Assembly: GCA_017996215.1 (NCBI GenBank)
Contig: JAGOHL010000017.1
Span: forward strand, 1-60,117
DNA from: Nannocystaceae bacterium
Lineage (GTDB): Bacteria > Myxococcota_A > Polyangia > Nannocystales > Nannocystaceae
Reading direction: 5' to 3'
DNA: 60,117 nt
The notes beneath the pieces were generated by a model. That model ran no database searches. It was not told where the DNA came from and worked only from the letters and a program-made list of their open reading frames with translations. Positions 1 to 60,117 of this stretch are shown in pieces; the first letter of the stretch is position 1; every line of letters starts with the position of its first letter. The position numbers were made by a program, and so were the translations under genes.

Positions 1-428
1 CGCGTCAGCTGACGATCGAGCACGGCGCGGAGCAGCTGCGTTGCGTTCGCCTGAGCGAGAAGGGCCTCATGCGTTGGTACGCCGCGTGCTGTCGCACGCC
101 GGTCGCCAACGCGGTGTCTGGCAAGGTACCGTTCATCGGGGTCGCCAAGGCGATGCTGCCCGAGGTCGGCGACGCCGAGGTCGGAGCCGCGATCGGCATC
201 CACGGCCGACTCGCCCCCGGTGGCTGTCCGCCCGGCGTGCATCCGCGGGGTCCGCTCGGCCTGGTGTTGCACGCCTCGCGACTGATGTTGCGCTGGTGGT
301 GGCGTGGCATGGGCCAGCCGTCGGCGTTCTATGACGAGCACGCGCAGCCCCGCGTGGTGCCCGAGGTACTCGGTGCCTCGACGCGCACGTCGCTGGCCGA
401 GCGGGATCGCATCGCGACCCCGGCTTGA
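1..428 (+). CDS. Hypothetical protein, C-terminal fragment (gene begins upstream of the window)
   Basis: Open frame +3 runs from base 3 with no upstream stop, so the gene starts outside the window; the frame ends at the stop at 426-428. Cys pairs (CVR...CCRTP) and a W-rich tail. No confident family assignment. Confidence 0.45.
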   Translation, partial: RQLTIEHGAEQLRCVRLSEKGLMRWYAACCRTPVANAVSGKVPFIGVAKAMLPEVGDAEVGAAIGIHGRLAPGGCPPGVHPRGPLGLVLHASRLMLRWWWRGMGQPSAFYDEHAQPRVVPEVLGASTRTSLAERDRIATPA

Positions 429-563
429 TGCGCCGCGAAAGCCGTGCCGCAGGCACGTCGCCACGGCGCACATGGTGACGCCCCCGCCGGCCACGTGGCG
501 GCGGCGGCTCGGCGGCTGCCTTCGACTTCGTCGGTGCTCCACGGCTTGCATCGTGCTCGGACC

Positions 564-731
564 ATGAGCCGCGCCATCTGGAAGGGTCAAATCTCGTTCG
601 GGCTGGTGCAGATACCGGTTTCCCTCGTCAAGGCTGAGGAAACCCACGATCTCGATCTGCACCTCGTCGATCGTCGTGATCGTGCTCCCATCGGGTACGA
701 GTGCATCAACAAGAACACCGGCGAGCCGTGA
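564..731 (+). pseudogene. ku: Ku (NHEJ DNA-end-binding protein), N-terminal ~55-aa remnant, truncated
   Basis: MSRAIWKGQISFGLVQIPVSLVKAEETHDLDLHLVDRRDRAPIGYECINKNTGEP matches the conserved Ku N-terminus (MRAIWKG.ISFGLV.IPVKL....HD...H). The ORF stops after ~55 aa, whereas Ku is ~270-300 aa. The other two forward frames downstream do not continue Ku. A minus-strand gene ends at 806. Confidence 0.65.
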
Positions 732-805
732 ACGGATGAATGGGTGGGGACCCGCGACGTCCGCGGACCCCCACCAGGTTCGTCTGCTCCCGCTACTGCT
801 ACGCG

Positions 806-1957
806 CTACGAGCGGGTGTCCGCGGCGCGCGACGAACTCGTGCTCGTCTGCGCCGCGGTACTGCCAGATGTGCTGGTCGCGTTGCGACCGCTGTTCGCGC
901 CCGAGTCGCTCGACTGCGAGCCACTGGTCCGCAGCTGGTTGTGGCACTCCTTCACGCCACGGGCAGCGCACACACAGTCCTCGACCTGTCGCTTCACCGA
1001 GCGACCGCTGACGGTCCCCTTCAGCGTGACCTCGCCGTCCTTCACCGACACGTCGACGTCACTGGCATCGAGGCCCGAGTCCTCGAGCATCTCGCAGACG
1101 ATCTCACGGACTCGATCATCGGATCGGGTGAAGTTCTTGGGGCTGTACGTCTGTCGCTGTTCGCCGCCCATGTTGCCATGGGAGCCCCGCCCGTACTCGC
1201 TGCCGCTGAAGCTGCCCTGCTGGCGTCCGCCGCCGAAGTCATCGCGGCCTCCCAGGCGCTCGCGATCGTAGCGACCACCGCCGAACCGGCTCCCGCCGTA
1301 CTCGCTACCATAGGTGTGGCCATACGGGCCAGAAGGCCTCCCGGGCCAGTCGCCGCGCTCATGGCTGTAGTGCTGCGGGCTCGAATCGTACTGACGATGG
1401 TAGCGACCGCCATCCCACGGACTGTCGTCCATGCCGCGCCCAGCCGAGTAGCGGGCATCCCTGCCCGACGCCAGCGGTCGCTCGTCGAAACCACGCGACC
1501 TCCCGAAGTCGCGCGACCCGTAGTCGCGCGGACTGTACTCGCGCTGTCCATAGCTGCCGTCACGTGCACCCTGCCCGCGAGATCCGAAGTCGCGCTGCCA
1601 CGGCTCGCGCTGCCAATCCTCGGGCTGCCACGATTCGCGCTGCCAGCCCTCGCCGCGCCACGGCGTACGCTGCCAGCCCTCGCCGCGCGAGACGTCACGC
1701 TGCCAGTCGTCGCGGTGTTGCCAATCATCGCGCGAGGTCCTCGAGTCATCGCGCGAGGTCCTCGAGCCCCAGCCCGGCGCGTCGTCGAATTGACCGCTGG
1801 CGCCCCGCTGATATCGACCGCCGTCGCGATACTCGGAATCGCGATACTCGGAGTCGGGATATCCCTCGCGACCGCCGCGGTCGAACTGCGGACGCGACCG
1901 CATCGATTCGTCCTCGTACCTGTGCTGATGTCGGCGTCCATTCATGTCGTGTGTCAT
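806..1957 (-). CDS. BON domain-containing protein with long low-complexity (W/R/G/D/E/Y-rich) N-terminal repeat region
   Basis: C-terminal part (YSPKNFTRSDDRVREIVCEMLEDSGLDASDVDVSVKDGEVTLKGTVSGRSVKRQVEDCV) is an OsmY-like BON domain. Internal start MTHDMNGRR chosen at 1957, since the upstream extension of the ORF is junk-like. Repeats GEGWQRTPWRGEGWQRESWQPEDWQREPWQ are visible at the DNA level (~1570-1760). Confidence 0.7.
   Translation of the reverse strand: MTHDMNGRRHQHRYEDESMRSRPQFDRGGREGYPDSEYRDSEYRDGGRYQRGASGQFDDAPGWGSRTSRDDSRTSRDDWQHRDDWQRDVSRGEGWQRTPWRGEGWQRESWQPEDWQREPWQRDFGSRGQGARDGSYGQREYSPRDYGSRDFGRSRGFDERPLASGRDARYSAGRGMDDSPWDGGRYHRQYDSSPQHYSHERGDWPGRPSGPYGHTYGSEYGGSRFGGGRYDRERLGGRDDFGGGRQQGSFSGSEYGRGSHGNMGGEQRQTYSPKNFTRSDDRVREIVCEMLEDSGLDASDVDVSVKDGEVTLKGTVSGRSVKRQVEDCVCAARGVKECHNQLRTSGSQSSDSGANSGRNATSTSGSTAAQTSTSSSRAADTRS
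1570..1760 (-). repeat. Imperfect tandem repeats (~18-21 bp, ccagccctcgccgcgcca-like) encoding the W-x-R-x-x-G-E-G repeats of the BON protein
   Basis: Repeated ctgccagccctcgccgcgcca / ctgccaatcctcgggctgccacg motifs are seen directly in the sequence. Confidence 0.6.
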
Positions 1958-2690
1958 GGCCTGTGCTTTCTCTGTCTGCCAGCCGGCGAGCGGCATGGGC
2001 GAGTCGTGGAGTCGTCGATATGAGCCCGCGCGAGCGACGCGGGAGGCAGTTTCAAGTGCACGCGCAGTCCAGGAGCTTCGAGGTGCTCTTCCACGAAGTG
2101 AACGAGGCGATTCAGATCCTCGGTCCATGCGAGGTCGCTTCGAGCGAGGCCCGGATTTGCAACCCCCGAGCCAAGCCGTCTCCGCGGATCGAGGGCGTTG
2201 GATGGGTATGCCTGCCGCGCACGATTGCCTCCTCTGGTCCTCCGGAGATCGCCGGAGATCGCCGCGTACAGCGACTTGCGTCGCGGGCGATTTCGCGCGA
2301 TCGATTCGATCTGCACCGTGGCAAAGTCGTCAGCGAGAATCGTATGCGGCGGCGGACTTCGATCCGTCGACCACGATCGGCGCGGACGACCCGTCTGAGC
2401 GGATCCGCGGCAGGGTGGTGTGCAATGCGTGTGCCCCTTGGCCACGTCGGACGATGTGGCGTGCCGCTGGGCGTCGATCGGCTCCGATCCCTGCGCGCTC
2501 GCGCACGTCATGCTGCAGGCGTGATCTTCTTGTCGAGCCGCATCGAGTGCCATGGGCAAGTGTTCACGGCAAGCGACTGGGCAGAGATCAGCAGATGCCC
2601 CTATCCAATCGATCGGGGCTCGACGCTTTCGGGTCGCTGAATGACGACCTCGCTTGCGCGCCGGGCCGCGCGGCGCAGTCTGTCGACTCC

Positions 2691-3803
2691 ATGTCCACGT
2701 CCGACAACGTCCGATTCGCCGTCGTTGGCCTCGGCCACATCGCTCAGGTCGCGGTGCTGCCGGGCTTCGCTCACGCCGAGGCGGCGCAGCCGGTCGCGCT
2801 CTTCAGCTCCGATGCCGCGAAGCGCCGCGCGATGTCGGCGCAGTACGGTGTCGATCACGCGTACGACTATGATGAGTACGATCGCGTGCTCGAACAGGGT
2901 CTCGTCGACGCTGTGTATATCGCCCTACCCAATCATCTCCACTGCACGTACGCAGTGCGTGCCGCGGAGCGTGGCGTGCACGTGCTGGTCGAGAAGCCGA
3001 TGGCGGTCGATGCCACCGAGTGCTTGGCGATGATCGAGGCCGCCGAAGCAGGAGGCGTAAAGTTGATGGTCGCATATCGCCTCCACTTCGACCCTGCGAA
3101 CCTCGAGGTCATCGAACTGGTCCGCAGGGGCCGGCTGGGCCGCCCGCGACTGTTCTCCTCTGTGTTCTCGCAGGTCGTCGTGCCCGGCAACGTCCGGCTG
3201 GTAGGGAGCGATCGCGGCGGCGGGCCGGTCTATGACATGGGCGTCTATTGCATCAACGCCGCACGCTACGTCTTTCGCGACGAGCCGACGCAAGTCGTTG
3301 CGCTCGCGGCGTCGGTTGATGATCCCCGCTTTCAGGGTGTTCCCGAGATGGTGAGCGCCACGCTTCACTTCCCCGGCGAGCGCCTCGCGACGTTCACATG
3401 CAGCTTCGGCGCGGCCGACAGCTCGCGCTACGAGATACTCGGCGATCGCGGGCGCCTCGTGATGGAGCCCGCGTTCGAGTACGCCGAGGGCCTCCGCTAT
3501 GCGCTGCAAGTGCAGGACGCAGATCCGGAGGTACACAGGTTCGGCAAGCACGACCAGTTCGGGGCGGAGCTCCAGTACTTCAGCAAGTGCATCCTCGACG
3601 ACCTCGCGATCGAACCGGATGGGCTCGAGGGCCTCGCAGACGTCAACGTCGTGCAGGCGATCCATCGCTCGGCACAGGAGCGACGTGCAATCGCCGTGCT
3701 CCCGGTGCAGCGAGAACGGCGGCCCGAACACGCTCAGGCCTACCAGCTGCCGCCAGTCCCCAAGCCCAAGACCGTGAACACCCGATCGCCCAGCGGAGAT
3801 TGA
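2691..3803 (+). CDS. Gfo/Idh/MocA family NAD(P)-dependent oxidoreductase
   Basis: N-terminal Rossmann motif VRFAVVGLGHIAQ. ALPNHLHCTYAVRAAERGVHVLVEKPMA and the C-terminal alpha/beta domain are typical of Gfo/Idh/MocA. ATG at 2691 is in frame, giving 370 aa. Confidence 0.88.
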   Translation: MSTSDNVRFAVVGLGHIAQVAVLPGFAHAEAAQPVALFSSDAAKRRAMSAQYGVDHAYDYDEYDRVLEQGLVDAVYIALPNHLHCTYAVRAAERGVHVLVEKPMAVDATECLAMIEAAEAGGVKLMVAYRLHFDPANLEVIELVRRGRLGRPRLFSSVFSQVVVPGNVRLVGSDRGGGPVYDMGVYCINAARYVFRDEPTQVVALAASVDDPRFQGVPEMVSATLHFPGERLATFTCSFGAADSSRYEILGDRGRLVMEPAFEYAEGLRYALQVQDADPEVHRFGKHDQFGAELQYFSKCILDDLAIEPDGLEGLADVNVVQAIHRSAQERRAIAVLPVQRERRPEHAQAYQLPPVPKPKTVNTRSPSGD

Positions 3804-3842
3804 CCTGCCCGAGCGAACGACCTCGACGAGGAGAACGCCACC

Positions 3843-4277
3843 ATGCCCCGCGGATCCAAAGACGCCTACACCGACAAGCAGAAGCGACAGGCGGAACACA
3901 TCGAAGACAGCTACCTCGAAGAGGGTGTCTCGAAGAAAACCGCCGCGGCGCGCGCCTGGGCCACCGTCAACCGTCAAGACCACGGCGGCAAGAAGAGCGG
4001 GTCGGGCCGTGCCAAGCGGCGCACGACCAAGAAGACCGGACGCAAGACAGCAACGAAGAAGCGCCCGTCATCGAAGAAGCGTTCATCCACGAAGAAGCCC
4101 TCATCCGCGAAGAAGCCCTCATCCGCGAAGAAGCGTTCATCCGCGAAGAAGCCCTCATCCGCGAAGAAGCCCTCATCCGCGAAGAAGCGCCCGTCATCGA
4201 GGAAGCGTTCATCCGCGAAGAAGCGTTCATCCGCGAAGAGGCGCTCGTCCGCGAAGAGCCGCTCGGCTCACGGATAG
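3843..4277 (+). CDS. Small basic protein: conserved N-domain (MPRGSKDAYTDKQKRQAEHIEDSY...) fused to a histone-H1-like Lys/Ser/Ala-rich repeat tail
   Basis: Strong RBS (GAGGAGAA) lies 7 nt upstream of the ATG. The N-terminal ~60 aa resemble a widespread conserved small-protein family often annotated as 'plasmid stabilization protein' (from memory). The C-terminal (KKPSSAKK/KKRSSAKK)n tail resembles bacterial histone-H1-like tails (Hc1/AlgP-type). Confidence 0.8.
   Translation: MPRGSKDAYTDKQKRQAEHIEDSYLEEGVSKKTAAARAWATVNRQDHGGKKSGSGRAKRRTTKKTGRKTATKKRPSSKKRSSTKKPSSAKKPSSAKKRSSAKKPSSAKKPSSAKKRPSSRKRSSAKKRSSAKRRSSAKSRSAHG
4048..4262 (+). repeat. 18-bp tandem repeat (gaagaagccctcatccgc and variants), ~12 copies, encoding (KKPSSA)n
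   Basis: Direct repetition is visible in the sequence. Confidence 0.85.
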
Positions 4278-4427
4278 GGCGCGACCCGCCGGACCTGTCC
4301 GGCGCTTCATCGGAGGGTGATCCCTGAGGCCTGACGGCTCGCTCGCGCGGGGGTGGATGGCGCGTCAGAATCTCCGCCGAAGCTGGCCGTGACTTCGCGC
4401 GCGGCGTACCCTTGGAACTCGCTGCTC

Positions 4428-5603
4428 ATGGCCCTCACGACGACCAGCCACGACATGACACTGGCGAGACAGCTGGCCTGGCAGGCGGCGATCGTCGAAT
4501 CGTGCCCTGACGCGATCATCGGCATCGATCTCGACGGGGTCGTCGTGAGCTGGAATGGCGCCGCGGCGCGATTGCTCGGGTACGCGTTCGCCGACATCGT
4601 CGGGCGACCGTGGCGAACGTTGCTGCGCACCCACTCGGGCGAGGAGCCCTGCGCGCGCATGGCCGACTTGCTCCAAGGTGCCCCTGGCAGCACCATCGAG
4701 TTGATCGATCGCACCGGCGCCCTCGTGGACGGCGTTGCGACGCTGTCGCCGATTCGCGATCGCTCGGACGCGACCATCGGCGCGTCGATCATCGTGCGCC
4801 CACCGGGCCGATGCGGGCCAACCGCCGACAACGACGAGTTCCTCTCGACGCTATCACATGAGCTGCGGGCGCCACTGCACGCGATACTCGGGTGGGCGCA
4901 GGTGCTGGAGCACTCGGCCACACCGTCCATGCGGCACGGACTCGCGATCATCGAGCGCAACGCGCGACTGCAGGCGCAGCTGCTCGAGGACCTACTCGAC
5001 GTCGGGCGGGGGAGCTCGGGCAAGCTACGCCTCGAGATCGCACCGGTCGATCTCGGCACCATCCTCTCGGAGCGCGTCGACTCGATTCGGCCCGCCGCCG
5101 AGGCCAAGCGGCTCGAGCTCACGCTTCGAAGTCCTTCGTACCATTGTGAGGTGCTGGGCGACGCCACGCGACTGCAGCAGGTACTCTGGAACCTGCTGTC
5201 GAACGCGGTTCGGTACACTGCGCCGGGCGGCCGCGTCGAGGCTTCGCTGCAGGGTGGGCCAAATGGATTTCGAATCGAAGTGACAGATTCCGGTGTCGGC
5301 ATCGATTCCGAGTTCCTACCGCACGTCTTCACCCGGTACGCGCAGGCGCATGCACCGACCGGTGAGCAGGGCGGTCTCGGGCTCGGCCTCGCCATCGCTC
5401 GACAGCTGGTCGAGCTACATGGAGGCACGGTCACTGCCGCGAGCGACGGCCCCGGCCGCGGCTCCACCTTCACGGTGACACTGCCGCGGGTGCCCGAAGC
5501 CCCGCGCCCGCGCATCGATCGACGCTCGAGCGCACCCGCGACCGTGGGCGCTCGAGCGTCGGGCGCCCACGGCCAGGCCCGCAGCCGCCTGCGCCCCGCG
5601 TGA
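4428..5603 (+). CDS. PAS domain-containing sensor histidine kinase (HisKA + HATPase_c)
   Basis: H-box LSHELRAPLHAILGW. N/G1/G2 boxes LLSNAVRYT, DSGVGID, GGLGLGLAI. PAS-like N-terminal region (CPDAIIGIDLDGVVVSWNGAAARLLGY). Start is ambiguous: in-frame candidates at 4353, 4428 and 4455, with 4428 chosen. Confidence 0.85.
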   Translation: MALTTTSHDMTLARQLAWQAAIVESCPDAIIGIDLDGVVVSWNGAAARLLGYAFADIVGRPWRTLLRTHSGEEPCARMADLLQGAPGSTIELIDRTGALVDGVATLSPIRDRSDATIGASIIVRPPGRCGPTADNDEFLSTLSHELRAPLHAILGWAQVLEHSATPSMRHGLAIIERNARLQAQLLEDLLDVGRGSSGKLRLEIAPVDLGTILSERVDSIRPAAEAKRLELTLRSPSYHCEVLGDATRLQQVLWNLLSNAVRYTAPGGRVEASLQGGPNGFRIEVTDSGVGIDSEFLPHVFTRYAQAHAPTGEQGGLGLGLAIARQLVELHGGTVTAASDGPGRGSTFTVTLPRVPEAPRPRIDRRSSAPATVGARASGAHGQARSRLRPA

Positions 5604-5651
5604 GCGTTCGGCCGCTCCATCGCGGACGGACGCTGCGTGTTCATCCGCTGC

Positions 5652-6386
5652 TCAGCACAGGCCGATGCCGAGGTCGCAGACGCACACCATCGACACGCAC
5701 TCGGCGGTGCAGCTGTCGGCCTCGCTGCAGCCGATGACGCAATCGCTGCCGCACGTCAGCGTACAATCGCTGCCGGTGTGACAGCTCTGATTGCAGCTCT
5801 CGGCGCAGTCGAACGTGCAGTCGCCACCATCGCAGCTCTGCTGGCAGTCCGCGCCGTTGCAGGTGAAGTCACAGGTCGCCCCGGCATCGCAGTCCTGCGG
5901 GCAGCCGCCGCCGTCGCAGCTGAACGTGCAGGTCGCCCCGGCCGCGCACTCCTGCTGGCAGCCACCACCCGAGCAGGCGAAGCTACAGACCTGACCGGAA
6001 TCGCAGATCTGGCCGCACCCGCCGGCGGGGCAATCCTCGCCCGCACCGGTCTCGGCACCGGTGGGATCGGTGTCACCACTGTCGCTGGTGTCGGCGCCGG
6101 TGTCGGCGGTGGTGCCGGCGCTCGTGCCGGCGCTCGTGCCCGCGCTCGTGCCCGCCGTCGTCCCGGCGCTCGTGCCCGCCGTCGTCCCGGCGCTCGTGCC
6201 CGCCGTCGTCCCGGCGCTCGTGCCCGCCGTCGTGCCTGCGCTCGTCTGCGAGTCGCCGGTGTCACCGCCATCGTCGGCGTCGTCGCCGGTGGTCAACACG
6301 CAGCCGCCGGAGGGCACTGCAAGGCCGAGGGTGAGCAGGGCGGGGAACAGCAAGGAGTTCAGGGGAGCGCGCAGCTTGGATGACAT
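5652..6386 (-). CDS. Secreted lipoprotein with (SAGTTAGT)n low-complexity linker and four Cys-rich repeats (C..GATC.F.C.GG.C.Q.C)
   Basis: Signal peptide and lipobox-like segment LLTLGLAVPSGGC. 12/24-bp DNA tandem repeats at ~6100-6260. Four copies of a Cys-rich module. Confidence 0.7.
   Translation of the reverse strand: MSSKLRAPLNSLLFPALLTLGLAVPSGGCVLTTGDDADDGGDTGDSQTSAGTTAGTSAGTTAGTSAGTTAGTSAGTTAGTSAGTSAGTSAGTTADTGADTSDSGDTDPTGAETGAGEDCPAGGCGQICDSGQVCSFACSGGGCQQECAAGATCTFSCDGGGCPQDCDAGATCDFTCNGADCQQSCDGGDCTFDCAESCNQSCHTGSDCTLTCGSDCVIGCSEADSCTAECVSMVCVCDLGIGLC
6100..6260 (-). repeat. 12-bp tandem repeat (ggcgctcgtgcc / ggcgctcgtccc) within the lipoprotein gene, ~12 copies
   Basis: Direct repetition in the sequence encodes AGTS/AGTT repeats. 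Confidence 0.8.
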
Positions 6387-6444
6387 TGCCGCGCGGTAGA
6401 GAACCGAGCGGGTCGAATCGATTGCGCCGCCGGTGTGGCGGCCG

Positions 6445-6922
6445 TCACGACCCGTCGCAGGCGAGCGCCTGGGTCGAGGGCTGCCACGGGTCGGGGGTCA
6501 CCGTGAACACGCGCTGCGTGGCCTCGCGCGTGCGCAGCACCAGCTCGCGGAGCTCGTCGTCGTCGTAGCCCGCTGCGATCCAACGCGAGCGCATAGACCG
6601 TGCGCGCGTCATCGATCGCGACCGGCGCGACCCCGCCGTACCGCGAACCACCGAGGTCGTCCCACCGCGTGAGCTCGTCGCCGCTCTCGGCATCGATGAT
6701 GCTCACCCACCGATCGATCGCGGACTCGTCGTACCTCGGCGAGACCGAGCCCTCGTCGACGCCACCGACTACGAGCCAGTGGCCATCGGGTGAGGCGACC
6801 GTCCCGATTCGGGCGAAGGGGAACCACCGCACCCACGTCGCCTCCGGCTCGTCCGCGGGTGTGCGGCACGCCAGCAGCCCGAAGAGGGCGACGACCGCGA
6901 CACGCCGATCCTTCGCGCGCAC
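6445..6922 (-). pseudogene. Hypothetical lipoprotein, apparent +1 frameshift (or sequencing error) near 6600
   Basis: GTG start at 6922 gives a textbook lipoprotein signal (M)RAKDRRVAVVALFGLLAC. Protein-like sequence (...IGTVASPDGHWLVVGGVDEG...TVYALAL) then continues in a different frame (WIAAGYDDDELRELVLRTREATQRVFTVTPDPWQPSTQALACDGS*, ORF 6445-6693). Total length 478 nt is not divisible by 3. Confidence 0.5.
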
Positions 6923-6985
6923 GCAGCCATGGTCGCACGGCGCGTGGTCATTGACGAGCTGGCGGCGCTCGGGAAGCATCGAGCC

Positions 6986-7645
6986 ATGACGACGGTGACG
7001 CAGCGAGCTCGGTGGTTGATGGTGTTCTCCCTGTCGCTCGCCTGCGAGCGCGCGGCCACGACGACGCCGGAGCCGGCAACGACGGCGACCGGCTCGGGCG
7101 CGGCCGCCAGCAGCAGTCTCGACGCCGAGCTCGTCGCCATCGCGCGCAAGCAGGGCGTCGCGCAGAAGGCCAAGCTGCGCGTCGACGGCAGCGGCAACCT
7201 GCAGAAGCAGTCGCTCTACCACAGCGATGCCGCCGCGGTGCCCGAGGCCGCACGCGCGCTGGTCGAGAAGCGGTGGCCGGGCGCCAAGGTGCGCGGCTAC
7301 GAGTCCGAGCGCTACGCCGAGCATGGACGCGTCGACGAGATCGAGGTCACCACCGCCGAGGGTGCCGAGTGCGAGCTGGCCGTGAAGCAGGACGGCTCGA
7401 CGCTCTACGAGGAGTGCCGCATCGCGCTCGACGCGATGCCGCCCGCGGTCGCGAGCAAGGTCGCGGCGCTGTTCCCCGATGGCAGCATCCACGAGGCCGA
7501 GACCAAGAAGGGCGAAGGCGTCGACGAGCTCACCATCGAGGTCACCGCCGGCGGCAAGGAGTACTACCTGCGCATGCGCCCCGACGGCGAGGTGCTCGCG
7601 AAGCTGCTGCGGATCCCCGCCGTGCTCGAGGTCCCGATCGACTGA
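6986..7645 (+). CDS. PepSY-like (beta-lactamase-inhibitor-like) domain lipoprotein
   Basis: MTTVTQRARWLMVFSLSLAC signal/lipobox. Two PepSY-like modules (EIEVTTAEGAECELAVKQDGSTLYEE; ELTIEVTAGGKEYYLRMRPDGEVL). Confidence 0.7.
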   Translation: MTTVTQRARWLMVFSLSLACERAATTTPEPATTATGSGAAASSSLDAELVAIARKQGVAQKAKLRVDGSGNLQKQSLYHSDAAAVPEAARALVEKRWPGAKVRGYESERYAEHGRVDEIEVTTAEGAECELAVKQDGSTLYEECRIALDAMPPAVASKVAALFPDGSIHEAETKKGEGVDELTIEVTAGGKEYYLRMRPDGEVLAKLLRIPAVLEVPID

Positions 7646-7688
7646 CGCGCGTCCCCACCGCGCGGCGCATTCGTCTACATTGCGGCCC

Positions 7689-8366
7689 GTGCCCGACCGC
7701 ACCCGTGAGCTCCTCGTCGGACCCGCCCCTGATCGCCCGCGCACGAGCACCGGTGAGATCCTGCAGGTACCCGCGGGCTGGGAGCTGCTGCCGCCCGGCG
7801 ATGCCGGCCTCACGCGGCGCGTGAAGGCGGCAGGTCCGACATGGACGATCCGCGAACCCAAGGGTCGCAAGATGTTCTCGCGCGGACTGTGGGCCCCGCG
7901 CGAGACCATCGCCCGCGAGCGCGCCAAGCTCGATGAGGAGCGCGCCGATCCACGTTGGGCGCAGCGCCTCGAGGCCGATCGCCGCCGTCGTGACGCCGCG
8001 CAATCGGAGTACGTCGAGACCTTCTTCGCGGCGGTCTATCGATTCCTCGCCTTTGCCGACCGCCACCGCGAGCTCGCCGCGTTGGTCGCCAAGGCGATCA
8101 CCGATCACGCGGTGCCGGTCGGCAGCGGCACCGTCGCGCGCACGCAGCGGATCCCGATCGAGCGCCGCGCCGAGGCAGCGACCATCGCATGGCTGCGGCA
8201 CCAGACCACCGCCTATGACAGCATGTCGATCCCGCGGGTCCGTGGCATGCGACGCGAGGTCCGGCGCCTGCTCGCCGAGCAATCGCGACGCGTGCTCGGT
8301 CGCTATCGCAGCAGCGAAGCGGTCGACGAGGCCACATGCGTGCTGCGACGCGCCTTGCGAGCGTGA
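7689..8366 (+). CDS. DUF2293-like protein (hypothetical)
   Basis: Protein-like region from ~7680 onward. Motif AATIAWLRHQTTAYDSMSIPRVRGMRREVRRLL resembles the DUF2293 core (from memory). Start is uncertain (GTG 7689 or TTG 7680); the upstream part of the ORF overlaps the PepSY gene and is junk-like. Confidence 0.5.
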   Translation: MPDRTRELLVGPAPDRPRTSTGEILQVPAGWELLPPGDAGLTRRVKAAGPTWTIREPKGRKMFSRGLWAPRETIARERAKLDEERADPRWAQRLEADRRRRDAAQSEYVETFFAAVYRFLAFADRHRELAALVAKAITDHAVPVGSGTVARTQRIPIERRAEAATIAWLRHQTTAYDSMSIPRVRGMRREVRRLLAEQSRRVLGRYRSSEAVDEATCVLRRALRA

Positions 8367-8381
8367 CACGCGGACGCAGAG

Positions 8382-9758
8382 CTACCCGACCGGTGGCGGA
8401 GGCGGCGGCGGCTTGTCGTGGCACACGCTGATCTCGAGGATCATGTACAGCAAGATGAGCTCCTGCGGATTCAACCCGGGGTGGGCGACGCTGGAGTTCT
8501 CGAAGGTGCTGTACATCATGCGGCCGCAGCCCCACTGACCGCTGATCGCCATGGGGCGGATCTTCGTCGGGTCGCTGCAGCTCGTGCACGGGCCCTCGAC
8601 CCAGGTGTGGTGGCCGACGTCGACGTCCATGCCATCCTCGTCTTGCACGATGATCGGCGTGGTCGACTCGATGCCAGAGTAGTTGAGCTGCAGCTCGACG
8701 CTCGGCAGCGCGTTCAGTGTCGGGTTGCCGCCGCCGATGTCCTTCAAGCCAGGCGGCAGCGCCTGCAGCCACGCGAGCAGCTCGTCATCGACCACGCTGC
8801 CGTTCACGTCGTAGGCGGGCTGGATGTCCGGCATCCCCGGCGAGTGGAACTCTTGGTAGTCGGCGAACGGGGCCTCGATGTACTCGTTCGAGTGATCGGT
8901 GGCGTACCACTTGCCGCCGCCGGCCACGTAGTCGCGGATGTTCTGCGCGCGGAGGATCGGCACCGACGGCGCGCCCAGCCAGAACTTCGTCGCCGCGCAG
9001 GGCACGAAGATGATGTGGTACTGGCTCATGCCGATGAAGTCGTCCATGAACGCGCCCTGATCGGAATCCGAGATCAACGTGAACTGCTGCGTGCCGGGCA
9101 CGAGCTCGCCGTTGGCGGACACCTCGCCGAGCCCGAACTTCGCGAGCACGTTGAACACGCGATCGGGATCGGTCTCGTACACCGCGATCTTGGGGATCCA
9201 CATGCCCGCCGCGGGGTTCCATTCGCCGGGTAGGCTGCTCTGCTCGGCCGGCACCGGGTTGCCGCCCTCGACGACGTCGAAGTCGACGACGCGGAGGAAC
9301 TCGCCCTTCTGCACCACCAGCTGCTGGCCGGGGCCCGCGGTCGCCGGCAGCGAGAAGCTGCCGTCGGGCTCGGTGAGCACGAACGGCGTGTCGCACGAGA
9401 GCTCGACGCACGACGAGCAGTAGACCTTGTCGGGCACCGGCTCGACCTCGTCGTCGGTGAGGTAGACCAGCGCGCCGCTGATCGGGATCTGCATGTTGGG
9501 CGCGTAGACCGTGCCCGTGAGCGTCGCGTTGGACCCGGGCAAGGGCGGGCAATCGTTGCCGCCCTCCTCGCCACCGCCGGTCACACCCCCCTCGCCGATG
9601 TCGAAGCGCTCGCCGGTGTCCACCCCGATCGGGCCCGTGCTCGGGCTGCTCCCCGCGGTGTTGGCCGTGACGCTGACCTCGACGGGATCCTCGCGCACCG
9701 TGGTCCCACACGCCCCAAGCGACAGGGACACGACCGACAGCAGTGGCACGGCGCGCAT
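8382..9758 (-). CDS. Secreted lipoprotein with carboxypeptidase-regulatory-like N-domain, C-terminal poly-Pro tail; function unknown
   Basis: Internal ATG at 9758 gives MRAVPLLSVVSLSLGACGTT (signal plus lipobox). TGTVYAPNMQIPISGALVYL resembles a CarboxypepD_reg beta-sandwich. The ORF extension upstream of 9758 is junk-like. Confidence 0.7.
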   Translation of the reverse strand: MRAVPLLSVVSLSLGACGTTVREDPVEVSVTANTAGSSPSTGPIGVDTGERFDIGEGGVTGGGEEGGNDCPPLPGSNATLTGTVYAPNMQIPISGALVYLTDDEVEPVPDKVYCSSCVELSCDTPFVLTEPDGSFSLPATAGPGQQLVVQKGEFLRVVDFDVVEGGNPVPAEQSSLPGEWNPAAGMWIPKIAVYETDPDRVFNVLAKFGLGEVSANGELVPGTQQFTLISDSDQGAFMDDFIGMSQYHIIFVPCAATKFWLGAPSVPILRAQNIRDYVAGGGKWYATDHSNEYIEAPFADYQEFHSPGMPDIQPAYDVNGSVVDDELLAWLQALPPGLKDIGGGNPTLNALPSVELQLNYSGIESTTPIIVQDEDGMDVDVGHHTWVEGPCTSCSDPTKIRPMAISGQWGCGRMMYSTFENSSVAHPGLNPQELILLYMILEISVCHDKPPPPPPPVG

Positions 9759-9903
9759 GGTGCCGGCCACGTTACCCCAGGGCGCCCCGCGGTTCCTGAT
9801 CCGGCTAGGATTTCGTGTGGCGCTGGATGGGCTGAGGTGGTCAGGGACGCCGCGTCGGCGCGCAGGTTCGCGCGGCCGAGCGCGGCGGCCCACCCGCTGC
9901 GCG

Positions 9904-11208
9904 TCATAGACACGCGCAGAGGTTGATCGCGCCCGGCGACACACCGTAGGGACCCGCGTCGCAGTGGCTGATCGCGACCTTCGGGCCCCGCGAGTGCGCA
10001 CAGACCGAGGCCGGACACACGCCGAACGGAACATACACGCCACACGTGTCGAGCGGGAGCAGCTCGATGACGTCCTTCACCACGCCGGCGCCACCGATGA
10101 GTCCGCCGAGGCCACCGTCAGGGCGGGGCGCCTTCTTCGCTTCGGCAGCGATGGTGGTCGCGAGCATCTGCATCGGTTCGGTCGTGCCGCGGCCCACGAA
10201 CGCGTGGCTGCCGTCGTCGCCGCGAAACCACACGTCGCCGCAGACGGTCCGCATGTCGCCGCCGTCGAGTTCGTCGAGCAGCGATGCCGCGCCGAGGTTG
10301 AAGCGGTCGGCGGTCGTGAAGCTCGCGCCCGCGAAATCGATGGCAACGGTGAGGCCACCGGTGCTGTCGAGGGTTGCCGCTTCGTCGGCCGCGAGCCGTA
10401 CACCGATGCGGAACTCGGGCAGCTCCTGCAGCGGGAACGCAACGGAGTACAGGTTCTCCGCGGGGTCGAAGTCGCCGGGCGTCACGACGATCTCCACCGC
10501 CGTCGTGCCCTCCAGCACGTCGACGATCGATGGCGTCCGCTCCTCGATCGGCGATGCCGTCATCGTGCCGAGCGCACCAGGACGCAGGACCCAGCTCGCC
10601 TCACCCGCATCGGCATACGGCAGTGCCGACTCGTAGTTGCCCGCCGTGTAGGCAGCGACCAGGTCGCTGCTGTCGACATCGCCATCCCCATCGAAGTCGC
10701 CCTCGGCCCAGCCGACCTCGCCATCGACGTCGGGCGACTCGTAGTGCCCAGACTCGAACATCGCGACGAGATCGTCCGACCCGAAGCGACCATCGCAGTT
10801 CGCATCGCCCGGCTGCGGTCGCAGCAGCGTGATCTCTGCATCGACGGAGCCAGACACCGTCACGGTGTGGTAGCCCGGCGCGACGCCGGCGTCGGGCAGG
10901 ATGAGCGCGACGAAGCGCCCCGACCCGCTGGGCGCGAGCTCGAGCGGGAAGCCGTCGAGCGTCGCATCGAGCGCGAAGACGCCCGCCGTCTCCTCGACCG
11001 AGCCATCGAAGCCGACCGCCAGGATTGCGCCCTCCCCATGCGGGGTCCAGCAGTGCGGCGCGGCGAGGCGGCCGTCGAGCACGGCCGCCCAGGTCGCCGC
11101 AGGCGTCTGCGCCCGCGTGGGGTTCTCGAGCTCCAGGGCTGCGCGGGGACTCTCGTTGTCCGCGCAAGCAACGAGGACGAGCAAGGTCATGAGGTGATGT
11201 CGACACAT
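9904..11208 (-). CDS. Secreted lipoprotein with dockerin-like Ca-binding repeat pair and Cys-rich C-terminus
   Basis: ATG at 11208 (GGAAG 9 nt upstream) gives MCRHHLMTLLVLVACADNE. DANCDGRFGSDDLVAMF...GDFDGDGDVDSSDLVAAYTAG is a dockerin type I-like tandem. The C-terminus carries 8 Cys. Confidence 0.7.
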   Translation of the reverse strand: MCRHHLMTLLVLVACADNESPRAALELENPTRAQTPAATWAAVLDGRLAAPHCWTPHGEGAILAVGFDGSVEETAGVFALDATLDGFPLELAPSGSGRFVALILPDAGVAPGYHTVTVSGSVDAEITLLRPQPGDANCDGRFGSDDLVAMFESGHYESPDVDGEVGWAEGDFDGDGDVDSSDLVAAYTAGNYESALPYADAGEASWVLRPGALGTMTASPIEERTPSIVDVLEGTTAVEIVVTPGDFDPAENLYSVAFPLQELPEFRIGVRLAADEAATLDSTGGLTVAIDFAGASFTTADRFNLGAASLLDELDGGDMRTVCGDVWFRGDDGSHAFVGRGTTEPMQMLATTIAAEAKKAPRPDGGLGGLIGGAGVVKDVIELLPLDTCGVYVPFGVCPASVCAHSRGPKVAISHCDAGPYGVSPGAINLCACL

Positions 11209-11315
11209 GTTCATTTGCTTCCACCATCCGCGGCCGCCGGCCGCCATCGGGTTCGCAGATGGATTGCCGGTCGAGTCGAAACGGATGCATGATTTCGTGT
11301 GGTCGGGTGGGTGGC

Positions 11316-13865
11316 ATGACGGGTGGTGATGGCGACGACGCGGCGTTCGGCCGTGCGCTGGGAGACGTGCGGCAACTCGAGCTCGCGGACGAAGCGACCG
11401 TGCGCGCCGAGCTGTTCGCGCGGATGGGCATCGCTCCGATCGCCCCGCGCCTCGGAGGTCGCTACACACTCGGTCGTCGCCTCGGAAGCGGCGGTTCTGG
11501 GGCGGTCTACGCCGCGCGTGACGACAAGCTCGGTCGCGACGTCGCCATCAAGCTCGTGCGCGTCGGCGGCCTCGATGGCTTCGATGACTCGGCCTCCGAG
11601 GGTCGACTACGCCGCGAGGCGAGAGCCATCGCGCGTCTCGCCCATCCGAACATCGTCGCGGTGTTCGATCTCGGTCGCTACGACTTCGGCGAGCTCGGCT
11701 ACGAGCTCGCCGACGCTCCGGCGCGCGGCCTGTACCTCGTCATGGAGCTCGTCGACGGTGGTGACCTCGCCGGGTGGGCGGCCTCGGGGGCGAGCTTCGC
11801 CGCGCGCATCGAAGTCTTGATCGGCGTCGCCCGCGGTCTGCACGCAGCTCACGGCGCGGGCCTGGTCCACCGCGACGTCAAGCCGGCGAACGTCATCATC
11901 GCCCGCGACGGGACGCCGAAGCTCGCGGACTTCGGTCTCGCGCGCCCCCCGGCGGAGACGACCCGAGATGCCGGGTCAGCGGACGATGACGAGGCGCCGC
12001 GCGACGACGTGACGGCACACGGCACGGTCGTCGGAACGCTGCCGTACATGGCGCCCGAGCAGTTCGGCGGCAGCTCGAGCGCCGCAAGCGATCAGTACGC
12101 GTTCTGCGTCACGGCGGTGGAAATCCTGCTGGGTGAACGGCCGTTCGTCGGTGACGCGAGCGAACAACTCGCGGCGAAGCGCGCTGGCCGAGCCCCCGCG
12201 CTCGAGCGACTGCCGCCGCGACTGCGCGCTGCGCTGCAACGCGGCCTGTGCACGGATCCCGCGGATCGATTTGGGTCGATGCTCGAGCTGAGCGAAGCGC
12301 TCGCCCCGGCGCCACAACGGCGCTTCGCACTCGTCGGCGCCGCGGCGCTCCTCGGCATCGCACTCGCAGGGTGGATCGCCACCCCCGACGACGCCTGTGC
12401 ACCGCTCGCGCGGGCCGCCAGTGCGGTCGAGCGCATGCCGTCGGCGGCCGCACTCGCCGCGACACTCGAAGACGAGGCATCGCGCCTTCGCGCCACACAT
12501 GCGGCCTGCCTCACCCTCGACGACCCGGACACGCGCGCGTGCATGGGCCAGCGTGGTCGTCAGCACGAGCGCCTGCTCGCGAGTCTCGGCGACATCGATG
12601 CCCCTGCGATGCTCCGAGCGTTCCACGCGCTACCCCCCGCCGACGAGTGTGTCGCGCTGCGTGCGGTCGCGTCGGCACCGCCCGAAGCGCTCCGCGACGG
12701 TGTCGATGCCGTGCACGAGTTCGTCGTCACCGCACGAGCACTCGCCGACGCAGGCGAGCTCGAATCTGCAGCGGTCCAGGCGGGTCACGCCATCGCGACC
12801 GCACGGCGCCTCGACTGGCCGCCGGCGCTCGTCGAGGCCAGCATCGTGCACGCGCACGTCGAGTTCGGCCTCGGCCGGGTCGACGCCGCAGAGATCGAGC
12901 TCGTCGACGCCTACTGGTCGGCGGTCGAGCTCGGCAATCTGCCGGAGACCGAGCGCGCGGCTGAGCATCTCGCCCACCTGCACGGCCGTCCTGGAGGCGA
13001 CCGCGGCGAGGCGGAGCGCTGGGAGAAGCGCGCGAATGCCTCGCTCGACGGCATGGGCCGACCACCGTTCGTCGAGGCTCGCCTCGCCGCGATCCGCGGT
13101 GCGAACCGCAACGCGTGGCACGACGAGCCGGCAGCCATCGTCGAGTTCCGCCACGCGCTCGCACTGCTCGAAGCGCAGGGTCTCGACTACCGTCGACAGA
13201 TCGCGACCCTGTCGAGCAACCTCGGCGAGATGCTCACACGGACTGGCCAGCACGCCGAGGCGGAGCGCATGCTGCTGCGTGCGATCGAGCTCGGCGACCC
13301 GGAGGGCATCGCATCGGTTCCCGCCCTGATGCACCTCTCGACCCTGCGACGATCGCAACAACGCCTCGACGAGGCCGACGCGCTGATCCGCGACGCGATT
13401 GCGCGGCTCGACACGGCGGCACCTGCCGGCCATCCATGGCGCGGGCAGATCTTCAACAACCTCGGGGTCATCGCAACACTGCGGCCGGACTTTGCGTCCG
13501 CGGCCGACGCGTTCGCGACCGCGGTGCGATCGCACGAGCAGCTCGGCCTGCGCGACGCAGCGTGGGCGGGGTACCACAAGAACTGGGCCACCGCGGCGGC
13601 GCGCATGCACGAGTGGAGCACGGCGATCGAGCACTTCGAGATTGCGCTCGCGGTGCTCACGAGCGCCGACCCTCGCCGCGACCAAGCGCTCGTCGGCCTC
13701 GCCGAAGCCAACCTCGAACTCGGTGACGTCTCGGCCGCCGCGACCCGCCTGCGCGAGGTCGACCCGTCCCTGCTGGCCCGCGATGCGAGCATGGTGGCCG
13801 AAGTCGACGCGCTGCGCGCTCGCATCACCGCCGCCGAGGCCGAGCGGATAGGATCCCCCGAGTGA
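11316..13865 (+). CDS. Ser/Thr protein kinase (Hanks-type) with long C-terminal TPR/helical repeat domain
   Basis: Gly loop LGSGGSGAVYAA, VAIK, HRDVKPANVII, DFGLA, APE motif. ~590-aa C-terminal helical region. Start at ATG 11316 with GGTGG upstream. Confidence 0.9.
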   Translation: MTGGDGDDAAFGRALGDVRQLELADEATVRAELFARMGIAPIAPRLGGRYTLGRRLGSGGSGAVYAARDDKLGRDVAIKLVRVGGLDGFDDSASEGRLRREARAIARLAHPNIVAVFDLGRYDFGELGYELADAPARGLYLVMELVDGGDLAGWAASGASFAARIEVLIGVARGLHAAHGAGLVHRDVKPANVIIARDGTPKLADFGLARPPAETTRDAGSADDDEAPRDDVTAHGTVVGTLPYMAPEQFGGSSSAASDQYAFCVTAVEILLGERPFVGDASEQLAAKRAGRAPALERLPPRLRAALQRGLCTDPADRFGSMLELSEALAPAPQRRFALVGAAALLGIALAGWIATPDDACAPLARAASAVERMPSAAALAATLEDEASRLRATHAACLTLDDPDTRACMGQRGRQHERLLASLGDIDAPAMLRAFHALPPADECVALRAVASAPPEALRDGVDAVHEFVVTARALADAGELESAAVQAGHAIATARRLDWPPALVEASIVHAHVEFGLGRVDAAEIELVDAYWSAVELGNLPETERAAEHLAHLHGRPGGDRGEAERWEKRANASLDGMGRPPFVEARLAAIRGANRNAWHDEPAAIVEFRHALALLEAQGLDYRRQIATLSSNLGEMLTRTGQHAEAERMLLRAIELGDPEGIASVPALMHLSTLRRSQQRLDEADALIRDAIARLDTAAPAGHPWRGQIFNNLGVIATLRPDFASAADAFATAVRSHEQLGLRDAAWAGYHKNWATAAARMHEWSTAIEHFEIALAVLTSADPRRDQALVGLAEANLELGDVSAAATRLREVDPSLLARDASMVAEVDALRARITAAEAERIGSPE

Positions 13866-14473
13866 CGGAGATCGGTGACGAAGCGCTGCTCGCGGCATGG
13901 CAGGCCGGCGACAAGGCTGCCGGCGACGTGCTCGTGCGACGCTACTTCTCGCTGCTGTTCCGATTCCTCAAGCCGCGTGTCGCCGAGCACACGGCCGACC
14001 TCGCGCAGCGCACGTTTCTCGCCATCTCGCAGTCACACGAGCGGATCCCTGCGGGCGTCAGCTTTCGCGCCTGGCTCCTGGGGGTCGCGCGCAACCAACT
14101 GCTCGCGTTCGGGCGCGCGAGCGCAAGGCGCTCTCTCGTGGTCGGCGGCGCGCCGATCTCGGGGGTCGCAGGCGACGCGACGCCCAGCGAAGTCGTCGCG
14201 CACCGCGAGGAGCAGCGCGTCTTGCTTCGCGGACTGCGAACCCTCCCGATCGAGATGCAGCTCGTGATCGAGCTCTTCTACTGGGAGAACATGTCGCGGG
14301 AGGAGATCGCGGCGGTGCTCGGCGTCGAGACCAATACCGTCAAGTCGCGACTGCAGCGCGCCAAGGATCGCCTGCGCGAGCTGCTCCCGCGGCTCGATCC
14401 CGTGACCGGCAGCGTGACGGCGGCCGATCTGGAGCGCTGGGCGCAGTCACTGCGTCCGCCGGATTCGGCCTGA
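13862..14473 (+). CDS. ECF-family RNA polymerase sigma-70 factor
   Basis: GTG start overlaps the kinase stop (GTGA). Region 2 (RAWLLGVARNQLL) and region 4.2 (YWENMSREEIAAVLGVETNTVKSRLQRAKDRLRE) are present. Confidence 0.88.
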   Translation: MTEIGDEALLAAWQAGDKAAGDVLVRRYFSLLFRFLKPRVAEHTADLAQRTFLAISQSHERIPAGVSFRAWLLGVARNQLLAFGRASARRSLVVGGAPISGVAGDATPSEVVAHREEQRVLLRGLRTLPIEMQLVIELFYWENMSREEIAAVLGVETNTVKSRLQRAKDRLRELLPRLDPVTGSVTAADLERWAQSLRPPDSA

Positions 14474-14638
14474 CGCGAGTCCGTCGACGCCGCGAACCAC
14501 TGCGCCCCCGTTGCGAGTGTTCTCCTCCGGCCGCACCCGACGGTCGGGACACCGGTCGAACGATCGTCCGCTGCGCGCTACCGATCGATCACGCGACCTC
14601 GGGTTGCATGCCCCGCGTCGTCCGGCACCCTGTCCGCG

Positions 14639-16156
14639 TTGTCGAACGAGACCACCGCGGTGCGCAGCCTCGTTCCCGCGCGGATGGACCGCCTGCCGTG
14701 GAGCGGGTTCCACTGGCGGGTCGTCATCGCGCTCGGCATCACATGGGTGCTCGACGGCGTCGAGATCGGTCTCGCGAGCGCGATCGGTGACACGCTGCGC
14801 GACGAGCAGACGCTTGGCCTCGACGCCCAGACCATCGGCTTCAGCGCGGGGTTGTACCTCGCGGGTGAGGTCACCGGCGCACTGTACTTTGGTCGCAAGG
14901 CCGACGAGCTCGGCCGCCGGCGATTGTTCATCGTCACGCTCGCGCTCTACCTGCTCGCGAACGCACTGACGGCGCTGTCGTGGACGACGTGGTTCTTCGT
15001 CGCGACGCGCTTCTTCGCGGGCATGGGAATCGGCGGCGAGTATGCGGCGATCCACAGTGCGATCGACGAGCTCACGCCCGCGAAGTACCGAGGCCGGGTC
15101 GACATCGCGATCGCCGGCACGTACTGGGGCGGCGCACTCCTGGCCGCGACGGCGCAGCTGCTGCTGCTCGATCCCGAGCTCATTCCGATCGACCTCGGCT
15201 GGCGCCTCGCGTTGCTGCTCGGTCCCGTGATCGGCCTCGCGATCTGGCCGCTGCGCAGGTTCATCCCCGAGAGCCCGCGCTGGCAGCTCACACACGGCTA
15301 CGAACAGGAGGCCGAGGCCACCGTCGCGCGCATCGAGGCCGGCCTGCGCGACGCGGGCGTGCAGCTCGACGACGTCGATCCCGCGCACGCCATCGTGCTG
15401 CAGCGCCACGACCTCGGCCTCGTCGAGGTGGGCAGGATACTCGTGACGAAGTACCTGCGACGGTTGTGGCTCGCCGCGACGCTGATGATCACGCAGTCGT
15501 TCCTCTACAACGCGATCTTCTTCACCTACGTGCTGATCCTGCGCGACTTCTACGACGTGCCGAGCGCATCCGTCGGCTGGTACATCTTCGCGTTCGCCGG
15601 CGGGAATCTGCTGGGCCCGTTCGTGCTCGGGCCAGCGTTCGACACCATCGGGCGACGCAAGATGATCGCGGCGACCTACTGCACGTCCGCGCTCTTGCTC
15701 GCGATCACGGCGTGGCTGTTCGGCCGAGGCATGCTCACGGCGCAATCCCAGACGGTGCTGTGGTGCGTGATCTTCTTCATCGCATCGGCCGCGGCATCGT
15801 CGGCCTATCTCACCGTGAGCGAGATCTTCCCCGTCGAGATCCGCGCGCAGTCGATCGCACTCGTGTTCGCCGTCGCGCAGGGGGTCGGCGCCACGGCACC
15901 GGCGATCTTCGGGGCAATCATCGAGGCGGCAAAGGACCCCGCGACCGGTGCGGTCGTCTCACGTCTGCCGCTGGCGCTGGCGTACCTCGGCAGCGCGGCG
16001 ATCATGGCCGGTGGTGGCGTGGTGGCGTGGCTGTTCGGCGTCGATGCCGAGCAGCGATCGCTCGAAGACATCGCGCCGCCGATCACCTCGGTCGCGGTGT
16101 CGCATGCGACAGCCGCCGATGCGCCGGCCGGTCCGCCTCCGCCCGGCACCGTCTGA
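14639..16156 (+). CDS. MFS transporter
   Basis: 12 predicted TM segments. MFS signature around GRKADELGRRRLF (G-x-x-x-D-R/K-x-G-R-R). TTG at 14639 or ATG at 14684 (MDRLPWSG...). Confidence 0.88.
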   Translation: MSNETTAVRSLVPARMDRLPWSGFHWRVVIALGITWVLDGVEIGLASAIGDTLRDEQTLGLDAQTIGFSAGLYLAGEVTGALYFGRKADELGRRRLFIVTLALYLLANALTALSWTTWFFVATRFFAGMGIGGEYAAIHSAIDELTPAKYRGRVDIAIAGTYWGGALLAATAQLLLLDPELIPIDLGWRLALLLGPVIGLAIWPLRRFIPESPRWQLTHGYEQEAEATVARIEAGLRDAGVQLDDVDPAHAIVLQRHDLGLVEVGRILVTKYLRRLWLAATLMITQSFLYNAIFFTYVLILRDFYDVPSASVGWYIFAFAGGNLLGPFVLGPAFDTIGRRKMIAATYCTSALLLAITAWLFGRGMLTAQSQTVLWCVIFFIASAAASSAYLTVSEIFPVEIRAQSIALVFAVAQGVGATAPAIFGAIIEAAKDPATGAVVSRLPLALAYLGSAAIMAGGGVVAWLFGVDAEQRSLEDIAPPITSVAVSHATAADAPAGPPPPGTV

Positions 16157-16185
16157 TCGCCCGCATCCGGGGTGGCGCGATGCCC

Positions 16186-17172
16186 TCAGCGTGGGCGATC
16201 GTGTCGATGCACCCGGTGCGGCCGATGCCGCCCCGGCGGCTGCGCGCTCGCTTCGGCGACCGCGTCCTCGGCGAGGAAGCGTTCGGCCACGTCGACGTGC
16301 TCGTCGAAGTACTGCTTCTCCTGCGGAGAGCAGAACGCGAAGGTCTTGCCTGCCAGCGTCGAGGTCAACGTGGGATCGGCGTCCATCCAGCACAGCGGGC
16401 ACTTCGGTGCGGCCGAGCCGGCATCGGGCATGCGAGCGTACTCGCCGTTCGACGCAGCGTCGTGCCACCCCGGCCCTTGGTACTCCATGCCATCGGCGAT
16501 CGAACGAGCGCTGGACTCTCCGAGATATCTTGCGACCACGCGGAGTGCGAGGTCGATCCCCGACGAGATTCCGCCGGACGATGCGAGGTTGCCCGACTCG
16601 GTGAAGCGCGCCCCCCGAAGCACGGAGACCGCTGGAAAGTCGCCTGCCAGGCGAAAGTAGCCCCCGTGATGCGCCGTCGTCGCCTTGCCGTCGAGCAGTC
16701 CCGCGCGGGCGAGCACGAAGGCACCGTTGCACACCGACATCGTGACGTCGGTCTCGGGTGAGACGGTGCGGAGCCACTCCAGCATGTCGGGCGTCTCGCC
16801 GGTCAACGCGGGGATCACGACGACCTTGGGTGGCGGCGCGTCGGCGAAGGTGTAGTCGGGGATCACCTGCATGCCGCCGAACACACGCACCGGATCGCGC
16901 GTCTGCGCGACGAAGTACGGCTCGAAGAGCGGATGTCCATCCTCCGTCCACGCCGCCGCGAAGACCTCGAGTGGCCCCGTGAAGTCGAGCACTTCGGCGT
17001 CGGGCCCGAGCACGATCGCCAGCGGCAACTCGCCGCCGGGCGGGACCGGCAGCGGCGAGGGGACCTGCGTGGCCGCTCGCGCGACCGGCTCGGCCGCCGC
17101 GTCGAGCGGTGCGTGGCGATCCGATGGGCCGCGCGCGCACGCGACGACAGCAAGTGTGAGCGCGAGCCTCAT
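16186..17172 (-). CDS. DJ-1/PfpI family (class I glutamine amidotransferase-like) lipoprotein with C-terminal YHS domain
   Basis: Internal ATG 17172 gives MRLALTLAVVACARG. DJ-1/PfpI core around the nucleophile-elbow Cys (TMSVCNGAFVLARAGLLDG). C-terminal KCPLCWMDADPTL...KTFAFCSPQEKQYFDEH is a YHS/TRASH-type metal-binding module. The upstream ~2.9 kb of the ORF is antisense junk. Confidence 0.82.
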   Translation of the reverse strand: MRLALTLAVVACARGPSDRHAPLDAAAEPVARAATQVPSPLPVPPGGELPLAIVLGPDAEVLDFTGPLEVFAAAWTEDGHPLFEPYFVAQTRDPVRVFGGMQVIPDYTFADAPPPKVVVIPALTGETPDMLEWLRTVSPETDVTMSVCNGAFVLARAGLLDGKATTAHHGGYFRLAGDFPAVSVLRGARFTESGNLASSGGISSGIDLALRVVARYLGESSARSIADGMEYQGPGWHDAASNGEYARMPDAGSAAPKCPLCWMDADPTLTSTLAGKTFAFCSPQEKQYFDEHVDVAERFLAEDAVAEASAQPPGRHRPHRVHRHDRPR

Positions 17173-17469
17173 TCGCCCACGCCAGACGTCGATCACGGCG
17201 CCACCGTGAGTGTCACGTCTCGCAGCTGTGGGTCGGCTGCAATGTCGACCTCGCGGAAGGGGAAGTCGAACCACTCGCCCAGCGTCGAACAGAGCTTCGG
17301 TACGCACACGAGTCGTCTCACGCGATCGACATAACAGGGTCCGAACTCGACGAGGTGTGGTGAAACTTCGCAGCGTCACTTCGCGGCGGCCCGCAAGCAG
17401 CCCCCGCGCGAAAGCACCGCAGGTGCAGCCGCTCGACGCCCCAACGACGCCGCGGGTAGTGTCTGCGCG

Positions 17470-18564
17470 ATGCTCGATGCGTCGTTGCGGATCGTTTGGA
17501 TCGCGCTGCTCGCTGGTGGGTGTGCAGGCGCCATCCCGCCGCGCGAGCGCACAGCCCCGCCACCGCGCGACGAAGCCGACACGGCGGCAACCATCGCACG
17601 CACGCACGCGCTGTTCGACGCCATCGATCGCGGAGACACGGGCGCGGTCGATCGGCAGCTGGCTCCCGGCTTCTTCGTGCTCGACCGCGGCCGCCGCTTC
17701 GATCGACCGCTGTTCCTGACGGGGGTCGACCGGCACGACCGAGCCCCCACGAGCCCGCGAAGCTGCAGCCAGGAGGAGGTCCACACCCATGGCTCGACGG
17801 CAGCCTACGTCGCCGAGTGCAGCGAACCCGGTGCGCACTCCGATGGCCTTCGAGCGAGCCATCGCTACACCCTGCACTGGTCGCGCGACAGCGGCACGTG
17901 GCAACTGCTGAGCCTCCAGCTCGAGCGCGGCGGGGTCGAGGACGCGCGCGAGCTTTGGAATGACATCTTCTCGCAGCGAGCTGGCTTCTCCACCGAGCCC
18001 AACGCGCTGCTCACGAGCACCATCGCTGGGCGCACTCCCGGTCGAGCGCTCGATGTGATGATGGGACAGGGCCGCAACGCGCTCCAGCTGGCGGCCGCGG
18101 GCTGGGACGTGACCGGGATCGACATCTCCGACGAAGCGCTCCGGCAAGCCACCGAGGCCGCGCAGGCGCGCGGCCTCGCACTGCAAACCGAGCTCGTCGA
18201 CACCTCCAGCTTCGACTTCGGCCACGCTCGATGGGACCTCGTCGCGCTGATCTACGCCGGCGTCGAGCCCGAGCTGTTGTCTCGCGTCGAGCAGGCAGTC
18301 GCACCCGGCGGCATCGTGGTGATCGAGTACTTCGCGAGCGAGTCCGTGGTCGGCGACAACCTCGGTGGCGCGACGCCAGGCCAGCTTGCGCGGGCGTTCC
18401 GCGGCTGGAGCATCATCCGCGACGAGCGCGCGGAGGACGTTGCGGACTGGGGTCTGGGTCGGACGCTCCTCGCGCGCTTCGTCGCCCAGAAGCCGTCGCC
18501 ACCGCCACCGAGTTCCGGCCTTGGCGCCCCCACCGACCGCACGCACGGGGTGCGGCAAGATTGA
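17470..18564 (+). CDS. Fusion lipoprotein: SnoaL-like/DUF4440 (NTF2-fold) domain + class I SAM-dependent methyltransferase (TehB-like)
   Basis: MLDASLRIVWIALLAGGCAG signal/lipobox. NTF2-like N-domain (ALFDAIDRGDTGAVDRQLAPGF...HRYTLHWSRDSGTWQLLSLQ). Methyltransferase motif I LDVMMGQGRNALQLAAAGWDVTGIDIS and later motifs. Confidence 0.82.
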   Translation: MLDASLRIVWIALLAGGCAGAIPPRERTAPPPRDEADTAATIARTHALFDAIDRGDTGAVDRQLAPGFFVLDRGRRFDRPLFLTGVDRHDRAPTSPRSCSQEEVHTHGSTAAYVAECSEPGAHSDGLRASHRYTLHWSRDSGTWQLLSLQLERGGVEDARELWNDIFSQRAGFSTEPNALLTSTIAGRTPGRALDVMMGQGRNALQLAAAGWDVTGIDISDEALRQATEAAQARGLALQTELVDTSSFDFGHARWDLVALIYAGVEPELLSRVEQAVAPGGIVVIEYFASESVVGDNLGGATPGQLARAFRGWSIIRDERAEDVADWGLGRTLLARFVAQKPSPPPPSSGLGAPTDRTHGVRQD

Positions 18565-18603
18565 TCGCGTCGGCGAACGCGCGGTCGTGGTAGCGATCGA
18601 AGC

Positions 18604-20007
18604 ATGCCGTTGCTCGCCCTGCTGCCGCTCCTGCTCGCCGCCGACCACGAGCTCTTCGGCAAGCCCGTCTTCCGGCCCGCACCGCCCGAGCAGCAGACCC
18701 TCGAGACGCGACGTGAGGGCTTCGAGCGCATGCTCGACGAGCGCGGCTGGGTGCAGATCGACGATCAGGTGCGCCCCGCCGCCGAGGACGGCAGCTTCGC
18801 GCAGCCGATCATGCCGCAGGCGGCGTGGAGCTCTCCGCCGCACCGCTCGACGATCTTCCTCAACTTCTTCGGCACCGAGAGCCTCAAGCCGGGCACGAAC
18901 TCCGACCTCGACGAGTCGTCGTGCCTGCAGGGCGAGATGCCGTGGCCCGGGTTCGGCGGGACCGAGCAGCAGGCGCTCGCGCTCATCGAGATCTTCGAGG
19001 TCAAGATGGCGCCGTACGGCGTGCGCATCGCCTATGACGAGCGTCCGCCATCGCATCTGCCATACGCGATGGTGATGATGGGCGGCTCCCCCAACATGCT
19101 GGGCCTCGGCAACGGTGTGCTGGGCGTGTCGTGCAGCTCGGACTGCGGCGACTTCTGGTGGCGTGACACCACCTTTGCGTTCACCGATGCCATCAACCCC
19201 AACAACGCCGATGTGCTCGGCACCACGGCACTGCACGAGGCTGCCCACGCATTCGGTCTCGCTCACATCGACGATGCCACGCGGATCATGAATCCATTCG
19301 TCGGTAGCGGTGACGTCGATTGGGCCACCACGTGCACGCCCTACAACGACGCCACCGGCGGCATCAATTGCCAGCCGACCCACGACGAGTTCTGCGGCGG
19401 TGGTGCGCAGAACTCGGACGCCGAGCTCCTGGCCTACTTCGGCGAGAACAGCCCCGACATCGAGCCTCCGGTGGTCGAGATCCTCTCCCCGGCCGATGGC
19501 ACCGAACTCGAGGTCGGTGGCAGCGTGATGGTCGAGGCCGAGATCACCGACGATCACGAGGGCGTGGGCTGGAAGCTCGTACTCCCCGAGGTGGGGCAGG
19601 AGTCGGTGGCGTATCAGTTCGAGAAGAGCTGGCCGCTCGGCAACCTCCCCGCCGGCGTGTACACGCTGCGCGTCGAGGCCATCGACCACGATCGCAACGA
19701 AGCCTTCGACGAGGTGACGATCTACGTCGGCGTGGATGCTCCAGCCGGGACCAGCGGCAGCGGTGGCGACTCGGAGGGCGGCGGCGTCGACTCGAGCGGG
19801 AGCGGCGGTGGTGAGGACGGCACCGGCTCGTCGGATGCAGGCGCGACCACCGACGTCGACGGCGGCAATCAGGATGCCAGTACCGTGGACAAGGAGGGCT
19901 GCGCGTGCGCTGCCACGACGCCCTCGCCGCGGACCCCCTCCGTGCTGCTGGCGGCGGGCTTGCTGATGCTGCGCCGCCGCCGACGCTCGTGCGTCGCGGC
20001 GCGGTAG
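18604..20007 (+). CDS. Secreted zinc metalloprotease (HExxHxxGxxH metzincin-type) with Gly/Ser-rich linker and MYXO-CTERM sorting domain
   Basis: ALHEAAHAFGLAHIDD (HExxHxxGxxH). C-terminal ...GCACAATTPSPRTPSVLLAAGLLMLRRRRRS is a canonical MYXO-CTERM (GCxC + hydrophobic + Arg cluster). Confidence 0.85.
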   Translation: MPLLALLPLLLAADHELFGKPVFRPAPPEQQTLETRREGFERMLDERGWVQIDDQVRPAAEDGSFAQPIMPQAAWSSPPHRSTIFLNFFGTESLKPGTNSDLDESSCLQGEMPWPGFGGTEQQALALIEIFEVKMAPYGVRIAYDERPPSHLPYAMVMMGGSPNMLGLGNGVLGVSCSSDCGDFWWRDTTFAFTDAINPNNADVLGTTALHEAAHAFGLAHIDDATRIMNPFVGSGDVDWATTCTPYNDATGGINCQPTHDEFCGGGAQNSDAELLAYFGENSPDIEPPVVEILSPADGTELEVGGSVMVEAEITDDHEGVGWKLVLPEVGQESVAYQFEKSWPLGNLPAGVYTLRVEAIDHDRNEAFDEVTIYVGVDAPAGTSGSGGDSEGGGVDSSGSGGGEDGTGSSDAGATTDVDGGNQDASTVDKEGCACAATTPSPRTPSVLLAAGLLMLRRRRRSCVAAR

Positions 20008-20139
20008 CAGCGTCCGCGCGATCGAGCGTTGCGGCACCTGAGGCGGCGACGCATGCGTCCTCTCGCAGCCGGCTGCGGTGAATCACCACGGTCGTTCGAC
20101 TCGCCCGCGCCATCAGAGGCTGCTAGACCGCCGTCGACC

Positions 20140-21327
20140 ATGCGACGCACGCGGACCTCCGAGGATGCACACGACCAGACTCCGAACGCCGCTGCGCGCG
20201 ATGCAGACCAGCCCCCCCGCGTCTCATCGCGGGTCCTCGCACGCATGGTCCCGATCGCGCTGGTGCTGTGCGCAGCGCTCGCGGGGGGCACGGCGATGTT
20301 CCTGCGACACTATCGTGCCGAGGCCAGCGATGCCGATCGATTCGCCTCGCTGCATGGCGACCACGCGCGTCTCGAGTCGCTGTGGTCACTCCCGCCGTTC
20401 CAGCTGCGAGACCAACACGATCGCCCGTTCGGCCTCGCGGCGCTCCGCGGCCGCCCGTTCATCGCCGATTTCATCTTCACGCAGTGCACCAGCGTGTGCC
20501 CCACGCTGACCTCGAACATGCTGCTCGTGCGAGATCGACTGCACGACCGCGATGTCCAGTTCGTTTCGTTCTCGGTCGACCCTGCCCATGACACACCGGC
20601 CGTGCTCTCCGACTACGCCGCACGCTGGGGTGCCGTCGGCGACGACTGGACGCTGCTATCGAGCTCGTCGGCGCAGCTGAGCGACGTGCTCGCCGGGTTC
20701 CGCGTCGCTGCGCGCCCCACCGACGATCCGAGCGAACCGATCGTGCACACCAACCTCTTCTTCCTGGTGGACGCCACCGGCACCGTGCGCGGCATCTACC
20801 ACAGTGACATGACGTCCGATCTCGACGCGCTGGTCGAGGACGCCCGCGTACTGGCGGCACCGCGGGTCGGCAGCGACCCGGCCCCGCGCACCATCGCGAG
20901 CCTCGGATGCACCGGCTGTCACGCCTCACCCGCCATCGCACCACCGCTGGGAGGGTCGCTCGGCGAAACACGAATGACCGATGACGGACGACGGGTCACG
21001 GTCGACGCGGCGTACCTGCGGCGAGCGCTGCTCGATCCGCGCGCGGACGTCGTAGCGGGGTATCCCGGCGTCATGCCGAGCTACGCCGGTGTCCTCAGCG
21101 ATGCGGAGGTCGACGAGATCCTCGACCAGCTGCGGTCCATGACCGACGCGGCTCCGCCAGCGACGCCAGCCGCCCTCGCGATCGATCCCGTGTGCGGCAT
21201 GAAGGTGCGCGTCACCCCGGACGCGCACCACGCTCGCCACGACGGCGAGGATGTCTACTTCTGCGCCGAGGCGTGCAAGGACGCGTTCCTCGCTGCGCCG
21301 GCGCAGTACGAACGACACCGGCAGTGA
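20140..21327 (+). CDS. SCO1/SenC-family copper chaperone fused to a c-type cytochrome (CxxCH) module and C-terminal YHS domain
   Basis: TM anchor MVPIALVLCAALAGG. SCO1 CxxxC motif FIFTQCTSVCPTLTSNM plus downstream conserved His. Heme-binding CTGCH. C-terminal DPVCGMKVRVTPDAHHARHDGEDVYFCAEACKDAF is a YHS domain. Start candidates at 20140 and 20245. Confidence 0.82.
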   Translation: MRRTRTSEDAHDQTPNAAARDADQPPRVSSRVLARMVPIALVLCAALAGGTAMFLRHYRAEASDADRFASLHGDHARLESLWSLPPFQLRDQHDRPFGLAALRGRPFIADFIFTQCTSVCPTLTSNMLLVRDRLHDRDVQFVSFSVDPAHDTPAVLSDYAARWGAVGDDWTLLSSSSAQLSDVLAGFRVAARPTDDPSEPIVHTNLFFLVDATGTVRGIYHSDMTSDLDALVEDARVLAAPRVGSDPAPRTIASLGCTGCHASPAIAPPLGGSLGETRMTDDGRRVTVDAAYLRRALLDPRADVVAGYPGVMPSYAGVLSDAEVDEILDQLRSMTDAAPPATPAALAIDPVCGMKVRVTPDAHHARHDGEDVYFCAEACKDAFLAAPAQYERHRQ

Positions 21328-21385
21328 CGTTGGCGGCCTGACGTTCCGCATCCGACGGGGTGCGGTGTCGCGGCGGGCCCGTCAG

Positions 21386-22195
21386 ATGCGCGGCCGACGG
21401 ATGCAATGGTTTGCACGGCCCATGGCGTTCACGCGAAAGTTCATCCTCGTCGTCGTCGCGCTGGCGGTGGTCGCCGCGACCTGGATCGTCACGATCTGGC
21501 CGCGCGCGCGCGAAACGGAGCCCGACGGTCCTGCGCCCGTCGTGCGGCAGGAGCCGCGGAGCGCAGGCATGCACGGCACGACCGACGCCCACCCGCGTGC
21601 GAAGTCGGCCGCGCCCATCAGCCCAGCCGAAGCCGAGGCGCGACGCGTCGCGCGTGCCCGCTGGGAGGAGCGACGGGCCCGCATCCTCGCCGCCCACGCG
21701 ACGCCGGCCGAGCGCGACGCAGCACCGGAGACACCGAAGTGTGTCGGCGAGGATTGCCCGCCCGATCCGGCCGACTTCGGCGGCGACGTCGTGTTCGCGT
21801 CGTTCGTCGGCGAGACCCAGACGCTCACACGTGGCTGCGAGGAGCTCATGGGTGAGAAGCCGCAGTCGGTGCGGATCAACGCGCGGCTCGTCGGCGCGCC
21901 CGGGGTCGGCACCATCGTCGACAATGTCACCGTCACCGGCCCCGGCGAATCCATGGACGAGCTCACCCAGTGCCTCCAGCAGGGCATGTACACCCTCGAG
22001 CTCGGCGACGCCGCGGCGAACTTCGAACGCGACGCGACGCTGGTGCTCGGCCTACTCGACGAGGTCGCCGGTCAGCAGTGGCTGTCGCCGGAGGAGCTCG
22101 CGGGGATCCGGCAGCAGATGATCGATGGCGGACTCGACCCGGCCGCCGATCCGATGGTCTCGGTCAACGCCGGCGAGCCCGCCGCCGAGCCGTGA
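21386..22195 (+). CDS. Hypothetical membrane-anchored protein
   Basis: MRGRRMQWFARPMAFTRKFILVVVALAVVAATWIVTIW gives an N-terminal TM anchor. No recognisable domain. The rest of the ORF upstream is junk-like. Confidence 0.5.
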   Translation: MRGRRMQWFARPMAFTRKFILVVVALAVVAATWIVTIWPRARETEPDGPAPVVRQEPRSAGMHGTTDAHPRAKSAAPISPAEAEARRVARARWEERRARILAAHATPAERDAAPETPKCVGEDCPPDPADFGGDVVFASFVGETQTLTRGCEELMGEKPQSVRINARLVGAPGVGTIVDNVTVTGPGESMDELTQCLQQGMYTLELGDAAANFERDATLVLGLLDEVAGQQWLSPEELAGIRQQMIDGGLDPAADPMVSVNAGEPAAEP

Positions 22196-22311
22196 GTGCC
22201 ACGCTCGGCGCTTGGCCTCGCCTTCGCAGCGCGGGCGCGCCGCGAAGGCCGGGTCCGCATCTGCACTGCCCCCTTCCCGCGATTGGCGAAGTGCACGTAT
22301 CCTCGATCTCG

Positions 22312-23250
22312 ATGGTAGGCAGGACGTGGATGGTAGGGGTGTGCCCACTGCTGGTGATCGCATGCGGTCCGGTGGTCCTGGCCGGCGACGACTCGACCAC
22401 CGGTGTGATCGAGACGACCAGCAACAGCGCCGGCCCGTCGACATCCTCCGATGCCCCGCCGACGACGACGATCGGCAGCACGTCGAGCGCAGACACCTCG
22501 GCGTCCGCGACCTCCGGCGTCGAACCCGACACCGGGCTCGACAGTGCCGACTTCCTCATCGAGTACGACGTCGCCCGGCCGATCGAGTGCGACCTGTGGA
22601 ACGATGATTGCCCGCGCGGCGAGAAGTGCATGCCGTGGGCGAACGATGGTGGCAACGCTTGGAACTCGACCCGTTGCTCCCCGGTGGACGAAAATCCCCA
22701 CGCGGTCGGCGAGCCCTGCACGGTCGAAGAATCGCCGGTCAGCGGGATCGACGACTGCGTGGCGAACGCGATGTGTTGGAACGTCGAGGCCGGGACGAAC
22801 ATGGGCACGTGCGTCGGCTTCTGCACCGGCTCGCGTGCGCAGCCGCTGTGCCCGGATGGCTCCTCCTGCTCGCTGACGGGCGACGGCGTGCTGATCCTCT
22901 GCATCCCCACCTGTAACCCCCTCGCAAGCGATTGCCCGGATGATCAGGGTTGCTACCCGTACGTCAACGGCGAGTTCGCATGCTTCCTCGACGAGTCCCA
23001 TTTCGAGGGTTGGCCGGGCGCAGCGTGCGAGTACATCAATGCGTGTCAACCAGGCTTGTTCTGCGCCGACGGCGAGCTCGTACCCGGCTGCGCCGACACG
23101 GGATGCTGCTCGCCCTACTGCGATCGGAGCGACGGCATGGCGGACGCGACGTGCGATGCAGCGCTGCCGGGCACCACGTGCACCGCGTGGTACAGCGAGG
23201 GCGAGGCCCCACCCGGCCTCGAGAACCTGGGCGTGTGCGTGCAGGGCTGA
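22312..23250 (+). CDS. Cys-rich secreted lipoprotein (hypothetical)
   Basis: MVGRTWMVGVCPLLVIACGP lipoprotein signal. Ser/Thr-rich linker followed by a ~200-aa domain with >30 Cys. Confidence 0.68.
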   Translation: MVGRTWMVGVCPLLVIACGPVVLAGDDSTTGVIETTSNSAGPSTSSDAPPTTTIGSTSSADTSASATSGVEPDTGLDSADFLIEYDVARPIECDLWNDDCPRGEKCMPWANDGGNAWNSTRCSPVDENPHAVGEPCTVEESPVSGIDDCVANAMCWNVEAGTNMGTCVGFCTGSRAQPLCPDGSSCSLTGDGVLILCIPTCNPLASDCPDDQGCYPYVNGEFACFLDESHFEGWPGAACEYINACQPGLFCADGELVPGCADTGCCSPYCDRSDGMADATCDAALPGTTCTAWYSEGEAPPGLENLGVCVQG

Positions 23251-23376
23251 CGAGCTCGGCGCACGATTCGGGTCAAGCCAGCAGGCACCCGCCGAGCCAG
23301 TCGCCGTCGAGGACGCACGTCGTCGTCGGGTCGTCGCACGAGGACTCGTCTGCACCCGAATTCGTTGGCGCCCAAG

Positions 23377-24306
23377 TCACTCCTCGAAGTCGTCCACGCG
23401 AAAGGCTTCGCGCGCGCGCACCTTCTCCGCCACCCCCGGCGACAGCTCCACCGCTCGCGAGTACACCCGCGAGTCGCTCATGCAGCTCGCCGACTCGTAG
23501 CTCAGCTCGGCGATCCCGACGCCGGTCGCGTCGTCGACGAACACGCCCACCACCGCAGGGTCGCTGCGATCCAGCGTCATCTCTGGTTCTTCGCCGCGCC
23601 AGCCCGGCATGCGCGTCGACTGCAGCACCTGTGCACCCCGCACCCGCACGATGAAGTGGCCGCCGTGGTACAGCGCCTCGGCGGCTCGCTGGCCGGGCTC
23701 CGGCAGCTCATCGACGGGCGGCAGCTCGGGGCCGCTGCCGCGGTACCAGTACGGCTGCAGCGGCAGCGCTTGCATCGGTCGCCAGCCGATCGCGAGCTCG
23801 GCGTTGATCGACGCAATCCGCTGGGCGATCTGCTCCCGCTCGTCCCGGCACGGCCGACCCCAGGCCCCCTCGGTCGCCTCGTAGATCGCTTCGCCGTCGA
23901 GCACGATCGAGCGCGAGAGCACCGACTCGTCGCGGCGTCGCAGCTCGATCGCCAGCTCACCGACGAAGTCGGCGTTGCCACCATCGTCGCGGTCGACGGC
24001 CGCGATCGCACCGCCATCCAACCGCACCGCCGGAAAACCCTCGGCGAAGACCTCGTGCTCGCAGTCGCCGCTGCCGGCGGTTCGCGGCTCCAGCCGCAGT
24101 CGCGGTGCATCATCGGACGGGCGGATCGAACCCAGGGCGTCGATCACGTTGCCGTCGTCGTCGGGGATCGCAGCGCGCCGGACGGCGAGCTCCGTCGCCC
24201 GCGGCGCGACCTCCGGCGGCTCGTAGTGCGCCTCGACGGGCGGCGCCATGCAAGCACTGGACGAACCCAACACGAGCAGCACAGAGATCCGCCTCGGCAT
24301 CGTCAT
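23377..24306 (-). CDS. Hypothetical secreted lipoprotein
   Basis: MTMPRRISVLLVLGSSSACMAPP signal/lipobox. No recognised domain. Confidence 0.6.
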   Translation of the reverse strand: MTMPRRISVLLVLGSSSACMAPPVEAHYEPPEVAPRATELAVRRAAIPDDDGNVIDALGSIRPSDDAPRLRLEPRTAGSGDCEHEVFAEGFPAVRLDGGAIAAVDRDDGGNADFVGELAIELRRRDESVLSRSIVLDGEAIYEATEGAWGRPCRDEREQIAQRIASINAELAIGWRPMQALPLQPYWYRGSGPELPPVDELPEPGQRAAEALYHGGHFIVRVRGAQVLQSTRMPGWRGEEPEMTLDRSDPAVVGVFVDDATGVGIAELSYESASCMSDSRVYSRAVELSPGVAEKVRAREAFRVDDFEE

Positions 24307-24390
24307 CACTCGATGTGCCCGACGCGCGACCTGGCCGCTCGGATTCCCAACCCGCGCCCGGCCCGCGCAGCGCCGCACCGGGCGCTGGAT

Positions 24391-26655
24391 TCACAGCGGC
24401 GCGCAGCCGTCGATGGCGCACGCGAGGCGCCGCCGCACCGACTTCGCCTGCACGGCCTCGTAGCTGTGATCGCCGGCCCGCGTGGTGCGGAAGCCGTCGA
24501 TCGACAGGGCGCTGCCCGCGAAGCTCCCGTCGGCCTTGCCCGGGTAGACGTAGAGCACCTGCGAGGGGTGCACGGTCACGAGATCCGCACGACCGTCGCC
24601 GGTGACGTCGAGCGGCGCCAGCACGTCGAAGCCCTCGCCGTCGAACAGCGAGGTCGGCATGGTGCCGGCGAAGCTCTCGACGCGGGTGCCGAACACACCG
24701 GTGGTGGTGCCGAGGTACACGTAGGCGGTGCCGTCGGTGTGCAATGTGACGAGGTCGGCCTTGCCGTCGCCGTCGACGTCGCCGAGGCCGATCGGCTCGA
24801 AGCCCTCGCCGTCGGGCAACGCGGGATTCATGGTGCCCGCGAACGATTCCACCGCGCTGCCGAAGGTGCCATCGGGCTTGCCGGGGAACACGTAGGCGCT
24901 GCCGCTGGTGTGCAGCGTGACGAGGTCGGCGCGGCCGTCACCGGTGACATCGGCGACATCGATCGGGAAGTGCCCTTCGCCGTCGAAGGTCGCGGAGTCG
25001 AAGGTGCCGGCGAACGAGCTGCTCGAGCCGCCGAACCGCGCGTCGGCGAGGCCAGGGTGCACGAACACGGAACCGCCGCGGGCGCTCACGAGATCGCCGC
25101 GGCCGTCGCCGTTCACGTCGGCGACGGCGATGGGCTCCCAGCTCGCCGCGTCGGTCAGGCTCACCGGGTACGTGCCGGCGAACGACGAGACGCCGCTCGC
25201 GAAGGTGCCACCTGGTCGGCCGGGATAGACGTACGCGCTGCCGTCGTCGTATGCGGTGACGAGGTCGGCGAGCAGGTCGCCATCGACGTCCGCGACGTCG
25301 ATCACCAGGTGACCGGGCCCGCCGAAGATCGCCGTCGGCATGGTGCCGCCGAAGCTGGGTGGCGCGGGCAGCAGCACGCCATCGGGCGCGCCGAGGAACG
25401 GATACGCCGTGCCGTCGACCAGCGTGACGACATCAGCGATCTGATCGCCGTTGATGTCGCCGCGGGTGGCCTTCGACGGTGAGCTGCCGGCGTGGCAGTT
25501 GCCGCTGGCCTGGCTGTACGAGTTGCTGCCGACGAAGAGGTTGCCGAAGAAGTAGCGCTGGATGATCGCGGTGCCGGCCCCCTGCGACTGTCCGAAGCAG
25601 TTGTCGTCGATGTACGCCCCGACCTTGGGCTTGCCACGGATGACGATGCCCTGCTCGGTGCCGAGGAAGGTGTTGTGGTGGATGTCGATCACGTCGCCGG
25701 CCCACGGCGAGCCGTCGCCGTCGGCCTCGTCTTGGCCGTGCATGTCGAGCGCGTGGCCGTTGCGCGTGGCGCCGATGTGATTGTGGCGAGCCTCGTACGA
25801 GATGCCGAGCCGGCCGGTGCCCGCGATCGAGTGGCGATTGGCGTTGTACTCGTTGTACTCGAAGATGCCGTCGGCCTCGTGTACGAGCACGGTGCCGTAG
25901 CCGAGGCCCGTGCGTCGGTTGTGGTGGATCGCGTCGTGGTCGACGCGCGCCCGCACGGCGTAGTCGAGCAGGATCGCGGCGTGCGACCAGCCCGAGAGCT
26001 CGCTGTGGTCGACGCGCAGGCCATCGGCATGCATCGCGCGCACGGCCCGACACAGTGGCTCGCCATAGGCCGACGCCCCGATGTCCTGGTCGGGGCCGAG
26101 CAGTCGCACGCCGGTGACGCGCACACCGTCACCCCCGGCGTCGAACAACGACGGCGTATCCTGGGTGTTGGTGCGAAGGATCGCTCCGCCTGCGCCGCCG
26201 TTGCCACCGCCGCCCGACAACGTGACCTGCGGCGGGATCACCAGACCACTCTTGCCGCTGAGATCGAGATCGGCACCGGCCTCGATCTCGATCACCGAGC
26301 CCGGGGTCGCGATCATCAGCGCGCTCTCGAGCTCGGCGACGGTGCCGACCGGGAGCACCACGACCTCCGACGGCGGTGGCTCGACCGGCGGCAGCCCGGC
26401 GTCGCCGGTCGACGCGTCACCACCGGAGCTGTCGGCCGCGGTGCCGACGTCGCTGCCCGAGCTGCCCTCGATGCCACCGCTGGTGCCGTCGGCGGCGGAA
26501 GATGCCTCGCCGGCGCCCGTGCTCAGACCATCGTCGGTGCTGCCGGACGACCCGTGCGCCGGCGCATCGGCGCACGCGACGAGGAGCGCGGTCGGAAGCA
26601 GGATGACGAGCGATCGCACGCGATCACGCTGGCACGCTCGCGACGCCGCCAACAA
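24391..26655 (-). CDS. Lipoprotein with right-handed parallel beta-helix (pectate-lyase-like) domain and C-terminal FG-GAP/VCBS-like repeats
   Basis: Signal LVILLPTALLVACADA. Beta-helix-like segment (NTFLGTEQGIVIRGKPKVGAYIDDNCF...). Six or more repeats of the type DV.GDGRADLVT.H.SG.AYV.PG...GTF. Confidence 0.78.
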   Translation of the reverse strand: MLAASRACQRDRVRSLVILLPTALLVACADAPAHGSSGSTDDGLSTGAGEASSAADGTSGGIEGSSGSDVGTAADSSGGDASTGDAGLPPVEPPPSEVVVLPVGTVAELESALMIATPGSVIEIEAGADLDLSGKSGLVIPPQVTLSGGGGNGGAGGAILRTNTQDTPSLFDAGGDGVRVTGVRLLGPDQDIGASAYGEPLCRAVRAMHADGLRVDHSELSGWSHAAILLDYAVRARVDHDAIHHNRRTGLGYGTVLVHEADGIFEYNEYNANRHSIAGTGRLGISYEARHNHIGATRNGHALDMHGQDEADGDGSPWAGDVIDIHHNTFLGTEQGIVIRGKPKVGAYIDDNCFGQSQGAGTAIIQRYFFGNLFVGSNSYSQASGNCHAGSSPSKATRGDINGDQIADVVTLVDGTAYPFLGAPDGVLLPAPPSFGGTMPTAIFGGPGHLVIDVADVDGDLLADLVTAYDDGSAYVYPGRPGGTFASGVSSFAGTYPVSLTDAASWEPIAVADVNGDGRGDLVSARGGSVFVHPGLADARFGGSSSSFAGTFDSATFDGEGHFPIDVADVTGDGRADLVTLHTSGSAYVFPGKPDGTFGSAVESFAGTMNPALPDGEGFEPIGLGDVDGDGKADLVTLHTDGTAYVYLGTTTGVFGTRVESFAGTMPTSLFDGEGFDVLAPLDVTGDGRADLVTVHPSQVLYVYPGKADGSFAGSALSIDGFRTTRAGDHSYEAVQAKSVRRRLACAIDGCAPL

Positions 26656-26755
26656 GCCCGCGGCCTACGCAGGAATGCCGAGCGCTCCGTCTTCGGGGCC
26701 GGCGTCGCGCGTCCACGCGCTCGGCGACCCGATGAACGGGTGAGCCCCGCCGCGC

Positions 26756-27826
26756 TCAGGGCAGCGTGTGCTCGGCAAAGAAATCGAGCATGCGCTCGGT
26801 GGCGTCGACGGTGTCACTGTAGGGGCCGATGAACGAGTAGCACATCTCCGGCGTGCGGCCGGGCCAGCAGTGGCCCATCGGATCGAGGGTGCACATGCGG
26901 ACGTCGCCGTCGCCGTCGCAGTCGGTCCACGTGCGGCAGCTGCCGCCGTCGAGCTCCTCGACGATCGGCTCGGGATCGCAGCCGTCGATCTCGACCCAGC
27001 GATCGATCGTCGCGTTCGCGGCGGCGATCGGCACCAGGGGATCCTGCACGCCATTGAAGGCAAACACCGGCATCGGTCGCTCGGGTGTGCAGGTGTCGAG
27101 GGGGATCTGGAGCGACCCGACCACCGGCGCCACGGCGGCGAAGAGATCCGCGGCCTCGCAGGCGAGGCGGTTCGACATGAAGCCGCCGTTCGACAGCCCC
27201 GTGGCGTAGATCCGCTGGGGGTCGACGCACGCGGCCGACGCGATGTCGGCGACCACGGCGCGGATGAAACCGACATCGTCGACGCCGCCCGCCGACGAGT
27301 TGCCGCAGCACGCACCGGCGTTCCACGAGTTGTTCAACCCCTCGGGATGGGCGACGACGATGCCGCGAGGATCGGCGGCGTCGATCATCTGCGACCACTG
27401 CGACTGCATCGTCGGGTTGGACAGGAAGCCATGCATGTTGACGATGAGCGGCGCCGAGGACTCGGCGGTCGGCGAGACGTGGAGGTAGTAGCGTCGTTCG
27501 ACACCGTCGAAGTCGAGCGTGCGCTCGTAGTCGCCGGGCGCCAGGGGCAGCTCCACGTCGCAACCCGCCGCCGGCGGGCCGCTGTCCTCCGACGAGCTGC
27601 CGTCGCTGTCGCCCGCGCCGTCGGTGGTGTCGGCCGTGGTGGGCTCGGCCGTGGTCGCGCCGCCGGTGGTCACGCCACCCTCGGTGGAGGAACCCGCAGT
27701 GCTCGCCCCGGCCTCCGAGGAGCCGGAGCTGCCGGAGCTGCTGCCGTCTTCGCTCCCGCCGCCCGAACCACCCGTCGAGCCACACGCACCAAGCACCAAG
27801 CAGATCGATCCGACGAGAGTCCGCAT
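26756..27826 (-). CDS. Extracellular PHB-depolymerase-family esterase (LpqC-like), lipoprotein
   Basis: MRTLVGSICLVLGACGSTGG signal/lipobox. Gly/Ser linker. Esterase_PHB-like core with GLSNGG (G-x-S-x-G) nucleophile elbow. Confidence 0.78.
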   Translation of the reverse strand: MRTLVGSICLVLGACGSTGGSGGGSEDGSSSGSSGSSEAGASTAGSSTEGGVTTGGATTAEPTTADTTDGAGDSDGSSSEDSGPPAAGCDVELPLAPGDYERTLDFDGVERRYYLHVSPTAESSAPLIVNMHGFLSNPTMQSQWSQMIDAADPRGIVVAHPEGLNNSWNAGACCGNSSAGGVDDVGFIRAVVADIASAACVDPQRIYATGLSNGGFMSNRLACEAADLFAAVAPVVGSLQIPLDTCTPERPMPVFAFNGVQDPLVPIAAANATIDRWVEIDGCDPEPIVEELDGGSCRTWTDCDGDGDVRMCTLDPMGHCWPGRTPEMCYSFIGPYSDTVDATERMLDFFAEHTLP

Positions 27827-27954
27827 GAGGGTGCGCTTGGGTTGGATCCGAGGCGCGCGAGGTTCCGGCGATGCCCGCGACCACGGGCGACGCCGGCTCG
27901 GACCGCGTTCGTCGAGGCTTGTCCGGGGCGAGCGCAGTGCGATCGGGCACCGCG

Positions 27955-29097
27955 TCATCGCAGGCGCTTGCTCGCCTCGAGGCGCTCGCTCGCGTAGCCC
28001 CGCTGCAGCAGCCCGCGCACGAGCCGACTCCGGTAGATCCCGCTGCCGACCAGCACGTCCATCGCGTCCTGCACCGCCAGCCGCATGGCGCTGGGCACCG
28101 CGATGTCGGCGAAGCGCCGCCGCTTCATCTGCGCGAGCGCGGCCGCGGTGCCGCCGTGCAGCGCGGCCTCACCCGCGAGCATGCCGGTGTGCAGCGCCTG
28201 CCAGATACCCTCGCCCGCGAGCGGGTCGACGTTGTAGCCGGCGTCGCCGGCCACCAAGAGTCCGGGCACGGTGTGCGGCGCCGGTGGGACCGCCAGCGGC
28301 AACGCCCAGCTGCGCGTGCGACCGACCAGCTGCGCGTGTGCGAAGCGATCGCGGTGCGTGGCCTTGAACGCCTCGAACAACGCGACCAACGAGCGGCCGT
28401 GGGCGTGGAATCGATCCGCGCGCTGGTACACGCCGACGTTCGCGACGCCATCGACAGCTGGGAAGATCCAGCCATAGCCCGCCCGCAGATCGTGCTCGAA
28501 GAAGTGCTCGGCGGCGTCGGGCCACGCGCCCGGTTCCACGCCCGTCATGTACGCCGTGAGCGCGACCGCGAGGTGTCGGCCGCGACGGTACGGCTGCCCG
28601 AGCGCGCTCTGGGCCAGCGAGCCCGGCCCGTCCGCCGCGATCACGACGTCGGCATGCAGGCACTCGCCGCCGGCGAGCTCGACCCCGGTCACGCGCGCGC
28701 CGATGCGGCGCAACCCGGTCGCGCGGACCCCCTCGCGCAGCTCCGCGCCAGCGCGCTCGAGCCCGCCGCGCAGCGCGTCGTCCAACGCGAGCCGCGGCAC
28801 GATGTAGCCCGGCCGCGCGCCGAAGCTGCGGACGATCGCACCGGCCTCGGGCAGCAACGCGACGCCGGTGTCGACCCGTGCGTGGGGCACGGCCGCCAGC
28901 GCGCTCGCGGCATCGCGTGCGCCAGTGAACTCCGCGAACAGCTCGGCGGCGCGGTTCGAGATCGCGTCGCCGCAGGTCTTCGGCCGCGGAAATCTCGCGC
29001 GATCGATCACGATCACGCGCGCGCCGGCGCGCGCGACCACCGTGCCCGCCGCGCAGCCGGCCGGCCCGGCGCCGATGATCACGACATCGATGGGCAT
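27955..29097 (-). CDS. Geranylgeranyl reductase family / FAD-dependent oxidoreductase
   Basis: N-terminal FAD motif MPIDVVIIGAGPAGCAAG. GGR-family features (RPKTCGDAIS, GDAGYNVDPLAGEGI). The start lies 3 nt downstream of the arylsulfotransferase stop. Confidence 0.82.
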   Translation of the reverse strand: MPIDVVIIGAGPAGCAAGTVVARAGARVIVIDRARFPRPKTCGDAISNRAAELFAEFTGARDAASALAAVPHARVDTGVALLPEAGAIVRSFGARPGYIVPRLALDDALRGGLERAGAELREGVRATGLRRIGARVTGVELAGGECLHADVVIAADGPGSLAQSALGQPYRRGRHLAVALTAYMTGVEPGAWPDAAEHFFEHDLRAGYGWIFPAVDGVANVGVYQRADRFHAHGRSLVALFEAFKATHRDRFAHAQLVGRTRSWALPLAVPPAPHTVPGLLVAGDAGYNVDPLAGEGIWQALHTGMLAGEAALHGGTAAALAQMKRRRFADIAVPSAMRLAVQDAMDVLVGSGIYRSRLVRGLLQRGYASERLEASKRLR

Positions 29098-29100
29098 GCG

Positions 29101-30714
29101 TCAGCGGGCCGCCACGCCGACGAGGCGATCGTTGGCGGTCGTGCGGTAGATCCACCGGTTGTCGGGGGTGGTGAACGACCAGATGCGCGTGGGGTCGTGG
29201 CTCTCGTCGAGCTCGCGCACGCGCGCGTTGACCTGGCCCTGGGCGCCGAAGATCGCGGCGTCGGTCACCAGCAGGTGGCCACCGGCGATGCGATCGGCGT
29301 CGCCGGCGAAGATCACCTGGAACGGTGGCTCGTCGTCCTCCCACGCCACGCTCGCGGTCATGCCGACGTCGTCGAGTGCGTAGCGGACCGCACGGGTCTC
29401 GACCGCCAGCGGCGAGATGTACGGGTTGCCGTTGCCGTTGTCGAACAGCAACAGCGTGCCGTCGTCCTGCCACTGCGGCGCGTGCTGGTGGAAGAACCAC
29501 GTGTCGCCACCATCGAGGGCGAAGTCGCCTTCGTCACCCAAGCGCCACAGCACGTCGCCGGTCGCGTAGTCGATCGCGATGATCCAGTCCTGGTGACGCA
29601 GGGACATCGTGATCACACCGGTGGTCTCGTCGAGCAACACCGCGTTGGCATGGGTCCAGTCGAGCGCACTCTCGCCATCGACGGGATTGACGATGAGGTC
29701 CTCGCCGTTCTCGCGGCGCCGCTGCGGATCGAGGTGATCGAACGAGTTCCAGCTCCACACCACATCGCCGTCGAGGGTGAACTCGACGATGGTGTCACCG
29801 ACGGTGTAGCGGGTGCCGAGGTCGGGGTAGTCGACGTCGCGGAAGTCCTGCGAGATGGCCATGAAGTTGCCGTTCGACAGCTCGATGACGTCGTGGTGCA
29901 GCGTCGGCAGCCCGAGGTCGACGGCGTGGATCTCGGTGAGCACGTTGCCGAGCTCGTCGCGGATCCAGAACGTGTCGCCGCTGATGCCGAGGATCGTGCC
30001 GTCGGCGCGCAGCCGCACGGCCACCCACACCGCCGGCGGACCCACCAGGGTCGTGGGCGCCGAGAGGTACCAGCGGGTGATGCCGGCCGGATCGATCATG
30101 ATCGCACCCGCGAAGTCGCCGGCCGGCCACGGGTTCCAGTCCGACATGCGAAAGAGCGGCGCAGGCTCGACGTCGCTGGTCTCGAGCGCGAAGGCGCCGA
30201 CGAAGCCGTTCAACGCCGCCGGCGTCTCGAACTCGACCTCACCGCTCGTAGCCGCGCCGCCCTCGGTGGCCGCGACCTCGAACTGCAGCGTGTGCATGGT
30301 CGCCGGTGCCAGGCCACGCACGCGGAAGTGCAGGTGCGTGTCGTCGCCGCCCTCGGTCGCCGCGATCACCACGCCCTGATCGGTGGCGTGTGCGACGCTC
30401 GCCGAGCCGGCCGCGCTCAGCGTCAGCACGAGATCGGCGACCATCGGCTGGCCGTCGTAGGTGGTGATCTCGGCCTCGACCTCGATCGGCACCACGCCGC
30501 TCGAGCTGTCGGCCGCGCTGCTCGAGCTGTCGGCCGACGTGGTCGTCGCGCTCGTCATCGTGGTCGATGCAGTGGTGGTCGCGGTCTCGCTGCCGCCGTC
30601 ACTCGACGACGACGACGACGCGCCGGCCTCGTCGGCGGCGGCACCATCGTCGGCGCAGCCGGGGGCAAAGGGCACGAGCGCGAGCGAAATCCAAGTCTTC
30701 GTCAGGGCCTTCAT
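29101..30714 (-). CDS. Arylsulfotransferase (ASST) family protein, lipoprotein
   Basis: MKALTKTWISLALVPFAPGCADDG signal/lipobox. Ser/Thr-rich linker. ASST-like beta-propeller region (HHDVIELSNGNFMAIS...WTHANAVLLDETTGVITMSLRHQDWIIAID). Confidence 0.75.
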   Translation of the reverse strand: MKALTKTWISLALVPFAPGCADDGAAADEAGASSSSSSDGGSETATTTASTTMTSATTTSADSSSSAADSSSGVVPIEVEAEITTYDGQPMVADLVLTLSAAGSASVAHATDQGVVIAATEGGDDTHLHFRVRGLAPATMHTLQFEVAATEGGAATSGEVEFETPAALNGFVGAFALETSDVEPAPLFRMSDWNPWPAGDFAGAIMIDPAGITRWYLSAPTTLVGPPAVWVAVRLRADGTILGISGDTFWIRDELGNVLTEIHAVDLGLPTLHHDVIELSNGNFMAISQDFRDVDYPDLGTRYTVGDTIVEFTLDGDVVWSWNSFDHLDPQRRRENGEDLIVNPVDGESALDWTHANAVLLDETTGVITMSLRHQDWIIAIDYATGDVLWRLGDEGDFALDGGDTWFFHQHAPQWQDDGTLLLFDNGNGNPYISPLAVETRAVRYALDDVGMTASVAWEDDEPPFQVIFAGDADRIAGGHLLVTDAAIFGAQGQVNARVRELDESHDPTRIWSFTTPDNRWIYRTTANDRLVGVAAR

Positions 30715-30831
30715 GGGGGCCCTTGGAGCCTGCCACATCGGCGCGTGGCGAGCGTGGGACGGCGCTCGTGCGTTCTCACCCACCCTCGTCGATGCGTTCG
30801 TGGCACGGAACCACTGGTGTCGCGGCCAAGG

Positions 30832-31764
30832 CTACGAGCCTGCGTTGCAGCGACCCAGCACGCAGCGCGCCCCCGAAGGGCAGCCAGCATCGACGACGCA
30901 CTCGCGGTCGCCGGACAGGCACGCCCCGACCTCGCAGCGGGTGCCGCCGGGGCAATCGCCGTCCTTCCAGCAGTGGCGCGCGCCGCCGAGGCAGCGACCG
31001 AACTCGCACCGCGCCTCGCCCTCGCAGTCGAGATCGCGCTCGCACTCGCGCTTGCCGGTCGCGCAGCGGCCCATCTCGCAGCGACGCTCGCCGCCGCAGT
31101 CGCGATCGACCATGCACTGCCTCGTGCCCTCGGTGCAGCGATTGAACTGGCACCGCTTGCCGGCGGCGCAGTCGGCATCGCGCAGGCAGTCGCGACCGCC
31201 CTCGACGCAGCGACCGAACACGCAGCGACGCTCGTTGCTCGCGCCGCAGTCGACGTCGAGCAGGCACTCGCCCGCGGTCGCGACACAGGCCCCGAACATG
31301 CACAGCTGATCGCTCTCGGGGCACGCTCGTCCGTCGCCGCAGCTGCGCACACCTGGCAGGCAGGTCGATTGCTCGCAGCGCGCAGCGGCGCCGCAGTCGT
31401 CGTCCTTCTCGCAGTTGTGCTCGCCGTCGACGCAGAAGCCCCCGTTGCAGCGCTCCCACGGACTGCACTCCGCATCACGCTTGCACGTGGTCAGCACGAT
31501 CTCGCCGCCACCACCGGGCCCCGGTGGCAGACGGATCTCGTGGGGCAGCTCGGGCGGAGGTTGGGTTGTCGTCGCGTCGGGCGTCCCCTCGGATGCGACC
31601 GTGGGCGGCTTCGGACGCGGCGTCACGGGGCCGGGCGTCCGCGGCGGAGCGGGTCGCTCGACCCGCACCGCCGGCGTGGTCGTGCGCGGCCGGACCACGA
31701 CCCACGCAGTGGTCCCGACCACCGTCGTCGCCGCCGCCACCAGGGCCCATCCGACCAGACGCAT
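30832..31764 (-). CDS. Secreted protein with ~12 tandem Cys-rich repeats (D.DC....RC..G.C..G.R.C)
   Basis: TM/signal MRLVGWALVAAATTVVGTTAWVVV. Pro-rich linker. 12 or more copies of a ~24-aa module with 4 Cys each. Confidence 0.72.
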   Translation of the reverse strand: MRLVGWALVAAATTVVGTTAWVVVRPRTTTPAVRVERPAPPRTPGPVTPRPKPPTVASEGTPDATTTQPPPELPHEIRLPPGPGGGGEIVLTTCKRDAECSPWERCNGGFCVDGEHNCEKDDDCGAAARCEQSTCLPGVRSCGDGRACPESDQLCMFGACVATAGECLLDVDCGASNERRCVFGRCVEGGRDCLRDADCAAGKRCQFNRCTEGTRQCMVDRDCGGERRCEMGRCATGKRECERDLDCEGEARCEFGRCLGGARHCWKDGDCPGGTRCEVGACLSGDRECVVDAGCPSGARCVLGRCNAGS

Positions 31765-31916
31765 GCAGGTGAGCACGATGGTAGTGCATCGAGTGCGCCG
31801 TTGCGAACCCAACGCCCGGGCGTGGGTGCTCGCGATGCCAGTGTCACTGGTGTCGTTTGGGGTGTCGCTCGGGGCATCGCTCGGGGCGTCGCCTGGGGGT
31901 GCTACGATCGCGCGCC

Positions 31917-32711
31917 ATGTCCGGTTCCGATCGCGTCCTTCTCACCGTGACCGAGCACGTCGCCCACGTGCGACTGAACCGCCCCGACAAGCGCAACGGT
32001 CTCGACTTCGCGATGTTCGACGCGTTGGTGCGCACGGGGCTGTCGCTGCGCGATCGCGGCGACGTGCGGGCGGTGGTGCTGTCGGGCGAGGGCAAGGCCT
32101 TCTGCGCCGGGCTCGATTGGATGGCGTTCCTCGGCGGTGATGCCTCGCGCCGCGCCGAGCTGTTGCTGCGCGACGACGACAGCCCGGCCAACCTCGCCCA
32201 GCGCGCGTGCTGGATCTGGACCGAGCTCTCGATGCCGGTCATCGCGGTGGTGCACGGCGCGACCTTCGGTGGCGGCCTGCAGCTGGCGCTCGCGGCCGAC
32301 CTGCGGCTGCTCGCCCGCGACGCGCAGCTGTCGGTGATGGAGATCCGCTACGGCCTCGTGCCCGACATGACCGCGTCGCAGACGCTGCTCCGACTGGTGC
32401 GAGACGACCTGGCGCGCGAGCTGGTCTACACCGGCCGCGTGGTCGAGGCCGAAGAGGCGGTGCGCCTGGGGCTCGGCACCCGCGTGTGCGACGATCCGCT
32501 GGCCGAGGCACTGGCGCTGGCGCGCACCATCGCGGGCGCGTCGCCCTCGGCGATGCGCAGCGCCAAGCAGCTGTGCACGACCTCACCGCAGCTGTCGACC
32601 GCCGACGCGCTGCGGCTCGAGACCGAGCTACAGCTGGGCCTGCTCGGCACCGCCGAGCAGATGGAGGCGGTCAGCGCCTCGATGCAGAAGCGCGTGCCGG
32701 TGTTCGAGTAG
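31917..32711 (+). CDS. Enoyl-CoA hydratase/isomerase (crotonase) family protein
   Basis: VAHVRLNRPDKRNGLDFAMFDAL...VVLSGEGKAFCAGLD...AVVHGATFGGGLQLALAADLRL are classic crotonase motifs. Confidence 0.85.
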   Translation: MSGSDRVLLTVTEHVAHVRLNRPDKRNGLDFAMFDALVRTGLSLRDRGDVRAVVLSGEGKAFCAGLDWMAFLGGDASRRAELLLRDDDSPANLAQRACWIWTELSMPVIAVVHGATFGGGLQLALAADLRLLARDAQLSVMEIRYGLVPDMTASQTLLRLVRDDLARELVYTGRVVEAEEAVRLGLGTRVCDDPLAEALALARTIAGASPSAMRSAKQLCTTSPQLSTADALRLETELQLGLLGTAEQMEAVSASMQKRVPVFE

Positions 32712-32745
32712 CGACGGCGCACGCGGCCGAGCCTTCGGCCCGTGC

Positions 32746-33771
32746 TCAGGCCGGGCGCAGCAGCTCGACCGCGAACCACTGCCGCTCGTCGGTCCACGCG
32801 CGATCGACCCGCAGGCCCGCCGCGCGGGCCATCAGCGCGAAATCGTGGGGCCGGTACTTGTGCGAGTACTCGGTGACGATCGACTCGCCGTCGCGGAAGC
32901 GGAACCGCTGCCCGGCGACGGTGACGATCTGCGCGCAGGTCGATACCAGCGTCATCACCACCCGCGACTGTGCATCGTCGACGAACGCGCGGTGGCGGAA
33001 GCGCATCGGCTCGAAGTCAGCCCCGAGCTCGCGGTTGATGCGATGCAGCAGGTTGAGGTTGAACTCCGCGGTCACGCCGGCGGCGTCGTCGTAGGCGGGC
33101 TCGAGGATGGTCGGCGACTTCATCAGGTCGATGCCGATGAGCACCGCACCACCGGGGCCGGCCATGTGACGCATGCTCTCGAGCAGGGCGATGGCCCGCG
33201 GGCGCTCGAAGTTGCCGATCGTCGAGCCGGGGAAGTAGACCACCCGCGGGGCCGGCACCGCGGGCAACGGCAGCGGTCGCATGAAGTCGCCCGCGACCGG
33301 GAGGATCTCGATCGCGGGGTACTGTCGCCGCAGGCCGACCGCGGTGGCCTCGAGGTGCTCGCGCGAGATGTCGACCGGGACGTAGCTGCGCGGCCGATCG
33401 AGCGCATCGAGCAGCAGCCGGCTCTTGGTCGAGCTGCCGCTGCCGAGCTCGATGATGCTCGCGCCGGGGCCGATCGCATCGGCCATCGCGCCGGCGTACT
33501 CGGCCATCAGCGCCAGCTCGGTGCGAGTGACGTAGTACTCGGGCAGATCGCAGATCGCGTCGAACAGCGCCGAGCCGCGCTCGTCGTAGAAGAACTCGGT
33601 CGGCAGGCGCTTGTCGGGCCGCGCGAGCCCCTCGAGCACGAGCGCACGGAAGCGGTCGACACCGGCGAGCGCGTTGGCGGGCTCTTGATCGAGCACCGCC
33701 GTGGAGTCGGCGAACGCGTCGTCGCGGTCGAGGCCTTGCCGCGCGGTGCGGGGCGATGCTGGACGTGTCAT
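32746..33771 (-). CDS. egtD: L-histidine N(alpha)-methyltransferase EgtD (ergothioneine biosynthesis)
   Basis: LPTEFFYDERGSALFDAICDLPEYYVTRTE, IIELGSGSSTKSRLLL, YVPVDISREHL, VYFPGSTIGNF are diagnostic of EgtD. ATGA overlap with egtB. Confidence 0.88.
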   Translation of the reverse strand: MTRPASPRTARQGLDRDDAFADSTAVLDQEPANALAGVDRFRALVLEGLARPDKRLPTEFFYDERGSALFDAICDLPEYYVTRTELALMAEYAGAMADAIGPGASIIELGSGSSTKSRLLLDALDRPRSYVPVDISREHLEATAVGLRRQYPAIEILPVAGDFMRPLPLPAVPAPRVVYFPGSTIGNFERPRAIALLESMRHMAGPGGAVLIGIDLMKSPTILEPAYDDAAGVTAEFNLNLLHRINRELGADFEPMRFRHRAFVDDAQSRVVMTLVSTCAQIVTVAGQRFRFRDGESIVTEYSHKYRPHDFALMARAAGLRVDRAWTDERQWFAVELLRPA

Positions 33772-35066
33772 GGATCCCTCACGAGTCGAATGCCCGAGAA
33801 CTGCCAGCGTGCAGCCGGGTCGAAGAAGTTGCGGTACGTCGGGCGGACGTGCGAGCCCGGTGTGACACAAGATCCACCACGCAGCACGAACTGGTTGCAC
33901 ATGAATTTTCCGTTGTACTCGCCGAGTGCACCGGCGGGCGCGCGGTATCCGGGGTAGCCCCCATACGCGCTGGCAGTCCACTCCCAGGCATCGCCGAACA
34001 GCTGGGCGGGAAGCGAGGTCGCGGTGTCGCAATCCGTCACGGGGCACGGATGCAACCCGCCCACCTCGACGAAGTTACCGACCATCGGAGCGCCCGCCGC
34101 GATCGACTCCCACTCCTGCTCGGTCGGCAGGCGTGCGTCGGCCCAGCGTGCATAGGCATCGGCCTCGAAGTAGCTGACGTGGGTCACCGGCGCCGCGAGC
34201 TCGAGCGGGCGCTGGCCGGCGAGCGTGAACTCCTCGAAGCCATCACCGGTCGCGCGCCAGTACGCGGGCGCGTCCCAGCCGTGCGTCATCACGGTGTCGT
34301 AGCCGATCGACAGCCACAGCTCGGGCCGGCGATAGCCGCCGTCCTCGACGAATGCGAGGAACTCGCCGTTGGTCACCAGCCGCGAGGCCAGCGCGAACGG
34401 CTGCAAGAACGCGCGGTGACGCGGGCCCTCGTTGTCGAAGGCGAAGCCGCGGCCGTCATGGCCGATCTCGACCACGCCGCCGTCGTCGGGCAGCCATCGC
34501 AGCGGTGTCGTCGCGACCGCTGGCCGCGTCGGCTGTTCGCGGTACACCGGCGCGATCTGGTTGCACGCGAACGCATGCAGCAGATCGGTGAGGATCAGCT
34601 CCTGATGCTGCTGCTCGTGGTGCAGCCCCAGCTCCACGATCGCGAGCACTGCAGGCGGCAACGTGCCGGCCGCGAGCGCCCGATCGATCGCGTCGTCGAC
34701 GTGGGCGCGGAACGCCAGCACATCGGTGAGACCCGGACGCGAGAGCACGCCGCGGGACGGCCGCGGATGGGCCGGACCGACCGACACGTAGTAGGAATTG
34801 AACAGCGCGGCGTAGCGTTCATCGAGCGGTCGGTAGCGCGGCACGTGGGGCCGCAGCACGAAGGTCTCGAAGAACCACGCGGTATGGGCGAGGTGCCACT
34901 TCACCGGGCTGGCGTCCGGCATCGACTGGATCTGCATGTCCTCGGGCGACAGACCTGCGGTCAGCGCCGAGGTGGCCGAGCGCACCGCTTGGTAGCTCGC
35001 GCGGGGATCGTCGGCGAAGGCCTGCGTGAGCGCGCGAGGAGGCGGCACGTGGGACGCATTCGTCAT
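33768..35066 (-). CDS. egtB: Ergothioneine biosynthesis protein EgtB (hercynine oxygenase; DinB_2 + FGE-sulfatase domains)
   Basis: DinB-like N-domain (HLAHTAWFFETFVL, HHEQQHQELILTDL). FGE-sulfatase C-domain (VSYFEADAYARWADARLPTEQEWE...GDAWEWTASAYGGYPGY...RGGSCVT). Confidence 0.88.
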   Translation of the reverse strand: MTNASHVPPPRALTQAFADDPRASYQAVRSATSALTAGLSPEDMQIQSMPDASPVKWHLAHTAWFFETFVLRPHVPRYRPLDERYAALFNSYYVSVGPAHPRPSRGVLSRPGLTDVLAFRAHVDDAIDRALAAGTLPPAVLAIVELGLHHEQQHQELILTDLLHAFACNQIAPVYREQPTRPAVATTPLRWLPDDGGVVEIGHDGRGFAFDNEGPRHRAFLQPFALASRLVTNGEFLAFVEDGGYRRPELWLSIGYDTVMTHGWDAPAYWRATGDGFEEFTLAGQRPLELAAPVTHVSYFEADAYARWADARLPTEQEWESIAAGAPMVGNFVEVGGLHPCPVTDCDTATSLPAQLFGDAWEWTASAYGGYPGYRAPAGALGEYNGKFMCNQFVLRGGSCVTPGSHVRPTYRNFFDPAARWQFSGIRLVRDP

Positions 35067-35195
35067 CGGGGCCCGCGAGGTTACCGACCGCAGTCGAAAG
35101 CCGGCGCAGCAATCGACCCCGCGAACACGAGCACGCTCACGGCGAGCGGTGCGATCCTGCCCTCGGCGCGATCACGGTTACACGCGTGCAACACC

Positions 35196-36164
35196 ATGGC
35201 GGTGGACGTGGCGCGATCATCGACGCTCGTCGGCGTGCTCGTGCTCGCAGCCTGCGTGCCGCTCGTGGACGGCACGGTCGCGCAGTCCGAGCCGCAGAGC
35301 ACGGGTGAGCTCGGCGGCGACGCGCTCGACCCCTCGGCCACGAACGCCGAGTCCGGCGCCACCACGCCGCCCGATGCCAGCACTGGCGATGGCACCGACG
35401 GCGCCGGCACCACCAGGGGCTCCGACGCCGAGGGCAGCACGGGCGTGCACGCCACCGACGGCTCCGACGGCAGCAATGACAGCAGCGGCAGCAACGGCGA
35501 GACGAGCGACCCCGACGGGTCGTCGTCGACCACCGCGTCGCCGCCCGCCGAGCTCGCGCACTATCGCATTCGCATCGACAACACATGGTCGGAGCGCACC
35601 CACCCCGGCACGGATCCCAGCTTGGTGCCCGAGTACGCGCACTTCTCGTGGCTCGGCGGCGCGACCCACGACGACGGCGCGGATTTCTGGGAGCTCGGTG
35701 CGCTCGCGAGCCCGGGCATGGTCCAGATGGCCGAGAGCGGCCTGACGCTGGTGTTGATGGACGAGGTCCAGGCTGCGATCGACGGCGGCCATGCCGACGC
35801 CGCACTCAGCTGGCAGCAGTGGTTTTGTCCGCCCGCGACCGACGTGCCCGGCTGCGGCGAGCCCGAGGTCGAGATCGACGTCACGCAGGCCTTCTCCCGC
35901 GTGACGCTGGTGAGCATGCTGGGACCGAGCCCCGATCTGTTCATCGGTGTCGACGGCCTGTCGCTGTTCGTCGACGGCGCGTGGGTGCAGACCCTCGTCG
36001 TCGACCTGCACCCCTACGACGGCGGCACCCGGAGCGACCACGACTTCACGATGGATGGCGCGCTGCAGCTGCCACCGCTGCCGATCAGCGTCATCGCGTC
36101 GACCGACGACCACATCCTGGGCCCCGGCTCGCTCGGCACGATGACGTTCGAACGGCTGTGGTGA
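35196..36164 (+). CDS. Spondin_N domain-containing lipoprotein
   Basis: MAVDVARSSTLVGVLVLAACVPL signal/lipobox. Gly/Ser/Asp-rich linker. AHYRIRIDNTWSERTHPG...FSWLGGATH matches the bacterial spondin N-terminal domain. Confidence 0.78.
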   Translation: MAVDVARSSTLVGVLVLAACVPLVDGTVAQSEPQSTGELGGDALDPSATNAESGATTPPDASTGDGTDGAGTTRGSDAEGSTGVHATDGSDGSNDSSGSNGETSDPDGSSSTTASPPAELAHYRIRIDNTWSERTHPGTDPSLVPEYAHFSWLGGATHDDGADFWELGALASPGMVQMAESGLTLVLMDEVQAAIDGGHADAALSWQQWFCPPATDVPGCGEPEVEIDVTQAFSRVTLVSMLGPSPDLFIGVDGLSLFVDGAWVQTLVVDLHPYDGGTRSDHDFTMDGALQLPPLPISVIASTDDHILGPGSLGTMTFERLW

Positions 36165-36377
36165 TGGCCCCCGCACGCGGGGATGGTTTCGAGCGGGCGC
36201 CGGCGGCACATCGTTTGGGTCGATCGCGGGATTTCTCGACCTCGACGGGGGCAACGACGCGTCGTCGGTGATACACCTCGGCCCACGATGGGGGGTTCGA
36301 GCAAGCTTCGCCGCACACTCGCAACGCATCGCTCGCAGGGCCGTGGGTCCACGCGCGGGTTCTCGCCGTGGCGCACG

Positions 36378-37973
36378 ATGTCGATGGCGTTCGCGTTCGC
36401 GTTCGCGCTCGCTGGCCACGCCCATGCGGGCCCCGCGACCCCGGCGACCCCGTCCGAGAAGGCGGAGCAGGAGCCGATCGCCGCGCCCGACTCGCCGCAG
36501 GCGGTCGTCGACGCGTTCCTCGAGCTGGGCGATCGCGGCGAGTTCGAGGAGGCTGCTGCCTATGTCGATCTCGGGCGTGGCGACGCAGCTCAGGGCCCCG
36601 AGCTCGCGCGACGGCTGCACGCGGTGCTGTCGCGGTCCGCCTCGATCAACCCCGAGCTGCTGTCGGGCAAGCCCGAGGGCGATGTTGCCGACGGCCTGCC
36701 GCGCACGGTCGAGCGCATCGGGGAGATCGTCCCCGAGGGCGGCGACGAGGCCGAGGCGGTCGACGTGCTGCTGCAGCGTCGCAGCCGCGGGACCCCACGC
36801 TGGGTGTTCTCGCGCAAGACCGTGCAGAACGTCGATGCGTGGTACGAGTCGCTGCACGATCGCTGGCTGATCGACAACTTGCCCGAGCCGCTGCTGCGCA
36901 CCGGCTGGGGCGGCCTCGCGTACTGGCAGTGGCTCGCGCTGCCGGGCTGGCTCGCGTTGGCGTGGTTCGCCGGCTGGGCGCTGGGCCGCATCACGCGACG
37001 CATGGTCGGACCGCTGGTCGCGCGCACGCGGACCGAGGCCGACGACATGCTGCTACGGCGGTTCTCTGGCCCGCTCACGCTGCTGTGGACGCTGGCGGTG
37101 TGCCGCGTGACGCTGCCGCTGCTGTCGCTGCTGCCGCGCCCGGAGGCGCTGATGCACGAGATCTTCGGCGCGGTGCTGGTGCTGCTGGTGTTCTGGGGGG
37201 CGCTGCGCGCGGTCGATCTCCTCGCCGACATGGTCAACCGCTCCAGCTGGGCCGCGGCGCGCAGCGGCACCAAGGCCCTGCTGCCGCTGGCCTCTCGCAT
37301 CGTCAAGGTCGTGGTCGGTGCGCTCGCGATCGTCGCGGTGTTCGCCAAGCTCGACTACCCCATCGCGAGCCTGCTCGCGGGCCTCGGCATCGGCGGTCTC
37401 GCGGTCGCTCTGGCCGCGCAGAAGAGCTTCGAGAACCTCATCGGTGCGTTCGCGATCGGGGCCGATCAGCCCTTCCGCGAGGGCGACTTCGTGCGGGTCG
37501 AGGACTTCGTCGGCACCGTCGAGGCCATCGGCCTGCGATCGACCCGGTTTCGCACCCTCGATCGTACCGTCATCACGATCCCCAACGGCAAGCTCGCCGA
37601 CATGCGACTCGAGACCTTGGCTGCCCGCGATCGCCTGCGCCTGGCGTGCACGCTCGGCCTCACCTACGGCACCACCGAGGCGCAGATCCGCGAGATGCTC
37701 GAGGGCCTGCGCACGATCCTCGCCGAGCACCCCAAGACGTGGAAGGACAACATCATGGTCCGCTTCGTCGGCTTCGGCGCCTCGTCGCTCGACCTCGAGA
37801 TCATGGTGTGGTTCGCGACCTCGGACTGGAACGAGTTCGTCGCGCTGCGCGAGGACGTGCTGCTGGCGTTCATGGGCGTGGTCGAGCGCGCGGGCAGCTC
37901 GTTCGCGTTCCCGACCCGCACGGTGCACCTCGTGCACGATGCCGTGGGCGAGCGACCCGCCGGCCCGGGCTGA
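36378..37973 (+). CDS. Mechanosensitive ion channel (MscS) family protein with N-terminal periplasmic domain
   Basis: Signal MSMAFAFAFALAGHAHA. 4-5 TM segments. MscS core (PFREGDFVRVEDFVGTVEAIGLRSTRFRTLDRTVITIPNGKLADMRLETL). Confidence 0.85.
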   Translation: MSMAFAFAFALAGHAHAGPATPATPSEKAEQEPIAAPDSPQAVVDAFLELGDRGEFEEAAAYVDLGRGDAAQGPELARRLHAVLSRSASINPELLSGKPEGDVADGLPRTVERIGEIVPEGGDEAEAVDVLLQRRSRGTPRWVFSRKTVQNVDAWYESLHDRWLIDNLPEPLLRTGWGGLAYWQWLALPGWLALAWFAGWALGRITRRMVGPLVARTRTEADDMLLRRFSGPLTLLWTLAVCRVTLPLLSLLPRPEALMHEIFGAVLVLLVFWGALRAVDLLADMVNRSSWAAARSGTKALLPLASRIVKVVVGALAIVAVFAKLDYPIASLLAGLGIGGLAVALAAQKSFENLIGAFAIGADQPFREGDFVRVEDFVGTVEAIGLRSTRFRTLDRTVITIPNGKLADMRLETLAARDRLRLACTLGLTYGTTEAQIREMLEGLRTILAEHPKTWKDNIMVRFVGFGASSLDLEIMVWFATSDWNEFVALREDVLLAFMGVVERAGSSFAFPTRTVHLVHDAVGERPAGPG

Positions 37974-38185
37974 CGACGACCCTCGCGGACGGCACGGACC
38001 GGCGGGCCCGGCTCGGGCACGGTTCTCCCGCTGGGTCACGTAGCCAGCGCTCACGTCGGTCGCGGAGTCGACGATGCGTCAGCCGGTCATGTCCGTGCGA
38101 TGCATCGACGCGAAGGGTGCAACGAAGCGCCATCGCGAGCCGACCCGGGTTGCCGCAGCGGGACGACCCGCGCGGAGGATCCGTG

Positions 38186-38470
38186 ATGAAGACGCGAGAG
38201 TGGTTGCTTGGAGGTCTGTTGGTCGTGCTCGGTGCGTGCGCGAGCGCGGGCGCGGAGGACAAGGTCCGGCATCAGGCGGGCTACGATCTACAATGTGAAG
38301 AGGCGAGCATCGAGCTCACCAAGATCAGCGACGATCACAAGTTCATGGGCGTGAAGAACGCCACGTGGGGTGCACGCGGCTGTGAGCGGCAGGCGTCGTA
38401 CAAGACGTCGTGTGGGCTCGGCTCGTGTACCGTGCTCACGCAGTCGCAGGCCGCCGACATCGCCCACTGA
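38186..38470 (+). CDS. Small lipoprotein (94 aa), hypothetical
   Basis: Strong RBS GGAGGA 8 nt upstream. MKTREWLLGGLLVVLGACASAG signal/lipobox. Four Cys in the mature part. Confidence 0.68.
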   Translation: MKTREWLLGGLLVVLGACASAGAEDKVRHQAGYDLQCEEASIELTKISDDHKFMGVKNATWGARGCERQASYKTSCGLGSCTVLTQSQAADIAH

Positions 38471-38524
38471 CCAATCACGGTGGGACGCCGGCAGCGCGCG
38501 GCCCACTTTGCATCGACGGCGCCG

Positions 38525-39469
38525 CTACGACAGCGCGAGCATGCGGTCGATCGGCGCCTTGGCGGCCTCGCGCAGCGCGACCGGCATGTCGAGCTCGGGC
38601 GACATGTCACGCAGGCACACGTAGAGCTTCTCGAGCGTGTTGAGCCGCATGAAGGGGCACTCGTTGCACGCGCACTGGGCCTGCGGCGGCGCGGGCACGA
38701 AGGTCTTGTGCGGGGCCTGCTTGGTCATCTGTGTGAGGATGCCGGCCTCGGTCACGACGATGAATGTGGCGTGCGGCGAGTTCACGGCGTACTCGAGCAG
38801 CCTCGTGGTCGAGCCGATGAAGTCGGCCATCGCCAGCACCTGCGGCTCGCACTCGGGGTGCGCGATGACCTGGGCGGTCGGGTGCTCGGCCTTGAGCGCG
38901 ATCAGCTTTCGCTCGCTGAAGGTCTCGTGCACGATGCACGAGCCCGGCCACAGGATCATCTCGCGGCCGGTCTGCTGCATGAGCCAGCGGCCGAGGTTGC
39001 GGTCGGGTGCGAACAGGATCGGTGTGCCCTCGGGCACCGAGTTCACCACCTTCACTGCGTTCGACGAGGTGCAGATGATGTCGCTGGCGGCCTTCACCTC
39101 GGCGGTGCAGTTGATGTAGCTGATGGCGACCGCACCCGGGTGGCGCTCGCGCCAGGCCTTGAACCGATCGCCGGGGCAGCCGCTGGCGAGCGAGCAACCC
39201 GCGTCGAGGTCGGGCAAGAGCACCGTCCGCGTGGGATTGAGGATCTTCGCGGTCTCGGCCATGAAGTGGACGCCGCAGAACACGATGACGTCGGCGGTGG
39301 TGTCGCGCGCGGCCTGGGCCAGCTGCAGCGAGTCGCCGATGAAGTCCGCCAAGCCCTGGATCTCGCTCTCCTGGTAGTAGTGCGCGAGGATCACCGCGTT
39401 GCGCTCCCGCTTGAGGCGCAGGATCTCGTCCTCGAGATCGAGCCGTGGATCGACGTAGGGCTGTTCCAT
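38525..39469 (-). CDS. nadA: Quinolinate synthase NadA
   Basis: [41 protein letters not shown] are NadA hallmarks with [4Fe-4S] Cys ligands. Start at MEQPYVDP (39469); the upstream in-frame extension is Ala/Pro/Arg-rich junk. Confidence 0.88.
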
Positions 39470-39784
39470 CTGCGCGGGCAGTGTACTACCCGCCGGGCAC
39501 GCGGCCATGCGATCACACACGCGACGGCTCACCTCGTCGGGCGGTGGCGGGCGGGCGACTACGGATGCCCGTGGTTCAGCCGGCGCGGTGCCAGCGGCCG
39601 GTGACCCGACGCGCGACCGCAGCGCCCCGCTCGAAGGCCCGCGCGCACGGGAACCGTCCGGTATCGGCGCACGAAACATCCGGTCGCTCACCTCCGTACC
39701 TCGTCACGCGGCACGAGCGCGACTTGACGGGCAGCGTCGCTACGCTAAGGATTGACTGACCGTTCAACCAAAAACCCCCGCGCC

Positions 39785-40429
39785 ATGCCCCGCTCCACCA
39801 AAGAGAACGCCGAGCTCCGTGAGGTGCGTCGCCGCCACATCCTCGATGCGGCGCTGCGCGTGTTCGCAGCCAAGGGCCTCGCACGCGCGAAGGTGGCCGA
39901 CATCGCCCGTGAGGCGAACTTCAGCCACGGCCTGCTGTACCACTACTTCGCCGGCAAGGAGGCCGTGTTCGAGGCGCTGGTGGCCGAGGTCATGGAGCGC
40001 ATCGACGCCGATCTGGCCCCCACCACCGAGCGGGCGATCGATCGCATCACGGCCTCGATCACGCGGCGCTGCGAGATGCTCGATGGGCCCGACCCGGTAC
40101 GGGTCGTGATGCATGCGGTCTTCCAGGGCGAAGTCGGCACCCCCGAGCTCCGCGCGCGCCTGAGCAAGCACATGGTTCGCCTCCGTCGCCGCCTTCGCGA
40201 CCTCATCGCGCGGGCGCAACGCGAAGGTGACATCGATCCGAACATCGACGCCGACGAGATCGGCCGACTGCTGATGTTCCTCTTCCGCGGCCTGTCGATC
40301 GACGTGCCGCACCATCCGCTACCGCGCCCGGCCGCGGAGACCATTCTGCACCTGCTGGCCCCCGGCCGGCGCGGCGCCCCGCGCTGGGCCGCGCAAACCA
40401 CGACTCGTTCACGGCGAACCGGAACATGA
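39785..40429 (+). CDS. TetR/AcrR family transcriptional regulator (putative efflux-operon repressor)
   Basis: HTH region RRHILDAALRVFAAKGLARAKVADIAREANFSHGLLYHYF. The stop overlaps the start of the adaptor gene (ATGA). Confidence 0.85.
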   Translation: MPRSTKENAELREVRRRHILDAALRVFAAKGLARAKVADIAREANFSHGLLYHYFAGKEAVFEALVAEVMERIDADLAPTTERAIDRITASITRRCEMLDGPDPVRVVMHAVFQGEVGTPELRARLSKHMVRLRRRLRDLIARAQREGDIDPNIDADEIGRLLMFLFRGLSIDVPHHPLPRPAAETILHLLAPGRRGAPRWAAQTTTRSRRTGT

Positions 40430-41637
40430 CACGCACGTTCACCCTCGCGAGCGCAGCTCTGCTGACGACGCTCATCCTCCCGCTCGGCGGCTGCACCAAG
40501 GCGAAGACCGCCGAGGTGGTCCAGCGCGACGAGGCCGCGCCGGTCGACATCCACGTCGCGGCGGTGCGCAAGATCATCCGCCCGGCCGAGCTCGTGCTCG
40601 ACGGTACCCTGCTCGCCGACGAAGAGTCGCGTGTGACTTCGGTGGTCTCGGGCCGCGTGGTCGAGGTCTTCGTGGAGCGTGGCAGCCGGGTCGAGGCCGA
40701 CGCGCCGCTCATCCGCCTGCGCGACGTCGACTACGAGCTCGCGGCCAAGGCCGCGCGGGACCAGCTCGCACAGGCGCGCGCGCGCCTCGGCATCAAGGCC
40801 AACGGCGGCGCCCCCTCGCCCGAGACCCTGCCCGACGTGCAGGCGGCCAAGGCCGAGGCCAAGCTGGCACAGAGCGAGCTCGAGCGCAGCGAGAAGCTCG
40901 TCACCAGCGGCGCGGTCTCGGCCAGCGATCTCGATCAGCTCCGCACGCGCGCGGCGTCGGCACAGGACCGCTACCAGAGCGCGCTGAACTCCGCGCGCGC
41001 GCAGGTCGCCGCGGTCTCCGCCGCCAAGACCTCGCTCGAGCAGGCGCAGACCCAGCGCGACGAGGCGCTGGTGCGAGCCCCGTTCGCGGGCGAGATCGCC
41101 GACCGCCTGGTCTCGGTCGGCGAGTACGTCTCGCCGCAGACCGCGTTGGTGCACCTGGTCCGCGTGCAGCCGCTACGCATCGAGCTCGCGGTCCCGCAGC
41201 AGCACCTGCAGCAGGTACAGCCCGGTCAGAAGGTGACACTGCGCATCGACGCGATCGCCGAGCGTACCTTCGAAGCCACCGTGCGCTACGTCAGTGCGTC
41301 GGTCGAGCGCAACACCCGTGCGCTCACCGTCGAGGCGGTGGTACCCAACGACGACGGCGTGCTGCGCCCAGGCCTGTTCGCCACCGCACGGCTGCAGACC
41401 GGCGAGCGGCAGACCGTGAGCGAGCTGCCCGCCGAAGCGGTCCGTACCGCCGCGGGCGTGTCGCGGGTGTTCGTCGTCAACGGCAGCAGCATCACCGAGC
41501 GTGTGGTCTCGATCGCCGATCGCGTCGGCGACAAGATCATCATCGCCGAGGGCCTCGGCGAGGGCGAACGCGTGGCGATCGACGGCTTCGACAAGCTGGG
41601 CGATGGCGTCGCGGTGAACGTGCTGGACGCGGAGTAG
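40426..41637 (+). CDS. Efflux RND transporter periplasmic adaptor subunit (membrane fusion protein), lipoprotein
   Basis: Lipobox LILPLGGCTK. Biotinyl-lipoyl, coiled-coil hairpin, beta-barrel and MP domains (RVEADAPLIRL...RAPFAGEIADRLVSVGEYV...). Confidence 0.9.
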   Translation: MTRTFTLASAALLTTLILPLGGCTKAKTAEVVQRDEAAPVDIHVAAVRKIIRPAELVLDGTLLADEESRVTSVVSGRVVEVFVERGSRVEADAPLIRLRDVDYELAAKAARDQLAQARARLGIKANGGAPSPETLPDVQAAKAEAKLAQSELERSEKLVTSGAVSASDLDQLRTRAASAQDRYQSALNSARAQVAAVSAAKTSLEQAQTQRDEALVRAPFAGEIADRLVSVGEYVSPQTALVHLVRVQPLRIELAVPQQHLQQVQPGQKVTLRIDAIAERTFEATVRYVSASVERNTRALTVEAVVPNDDGVLRPGLFATARLQTGERQTVSELPAEAVRTAAGVSRVFVVNGSSITERVVSIADRVGDKIIIAEGLGEGERVAIDGFDKLGDGVAVNVLDAE

Positions 41638-41647
41638 GAACCGAATC

Positions 41648-44600
41648 ATGCAGTGGCTCGCACGCATCTGTGTTCGGCACCCCGTGTTCACGTGGGTGCT
41701 GGTGCTCGCACTCTCGGTGTTCGGCATCGCCAGCGTCTCGGAGCTCGGCGTCGACCGATTCCCCAAGATCGACTTTCCCGCGATCGTGGTGACCACGGTA
41801 TTGCCCGGCGCGTCGCCGGAGCAGATCGAGACCGAAGTCACCGAGCGCATCGAAGAGCAGCTGAACTCGATCGCCGGTCTCGACGAGCTGACCTCGAACT
41901 CGTACGAGGGCTTCAGCGTCGTGATGGCGCGCTTCGACCTCGAGAAGAGCCTCGGCGAGGCCTCCGAGGAGGTCCGCGACCGCGTCGCCCGCGTGGTCTC
42001 GACGCTGCCCGAGGGTGTCGAGCAGCCCCGGGTCGAGCGCATCGATCCCGACGCGGCGCCGGTCATGTTGGTCGCCGTCCGCAGCACCCGCTCGCTGCTC
42101 GAGGTCACCGACTACGCCGACCGCGTCATCCGCCGACGCATCGAGTCGCTCGGCGGCGTCGGTGGCATCTCGCTCTCGGGCAGCCGTGAGCGCGAGATCC
42201 AGGTGGTGGTCGATCCGCGCAAGCTGGCCGGCGTCGACCTCACCGTGCGCGACGTCCAGCGCGCGCTGGCAGCCGAGAATGTCGAGATTCCCGGCGGCAA
42301 CGTCGACCAGGGCGAGCGCACACTGCAGCTGCGCGTGGCCGGCCGCATCGCCGATCCCCGCGAGTTCGAGGCCATCCCGGTGGCGCTGCGCGGTGGCACC
42401 GTCATCCGCATCCGCGACGTCGCGGCGGTGCGTGACGTCGGCCGCGACCCGGAGTCGTTCGCCACCATCGACGGCGAGTCGGTGGTCGTGCTGAACGTGC
42501 GCAAGCAGTCGGGCGCCAACACCGTCGCGGTGGTCGAGGCCCTGCGCGAGCGCATCGCCGAGGTCGAGCGCGAGATCCCGCCGAGCTATCGGCTCGAGAT
42601 CGTGCGCGACGAGAGCGAGTTCATCTCGAACTCCATCCACGCCGTCGAGGAGCACCTCGTCATCGGCTCGATCTTCGCGGCGCTGGTGGTGTTGGCGTTC
42701 CTGCGCAACGGTCGCTCGACCATCATCGCGGCGCTGGCGATCCCCATCTCCATCATCTCGACCTTCACGCTGATCAACGCGCTGGGCCTCACGCTCAACA
42801 TGATCACGCTGCTGGGCCTCACGCTGTCGGTCGGTATCGTCATCGACGACGCGATCGTGGTGCTCGAGAACATCGTGCGGTTCATCGAGGAGAAGGGCTA
42901 CTCCCCCAGTCGTGCTGCGGTCGTGGCGACCCAGGAGATCGGGCTCGCGGTGCTGGCGACCTCGCTGTCGCTGATCGCGGTGTTCCTGCCGATCGCGTTC
43001 ATGAGCGGCATCATCGGCCGCTTCATGGGCAGCTTCGGCTTCACGATGTCGTTCTCGATCCTGGTGTCGATGTTCGTGTCGTTCACGCTGACGCCGATGT
43101 TGTGTGCGCGCTGGCTCAAGGGGCCCGTGCGTCCGCAGCACCCCGCCGGCGAGGCCGCACCGATGGCACCCCACGACGTCGGCCATCCCGTCGCCGCTGC
43201 GGTCACGGTGCCGCTCGACGACGACGACATGGGCTTCATCCCCGACCCGGCCCCGGGCGATCGCAAGCTCGAGCGGGCGGAGTTCCGCGCGTGGGCCCGA
43301 GGTGAGCGCACGGTCGCGCAAGTGCTCGCCGCCGGCGGCCACCAGGAGCACAACGGTCGCTTCTATCGCTTGCTCGAGACCGGCTACCTGCGCCTGTTGG
43401 CGTGGTCGATGCGCTATCGCTGGGCGGTCGCGATCGTGCTGGTCGCGGCCATGGCCTCGCTGGGCCCGCTCATCAAGGCCACGCCGAAGAACTTCCTGCC
43501 GAACGAGGACGAGTCGCGCTTCGAGATCACGATCCGCGCCCCCGAGGGCACCGCGCTGGCTCAGACCGCGCTGTTCGGTGAACGCCTGGCGCGGGCGGTG
43601 AAGACCCAGCCCGAGGTCACGACCACCGTGCTCACCGTCGGCGCACCCGCAGGTGACCTGTCGGGTCGCGGGCCCAACCAGGCTTCGCTGTACGTTCGCA
43701 TGATCCCGGCCGACCAGCGCGAGCTCTCGCAGGACGAGTTCATCGTGAAGGTCCGCGAGGAGGTGCTCGCGGGCGTGCTGCCCGACGACGTGACCGTGCT
43801 GATCTCGCCGATCGCCCCGTTCGGCGGCTCCGGCCAGCAGGCCGCACCGGTGCAGTACATCATCTCGGGCCCCGACATCGCGAAGCTCGACGAGTACACG
43901 CAGGAGATGCTGCGCCGCGTGCGGGAGATCCCCGGCGTGAGCGAGGCCAGCACGTCGCTCATCACCGGCCGCCCGGCGTATGCGGTCCGGGTCGACCGTC
44001 GGCGCGCCGCCGACCTCGGGGTCTCGATCGCCGAGGTCGCCAACGCGTTGCGTCTGCTGGTCGGTGGCCTCGCGGTCAGCGACTTCAGCGAGTCGGGCGA
44101 GCGCTACGACGTCATCGTCCGTGCCGAGCTCGGCGCGCGCGGTCGGCCCGAGCAGATCGCCCAGATGACGGTGGCGTCGCAGACCGGACGTCCGGTGCGA
44201 CTGTCCGACGTCGCGACCATCGAGGAGACCACCGGCCCGGCGGTCATCACCCACTTCGGCCGCGAGCGGCAAGCGACGATCTTCATCAACACCCTGCCCG
44301 GCTCTTCGGAGCAAGACATCATCGACGCGCTCGAGCGCATCCGCGTCGAGCTCGACCTCGAGCCCGGCTACCGCGGCCAGCTCTATGGTCGATCGCGCGA
44401 GCTCGGTCGCGCGATGCAGAGCTTCTTGGTGGCGGTGATCCTGTCGTTCACCTTCATGTACCTGGTGCTCGCGGCGCAGTTCGAGAGCTGGCTGCTGCCC
44501 GTCACGATCATGGCCTCGCTACCGCTGACGCTGCCGTTCGCGGTGTTCTCGCTGCTCGTGCTCGGACAGTCGCTGAACCTCTACTCGATGCTCGGCGTGA

Positions 44601-45085
44601 TGGTGTTGTTCGGCGTGGTGAAGAAGAACTCGATCCTGCAGATCGATCACATGCGGACGCTGCGTCGCAAGGGCCTCTCCCGCGCCGACGCCGTGATGAT
44701 CGGCAACCGCGATCGACTGCGGCCCATCCTCATGACGACGATCGCGTTCGTCGCCGGCATGGTCCCGCTGCTGGTCTCGAGCGGCGCGGGCTCGGGCACC
44801 AACCGTGCGATGGGCTCGGTCATCGCCGGCGGCCAGACGCTGTCGCTGCTGCTCACCCTGGTCGCCACGCCGGTCATCTACAGCTGGCTCGACGACCTCG
44901 CGCACTCGCGGGTCGCCGGCTGGATCGGCACCGGGCTGAGCTGGCCGTTGGTGCAGATCGATCGCCTGGTGAGTCGCAAGCCACAGCCGCACCCGGTGGT
45001 GACGCAGACGAGCAAGACCGTGCCGGCTCCCGCGGCCCCGCGGACGCGGGCGCATCGCCCCGAGCCAGACGATCGCGACGGCTAG
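41648..45085 (+). CDS. Efflux RND transporter permease (HAE1/AcrB family)
   Basis: 1145 aa with 12 TM segments and two large periplasmic loops. AcrB-like motifs (GIVIDDAIVVLENI, GGQTLSLLLTL). ~90-aa insertion after TM6. Confidence 0.93.
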   Translation: MQWLARICVRHPVFTWVLVLALSVFGIASVSELGVDRFPKIDFPAIVVTTVLPGASPEQIETEVTERIEEQLNSIAGLDELTSNSYEGFSVVMARFDLEKSLGEASEEVRDRVARVVSTLPEGVEQPRVERIDPDAAPVMLVAVRSTRSLLEVTDYADRVIRRRIESLGGVGGISLSGSREREIQVVVDPRKLAGVDLTVRDVQRALAAENVEIPGGNVDQGERTLQLRVAGRIADPREFEAIPVALRGGTVIRIRDVAAVRDVGRDPESFATIDGESVVVLNVRKQSGANTVAVVEALRERIAEVEREIPPSYRLEIVRDESEFISNSIHAVEEHLVIGSIFAALVVLAFLRNGRSTIIAALAIPISIISTFTLINALGLTLNMITLLGLTLSVGIVIDDAIVVLENIVRFIEEKGYSPSRAAVVATQEIGLAVLATSLSLIAVFLPIAFMSGIIGRFMGSFGFTMSFSILVSMFVSFTLTPMLCARWLKGPVRPQHPAGEAAPMAPHDVGHPVAAAVTVPLDDDDMGFIPDPAPGDRKLERAEFRAWARGERTVAQVLAAGGHQEHNGRFYRLLETGYLRLLAWSMRYRWAVAIVLVAAMASLGPLIKATPKNFLPNEDESRFEITIRAPEGTALAQTALFGERLARAVKTQPEVTTTVLTVGAPAGDLSGRGPNQASLYVRMIPADQRELSQDEFIVKVREEVLAGVLPDDVTVLISPIAPFGGSGQQAAPVQYIISGPDIAKLDEYTQEMLRRVREIPGVSEASTSLITGRPAYAVRVDRRRAADLGVSIAEVANALRLLVGGLAVSDFSESGERYDVIVRAELGARGRPEQIAQMTVASQTGRPVRLSDVATIEETTGPAVITHFGRERQATIFINTLPGSSEQDIIDALERIRVELDLEPGYRGQLYGRSRELGRAMQSFLVAVILSFTFMYLVLAAQFESWLLPVTIMASLPLTLPFAVFSLLVLGQSLNLYSMLGVMVLFGVVKKNSILQIDHMRTLRRKGLSRADAVMIGNRDRLRPILMTTIAFVAGMVPLLVSSGAGSGTNRAMGSVIAGGQTLSLLLTLVATPVIYSWLDDLAHSRVAGWIGTGLSWPLVQIDRLVSRKPQPHPVVTQTSKTVPAPAAPRTRAHRPEPDDRDG

Positions 45086-45115
45086 CAGCGAGAAGCGGCG
45101 AGCGGCCGCGCGCTG

Positions 45116-46417
45116 CTAAGCCTTGCGCTTGCGGAAGATCGCACCCACCGCGGCGACGATGCCAGCGCCCAGCAGCAGCAGCAGCTTCTTGCCCGCGAGC
45201 AAGACCTTGAAGAGGCCCGCGAGCAAGCCGGTCTTGAGCAGCACCTTGCCGGCGATGAGCCCACCGATGCCGTACGCCGCGACCTGGTCGATGTCGGGAT
45301 CGAAGTCGTCGTAGCGCGCGCCCTGCTCGAAGGTGACCTTGGCCAGCAGCGTCTCCATCGCGGGATCGATCTGCTCGAGCTGGTCCATGGTGCCGACCGC
45401 GTTCAGCGACAGCACGCCGGTGCGACCGAGCACGCGCACGTCGTAGTTGAGCGTCGCGGGTGCGTCGGGCGTGTGCAGCTCGCGGGCCCAGTACAGCCGG
45501 TGGTGCTCGGCGTCGTAGTGCGGCGTCTTGGCCCAGCCGGCGAGGGTCAGGGACGGCAGGCCGGCGGCCTCACGCGCGCGGTTGTCGGCGGCGTCCTGCG
45601 TGCGCATCTGTGCCAGGAGCTCGTCGTAGTCGATGTCCTCGGCGTCGTCGTCGTCGACGTGGCCGTCGGCGACGTAGGTCACGACCACGCCGAAGCCGTC
45701 GCGCGCCGACACACCCATGCCCGCGGGCACGATCATCCCGAGCGGCTTGGCGTCCGACGGCGGGTTCGACCACGCCTCGGTCAGCACGCGCTCGGCGTCG
45801 TCCGGCCCGAGGAAGCGAAAGCCCTCGCCGAGCTCGAGCGTGGCGCCGGCATCGGGCAGCGCGATGCTGCCGTGCTGGTAGCTCAGCTGGGCCTCGAAGG
45901 CAGCCCCGGCGGCGGCATCGAAGGCCTCGAGCAGCTCGCGGTCCTCCGGGCTCGCGGCGGCAGGGCCCTGCTCGATGAGCGCCTGCAACCGCGGCATCGG
46001 CATGGCCTCGATGCGGGCACGCAGCGGGGCCGGGAGCTGGGTCACCAGCGCAGCGAGCTCGGGGTTGGCACCGGCCGCCTCACCGACCGTCTGCACCGCG
46101 GTCATCAGCGCCACGACGGTCTCCTGCTCGTAGGTCCGGCTGTGCTCGGGCGTCATGAACGCGGCGTCGAAGGCCTCGGTCGTCATCGCCTCGATGCGCG
46201 TGCGCACCTCGGCGTCGAGCCGCGCGAGCTGTGCGGCGAGCACCGGATCCTCCTTGGCCGCCGCCGCGATGGTGCCTGCGGCGGGCTCCGGGGCCGCCTC
46301 GACGACCTCGGCCGGTGCCTTCGAACGCTTGGGCTTGGCCTGCGCGAGCGAACCCGCGGCGAGCACGAGGGAACAACCGACCATCCAGGTCGCGACGTTG
46401 CGCATGGTGCCGAGCAT
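45116..46417 (-). CDS. Membrane-anchored protein, DUF2167-like
   Basis: Signal MLGTMRNVATWMVGCSLVLAAGSLA. Ala/Glu-rich helical region. Conserved-looking core (SYQHGSIALPDAGATLELGEGFRFLGPDDAERVL). C-terminal TM plus KRKA. Family assignment is from memory and uncertain. Confidence 0.62.
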   Translation of the reverse strand: MLGTMRNVATWMVGCSLVLAAGSLAQAKPKRSKAPAEVVEAAPEPAAGTIAAAAKEDPVLAAQLARLDAEVRTRIEAMTTEAFDAAFMTPEHSRTYEQETVVALMTAVQTVGEAAGANPELAALVTQLPAPLRARIEAMPMPRLQALIEQGPAAASPEDRELLEAFDAAAGAAFEAQLSYQHGSIALPDAGATLELGEGFRFLGPDDAERVLTEAWSNPPSDAKPLGMIVPAGMGVSARDGFGVVVTYVADGHVDDDDAEDIDYDELLAQMRTQDAADNRAREAAGLPSLTLAGWAKTPHYDAEHHRLYWARELHTPDAPATLNYDVRVLGRTGVLSLNAVGTMDQLEQIDPAMETLLAKVTFEQGARYDDFDPDIDQVAAYGIGGLIAGKVLLKTGLLAGLFKVLLAGKKLLLLLGAGIVAAVGAIFRKRKA

Positions 46418-46563
46418 GGAGGATCGCAGCGGGCCTGACAACCTGACCCCGCGCGAACGAGCGAGGAACGTGGTCGACACGCACCCGTTCGTGTTCCAAC
46501 CGAAGTCACGCGCGCGTCGGCCCCGGCTCGCGGTGTGGACAGTCGCCCGCGCGGGCGCGTAGC

Positions 46564-47622
46564 GTGCGGGACGTGCGTCTTGCCTCGCTCGCACTCGCTG
46601 CCCTCGCGCTGGTCGCCTGCCACCGCGCGACGGCGTCCCCATCGACCACCACGCCGTCGAGCATGGTGGTGGCCATGCCAGCACGCGCGACGGTGGACCC
46701 GACGCCGGCGCCCACCGACGCGACGCCGCAGCCGATCCGCGTGGCGATCACCGTCGACGATCTGCCCTCGCACGGCCCGCGTCCCCCCGGCGTCACTCGG
46801 CTGCAGGTGCACGAGCGATTGCTCGCGGCGTTCGCGGCCCACCACGTGCCGCAGGTGTACGGCTTCATCAATGGCGGTCGCGAGGCCGACGGCGACGACG
46901 AGCGCGCGTCGCTGGCCGCGTGGGTCGCCGCCGGCCAGCCGCTTGGCAATCACACCTTCTCGCATCCGCGGCTGCGCGACATCGGCCTGGCGGCGTACCT
47001 GAAGGAGATCGACGCCAACGAGGCCGTGCTCGCGCCGCTCATGGGCGACGATCGCTGGCGGGTGTTCCGCTATCCCTACCTCTTCGAGGGCACCGATCGC
47101 GCCACCACCACGGCGATCCGCGAGCACCTCGCGAAGACCCGGCATCGCGTCGCCGAGGTCACGATCGACTTCTACGACTGGGCGTTCAACCCGCCCTACG
47201 TGCGCTGTCTGGCCAACCACGACGACACCGCCGTGCAGGCGCTGCGCGACACGTTCCTGCGCCACGCCATCCGCGTGCTGCAGTGGAACGAGGCCGCGAG
47301 CCGAGAGATCTGGGGCCGCCCGGTGGCGCACATCCTGTTGCTGCACGTCGGCGCGTTCGATGCCGAGATGATCGAGCCGCTGCTGCAGGCGTACGAGGAC
47401 CTGGGCGTGCAGTGGATCTCCCTCGACGAGGCGCTCGAGGACCCCATCTACGCGCACGTTCCGACCGCCGACGGCGTCACCCAGGGCACGCTGGTCGATC
47501 TGGCCATCGAGGTGGAGCACGCGCCGCATCCACCATGGTTCGAGCACCCCGATGCACTGCTGGCTGCGCTGTGCAAGGAGCCGCAGCCGCCCCAGCCGCG
47601 ACCCTCGAGCCGGCGTCGATGA
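46564..47622 (+). CDS. Polysaccharide deacetylase (NodB homology) family lipoprotein
   Basis: GTG start. MRDVRLASLALAALALVAC signal/lipobox. NodB motifs (VAITVDDLP, GNHTFSHP, FRYPYL). Confidence 0.82.
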   Translation: MRDVRLASLALAALALVACHRATASPSTTTPSSMVVAMPARATVDPTPAPTDATPQPIRVAITVDDLPSHGPRPPGVTRLQVHERLLAAFAAHHVPQVYGFINGGREADGDDERASLAAWVAAGQPLGNHTFSHPRLRDIGLAAYLKEIDANEAVLAPLMGDDRWRVFRYPYLFEGTDRATTTAIREHLAKTRHRVAEVTIDFYDWAFNPPYVRCLANHDDTAVQALRDTFLRHAIRVLQWNEAASREIWGRPVAHILLLHVGAFDAEMIEPLLQAYEDLGVQWISLDEALEDPIYAHVPTADGVTQGTLVDLAIEVEHAPHPPWFEHPDALLAALCKEPQPPQPRPSSRRR

Positions 47623-48899
47623 GCCCAAGCGCGGGGCTACGGCGCGTGGTCGGGATCCCCGGCGCCATCGCGATGGGCCTGGGCTCGATCGTCGGCACCG
47701 GCATCTTCGTGAGCATCGGACTGGCCGCCGAGATCGCCGGCGCGGCGGTGCTGCTCGCGGTGGTGCTGGCTGCGTGCATCGCCGCGGCCAACGGCCTCTC
47801 GAGCGCGCAGCTGGCCGCGGCCCACCCGGTCAGCGGTGGCACCTACGAGTACGGCCATCGCTACCTGTCGCCCGCCTGGGGCTTCACCGCGGGGTGGATG
47901 TTCCTGTGCGCCAAGTCGGCGAGCGCCGCCGCGGCTGCGCTCGCGCTCGCCGCCCACGTGCTGCAGCGACTCGGCCACGACGGCGCGCTGCCCCGCAGCG
48001 GACTCGCGCTCGGCGTCGTCGCGCTGCTGACCTTCGCGGTCGCCGGCGGCATGCGCCGCTCGAGTCGCATCAACGCGGTGATCGTCGGCACCACCGTGTT
48101 GGCCCTCGGAGCACTGGTCGCCACCGGCACGCCGGTCGCGCTCGCGCGCGGCGTCCATCCCGGCGTGCTCGACGATCTGCGCGCCGGCTCGGCGGCGTCG
48201 CTGCTGCACGCCACCGCGCTGATGTTCGTCGCGTACACCGGCTACGGCCGCATCGCGACCCTCGGCGAAGAGATCCGAGAGCCGGCGCGCGACATCCCGC
48301 GGGCGATCCTCGCGACCCTCGGGCTGTCGGCGCTGCTGTACACCGCCGTCACCTGGGTCGCGATCGCCACGCTCGGGGCCCCGGGGCTGGCGGCACACAC
48401 CCGCGACACCGCGGCCCCGCTCGAGGCGGTCGCGGCCGCGATCGCACCGGCGTGGCTACCCACGGTGGTCGCCGTCGGTGCGGTCGCGGCGATGGCCGGC
48501 GTGGTGCTGAACCTGCTGCTCGGCGTGTCGCGGGTGGTGCTGGCGATGGCGCGGCGCGGCGATCTGCCGACCGGGCTCGCCGCGGTCGAGGGCGTCCACG
48601 CATCGCCGGTGCGGGCGGTGCTCGCCACCGGGTCCGCGATCGCGGTGCTCGTCGCGGTGGGCGATCTGCACGCGGCGTGGAGCTTCAGCGCGTTCACGGT
48701 GTTGGTCTACTACGGCATCACCAACCTCGCGGCACTGCGGCTGCCAGCCCACGAGCGTCGGTTTCCGCGGGCGATTGCGGTGTTCGGCCTACTCGCATGT
48801 ATCGGTGTCGCGGTGTTCATCCCGTGGCACACCTGGCTCGTCGGCGTCGCGCTGCTCGGCCTGGGTGCGCTCGGTCGTCGACTCGCCCGTCGCACCTGA
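47619..48899 (+). CDS. APC family amino acid permease
   Basis: ATGA overlap with the deacetylase stop. 12 TM segments. APC signature region (GIPGAIAMGLGSIVGTGIFVS). Confidence 0.88.
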   Translation: MSPSAGLRRVVGIPGAIAMGLGSIVGTGIFVSIGLAAEIAGAAVLLAVVLAACIAAANGLSSAQLAAAHPVSGGTYEYGHRYLSPAWGFTAGWMFLCAKSASAAAAALALAAHVLQRLGHDGALPRSGLALGVVALLTFAVAGGMRRSSRINAVIVGTTVLALGALVATGTPVALARGVHPGVLDDLRAGSAASLLHATALMFVAYTGYGRIATLGEEIREPARDIPRAILATLGLSALLYTAVTWVAIATLGAPGLAAHTRDTAAPLEAVAAAIAPAWLPTVVAVGAVAAMAGVVLNLLLGVSRVVLAMARRGDLPTGLAAVEGVHASPVRAVLATGSAIAVLVAVGDLHAAWSFSAFTVLVYYGITNLAALRLPAHERRFPRAIAVFGLLACIGVAVFIPWHTWLVGVALLGLGALGRRLARRT

Positions 48900-48956
48900 C
48901 CATCCGATCATTTGACCCCGCGGGTCCGGCCGCGCGAGGCTTGGTGCAACCTGGGC

Positions 48957-51900
48957 ATGGACGCACCGCGAACACTGCGATCACTCGCGAAGGACCTCGG
49001 GCTGGAGTGGATCGACGGGCCCGCGACCGCCACGCTCGAGGCCGACATCGCCCGCGCGAATCGAGCGTTCGACAGGAACGACCACGAGAAGATCGGCTTC
49101 GGCGCCAGGGATGTCAGCACGGCCGGTGCGCTCGTGGGCGCGCTCGCGTCGCTGGTGCGCAAGCCCAACCTCGCGCCGATGCTCGCGCGCGTGCGTGCTC
49201 GCGTCGACGAGGTCACGCCGGCCGAGGGCGAGCCCACCATCGACGTCGGCGTCGGCGAAGCCATCGCCCGGGCCGCCCGCGACGACACCGACCGCGTCTT
49301 CGACGACCTCTTCCTCGCCCGCGCGCTCCTCGAGCAACCCGGCGAGCTCGTGCACGGCGGTCTCGCGCCGTTCGGGCTCTCGGCCGAGGCGCTACGGCGC
49401 GGGCTGGACGATGCACTCGCGCTCGAGCTCGACGGCGAACGCGATCGACCGCTCGCCGACAACCAACGCGAGCTCGACGACGCGGTGTTCCGTGCCGCCG
49501 GCCGTCGGCTCGGCGACCTCGGCGAGGCCGCGCGGTGGCTCGAGCGCGGCCACGACGGCGACGAGGCGATGTACGCCGCCGGTAGCCCGAGCGCGCGACG
49601 CATCGGCTCGCACCGCGCGCTGCGACGACACGCGCGCAGCAACGGTGAGCTCCGCCTGGTGCCGCGGTTGCTGGCCGATTTCGCGTTCTCGGACGCGGCC
49701 CGCGAGGTGCTGGGGCTGGCCGATCGCTTACGCGGCGATGCTCGACACGTCCACGTCGAGCACCTGATGGTCGCGCTCTACGACGCCAAGGCGAGTCCCG
49801 CCCGCGCGGCGTTCGATCGAGCCGGCGTCTCGCGCGACGCCATGCTCGCGCGGCTGCACGGCAGCGAGCTCGCCGAGCAGCGCTCGGCAACCTACGTCGC
49901 CAGCGAGCGCGTACCGCCGCTGTCGTCCCATGCCGCGCTCGCGCTGGTCCACGCCGCGCGGCACGCCGCGAACCGCGGCGATGCGACCCTCCGCGGTCGC
50001 GATCTGCTCACCGGCGTGTTCGCGGTCGAGGGCTGCCACATCGTCGAGAAGTTCACCGACGTCCGCGTCGCGCTGGCCAGCGGACCCGCGCCCGCGCGCG
50101 AGCCCGACGAGACTCGGACCCCCGCCGCGCCGCAGCATCCGATGGTCGTCGCGTCGAGCGTGGCGCGCTTCGGCGGCGACGGCCTCGACGGCCCCGACGT
50201 GCTCGGCTTCACGCTCGAGGTCGATGCGCTCGCGCGCTTGATTGCCTCGGAGGGCATCGATCCGCCGCTGTCGATCGGGCTCTTCGGTGAGTGGGGCTCG
50301 GGCAAGAGCTACTTCATGCGACGCCTGCGCGAGCGGATCGAGCAGCTCGCGGCCGCCACCCGCCGTCGCCGTGAGCGCGACGACGTGCCGCCACCGGCGT
50401 ACGTGGGCCACGTGGTGCAGGTCGAGTTCAACGCGTGGAACTACGTCGAGGTCGATCTGTGGGCGAGCCTGGTCGCGCACATCTTCGATCGGCTGCACGC
50501 CCACGTGATCGACGAGCCCGGCCTCGAGCAGCGCCAGTGGGAGAGCTTGCTGCACCGCCTCGACGACGCCGAGAACCGCCGCCACGATGCCAAGCAGGCG
50601 CTCGAGCTGGCGCAAGCGCGGCTCGACATGCGCCGCCGCGAGCAGGCGGCCCGCGAGCGCACGCTCGCCTATCAGATCGAGATCCTCCGCCGCCACGCCA
50701 AGCTCAAGCGACCGATCGCGGAGATCGAGGGCACGCTCGGCATCGCGGCCGCGCGCGAGTTGTGGGACGCGATCGTGCTCCGCAGCAGCCGCGCGACCGC
50801 GGTCATCAAGGCCATGCCCGACTCGCTGCGGGCGGCACGATCGCTGTTCACCGGTCCGGCAGCGTGGTGGCTCATGGCTGCGATCGTGCTCGTGATCGGC
50901 GGCTTGCTGCTGGCGCGCCAGCTCGAGTGGCTGCCCGATCTCGCGGCGGTGGCCGCCGCGATGCCGCTGCTGCTGGCGTGGGTGCGCAAGGCGCTCGGCC
51001 GTAGCGACGCGCTGCTCGCCGCCATCGAGGCGTTCCAAGAGGGGCTGCTCGAGCTCGAGCGCTCGAAGCAGGAGGTCGATCGTGAGGCACTCGAGCGCCT
51101 GCGCGACGACGCGATGGCGGTCGAACAGGCCCGCGCCGAGCACGACGCCGAGCGGGCGCGCGTCGACTCGTTGCGCGACGAGATCGCGCGGCTGTACCCC
51201 GGTGAGCAGCTCGCCGATTTCCTGGCCGATCGCGCGGCCAGCAGCGACTACCGCCGCCACCTCGGCCTGCCCGCGCTGGTGCGACGCGACTTCGAGCGGC
51301 TCGGCCGACTGGTGCGGCCGCACACCCACCGCCTACCACGCGATCACGTGACCGGCCTCGCACTGGCCCAGGCGCCGCAGCACCTACTCGACATGCTGCA
51401 TCGCCTCGAGCCCGACGCGACCGAACCGTTCGAGGTCGTGCGAGTCGAGCGGTCCGGCGACCGCGTGCGAGCGTTCGCACCCGACGGGCGCTGCGCGATC
51501 TTCAGTTGCTGCGAGCCGATCGAGGGTGACGAGCACCCTGCGCCCTACGAGATCGATCTGCGCTCCGTCGACGACGAGCCGCTCGGGGGCCCCCGCGACG
51601 AGCTGGGCCGCCTGGGTCGGCGCGTGCCGGAGCGCCTGGTCGACGGCCTGCGACCCGCGATGATTCCCGCGCGTCTCGCCGAGCTGCTGCGCCGCGATGC
51701 GCCGCTGCGGGGCGAGCGACTCGTGCACGACACCACCCTCGACCGCTGGGTGCTGACCGATCACGACGGCGCCCGCCGGGTCGAGATCGGCTTCGACGGC
51801 GAGCTCGCGATCGTCGAGATCGGTTGGCCGATGCACCCGACGATCGAGCGCATCGTGCTGTACATCGATGATCTGGATCGCTGCCCGCCCGAGCGCGTGG

Positions 51901-53006
51901 TCGAGGTGCTGGGCGCGGTGCACCTGCTGCTGGCGTTCCCGCTGTTCGTGGTGGTGGTGGCCGTCGACGAGCGCTGGCTGGTGGGCTCACTCGAGGATCA
52001 GCACGCCCAGCAGCTGCGACCCGCCGCGGCCCCGAACGCCGGCAACACGCTCGCGATGGGCGCGTTCGACGGTCTCGCGACCCCCCGCGACTACCTCGAG
52101 AAGATCTTCCAGATCCCGTACTGGGTGCCGCGCATGACCACCGCGTCGGCGCGCGACCTCATCGCCGACATGGTCGCGCAGGGCGAGCGCATCGAGCTGC
52201 CGCGCGCCGACCCGACCCGCGTGGTGTGGGTGGATCGCCCGCGACCGAGCTCGACGCCGCCGCCCGCGGACGGCCCCCTGCCCGAGGCCGAGACCGCGCC
52301 GGCCGAGGTCCCGGGCCCCGACGTGGAGGACGAGCCGAGCGGTGGCAGCGTCCCGGGACCCGACGTCGAGTCCAGCGAGGGTGACGACGGCGGCATGCCG
52401 GGCTTCATGAGCCTCGCCGGTACCGCGGTGAGCAACGCGGTCGAGGCGATCTCGGAGGCGTTCTCCGGCGCCGCCGAGCCCACCGCCGCGCCGACGACGG
52501 ACGACGAGTCGGGCGCCGACGACGAGCTGCTCCGCGTGCAGCCGATCTCGATCGGCGAGCGCGAGCGACTGGCGCTGCAGGCCCTGGTGCCGTTGGTGCA
52601 GAAATCGCCGCGCGCGGTGAAGCGCTTCGTCAACGTCTATCGCGTCATCCGCAGCACGCTCGGTGATCAGGCCGACGTCTTCATGCAGCACGACGACGAC
52701 GAGGTGCCGTTCGGACCCGCGACCGTGCTCATCGCGATGATGGTCGGCGACCCCGAGGCCGGCGCCTCGTTGATCGCCGCGCTCGAGCAGGACGGTGACG
52801 ACGACGGCTCGCTGCACGACAGCATGCAGCGGTGGATCGACGCCAAGCCGACGCTCGGCGAGGCCACGAGCATGGCGCTCACGCTCGCGCTGACTCGCGC
52901 CGGCTGGGCTCGGCAGCGTCGGGTCGATCTGCGGGGCGTGGTCGGTCGCGTGCGCCGCTTCTCGTTCGGCGCGCGCAACCTCGGCGTCGGCCAGCAGCGA
53001 CACTGA
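48957..53006 (+). CDS. KAP-family P-loop NTPase (transmembrane NTPase) with ~440-aa N-terminal Clp_N-like repeat module; 1349 aa
   Basis: Walker A LFGEWGSGKSYFMRRL. TM hairpin inserted in the NTPase domain (WWLMAAIVLVIGGLLLARQ...LAAVAAAMPLLLAWV). Walker B hhhhYIDDLDRC (RIVLYIDDLDRCPPERVVEVLGAVHLLLAFPLFVVVVAVDERWL). C-terminal KAP signature QKSPRAVKRFVNVYRVIRS. N-terminal region contains three Clp_N-like repeats (e.g. HVEHLMVALYDAKASPARAAFDRAGVSRDAMLARL). Confidence 0.85.
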   Translation: MDAPRTLRSLAKDLGLEWIDGPATATLEADIARANRAFDRNDHEKIGFGARDVSTAGALVGALASLVRKPNLAPMLARVRARVDEVTPAEGEPTIDVGVGEAIARAARDDTDRVFDDLFLARALLEQPGELVHGGLAPFGLSAEALRRGLDDALALELDGERDRPLADNQRELDDAVFRAAGRRLGDLGEAARWLERGHDGDEAMYAAGSPSARRIGSHRALRRHARSNGELRLVPRLLADFAFSDAAREVLGLADRLRGDARHVHVEHLMVALYDAKASPARAAFDRAGVSRDAMLARLHGSELAEQRSATYVASERVPPLSSHAALALVHAARHAANRGDATLRGRDLLTGVFAVEGCHIVEKFTDVRVALASGPAPAREPDETRTPAAPQHPMVVASSVARFGGDGLDGPDVLGFTLEVDALARLIASEGIDPPLSIGLFGEWGSGKSYFMRRLRERIEQLAAATRRRRERDDVPPPAYVGHVVQVEFNAWNYVEVDLWASLVAHIFDRLHAHVIDEPGLEQRQWESLLHRLDDAENRRHDAKQALELAQARLDMRRREQAARERTLAYQIEILRRHAKLKRPIAEIEGTLGIAAARELWDAIVLRSSRATAVIKAMPDSLRAARSLFTGPAAWWLMAAIVLVIGGLLLARQLEWLPDLAAVAAAMPLLLAWVRKALGRSDALLAAIEAFQEGLLELERSKQEVDREALERLRDDAMAVEQARAEHDAERARVDSLRDEIARLYPGEQLADFLADRAASSDYRRHLGLPALVRRDFERLGRLVRPHTHRLPRDHVTGLALAQAPQHLLDMLHRLEPDATEPFEVVRVERSGDRVRAFAPDGRCAIFSCCEPIEGDEHPAPYEIDLRSVDDEPLGGPRDELGRLGRRVPERLVDGLRPAMIPARLAELLRRDAPLRGERLVHDTTLDRWVLTDHDGARRVEIGFDGELAIVEIGWPMHPTIERIVLYIDDLDRCPPERVVEVLGAVHLLLAFPLFVVVVAVDERWLVGSLEDQHAQQLRPAAAPNAGNTLAMGAFDGLATPRDYLEKIFQIPYWVPRMTTASARDLIADMVAQGERIELPRADPTRVVWVDRPRPSSTPPPADGPLPEAETAPAEVPGPDVEDEPSGGSVPGPDVESSEGDDGGMPGFMSLAGTAVSNAVEAISEAFSGAAEPTAAPTTDDESGADDELLRVQPISIGERERLALQALVPLVQKSPRAVKRFVNVYRVIRSTLGDQADVFMQHDDDEVPFGPATVLIAMMVGDPEAGASLIAALEQDGDDDGSLHDSMQRWIDAKPTLGEATSMALTLALTRAGWARQRRVDLRGVVGRVRRFSFGARNLGVGQQRH

Positions 53007-53014
53007 CGCTGGCG

Positions 53015-53536
53015 TCACGCGCCCGGATCGAGCTCGCCGGGTGGCGGATCGGTGCCCGGCGGCTTGCTCGGCCCGCCTTCGCTGGGATCGAGCTGACCGG
53101 GGGCGCCGCCGCCGGGCGATGGCACCTCGACGGTGTGCAGCTGACACCCGCCGCAACTCTGGCCGTCGTCGGAGATGCCCGAGCACTGACCGCTGCAGGT
53201 GAGCACGCGGTCGCTGCCGCCCGCCTCGCAGGCCTGGGCCTCGCTGCACCCACTGGCGCAGCGACACTGGAAGCCGGTCACGCCGTCGTCGAGGTAGACG
53301 ACGCCGTTCTTCGGATCGATTTCGTAGTCGACGCCATCGGCGAGCACGATCTCGGTGGTGGACTTGACGGCGTAGGTCTTGGTCTGGGAGCCGACCTGCA
53401 CGACGTCGTCGTCGCTGCACTCGGTGACGTCGTCGAGCTTGCCGCCGCGTAGCTCGAGACTGTCGTCGTCGTCGAGCGCCGCGCAGCCGAGGCCGCCCAA
53501 GAACATCGAGAGGAGGATCGAGGTGGTGTAGCGCAT
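53015..53536 (-). CDS. Small secreted Cys-rich lipoprotein (paralog A)
   Basis: MRYTTSILLSMFLGGLGCAALDD signal/lipobox. C..GC/C.GC.G motifs. Pro-rich tail PGQLDPSEGGPSKPPGTDPPPGELDPGA. Clear paralogy with the downstream gene. Confidence 0.62.
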   Translation of the reverse strand: MRYTTSILLSMFLGGLGCAALDDDDSLELRGGKLDDVTECSDDDVVQVGSQTKTYAVKSTTEIVLADGVDYEIDPKNGVVYLDDGVTGFQCRCASGCSEAQACEAGGSDRVLTCSGQCSGISDDGQSCGGCQLHTVEVPSPGGGAPGQLDPSEGGPSKPPGTDPPPGELDPGA

Positions 53537-53552
53537 GGGTGCTGGCTCCGCT

Positions 53553-54062
53553 TCAGAACGTGGGGTCGACCGAGCCGGGTCCGGGGTCGCTGCCCGGCGG
53601 CTTGGGGTCGGGGGTGTTGGTGGGGTCGAGCTGGCCCGAGCCGGGATCGGCCGGATTGGGCGGTGGATCGGCGCGGTGCCAGCCGCAGCCCCAGCACGGC
53701 CGACCATCGCTGCTGATGGTGCCGTCGCAGGTGCCGGTGCAGATGGCGTCGATCGGGCCGGCGCTCACCTGGCAAACGCTGCCACCGCAGCCGCCGTCGC
53801 AGCGGCAGACGTACGTCGCCGCCTTGTCGATCGTCACGGTGGTGCCGCCCTTGTCGAGCTCGATCTCGTCGCCGAGCGACTCCAACCGCGATGGCGAGCT
53901 GATGCGCGCGTATTCGTCTTCGTAGGTCTGATACGCCGCGCCCGGATCGACGCACTCGAGCGCCTCCCCGCGGAACTCGTCTGCATCGCCGCGACTGCGT
54001 GCGACCGGATCGCAGCCGATCGCGAGCGCCAGCACCCCCCACGTCCATGGTCGTCGATTCAT
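53553..54062 (-). CDS. Small secreted Cys-rich lipoprotein (paralog B)
   Basis: MNRRPWTWGVLALAIGCDP signal/lipobox. YVCRCDGGCGGSVCQ...CTGTCDGTISSDGRPCWGCGWH plus the same Pro-rich LDP/KPPG/DPGPG tail as paralog A. Confidence 0.62.
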   Translation of the reverse strand: MNRRPWTWGVLALAIGCDPVARSRGDADEFRGEALECVDPGAAYQTYEDEYARISSPSRLESLGDEIELDKGGTTVTIDKAATYVCRCDGGCGGSVCQVSAGPIDAICTGTCDGTISSDGRPCWGCGWHRADPPPNPADPGSGQLDPTNTPDPKPPGSDPGPGSVDPTF

Positions 54063-54159
54063 GCGCAGCTAGACCCGGCGGCGAGGATTTCGATCGTGCA
54101 AAGTGCCCGCGACCCGCGGGGCCGAGAGAACCTTTGCCGCCAGCCGCTGTCCTCGCTTC

Positions 54160-55254
54160 GTGCGTCTTCGCCTGGCCACCTCGATGCTCCTGCTGCCGTG
54201 CTGCACGCCCGTCGTGGCCGCCCCCCGGTCGACCACCCCCGCGCAGACCACTCCCGCGCAGACCACTCCCGCGCAGACCGAGGCTGCTCCGATCGCGGCC
54301 GCCGACGACGACCCCGCGACGCCGCGCTGGTGCATCCCGAGCGCTCCACCGCCGACGCCACCCGGTCCGAGCGTCGCCCACTACGATTGCCAGCGTCACG
54401 CCACCGCGGTGGTCCGCGCGGTCGATGCCCGACTGCGCAAGCTGTGGACTCCCGCGCGCTCGCCCAGCCGGCTCGAGATCCATCGCACCTGCGATCCGCT
54501 CGCCGACACGATCACCCGCGTGGTGATCGAGAGTGGCTACGGCCACGGCTTCAGCCTGCACCTGTGGCAGCTCGAGCGCACCGACGACCGCGACTGGGCG
54601 GTATCGCGGCTCGACTACCGCGGCGACAGTGCCGATGGCGTCGCGAGCGTCGGTCGCGTCGGCGCACGCGTGATCGATCCGCTCCTCGCGGCCTCGCGCG
54701 TCGCGTTGGTGTCCGACGCGTTCGAGGTCACGCTGCCGTCGGAGGGACTCAGCCTGACCGCGGCGATGGGCTCCGGCGACTTCCATCGCGTCGTGCGCCT
54801 CGAAGACGACGACGGCGACGTGCTCGAGCGCCGCTTCACCGGCTACCCCGGCAACGGCCTCGAGGAGGCGCCCGTGGTGGTCGCCAGCGACGCGCTGCTC
54901 GAGGTGCTCGAGGCGGTGCCGCTCGCCGAGCGCCCCGCCGAGCCAGTCGATCGCGGGTTCTTCGTCGAGCGCTACGCCGCCGCCGCGCCCCACTTCGACG
55001 ACGAGTTCTTCTGGTGGGTCACCGAGCGCTACATCGTGATGGCGCGCTCGTTCGGGCAGGCCTCGCTGATCCCGAGCCTGGTCGAGCGCGCCACCAAGCC
55101 CGGCGAGCACTCGGTCGCGCGCGCGCGTGAGACCGCCGTCGCCGCGCTCGCGGCGGTGACGGGCCACGACCTGCGTGTCGGTGCCGACGGCAAGCCCCGC
55201 GCGCTCGAGCTCGCGGCGGCCGACTACGCCGCGGCATGCCTGCCGGTTCGCTAG
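54160..55254 (+). CDS. Hypothetical secreted protein with (TPAQT)3 repeat
   Basis: GTG 54160 gives (M)RLRLATSMLLLPCCTPVVAAP, a signal-like segment; alternative starts at 54103 and 54184. 15-bp tandem repeat cccgcgcagaccact x3. No known domain. Confidence 0.55.
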   Translation: MRLRLATSMLLLPCCTPVVAAPRSTTPAQTTPAQTTPAQTEAAPIAAADDDPATPRWCIPSAPPPTPPGPSVAHYDCQRHATAVVRAVDARLRKLWTPARSPSRLEIHRTCDPLADTITRVVIESGYGHGFSLHLWQLERTDDRDWAVSRLDYRGDSADGVASVGRVGARVIDPLLAASRVALVSDAFEVTLPSEGLSLTAAMGSGDFHRVVRLEDDDGDVLERRFTGYPGNGLEEAPVVVASDALLEVLEAVPLAERPAEPVDRGFFVERYAAAAPHFDDEFFWWVTERYIVMARSFGQASLIPSLVERATKPGEHSVARARETAVAALAAVTGHDLRVGADGKPRALELAAADYAAACLPVR

Positions 55255-55418
55255 TGACCCACCACAATCGCTGTGTCGAGGTACTAGTCGGGCTGCACGC
55301 GCGTCGATGGTGCGCCGGGCGGCGTGTCGGCCAAGCCGTGGGCCATCGGCCAATCTGCTGACCACTCGGCTGCCGGGCTGGCACCGCAGCACCATCCTCG
55401 TCTCGAAGGAGAGAGACG

Positions 55419-56147
55419 ATGACCATGGACATGCACGACGAGATCGCGATCGTCACCGGGGCGAGCCGCGGGCTCGGGCTGGCACTGTCGCACGCGCTGG
55501 CACGACGCGGAGCGAAGGTCGCCATGCTCGCCCGCGACGAGGACGCGCTGGCACGGGCGGCGCGCGAGGTCGGCGAGTTCGGCGAGGTGCTGGCGATCGC
55601 CGCCGACATCGGTGATCCCACCCAGGCGCCGTCGATCGCCGCTCGCGTCGCGGCGCGCTTCGGGCCGGCGACCCTCGTGGTGCACAACGCCAGCACGCTG
55701 GGCGCGGTGCCGCTGCAGCTGCTGGCCGACACCGACCCGCGGATGTTCGCCGCGACGATGGCGACCAATCTCATCGGCCCGTTCGCGCTGTCCCATGCCG
55801 TGGTCGGATCGATGGTGCTGCGCGGGCACGGCACGCTGGTGCACATCAGCTCCGACGCAGCGGTCGAGCCGTATCCGCGCTGGGGCGCCTATGCGGTGTC
55901 GAAGGCTGGCCTCGATCACCTCGCGCGCATCTGGGCCGCGGAGCTCGACGGCACCGGGGTGCGAGTGCTCGCGATCGACCCCGGCGAGATGGACACGCAG
56001 ATGCACGCCGACGCGATCCCCGACGCCGACCGCGGCACGCTGGCACGCCCGAGCGACGTGGCCGCGCGCATCGTCGCACTGCTCGGCCGAAGCGAGCGCG
56101 CCTTGCCCGTGCGCTTGCAGGCCGCCGACATCGAGGTGACGACATGA
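55419..56147 (+). CDS. SDR family NAD(P)-dependent oxidoreductase
   Basis: RBS GGAGAGAG upstream. TGASRGLGLALSHALARRGAKV (TGxxxGxG). NASTLG. Catalytic YxxxK (YAVSK). Confidence 0.9.
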   Translation: MTMDMHDEIAIVTGASRGLGLALSHALARRGAKVAMLARDEDALARAAREVGEFGEVLAIAADIGDPTQAPSIAARVAARFGPATLVVHNASTLGAVPLQLLADTDPRMFAATMATNLIGPFALSHAVVGSMVLRGHGTLVHISSDAAVEPYPRWGAYAVSKAGLDHLARIWAAELDGTGVRVLAIDPGEMDTQMHADAIPDADRGTLARPSDVAARIVALLGRSERALPVRLQAADIEVTT

Positions 56148-57196
56148 AGGCCCGCGGTACCCCCGACAAGGGTGGCGACACCCAGCGCCTGCTGGCGATC
56201 GACAGCGCCAGCGGCGAGGTCTTCGAACGCACCGTGGGCGAGCTGCCGCAGCTGCTGCGCGCCGGCGATCTGGTGGTGCTCAACGATGCCGCGACGATGC
56301 CGGCCTCGCTGCAAGCTCGGGCCAACGGTGCCGCGATCGAGCTGCGCCTGGCGGGCCCGCCCGAGCAGGGTCGCTGGCTCGCGGTGCTGTTCGGCGACGG
56401 CAGCTGGCGCGTCGACACCGACGCCCGACCGGCACCGCCGCGGCTGGAGCTGGGCGCACGCATCGAGCTCGACGGGCGCGTGCAGGCCCACGTGGTCGCG
56501 GTCGATCCCACGTCGACGCGGCTGGTGTGGCTGGCGTTCGACGTGCCGGAGGCAGCGGTCTGGTCGCTGCTGTATCGACGGGGTCAACCCGTGCAGTACT
56601 CGTACCTGGCGCACGCGCTCGCGCTGTCCGACGTGCAGACCAGCTATGCCGGGCGACCGTGGTCGGTCGAGATGCCGTCGGCCGGTCGACCGCTGACGAT
56701 CGCCACACTGTTGGCGCTGCGACGTCGTGGCATCGAGGTCGCGATGCTCACCCACGCCGCAGGGCTGTCGGCGACGGGTGATCCCGCGCTCGACGCCCGG
56801 TTGCCGCTGCCCGAGCGCTACGACCTGCCGGCGAGCACCGTCGTTGCGGTCGCGGCCGCGCGGGCACGGGGCGGCCGCGTCGTCGCGGTCGGGACCTCGG
56901 TCGTGCGCGCGCTCGAGGGCAGCGCGGCGCAGCACGGCGGCGTGCTGCGGGCCGGCTCGGGGCTCACCGATCTGCGGATCTCGCCGACGTTCACCCGTCG
57001 CGTCGTCGACGGCGTGCTCTCGGGCGTGCACGAGCCTGGCAGCAGCCACCACGCGCTGCTCGGAGCGTTCGCGGATGCATCGCTGCTGGAGCACGCCCAC
57101 GCGTGGGCGCTCGCCCACGACCTGCAGGTGCACGAGTTCGGCGACTCGACGCTGGTGCTGCCCGGCCTCGCCCACCGCGATCGGCTCGCGGCCTGA
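56144..57196 (+). CDS. QueA-like protein (S-adenosylmethionine:tRNA ribosyltransferase-isomerase family homolog)
   Basis: ATGA overlap with the SDR gene. Alignable to E. coli QueA blocks: GDLVVLNDAATMPASL ~ GDLLVFNNTRVIPARL; RGGRVVAVGTSVVRALE ~ RGNRVIAVGTTSVRSLE; DGVLSGVHEPGSSHHALLGAFA ~ [22 protein letters not shown]. Confidence 0.8.
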   Translation: MKARGTPDKGGDTQRLLAIDSASGEVFERTVGELPQLLRAGDLVVLNDAATMPASLQARANGAAIELRLAGPPEQGRWLAVLFGDGSWRVDTDARPAPPRLELGARIELDGRVQAHVVAVDPTSTRLVWLAFDVPEAAVWSLLYRRGQPVQYSYLAHALALSDVQTSYAGRPWSVEMPSAGRPLTIATLLALRRRGIEVAMLTHAAGLSATGDPALDARLPLPERYDLPASTVVAVAAARARGGRVVAVGTSVVRALEGSAAQHGGVLRAGSGLTDLRISPTFTRRVVDGVLSGVHEPGSSHHALLGAFADASLLEHAHAWALAHDLQVHEFGDSTLVLPGLAHRDRLAA

Positions 57197-57198
57197 CG

Positions 57199-58518
57199 TC
57201 ACTGCACGTCGAGCGTGTACATGCCACCGGCGGCCGCGGTGACGAACACGAACGCATCGTCCTGCGCGCCGACCTCGAGCGAAGCACCGCCGACCGGATC
57301 GACCACCGTGATGGTGTCGGTGATCGTGAACGCGCGCGCGCCGATGCCCGCGCCCGTGGCGGTGATCGTCAGCGGGCCGGGACCGATGAGGCGGTACACG
57401 TCGAAGCCACCGGGGTACACCGCGCCCGTGGCCCCGTCGCCCGCCACGAGATCGCCCTCGCGCGCGACCTCGCCGACGTCGAAGGTCTCGAAGCCGTAGC
57501 CGAGCTCGGGGCGGTCGGCGATCATCGCGACACCCATGTCGAGGAACACCGTGAAGGCATCATCGTCACCGACACTGGCGAGCGCGGCGTCGAGGCCGGC
57601 CCAGTCGTTGGCTGCCTCGGCCGTGATCGCGGTCATCAAGGGCGCGCCGCCGCGCTCGTAGAGATACGTGCCCCACAGCAGCCCCGCGCCATAGTTGAAG
57701 GTGCCGAAGTCGACGCCACCGGGGCCCCAGTCCTGGTCGGGGTCGAGGCGGAAGTCGTCGAGCCACTCGTCGTCGGTGAAGAAGCCGTTGGCGCTCATCG
57801 CCGCCTCGGCCATGCTCTCGTCGATCCACGCCACCTCGTCGGCGTCGTAGCCGCGATGGATGATGTGGTAGCTCTCGTGCGCTGCGATCGACAGCGCGTC
57901 GTCGCCGTCGAGCGGCGTGAGCACGGTACCGTCGAGGTGCAGCTGGGCATAGTCGCACCAGCTGCACAGGTAGCCATCACCCCCGCCGTTGGTGTCGACC
58001 ACGAAGATCGCGACCTTGCCCCCGGGCAGGCCCGCGGCATCGAGCGAGCCGAACACCGCCTCGTCGTTCACGATCACGCCCCTCTCCGGATCGATCGATC
58101 CCGCGGGCGTGAAGAGCTCGTAGCGATGCATGAAGCCGGCGACGTCACTCTGATCGATGCCCTGCTCCCAGAGGTCGTCGGCGACGATCAGGAAGGTGCG
58201 CTCGCCCTCGGCGCGGCAGGTACCGCTGACCGACGAGATCTGGTGGGTCTGCCCATCGTAGACCTGCGTCGAGGCCGGCATGCCGTAGCACGGCGAGTCG
58301 GTGTAGTCGGGCAGTCCGCCGGTGGTCGTGCCGCCGCTCGAGTCGGCCGCACCACCGGACGATCCGCCCGAGCTGCTACCGGTGCTGCCGTCGTGGCCGC
58401 CACTCGACGACTCGCCCGTCGTCGGGCCCGAGCTGCCGCTGCCGACGTCACCCCCACCTCCGGTGTCCGCGCACGCGAACAGCAGCATCGACACCGGCAC
58501 GCCCATCATCCGTCGCAT
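57199..58518 (-). CDS. Secreted lipoprotein with HExxH motif (putative zinc metallopeptidase), Gly/Ser-rich linker
   Basis: MRRMMGVPVSMLLFACADTGG signal/lipobox. AAHESYHIIHRG contains HExxH. No further family assignment. Confidence 0.65.
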   Translation of the reverse strand: MRRMMGVPVSMLLFACADTGGGGDVGSGSSGPTTGESSSGGHDGSTGSSSGGSSGGAADSSGGTTTGGLPDYTDSPCYGMPASTQVYDGQTHQISSVSGTCRAEGERTFLIVADDLWEQGIDQSDVAGFMHRYELFTPAGSIDPERGVIVNDEAVFGSLDAAGLPGGKVAIFVVDTNGGGDGYLCSWCDYAQLHLDGTVLTPLDGDDALSIAAHESYHIIHRGYDADEVAWIDESMAEAAMSANGFFTDDEWLDDFRLDPDQDWGPGGVDFGTFNYGAGLLWGTYLYERGGAPLMTAITAEAANDWAGLDAALASVGDDDAFTVFLDMGVAMIADRPELGYGFETFDVGEVAREGDLVAGDGATGAVYPGGFDVYRLIGPGPLTITATGAGIGARAFTITDTITVVDPVGGASLEVGAQDDAFVFVTAAAGGMYTLDVQ

Positions 58519-58638
58519 GCCGCGAAGCCTACGCCGATCGCCCGTGCCTGCGCGATCGGATTGCTCCGCGCGTGCCAGGGGGCTAGCGTTACGACGCGAA
58601 CGACCTCGCGCGCGGGCGCGAAGTCACATGTCTCCGAG

Positions 58639-59217
58639 ATGGCGCGCGCGCGACAGTTCGACGTCGAGATCGCGACCGATGCAGCGGTCGAGCTGTTCTG
58701 GGACCGCGGCTATACGGCGTGCTCGGTCCGCGATCTGTGCGAGGCGATGGCGCTGCAGCCCGGCAGCTTCTACGCGGCCTTCGGCAGCAAGCAGGCCTGC
58801 TTTCGTCGTGCACTCGAGCGCTACCTCGCACGGGAGGCCGAGCGCAACGGACTGCTGCGAGGCCCCGGGCCCGAGGCCATCCGCGCGTGGCTCGACACCA
58901 TCGCGTCGCCGCGCCGACGCCACCGCGGCTGCCTGCTGGTGAACACCGCCGTCGAGGGGCCCCACCTCGACGCACCGACCCGCGCGTTCGTGGCCGCGCG
59001 CATGGCCGCGATGGAGCACTTCTTCACCGCGTGTCTGGGCGGCGGCCCCGACGCCCACCGCGGCGCGGCCCTGGTGTCGAGCACGGTGATCGCGATCCAC
59101 GTGCTGGCCCGCGCCGGCACCACCGCCCCCCACCTGCGCAGCCTCGCCGACCAGACCCTCGGCACGCTGCAGCTGCCGCTGCTCGGCGGTTCGCGACGCT
59201 CGGCCCGGCGGGCTTGA
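58639..59217 (+). CDS. TetR family transcriptional regulator
   Basis: HTH region AAVELFWDRGYTACSVRDLCEAMALQPGSFYAAFGSKQACF. 192 aa. Confidence 0.85.
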   Translation: MARARQFDVEIATDAAVELFWDRGYTACSVRDLCEAMALQPGSFYAAFGSKQACFRRALERYLAREAERNGLLRGPGPEAIRAWLDTIASPRRRHRGCLLVNTAVEGPHLDAPTRAFVAARMAAMEHFFTACLGGGPDAHRGAALVSSTVIAIHVLARAGTTAPHLRSLADQTLGTLQLPLLGGSRRSARRA

Positions 59218-59247
59218 CGATTCTTGAGCGATCGCTCAAGAATCGTC
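59216..59247. promoter_or_regulatory. Perfect 32-bp palindrome GACGATTCTTGAGCGATCGCTCAAGAATCGTC: candidate TetR operator and/or bidirectional hairpin terminator
   Basis: Seen directly. It begins inside the TetR stop codon and ends 4 nt before the DUF1304 start. 16+16 nt perfect dyad symmetry. Confidence 0.6.
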
Positions 59248-59251
59248 GCCG

Positions 59252-59593
59252 ATGGCCGCCACCGTGATGACCCTGCTGGTCGCGTTCCTCCACATCGTCT
59301 TCATGGTGTTCGAGACGTTCCTGTGGACGACGCCCGGCGTGCGACGCCGCTTCGGCCAGAGCGCAGAACAAGCCGAGGCCACCCGCGTGCTCGCGGCCAA
59401 CCAGGGCGTGTACAACGGCGCGCTCGCAGGCGCGCTGGTGTGGGCCACCACCGCCGGCGACGTGCCGGCGACCCGCGTGCTGCTCGGCTTCGTGATCGTG
59501 GTCGGGCTGTACGGCGGCTTCACGGCCAAGCGCAGCATCTTGGTGCTGCAGGCGCTGCCGGCCGCGATCGCGCTGGCGCTGACGCTGGTCTGA
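59252..59593 (+). CDS. DUF1304 family membrane protein
   Basis: 113 aa with 3-4 TM segments. Sequence pattern (VAFLHIVFMVFETFLW...RRRFG...NQGVYNGALA) fits DUF1304 from memory. Confidence 0.7.
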   Translation: MAATVMTLLVAFLHIVFMVFETFLWTTPGVRRRFGQSAEQAEATRVLAANQGVYNGALAGALVWATTAGDVPATRVLLGFVIVVGLYGGFTAKRSILVLQALPAAIALALTLV

Positions 59594-59681
59594 CGAGCGC
59601 AGCCGCGAGCCTGCTCGCGACGGCCCAAATCGGTCCGCGGCTTGCCGCCCATGGCCACCGCGTTATCTCTCGATCGCGGCC

Positions 59682-60117
59682 ATGGCATCACTCGTCCAGC
59701 TCCAGCGCCGCCCCGGCGATTCCCCCGCGTCGTCACGTCCGGCCAAGGTGCTGCTCGTCTCGCCGCGCTACAGCTCGTCGTACTTCCCGATTGGCTTGGC
59801 CTACGTCTCTTCGTACATCCGCCAGTGCGGACACGAGGTCGTGGCGTGCAACCTCAACCACCACGATCACGACGCAGGTCGGGCCGAGCTGGCCCGGCTG
59901 CTGCGCGAGCACGCATTCGACGCCATCGGCATCACCGGGCTCACCGTCGCGTTCAACGCGATCGAGTCGTTGATCGAGTTCCTGCGCCCCCGCTGCGCTG
60001 CGCCCATCGTGCTGGGCGGCGGCATCACCTCGTGCGAGAGCGAGCTGGTGATGCGGACGCTGCGACCGGACTACATGGTCGTGAGCGAGGGTGAGCTGAT
60101 CTTCCGCGATCTGCTGG
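59682..60117 (+). CDS. B12-binding domain radical SAM protein, N-terminal fragment (runs off the window end)
   Basis: Open frame from ATG 59682 to the window end with no stop; it is not in the ORF track because it is incomplete. KVLLVSPRYSSSYFPIGLAYVSSYIRQCGHEV...FDAIGITGLT is the typical cobalamin-binding N-domain of class B radical SAM enzymes. Confidence 0.65.
   Translation, partial: MASLVQLQRRPGDSPASSRPAKVLLVSPRYSSSYFPIGLAYVSSYIRQCGHEVVACNLNHHDHDAGRAELARLLREHAFDAIGITGLTVAFNAIESLIEFLRPRCAAPIVLGGGITSCESELVMRTLRPDYMVVSEGELIFRDLL

Follow-up and report, generated by a model that had tools for sequence, protein, structure and literature searches.

The window, by which we mean the whole 60,117-nt stretch of Nannocystaceae DNA that was analysed, ends in three co-directional genes, which encode a TetR-family repressor, a small DUF1304 membrane protein and, truncated by the end of the stretch, a cobalamin-dependent radical SAM (rSAM) enzyme. 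A perfect 32-bp palindrome, GACGATTCTTGAGCGATCGCTCAAGAATCGTC, was located at 59216-59247 by reading the sequence and by a pattern search of the window. Its dyad centre falls between 59231 and 59232, and the local sequence around it reads GGGCTTGACGATTCTTGAGCGATCGCTCAAGAATCGTCGCCGATGGCC. The palindrome opens on the G of the tetR stop TGA (59215-59217), and a gap of 4 nt (59248-59251) separates its last base from the DUF1304 ATG (59252), in agreement with an earlier note on this DNA, which had described a perfect 32-bp palindrome with the same start, within the TetR stop, and the same distance of 4 nt to DUF1304. The features of the locus are as follows.

58639..59217, + strand: tetR, encoding a 192-aa CifR-like TetR-family repressor (PF00440, E 3e-12; profile match to CifR)
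59214..59219, + strand: -35-like hexamer TTGACG, which includes the tetR stop TGA (59215-59217); TTGAC is kept at the same offset in orthologous loci
59216-59247, no strand assigned: palindrome, putative operator, conserved in 17 loci; matrix score 45.9 bits, unique in 70 kb
59219-59244, within the palindrome: 26-bp symmetric footprint (predicted)
59222-59241, within the palindrome: conserved 20-bp core TCTTGAGCGATCGCTCAAGA
59238..59243, + strand: -10-like hexamer AAGAAT, formed by the palindrome's right arm, with an 18-nt spacer to the -35-like hexamer
59252..59593, + strand: DUF1304 gene, encoding a 113-aa membrane protein with four long helices (PF06993, E 1e-31)
59594..59681, + strand: 88-nt spacer between DUF1304 and the rSAM gene, with no operator, promoter-like site or significant structure (fold z-score -0.43)
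59682..60117, + strand: 5' part of the class-B rSAM gene, with a B12-binding domain; 673 aa in full

Domain matches agree with the TetR, DUF1304 and B12-binding rSAM assignments made earlier for the three genes. The tetR product has an N-terminal TetR-type helix-turn-helix (HTH) domain (PF00440, E 3.2e-12, 46.5 bits against a cutoff of 24), and its C-terminal domain matches TetR_C_13 with 26.5 bits, just below the cutoff of 27. A profile of TetR orthologs spans residues 2-172 against both CifR and 2I10 with E of about 1e-26, consistent with an all-helical C-terminal domain. The nearest relatives of the protein are found in Nannocystaceae and other Myxococcota metagenome-assembled genomes (MAGs). 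Its orthologs are annotated in JGI as 'repressor of nem operon'. The DUF1304 protein is modelled by AF2 with a pLDDT of 96.6; among known structures the model resembles only generic four-helix bundles, and the mentions of DUF1304 in the literature give expression tables only, with no function. The complete rSAM gene, together with the gene that follows it, was read from contig JAHZTJ010000327.1 (GCA_020051655.1), whose coordinates equal those of the window. The full-length protein of 673 aa contains the B12-binding (PF02310, E 5e-15) and Radical_SAM (PF04055, E 1.5e-18) domains, and the CxxxCxxC motif is present as CPFRCTFC, as is characteristic of class-B (cobalamin-dependent) enzymes.

The palindrome stands alone in its surroundings. 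With up to three mismatches allowed, no further copy was found in the window and no match at all in 100 shuffles; a second copy of its 22-nt core was likewise not found in the window. A weight matrix derived from the Myxococcota sites described below gives the window site 45.9 bits, against 9.7 bits for the next best site in the available 70 kb of the source contig and a shuffle maximum of 5.5, and hence the element is not a local repeat. The earlier note had allowed that the palindrome might prove to be a generic REP-like repeat and had suggested a search for further copies; the ~70 kb available contain only one strong copy, not the many copies expected of a dispersed repeat, and this possibility is not borne out.

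The conservation of the element was assessed by collecting the DNA around the genes of TetR orthologs (47-98 % identity) and by scanning a metagenome collection with the ortholog alignment. A site resembling TCTTGARCGATCGYTCAAGA adjoins the DUF1304 start in 17 distinct Myxococcota loci, and its register relative to the neighbouring signals is fixed: a TTGAC-like -35 hexamer lies 13-18 nt to the left of the dyad centre, and the DUF1304 ATG or GTG lies 17-20 nt to the right of it in 16 of the 17 loci. No Shine-Dalgarno sequence is present in the loci with this start spacing. In four loci (L008, L015, L016 and L018) tetR is divergent, and the site is still found at the DUF1304 start, which implies that the element belongs to the DUF1304 promoter and not to the 3' end of tetR. 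Among the 17 aligned sites, four of 14 pairs, in the core, never vary, 30 of the 34 half-sites have a purine 4 nt from the centre, and at positions 11-13 from the centre both sides change with dyad symmetry retained. Such a pattern would match recognition by a symmetric dimer with a footprint of ~26 bp; pairing alone could also give the symmetry. The motif is absent from the ortholog loci L019-L022, and one Paraliomyxa DUF1304 gene has neither tetR nor the motif.

The motif also accompanies the regulator outside Myxococcota. Scanning a genome collection of 596 Gb with CTTGARCGATCGYTCAAG returned at least 120 loci, compared with ~35 chance matches expected by our own calculation. Among the matches listed, a CifR-like HTH is encoded no more than 900 bp from 41 of 121 sites and no more than 300 bp from 34 of them, and these HTH-associated sites belong to Alpha- and Gammaproteobacteria, Myxococcota and Streptomyces. 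The listed matches include Ruegeria, Alteromonas, Vibrio, Aurantimonas, Methylocystis, Streptomyces, Sandaracinaceae, Nannocystaceae and Polyangia; the source genome is not among them. Many of the listed matches that have no CifR-like TetR nearby are cyanobacterial, and in cyanobacteria the core GCGATCGC is the abundant HIP1 repeat. Furthermore, TetR homologs from marine metagenomes, which share 30-46 % identity with the window protein, have T[AC]TTGAG[CT]GATC[AG]CTCAAGT ~56 nt upstream of their own start, often with a second copy of the motif 24 nt away and with no DUF1304 gene nearby; in Streptomyces, too, the motif precedes TetR genes that have no DUF1304 in their vicinity. The single marine locus that was inspected, L045, encodes a peroxidase-related AhpD-type protein divergently from tetR. 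A literature search with the motif strings found no paper.

Thus, the motif follows both the DUF1304 start and the TetR subfamily across phyla, which strongly supports the earlier reading of the palindrome as a TetR-family operator. Co-occurrence of a palindromic site with the regulator gene across genomes, one mark of a TetR protein with its operator, is found here. The palindrome is most probably the operator of the adjacent CifR-like TetR, to which binding is predicted from these sequence comparisons, and DUF1304 is the conserved target of the putative switch. This is an ordinary bacterial repressor-operator arrangement, of which the rSAM gene is not a conserved part.

The position of the element suggests how such a switch might operate. 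A promoter scan of 58400-59800 returned a single sigma-70-like site, TTGACG-18-AAGAAT, which brackets the palindrome (0.1 expected). Its -10 hexamer fits the consensus at four of six positions, the E. coli consensus being a poor description of Myxococcota promoters, and the hexamers at the -10 position in orthologous loci are AAGAAT, AAGATA, AAATAT and AAGAAA. The DUF1304 ATG lies 8 nt past the -10 hexamer and is not preceded by a Shine-Dalgarno sequence. This absence, together with the fixed distance of 17-20 nt from centre to start, makes a leaderless DUF1304 mRNA likely. A locus with a different spacing serves as an internal control: in L212, which is of the Sandaracinus type and encodes a DUF1304 protein identical to the one in Sandaracinus amylolyticus, the same operator is present, the ATG is 29 nt from the centre and an AAGGAG Shine-Dalgarno sequence precedes the DUF1304 start. 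This combination of spacing and AAGGAG agrees with transcription that would begin shortly after the right arm and would give the other loci mRNAs without a leader.

In the proposed mechanism, a TetR dimer would bind the ~26-bp symmetric site 59219-59244, and, because the operator occupies the promoter spacer and overlaps the -10 hexamer, the bound repressor would exclude RNA polymerase from the DUF1304 promoter. Transcription would start at or within a few nucleotides of the ATG at 59252 and yield a leaderless DUF1304 mRNA. Promoter occlusion combined with a leaderless mRNA is the probable mode of action, the details of which we infer from the geometry of the site. As for the signal, the analogy with CifR and the conservation of the relevant residue point to Cys98, which might be covalently modified by an epoxide, another electrophile or an oxidant, whereupon the repressor would release DNA and DUF1304 would be switched on; electrophile sensing through Cys98 is put forward tentatively, as a possibility short of an expectation. 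The weight-matrix scan of the 70 kb found no second operator upstream of tetR itself. Autoregulation is usual for TetR repressors, and with no site before tetR it is left without an explanation in the co-directional layout.

The operator reading could be right and the relevant target could nevertheless be a different one, namely, the class-B rSAM gene, which would make the three genes a modification operon under TetR control. The 88-nt spacer at 59594-59681 contains neither a promoter-like site nor a significant fold, so that co-transcription of DUF1304 and the rSAM gene is possible in the window species, and the gene order is the same in its 97-98 % identical relative (L011). However, the rSAM gene follows DUF1304 only in these two and is absent from all other TetR-DUF1304 loci examined. 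Moreover, the gene 3' of it, which has weak SinM and DUF5050 (beta-propeller-type) matches, is convergent, and the rSAM gene is not accompanied by a precursor peptide, a transporter or a partner enzyme. The protein itself reaches no equivalog cutoff in NCBIfam, RiPP families included, its best partial matches being BchE, ladderane-type, PhpK, HpnJ and ApyD. The earlier note had suggested a RiPP or small-molecule modification locus and had recommended looking beyond position 60117 for rSAM partners, precursors and transporters; what lies there is the convergent gene and none of these, and, given also that the rSAM gene follows DUF1304 only in the window species, a RiPP locus is not supported. 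A modification operon with the rSAM enzyme as its relevant target is on balance unlikely. The rSAM gene may be co-transcribed with DUF1304 in the window species and lies outside the conserved unit; placing it outside any conserved regulated cluster removes a false lead.

A more elaborate scheme would assign the palindrome a dual role. In DNA, it would be the operator of a leaderless promoter, at which bound TetR would also block the polymerases that are about to complete tetR, giving non-stop transcripts and self-limitation of the repressor; in RNA, the hairpin would silence the translation of read-through transcripts, so that DUF1304 would be made only from the derepressed internal promoter. 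The rSAM gene would share that transcript, and DUF1304 and the rSAM enzyme together would constitute an unrecognised membrane response to thiol-reactive electrophiles. Self-limitation of tetR is conceivable because the palindrome overlaps the tetR stop codon; taken as a whole, the scheme is improbable.

Less probable still is a role at the RNA level instead of the DNA level, in which a 14-16-bp hairpin would terminate or attenuate transcription after tetR or would mask the DUF1304 start and thereby limit translation. The predicted RNA hairpin is very stable (-43.2 kcal/mol, z -4.2), it ends 4 nt before the DUF1304 ATG, and 4 nt from the centre the 17 sites most often combine G with T, which would form a G-U pair in the sense RNA. 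However, the stem is followed by GCCGATGG and not by a run of T/U, and a terminator scan found no terminator-like site; the lack of a U tract makes a terminator role unlikely. In addition, the element is found at the DUF1304 start in the four loci with divergent tetR, where it does not lie between regulator and target on one RNA, and it also occurs upstream of tetR genes in many other taxa. The core is kept in sequence, as seen in its invariant pairs and in the purine preference, and does not covary freely, and the element has no match in Rfam. The missing T run, the divergent loci and the conservation at the sequence level leave the terminator or attenuator option of the earlier note poorly supported. 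The hairpin may act secondarily on read-through transcripts.

That the element is a generic dispersed palindrome (REP-like, a restriction-site cluster or a recombination site) or the site of another protein, next to tetR by coincidence, could draw on a related Sandaracinaceae MAG in which the 18-nt core occurs exactly, four times, on four contigs and in two cases inside long open frames, on the roughly two thirds of the listed genome-scan matches that have no CifR-like TetR nearby and on the occurrence of the same core before a different TetR in Streptomyces, but it is scarcely credible against just one occurrence in the source contig's 70 kb, an association with the TetR subfamily that far exceeds chance among the matches listed, the fixed register of the element relative to the -35 and -10 hexamers and the start codon, and the fact that many of the unassociated matches are expected by chance (~35) or are cyanobacterial.

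With the operator reading, a CifR-like TetR subfamily that occurs in Myxococcota, marine Proteobacteria and Streptomyces gains a testable operator consensus, TCTTGARCGATCGYTCAAGA (~26 bp with flanks). The uncharacterised DUF1304 family is also linked to a repressor, and since the closest studied relative of this repressor uses one cysteine to detect epoxides and thiol-reactive compounds, the link suggests where the function of DUF1304 might be sought.

In its general outline, the arrangement resembles the well-known TetR/tetO, QacR/IR1 and RutR (TTGACCANNTGGTCAA box) systems, in which a homodimeric HTH repressor binds a palindromic operator over an adjacent promoter and is released by a ligand: the window likewise combines an HTH repressor with a palindrome that overlaps the promoter of the adjacent gene. 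The classical TetR-family layout is usually divergent and autoregulated. By contrast, the window operator is located at the 3' end of tetR within an internal promoter, with no site before tetR. NemR of E. coli (PDB 4YZE), an electrophile and bleach sensor with cysteine-based sensing, belongs to the same TetR_C_13-type group as the window protein; its profile match is much weaker (E 5.5e-7), and its operator (NemR box) and targets (nemA, gloA) differ from those of the window.

The best solved homolog of the window repressor is CifR of P. aeruginosa, which is represented by PDB structures 6NSN, 6NSM and 6NSR; the profile built from 25 TetR orthologs matches 6NSN over residues 2-172 with E 2.5e-26. 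As in CifR, a Gly-Cys pair is present: G97-C98 of the window protein, invariant in the 25 orthologs, aligns with G106-C107 of CifR, and the column of C98 is occupied by serine in 6NSM, the structure of the CifR C107S variant. The response of CifR to epoxides needs Cys107, part of a conserved Gly106-Cys107 pair, and N-ethylmaleimide frees CifR from DNA, a release that the authors explain by a modified Cys107 (PMC10827105). An N-terminal Arg-x-Arg arm, which may likewise contact DNA, is present as well. Residues R3, R5 and F7 of the window protein, each at least 90 % conserved, align with R4, R6 and F8 of CifR, in which the N-terminal arm inserts Arg4 and Arg6 into the minor grooves of A/T-rich flanking DNA, one dimer being bound per site and 23-27 bp being required (PMC10827105). 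Against a genomic GC content of ~75 %, both flanks of the window operator, ATTCTT and AAGAAT, stand out as A/T-rich.

The two systems differ in the layout of their loci. In the window there is one site, downstream of and co-directional with tetR and overlapping its stop codon, whereas CifR has two sites in a divergent intergenic region, the cifR-morB interval (PMC10827105), and this two-site layout recurs in the paralogous and marine loci. The target in the window is the DUF1304 membrane protein, compared with the morB-MFS-epoxide hydrolase operon for CifR, and neither an epoxide hydrolase nor morB is found near the window locus.

The operators themselves were compared using a CifR operator 26-mer, TTATTTGTATCGATCACTATAAATTT, that we reconstructed from a P. 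aeruginosa contig, using its cifR-morB spacer, and that agrees with all bases named in the preprint, namely, T2, T4-6, T10, C11, C15-T18 and A23 (PMC10827105). The centred 26-mer of the window, GATTCTTGAGCGATCGCTCAAGAATC, is identical to it at 13 of 26 positions. Both operators are symmetric, ~26 bp long and A/T-rich in their flanks, and both have a central CGATC[A/G]C; the arms differ, being TTGAG in the window and TTGTAT in CifR, as do the recognition helices, PGSFYAAF in the window TetR and PPSLYAAF in CifR. Anecdotally, proteins associated with TTGAR...YTCAA sites have PGS[FIL]YA in the recognition helix, compared with PPSLYA in CifR. Since the arms differ from those of the experimentally defined CifR site, the analogy with CifR is structural and not one of sequence identity, and the shared centre and flanks combined with different arms point to an operator of CifR-type architecture with a different sequence specificity.

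In four out of four independent Logan assemblies of the same organism (L003–L006), the contig begins inside the perfect 32-bp palindrome between tetR and DUF1304, at a point 34–35 nt before the DUF1304 ATG that is equivalent to 59217–59218 of the window. Logan works with a k-mer length of k = 31, and the shared start is likely due to de Bruijn-graph contigs breaking wherever the length of a perfect palindrome exceeds that of the k-mer. If so, it is an assembly artefact and not biology.

The 18-nt core of this proposed operator was found elsewhere. Among the matches listed for the genome collection, the Sandaracinaceae MAG JBILQT01 has at least four exact copies, one on each of four contigs, sharing the sequence TCTTGAACGATCG[TC]TCAAGAATG[AG]:

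L161, position 7287: core copy
L169, position 842: core copy
L189, position 5309: core copy
L208, position 5919: core copy

One of the four precedes DUF1304, without tetR nearby, and two lie within long open frames, where the translation reads LERS[LF]KN. The multiple copies may point to a wider regulon or, alternatively, to an element of the dispersed kind. The listed matches also include a recurrent site, CCCCCGTCTTGAGCGATCGCTCAAGGAGGACGT, in at least five Streptomyces genomes (L113, L127, L173, L188 and L207), the context of which was examined in L113, where it is located at position 6210:

L113, 5410–6195, minus strand: open frame of a different TetR-family gene, with CCCCCGTCTTGAGCGATCGCTCAAGGAGGACGT upstream
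L113, 6321–6764, minus strand: small open frame adjoining the site, DUF77/YkoF-like by eye

Since in L113 CCCCCGTCTTGAGCGATCGCTCAAGGAGGACGT stands before a different TetR-family gene, another TetR subfamily may use the same operator core.

Two further proteins are encoded around the TetR-DUF1304 pair:

Window, 57199–58518, minus strand: gene divergent from tetR, 439-aa protein
L001, 11850–12050, past the window end: C-terminal region of the class-B (B12-binding) radical SAM protein

The former has a lipoprotein-like N-terminus followed by a Gly/Ser-rich linker and weakly matches an MXAN_6640-type HExxH metalloprotease (E 5e-4); its gene is not kept beside the pair in other loci. The radical SAM protein has a C-terminal extension of ~240 aa, covered by no family model, whose two CxxC pairs (CPSC...CDAC) make it look like a zinc ribbon.

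In a marine metagenome contig (L045:2440–2500), the genes of a distant TetR homolog and of a peroxidase-related protein carrying an AhpD-type CxxC motif are divergently oriented, and a TATATAAT box is flanked by two operator copies. This arrangement is consistent with a link between the TetR subfamily and stress from oxidants or electrophiles. Paralogous CifR-like TetR genes of Sandaracinaceae and Nannocystaceae MAGs (L101:3490–3560 and L205:2310–2380) are divergent from an open frame that by eye looks like an alpha/beta-hydrolase, and have two operators in tandem, ~24 bp apart (e.g. TTTTGAGGGACCGCTCAAAAAGTTCTTGAGCGATCGCTCAAGA), resembling the two-site cifR-morB layout of the P. aeruginosa epoxide sensor CifR.
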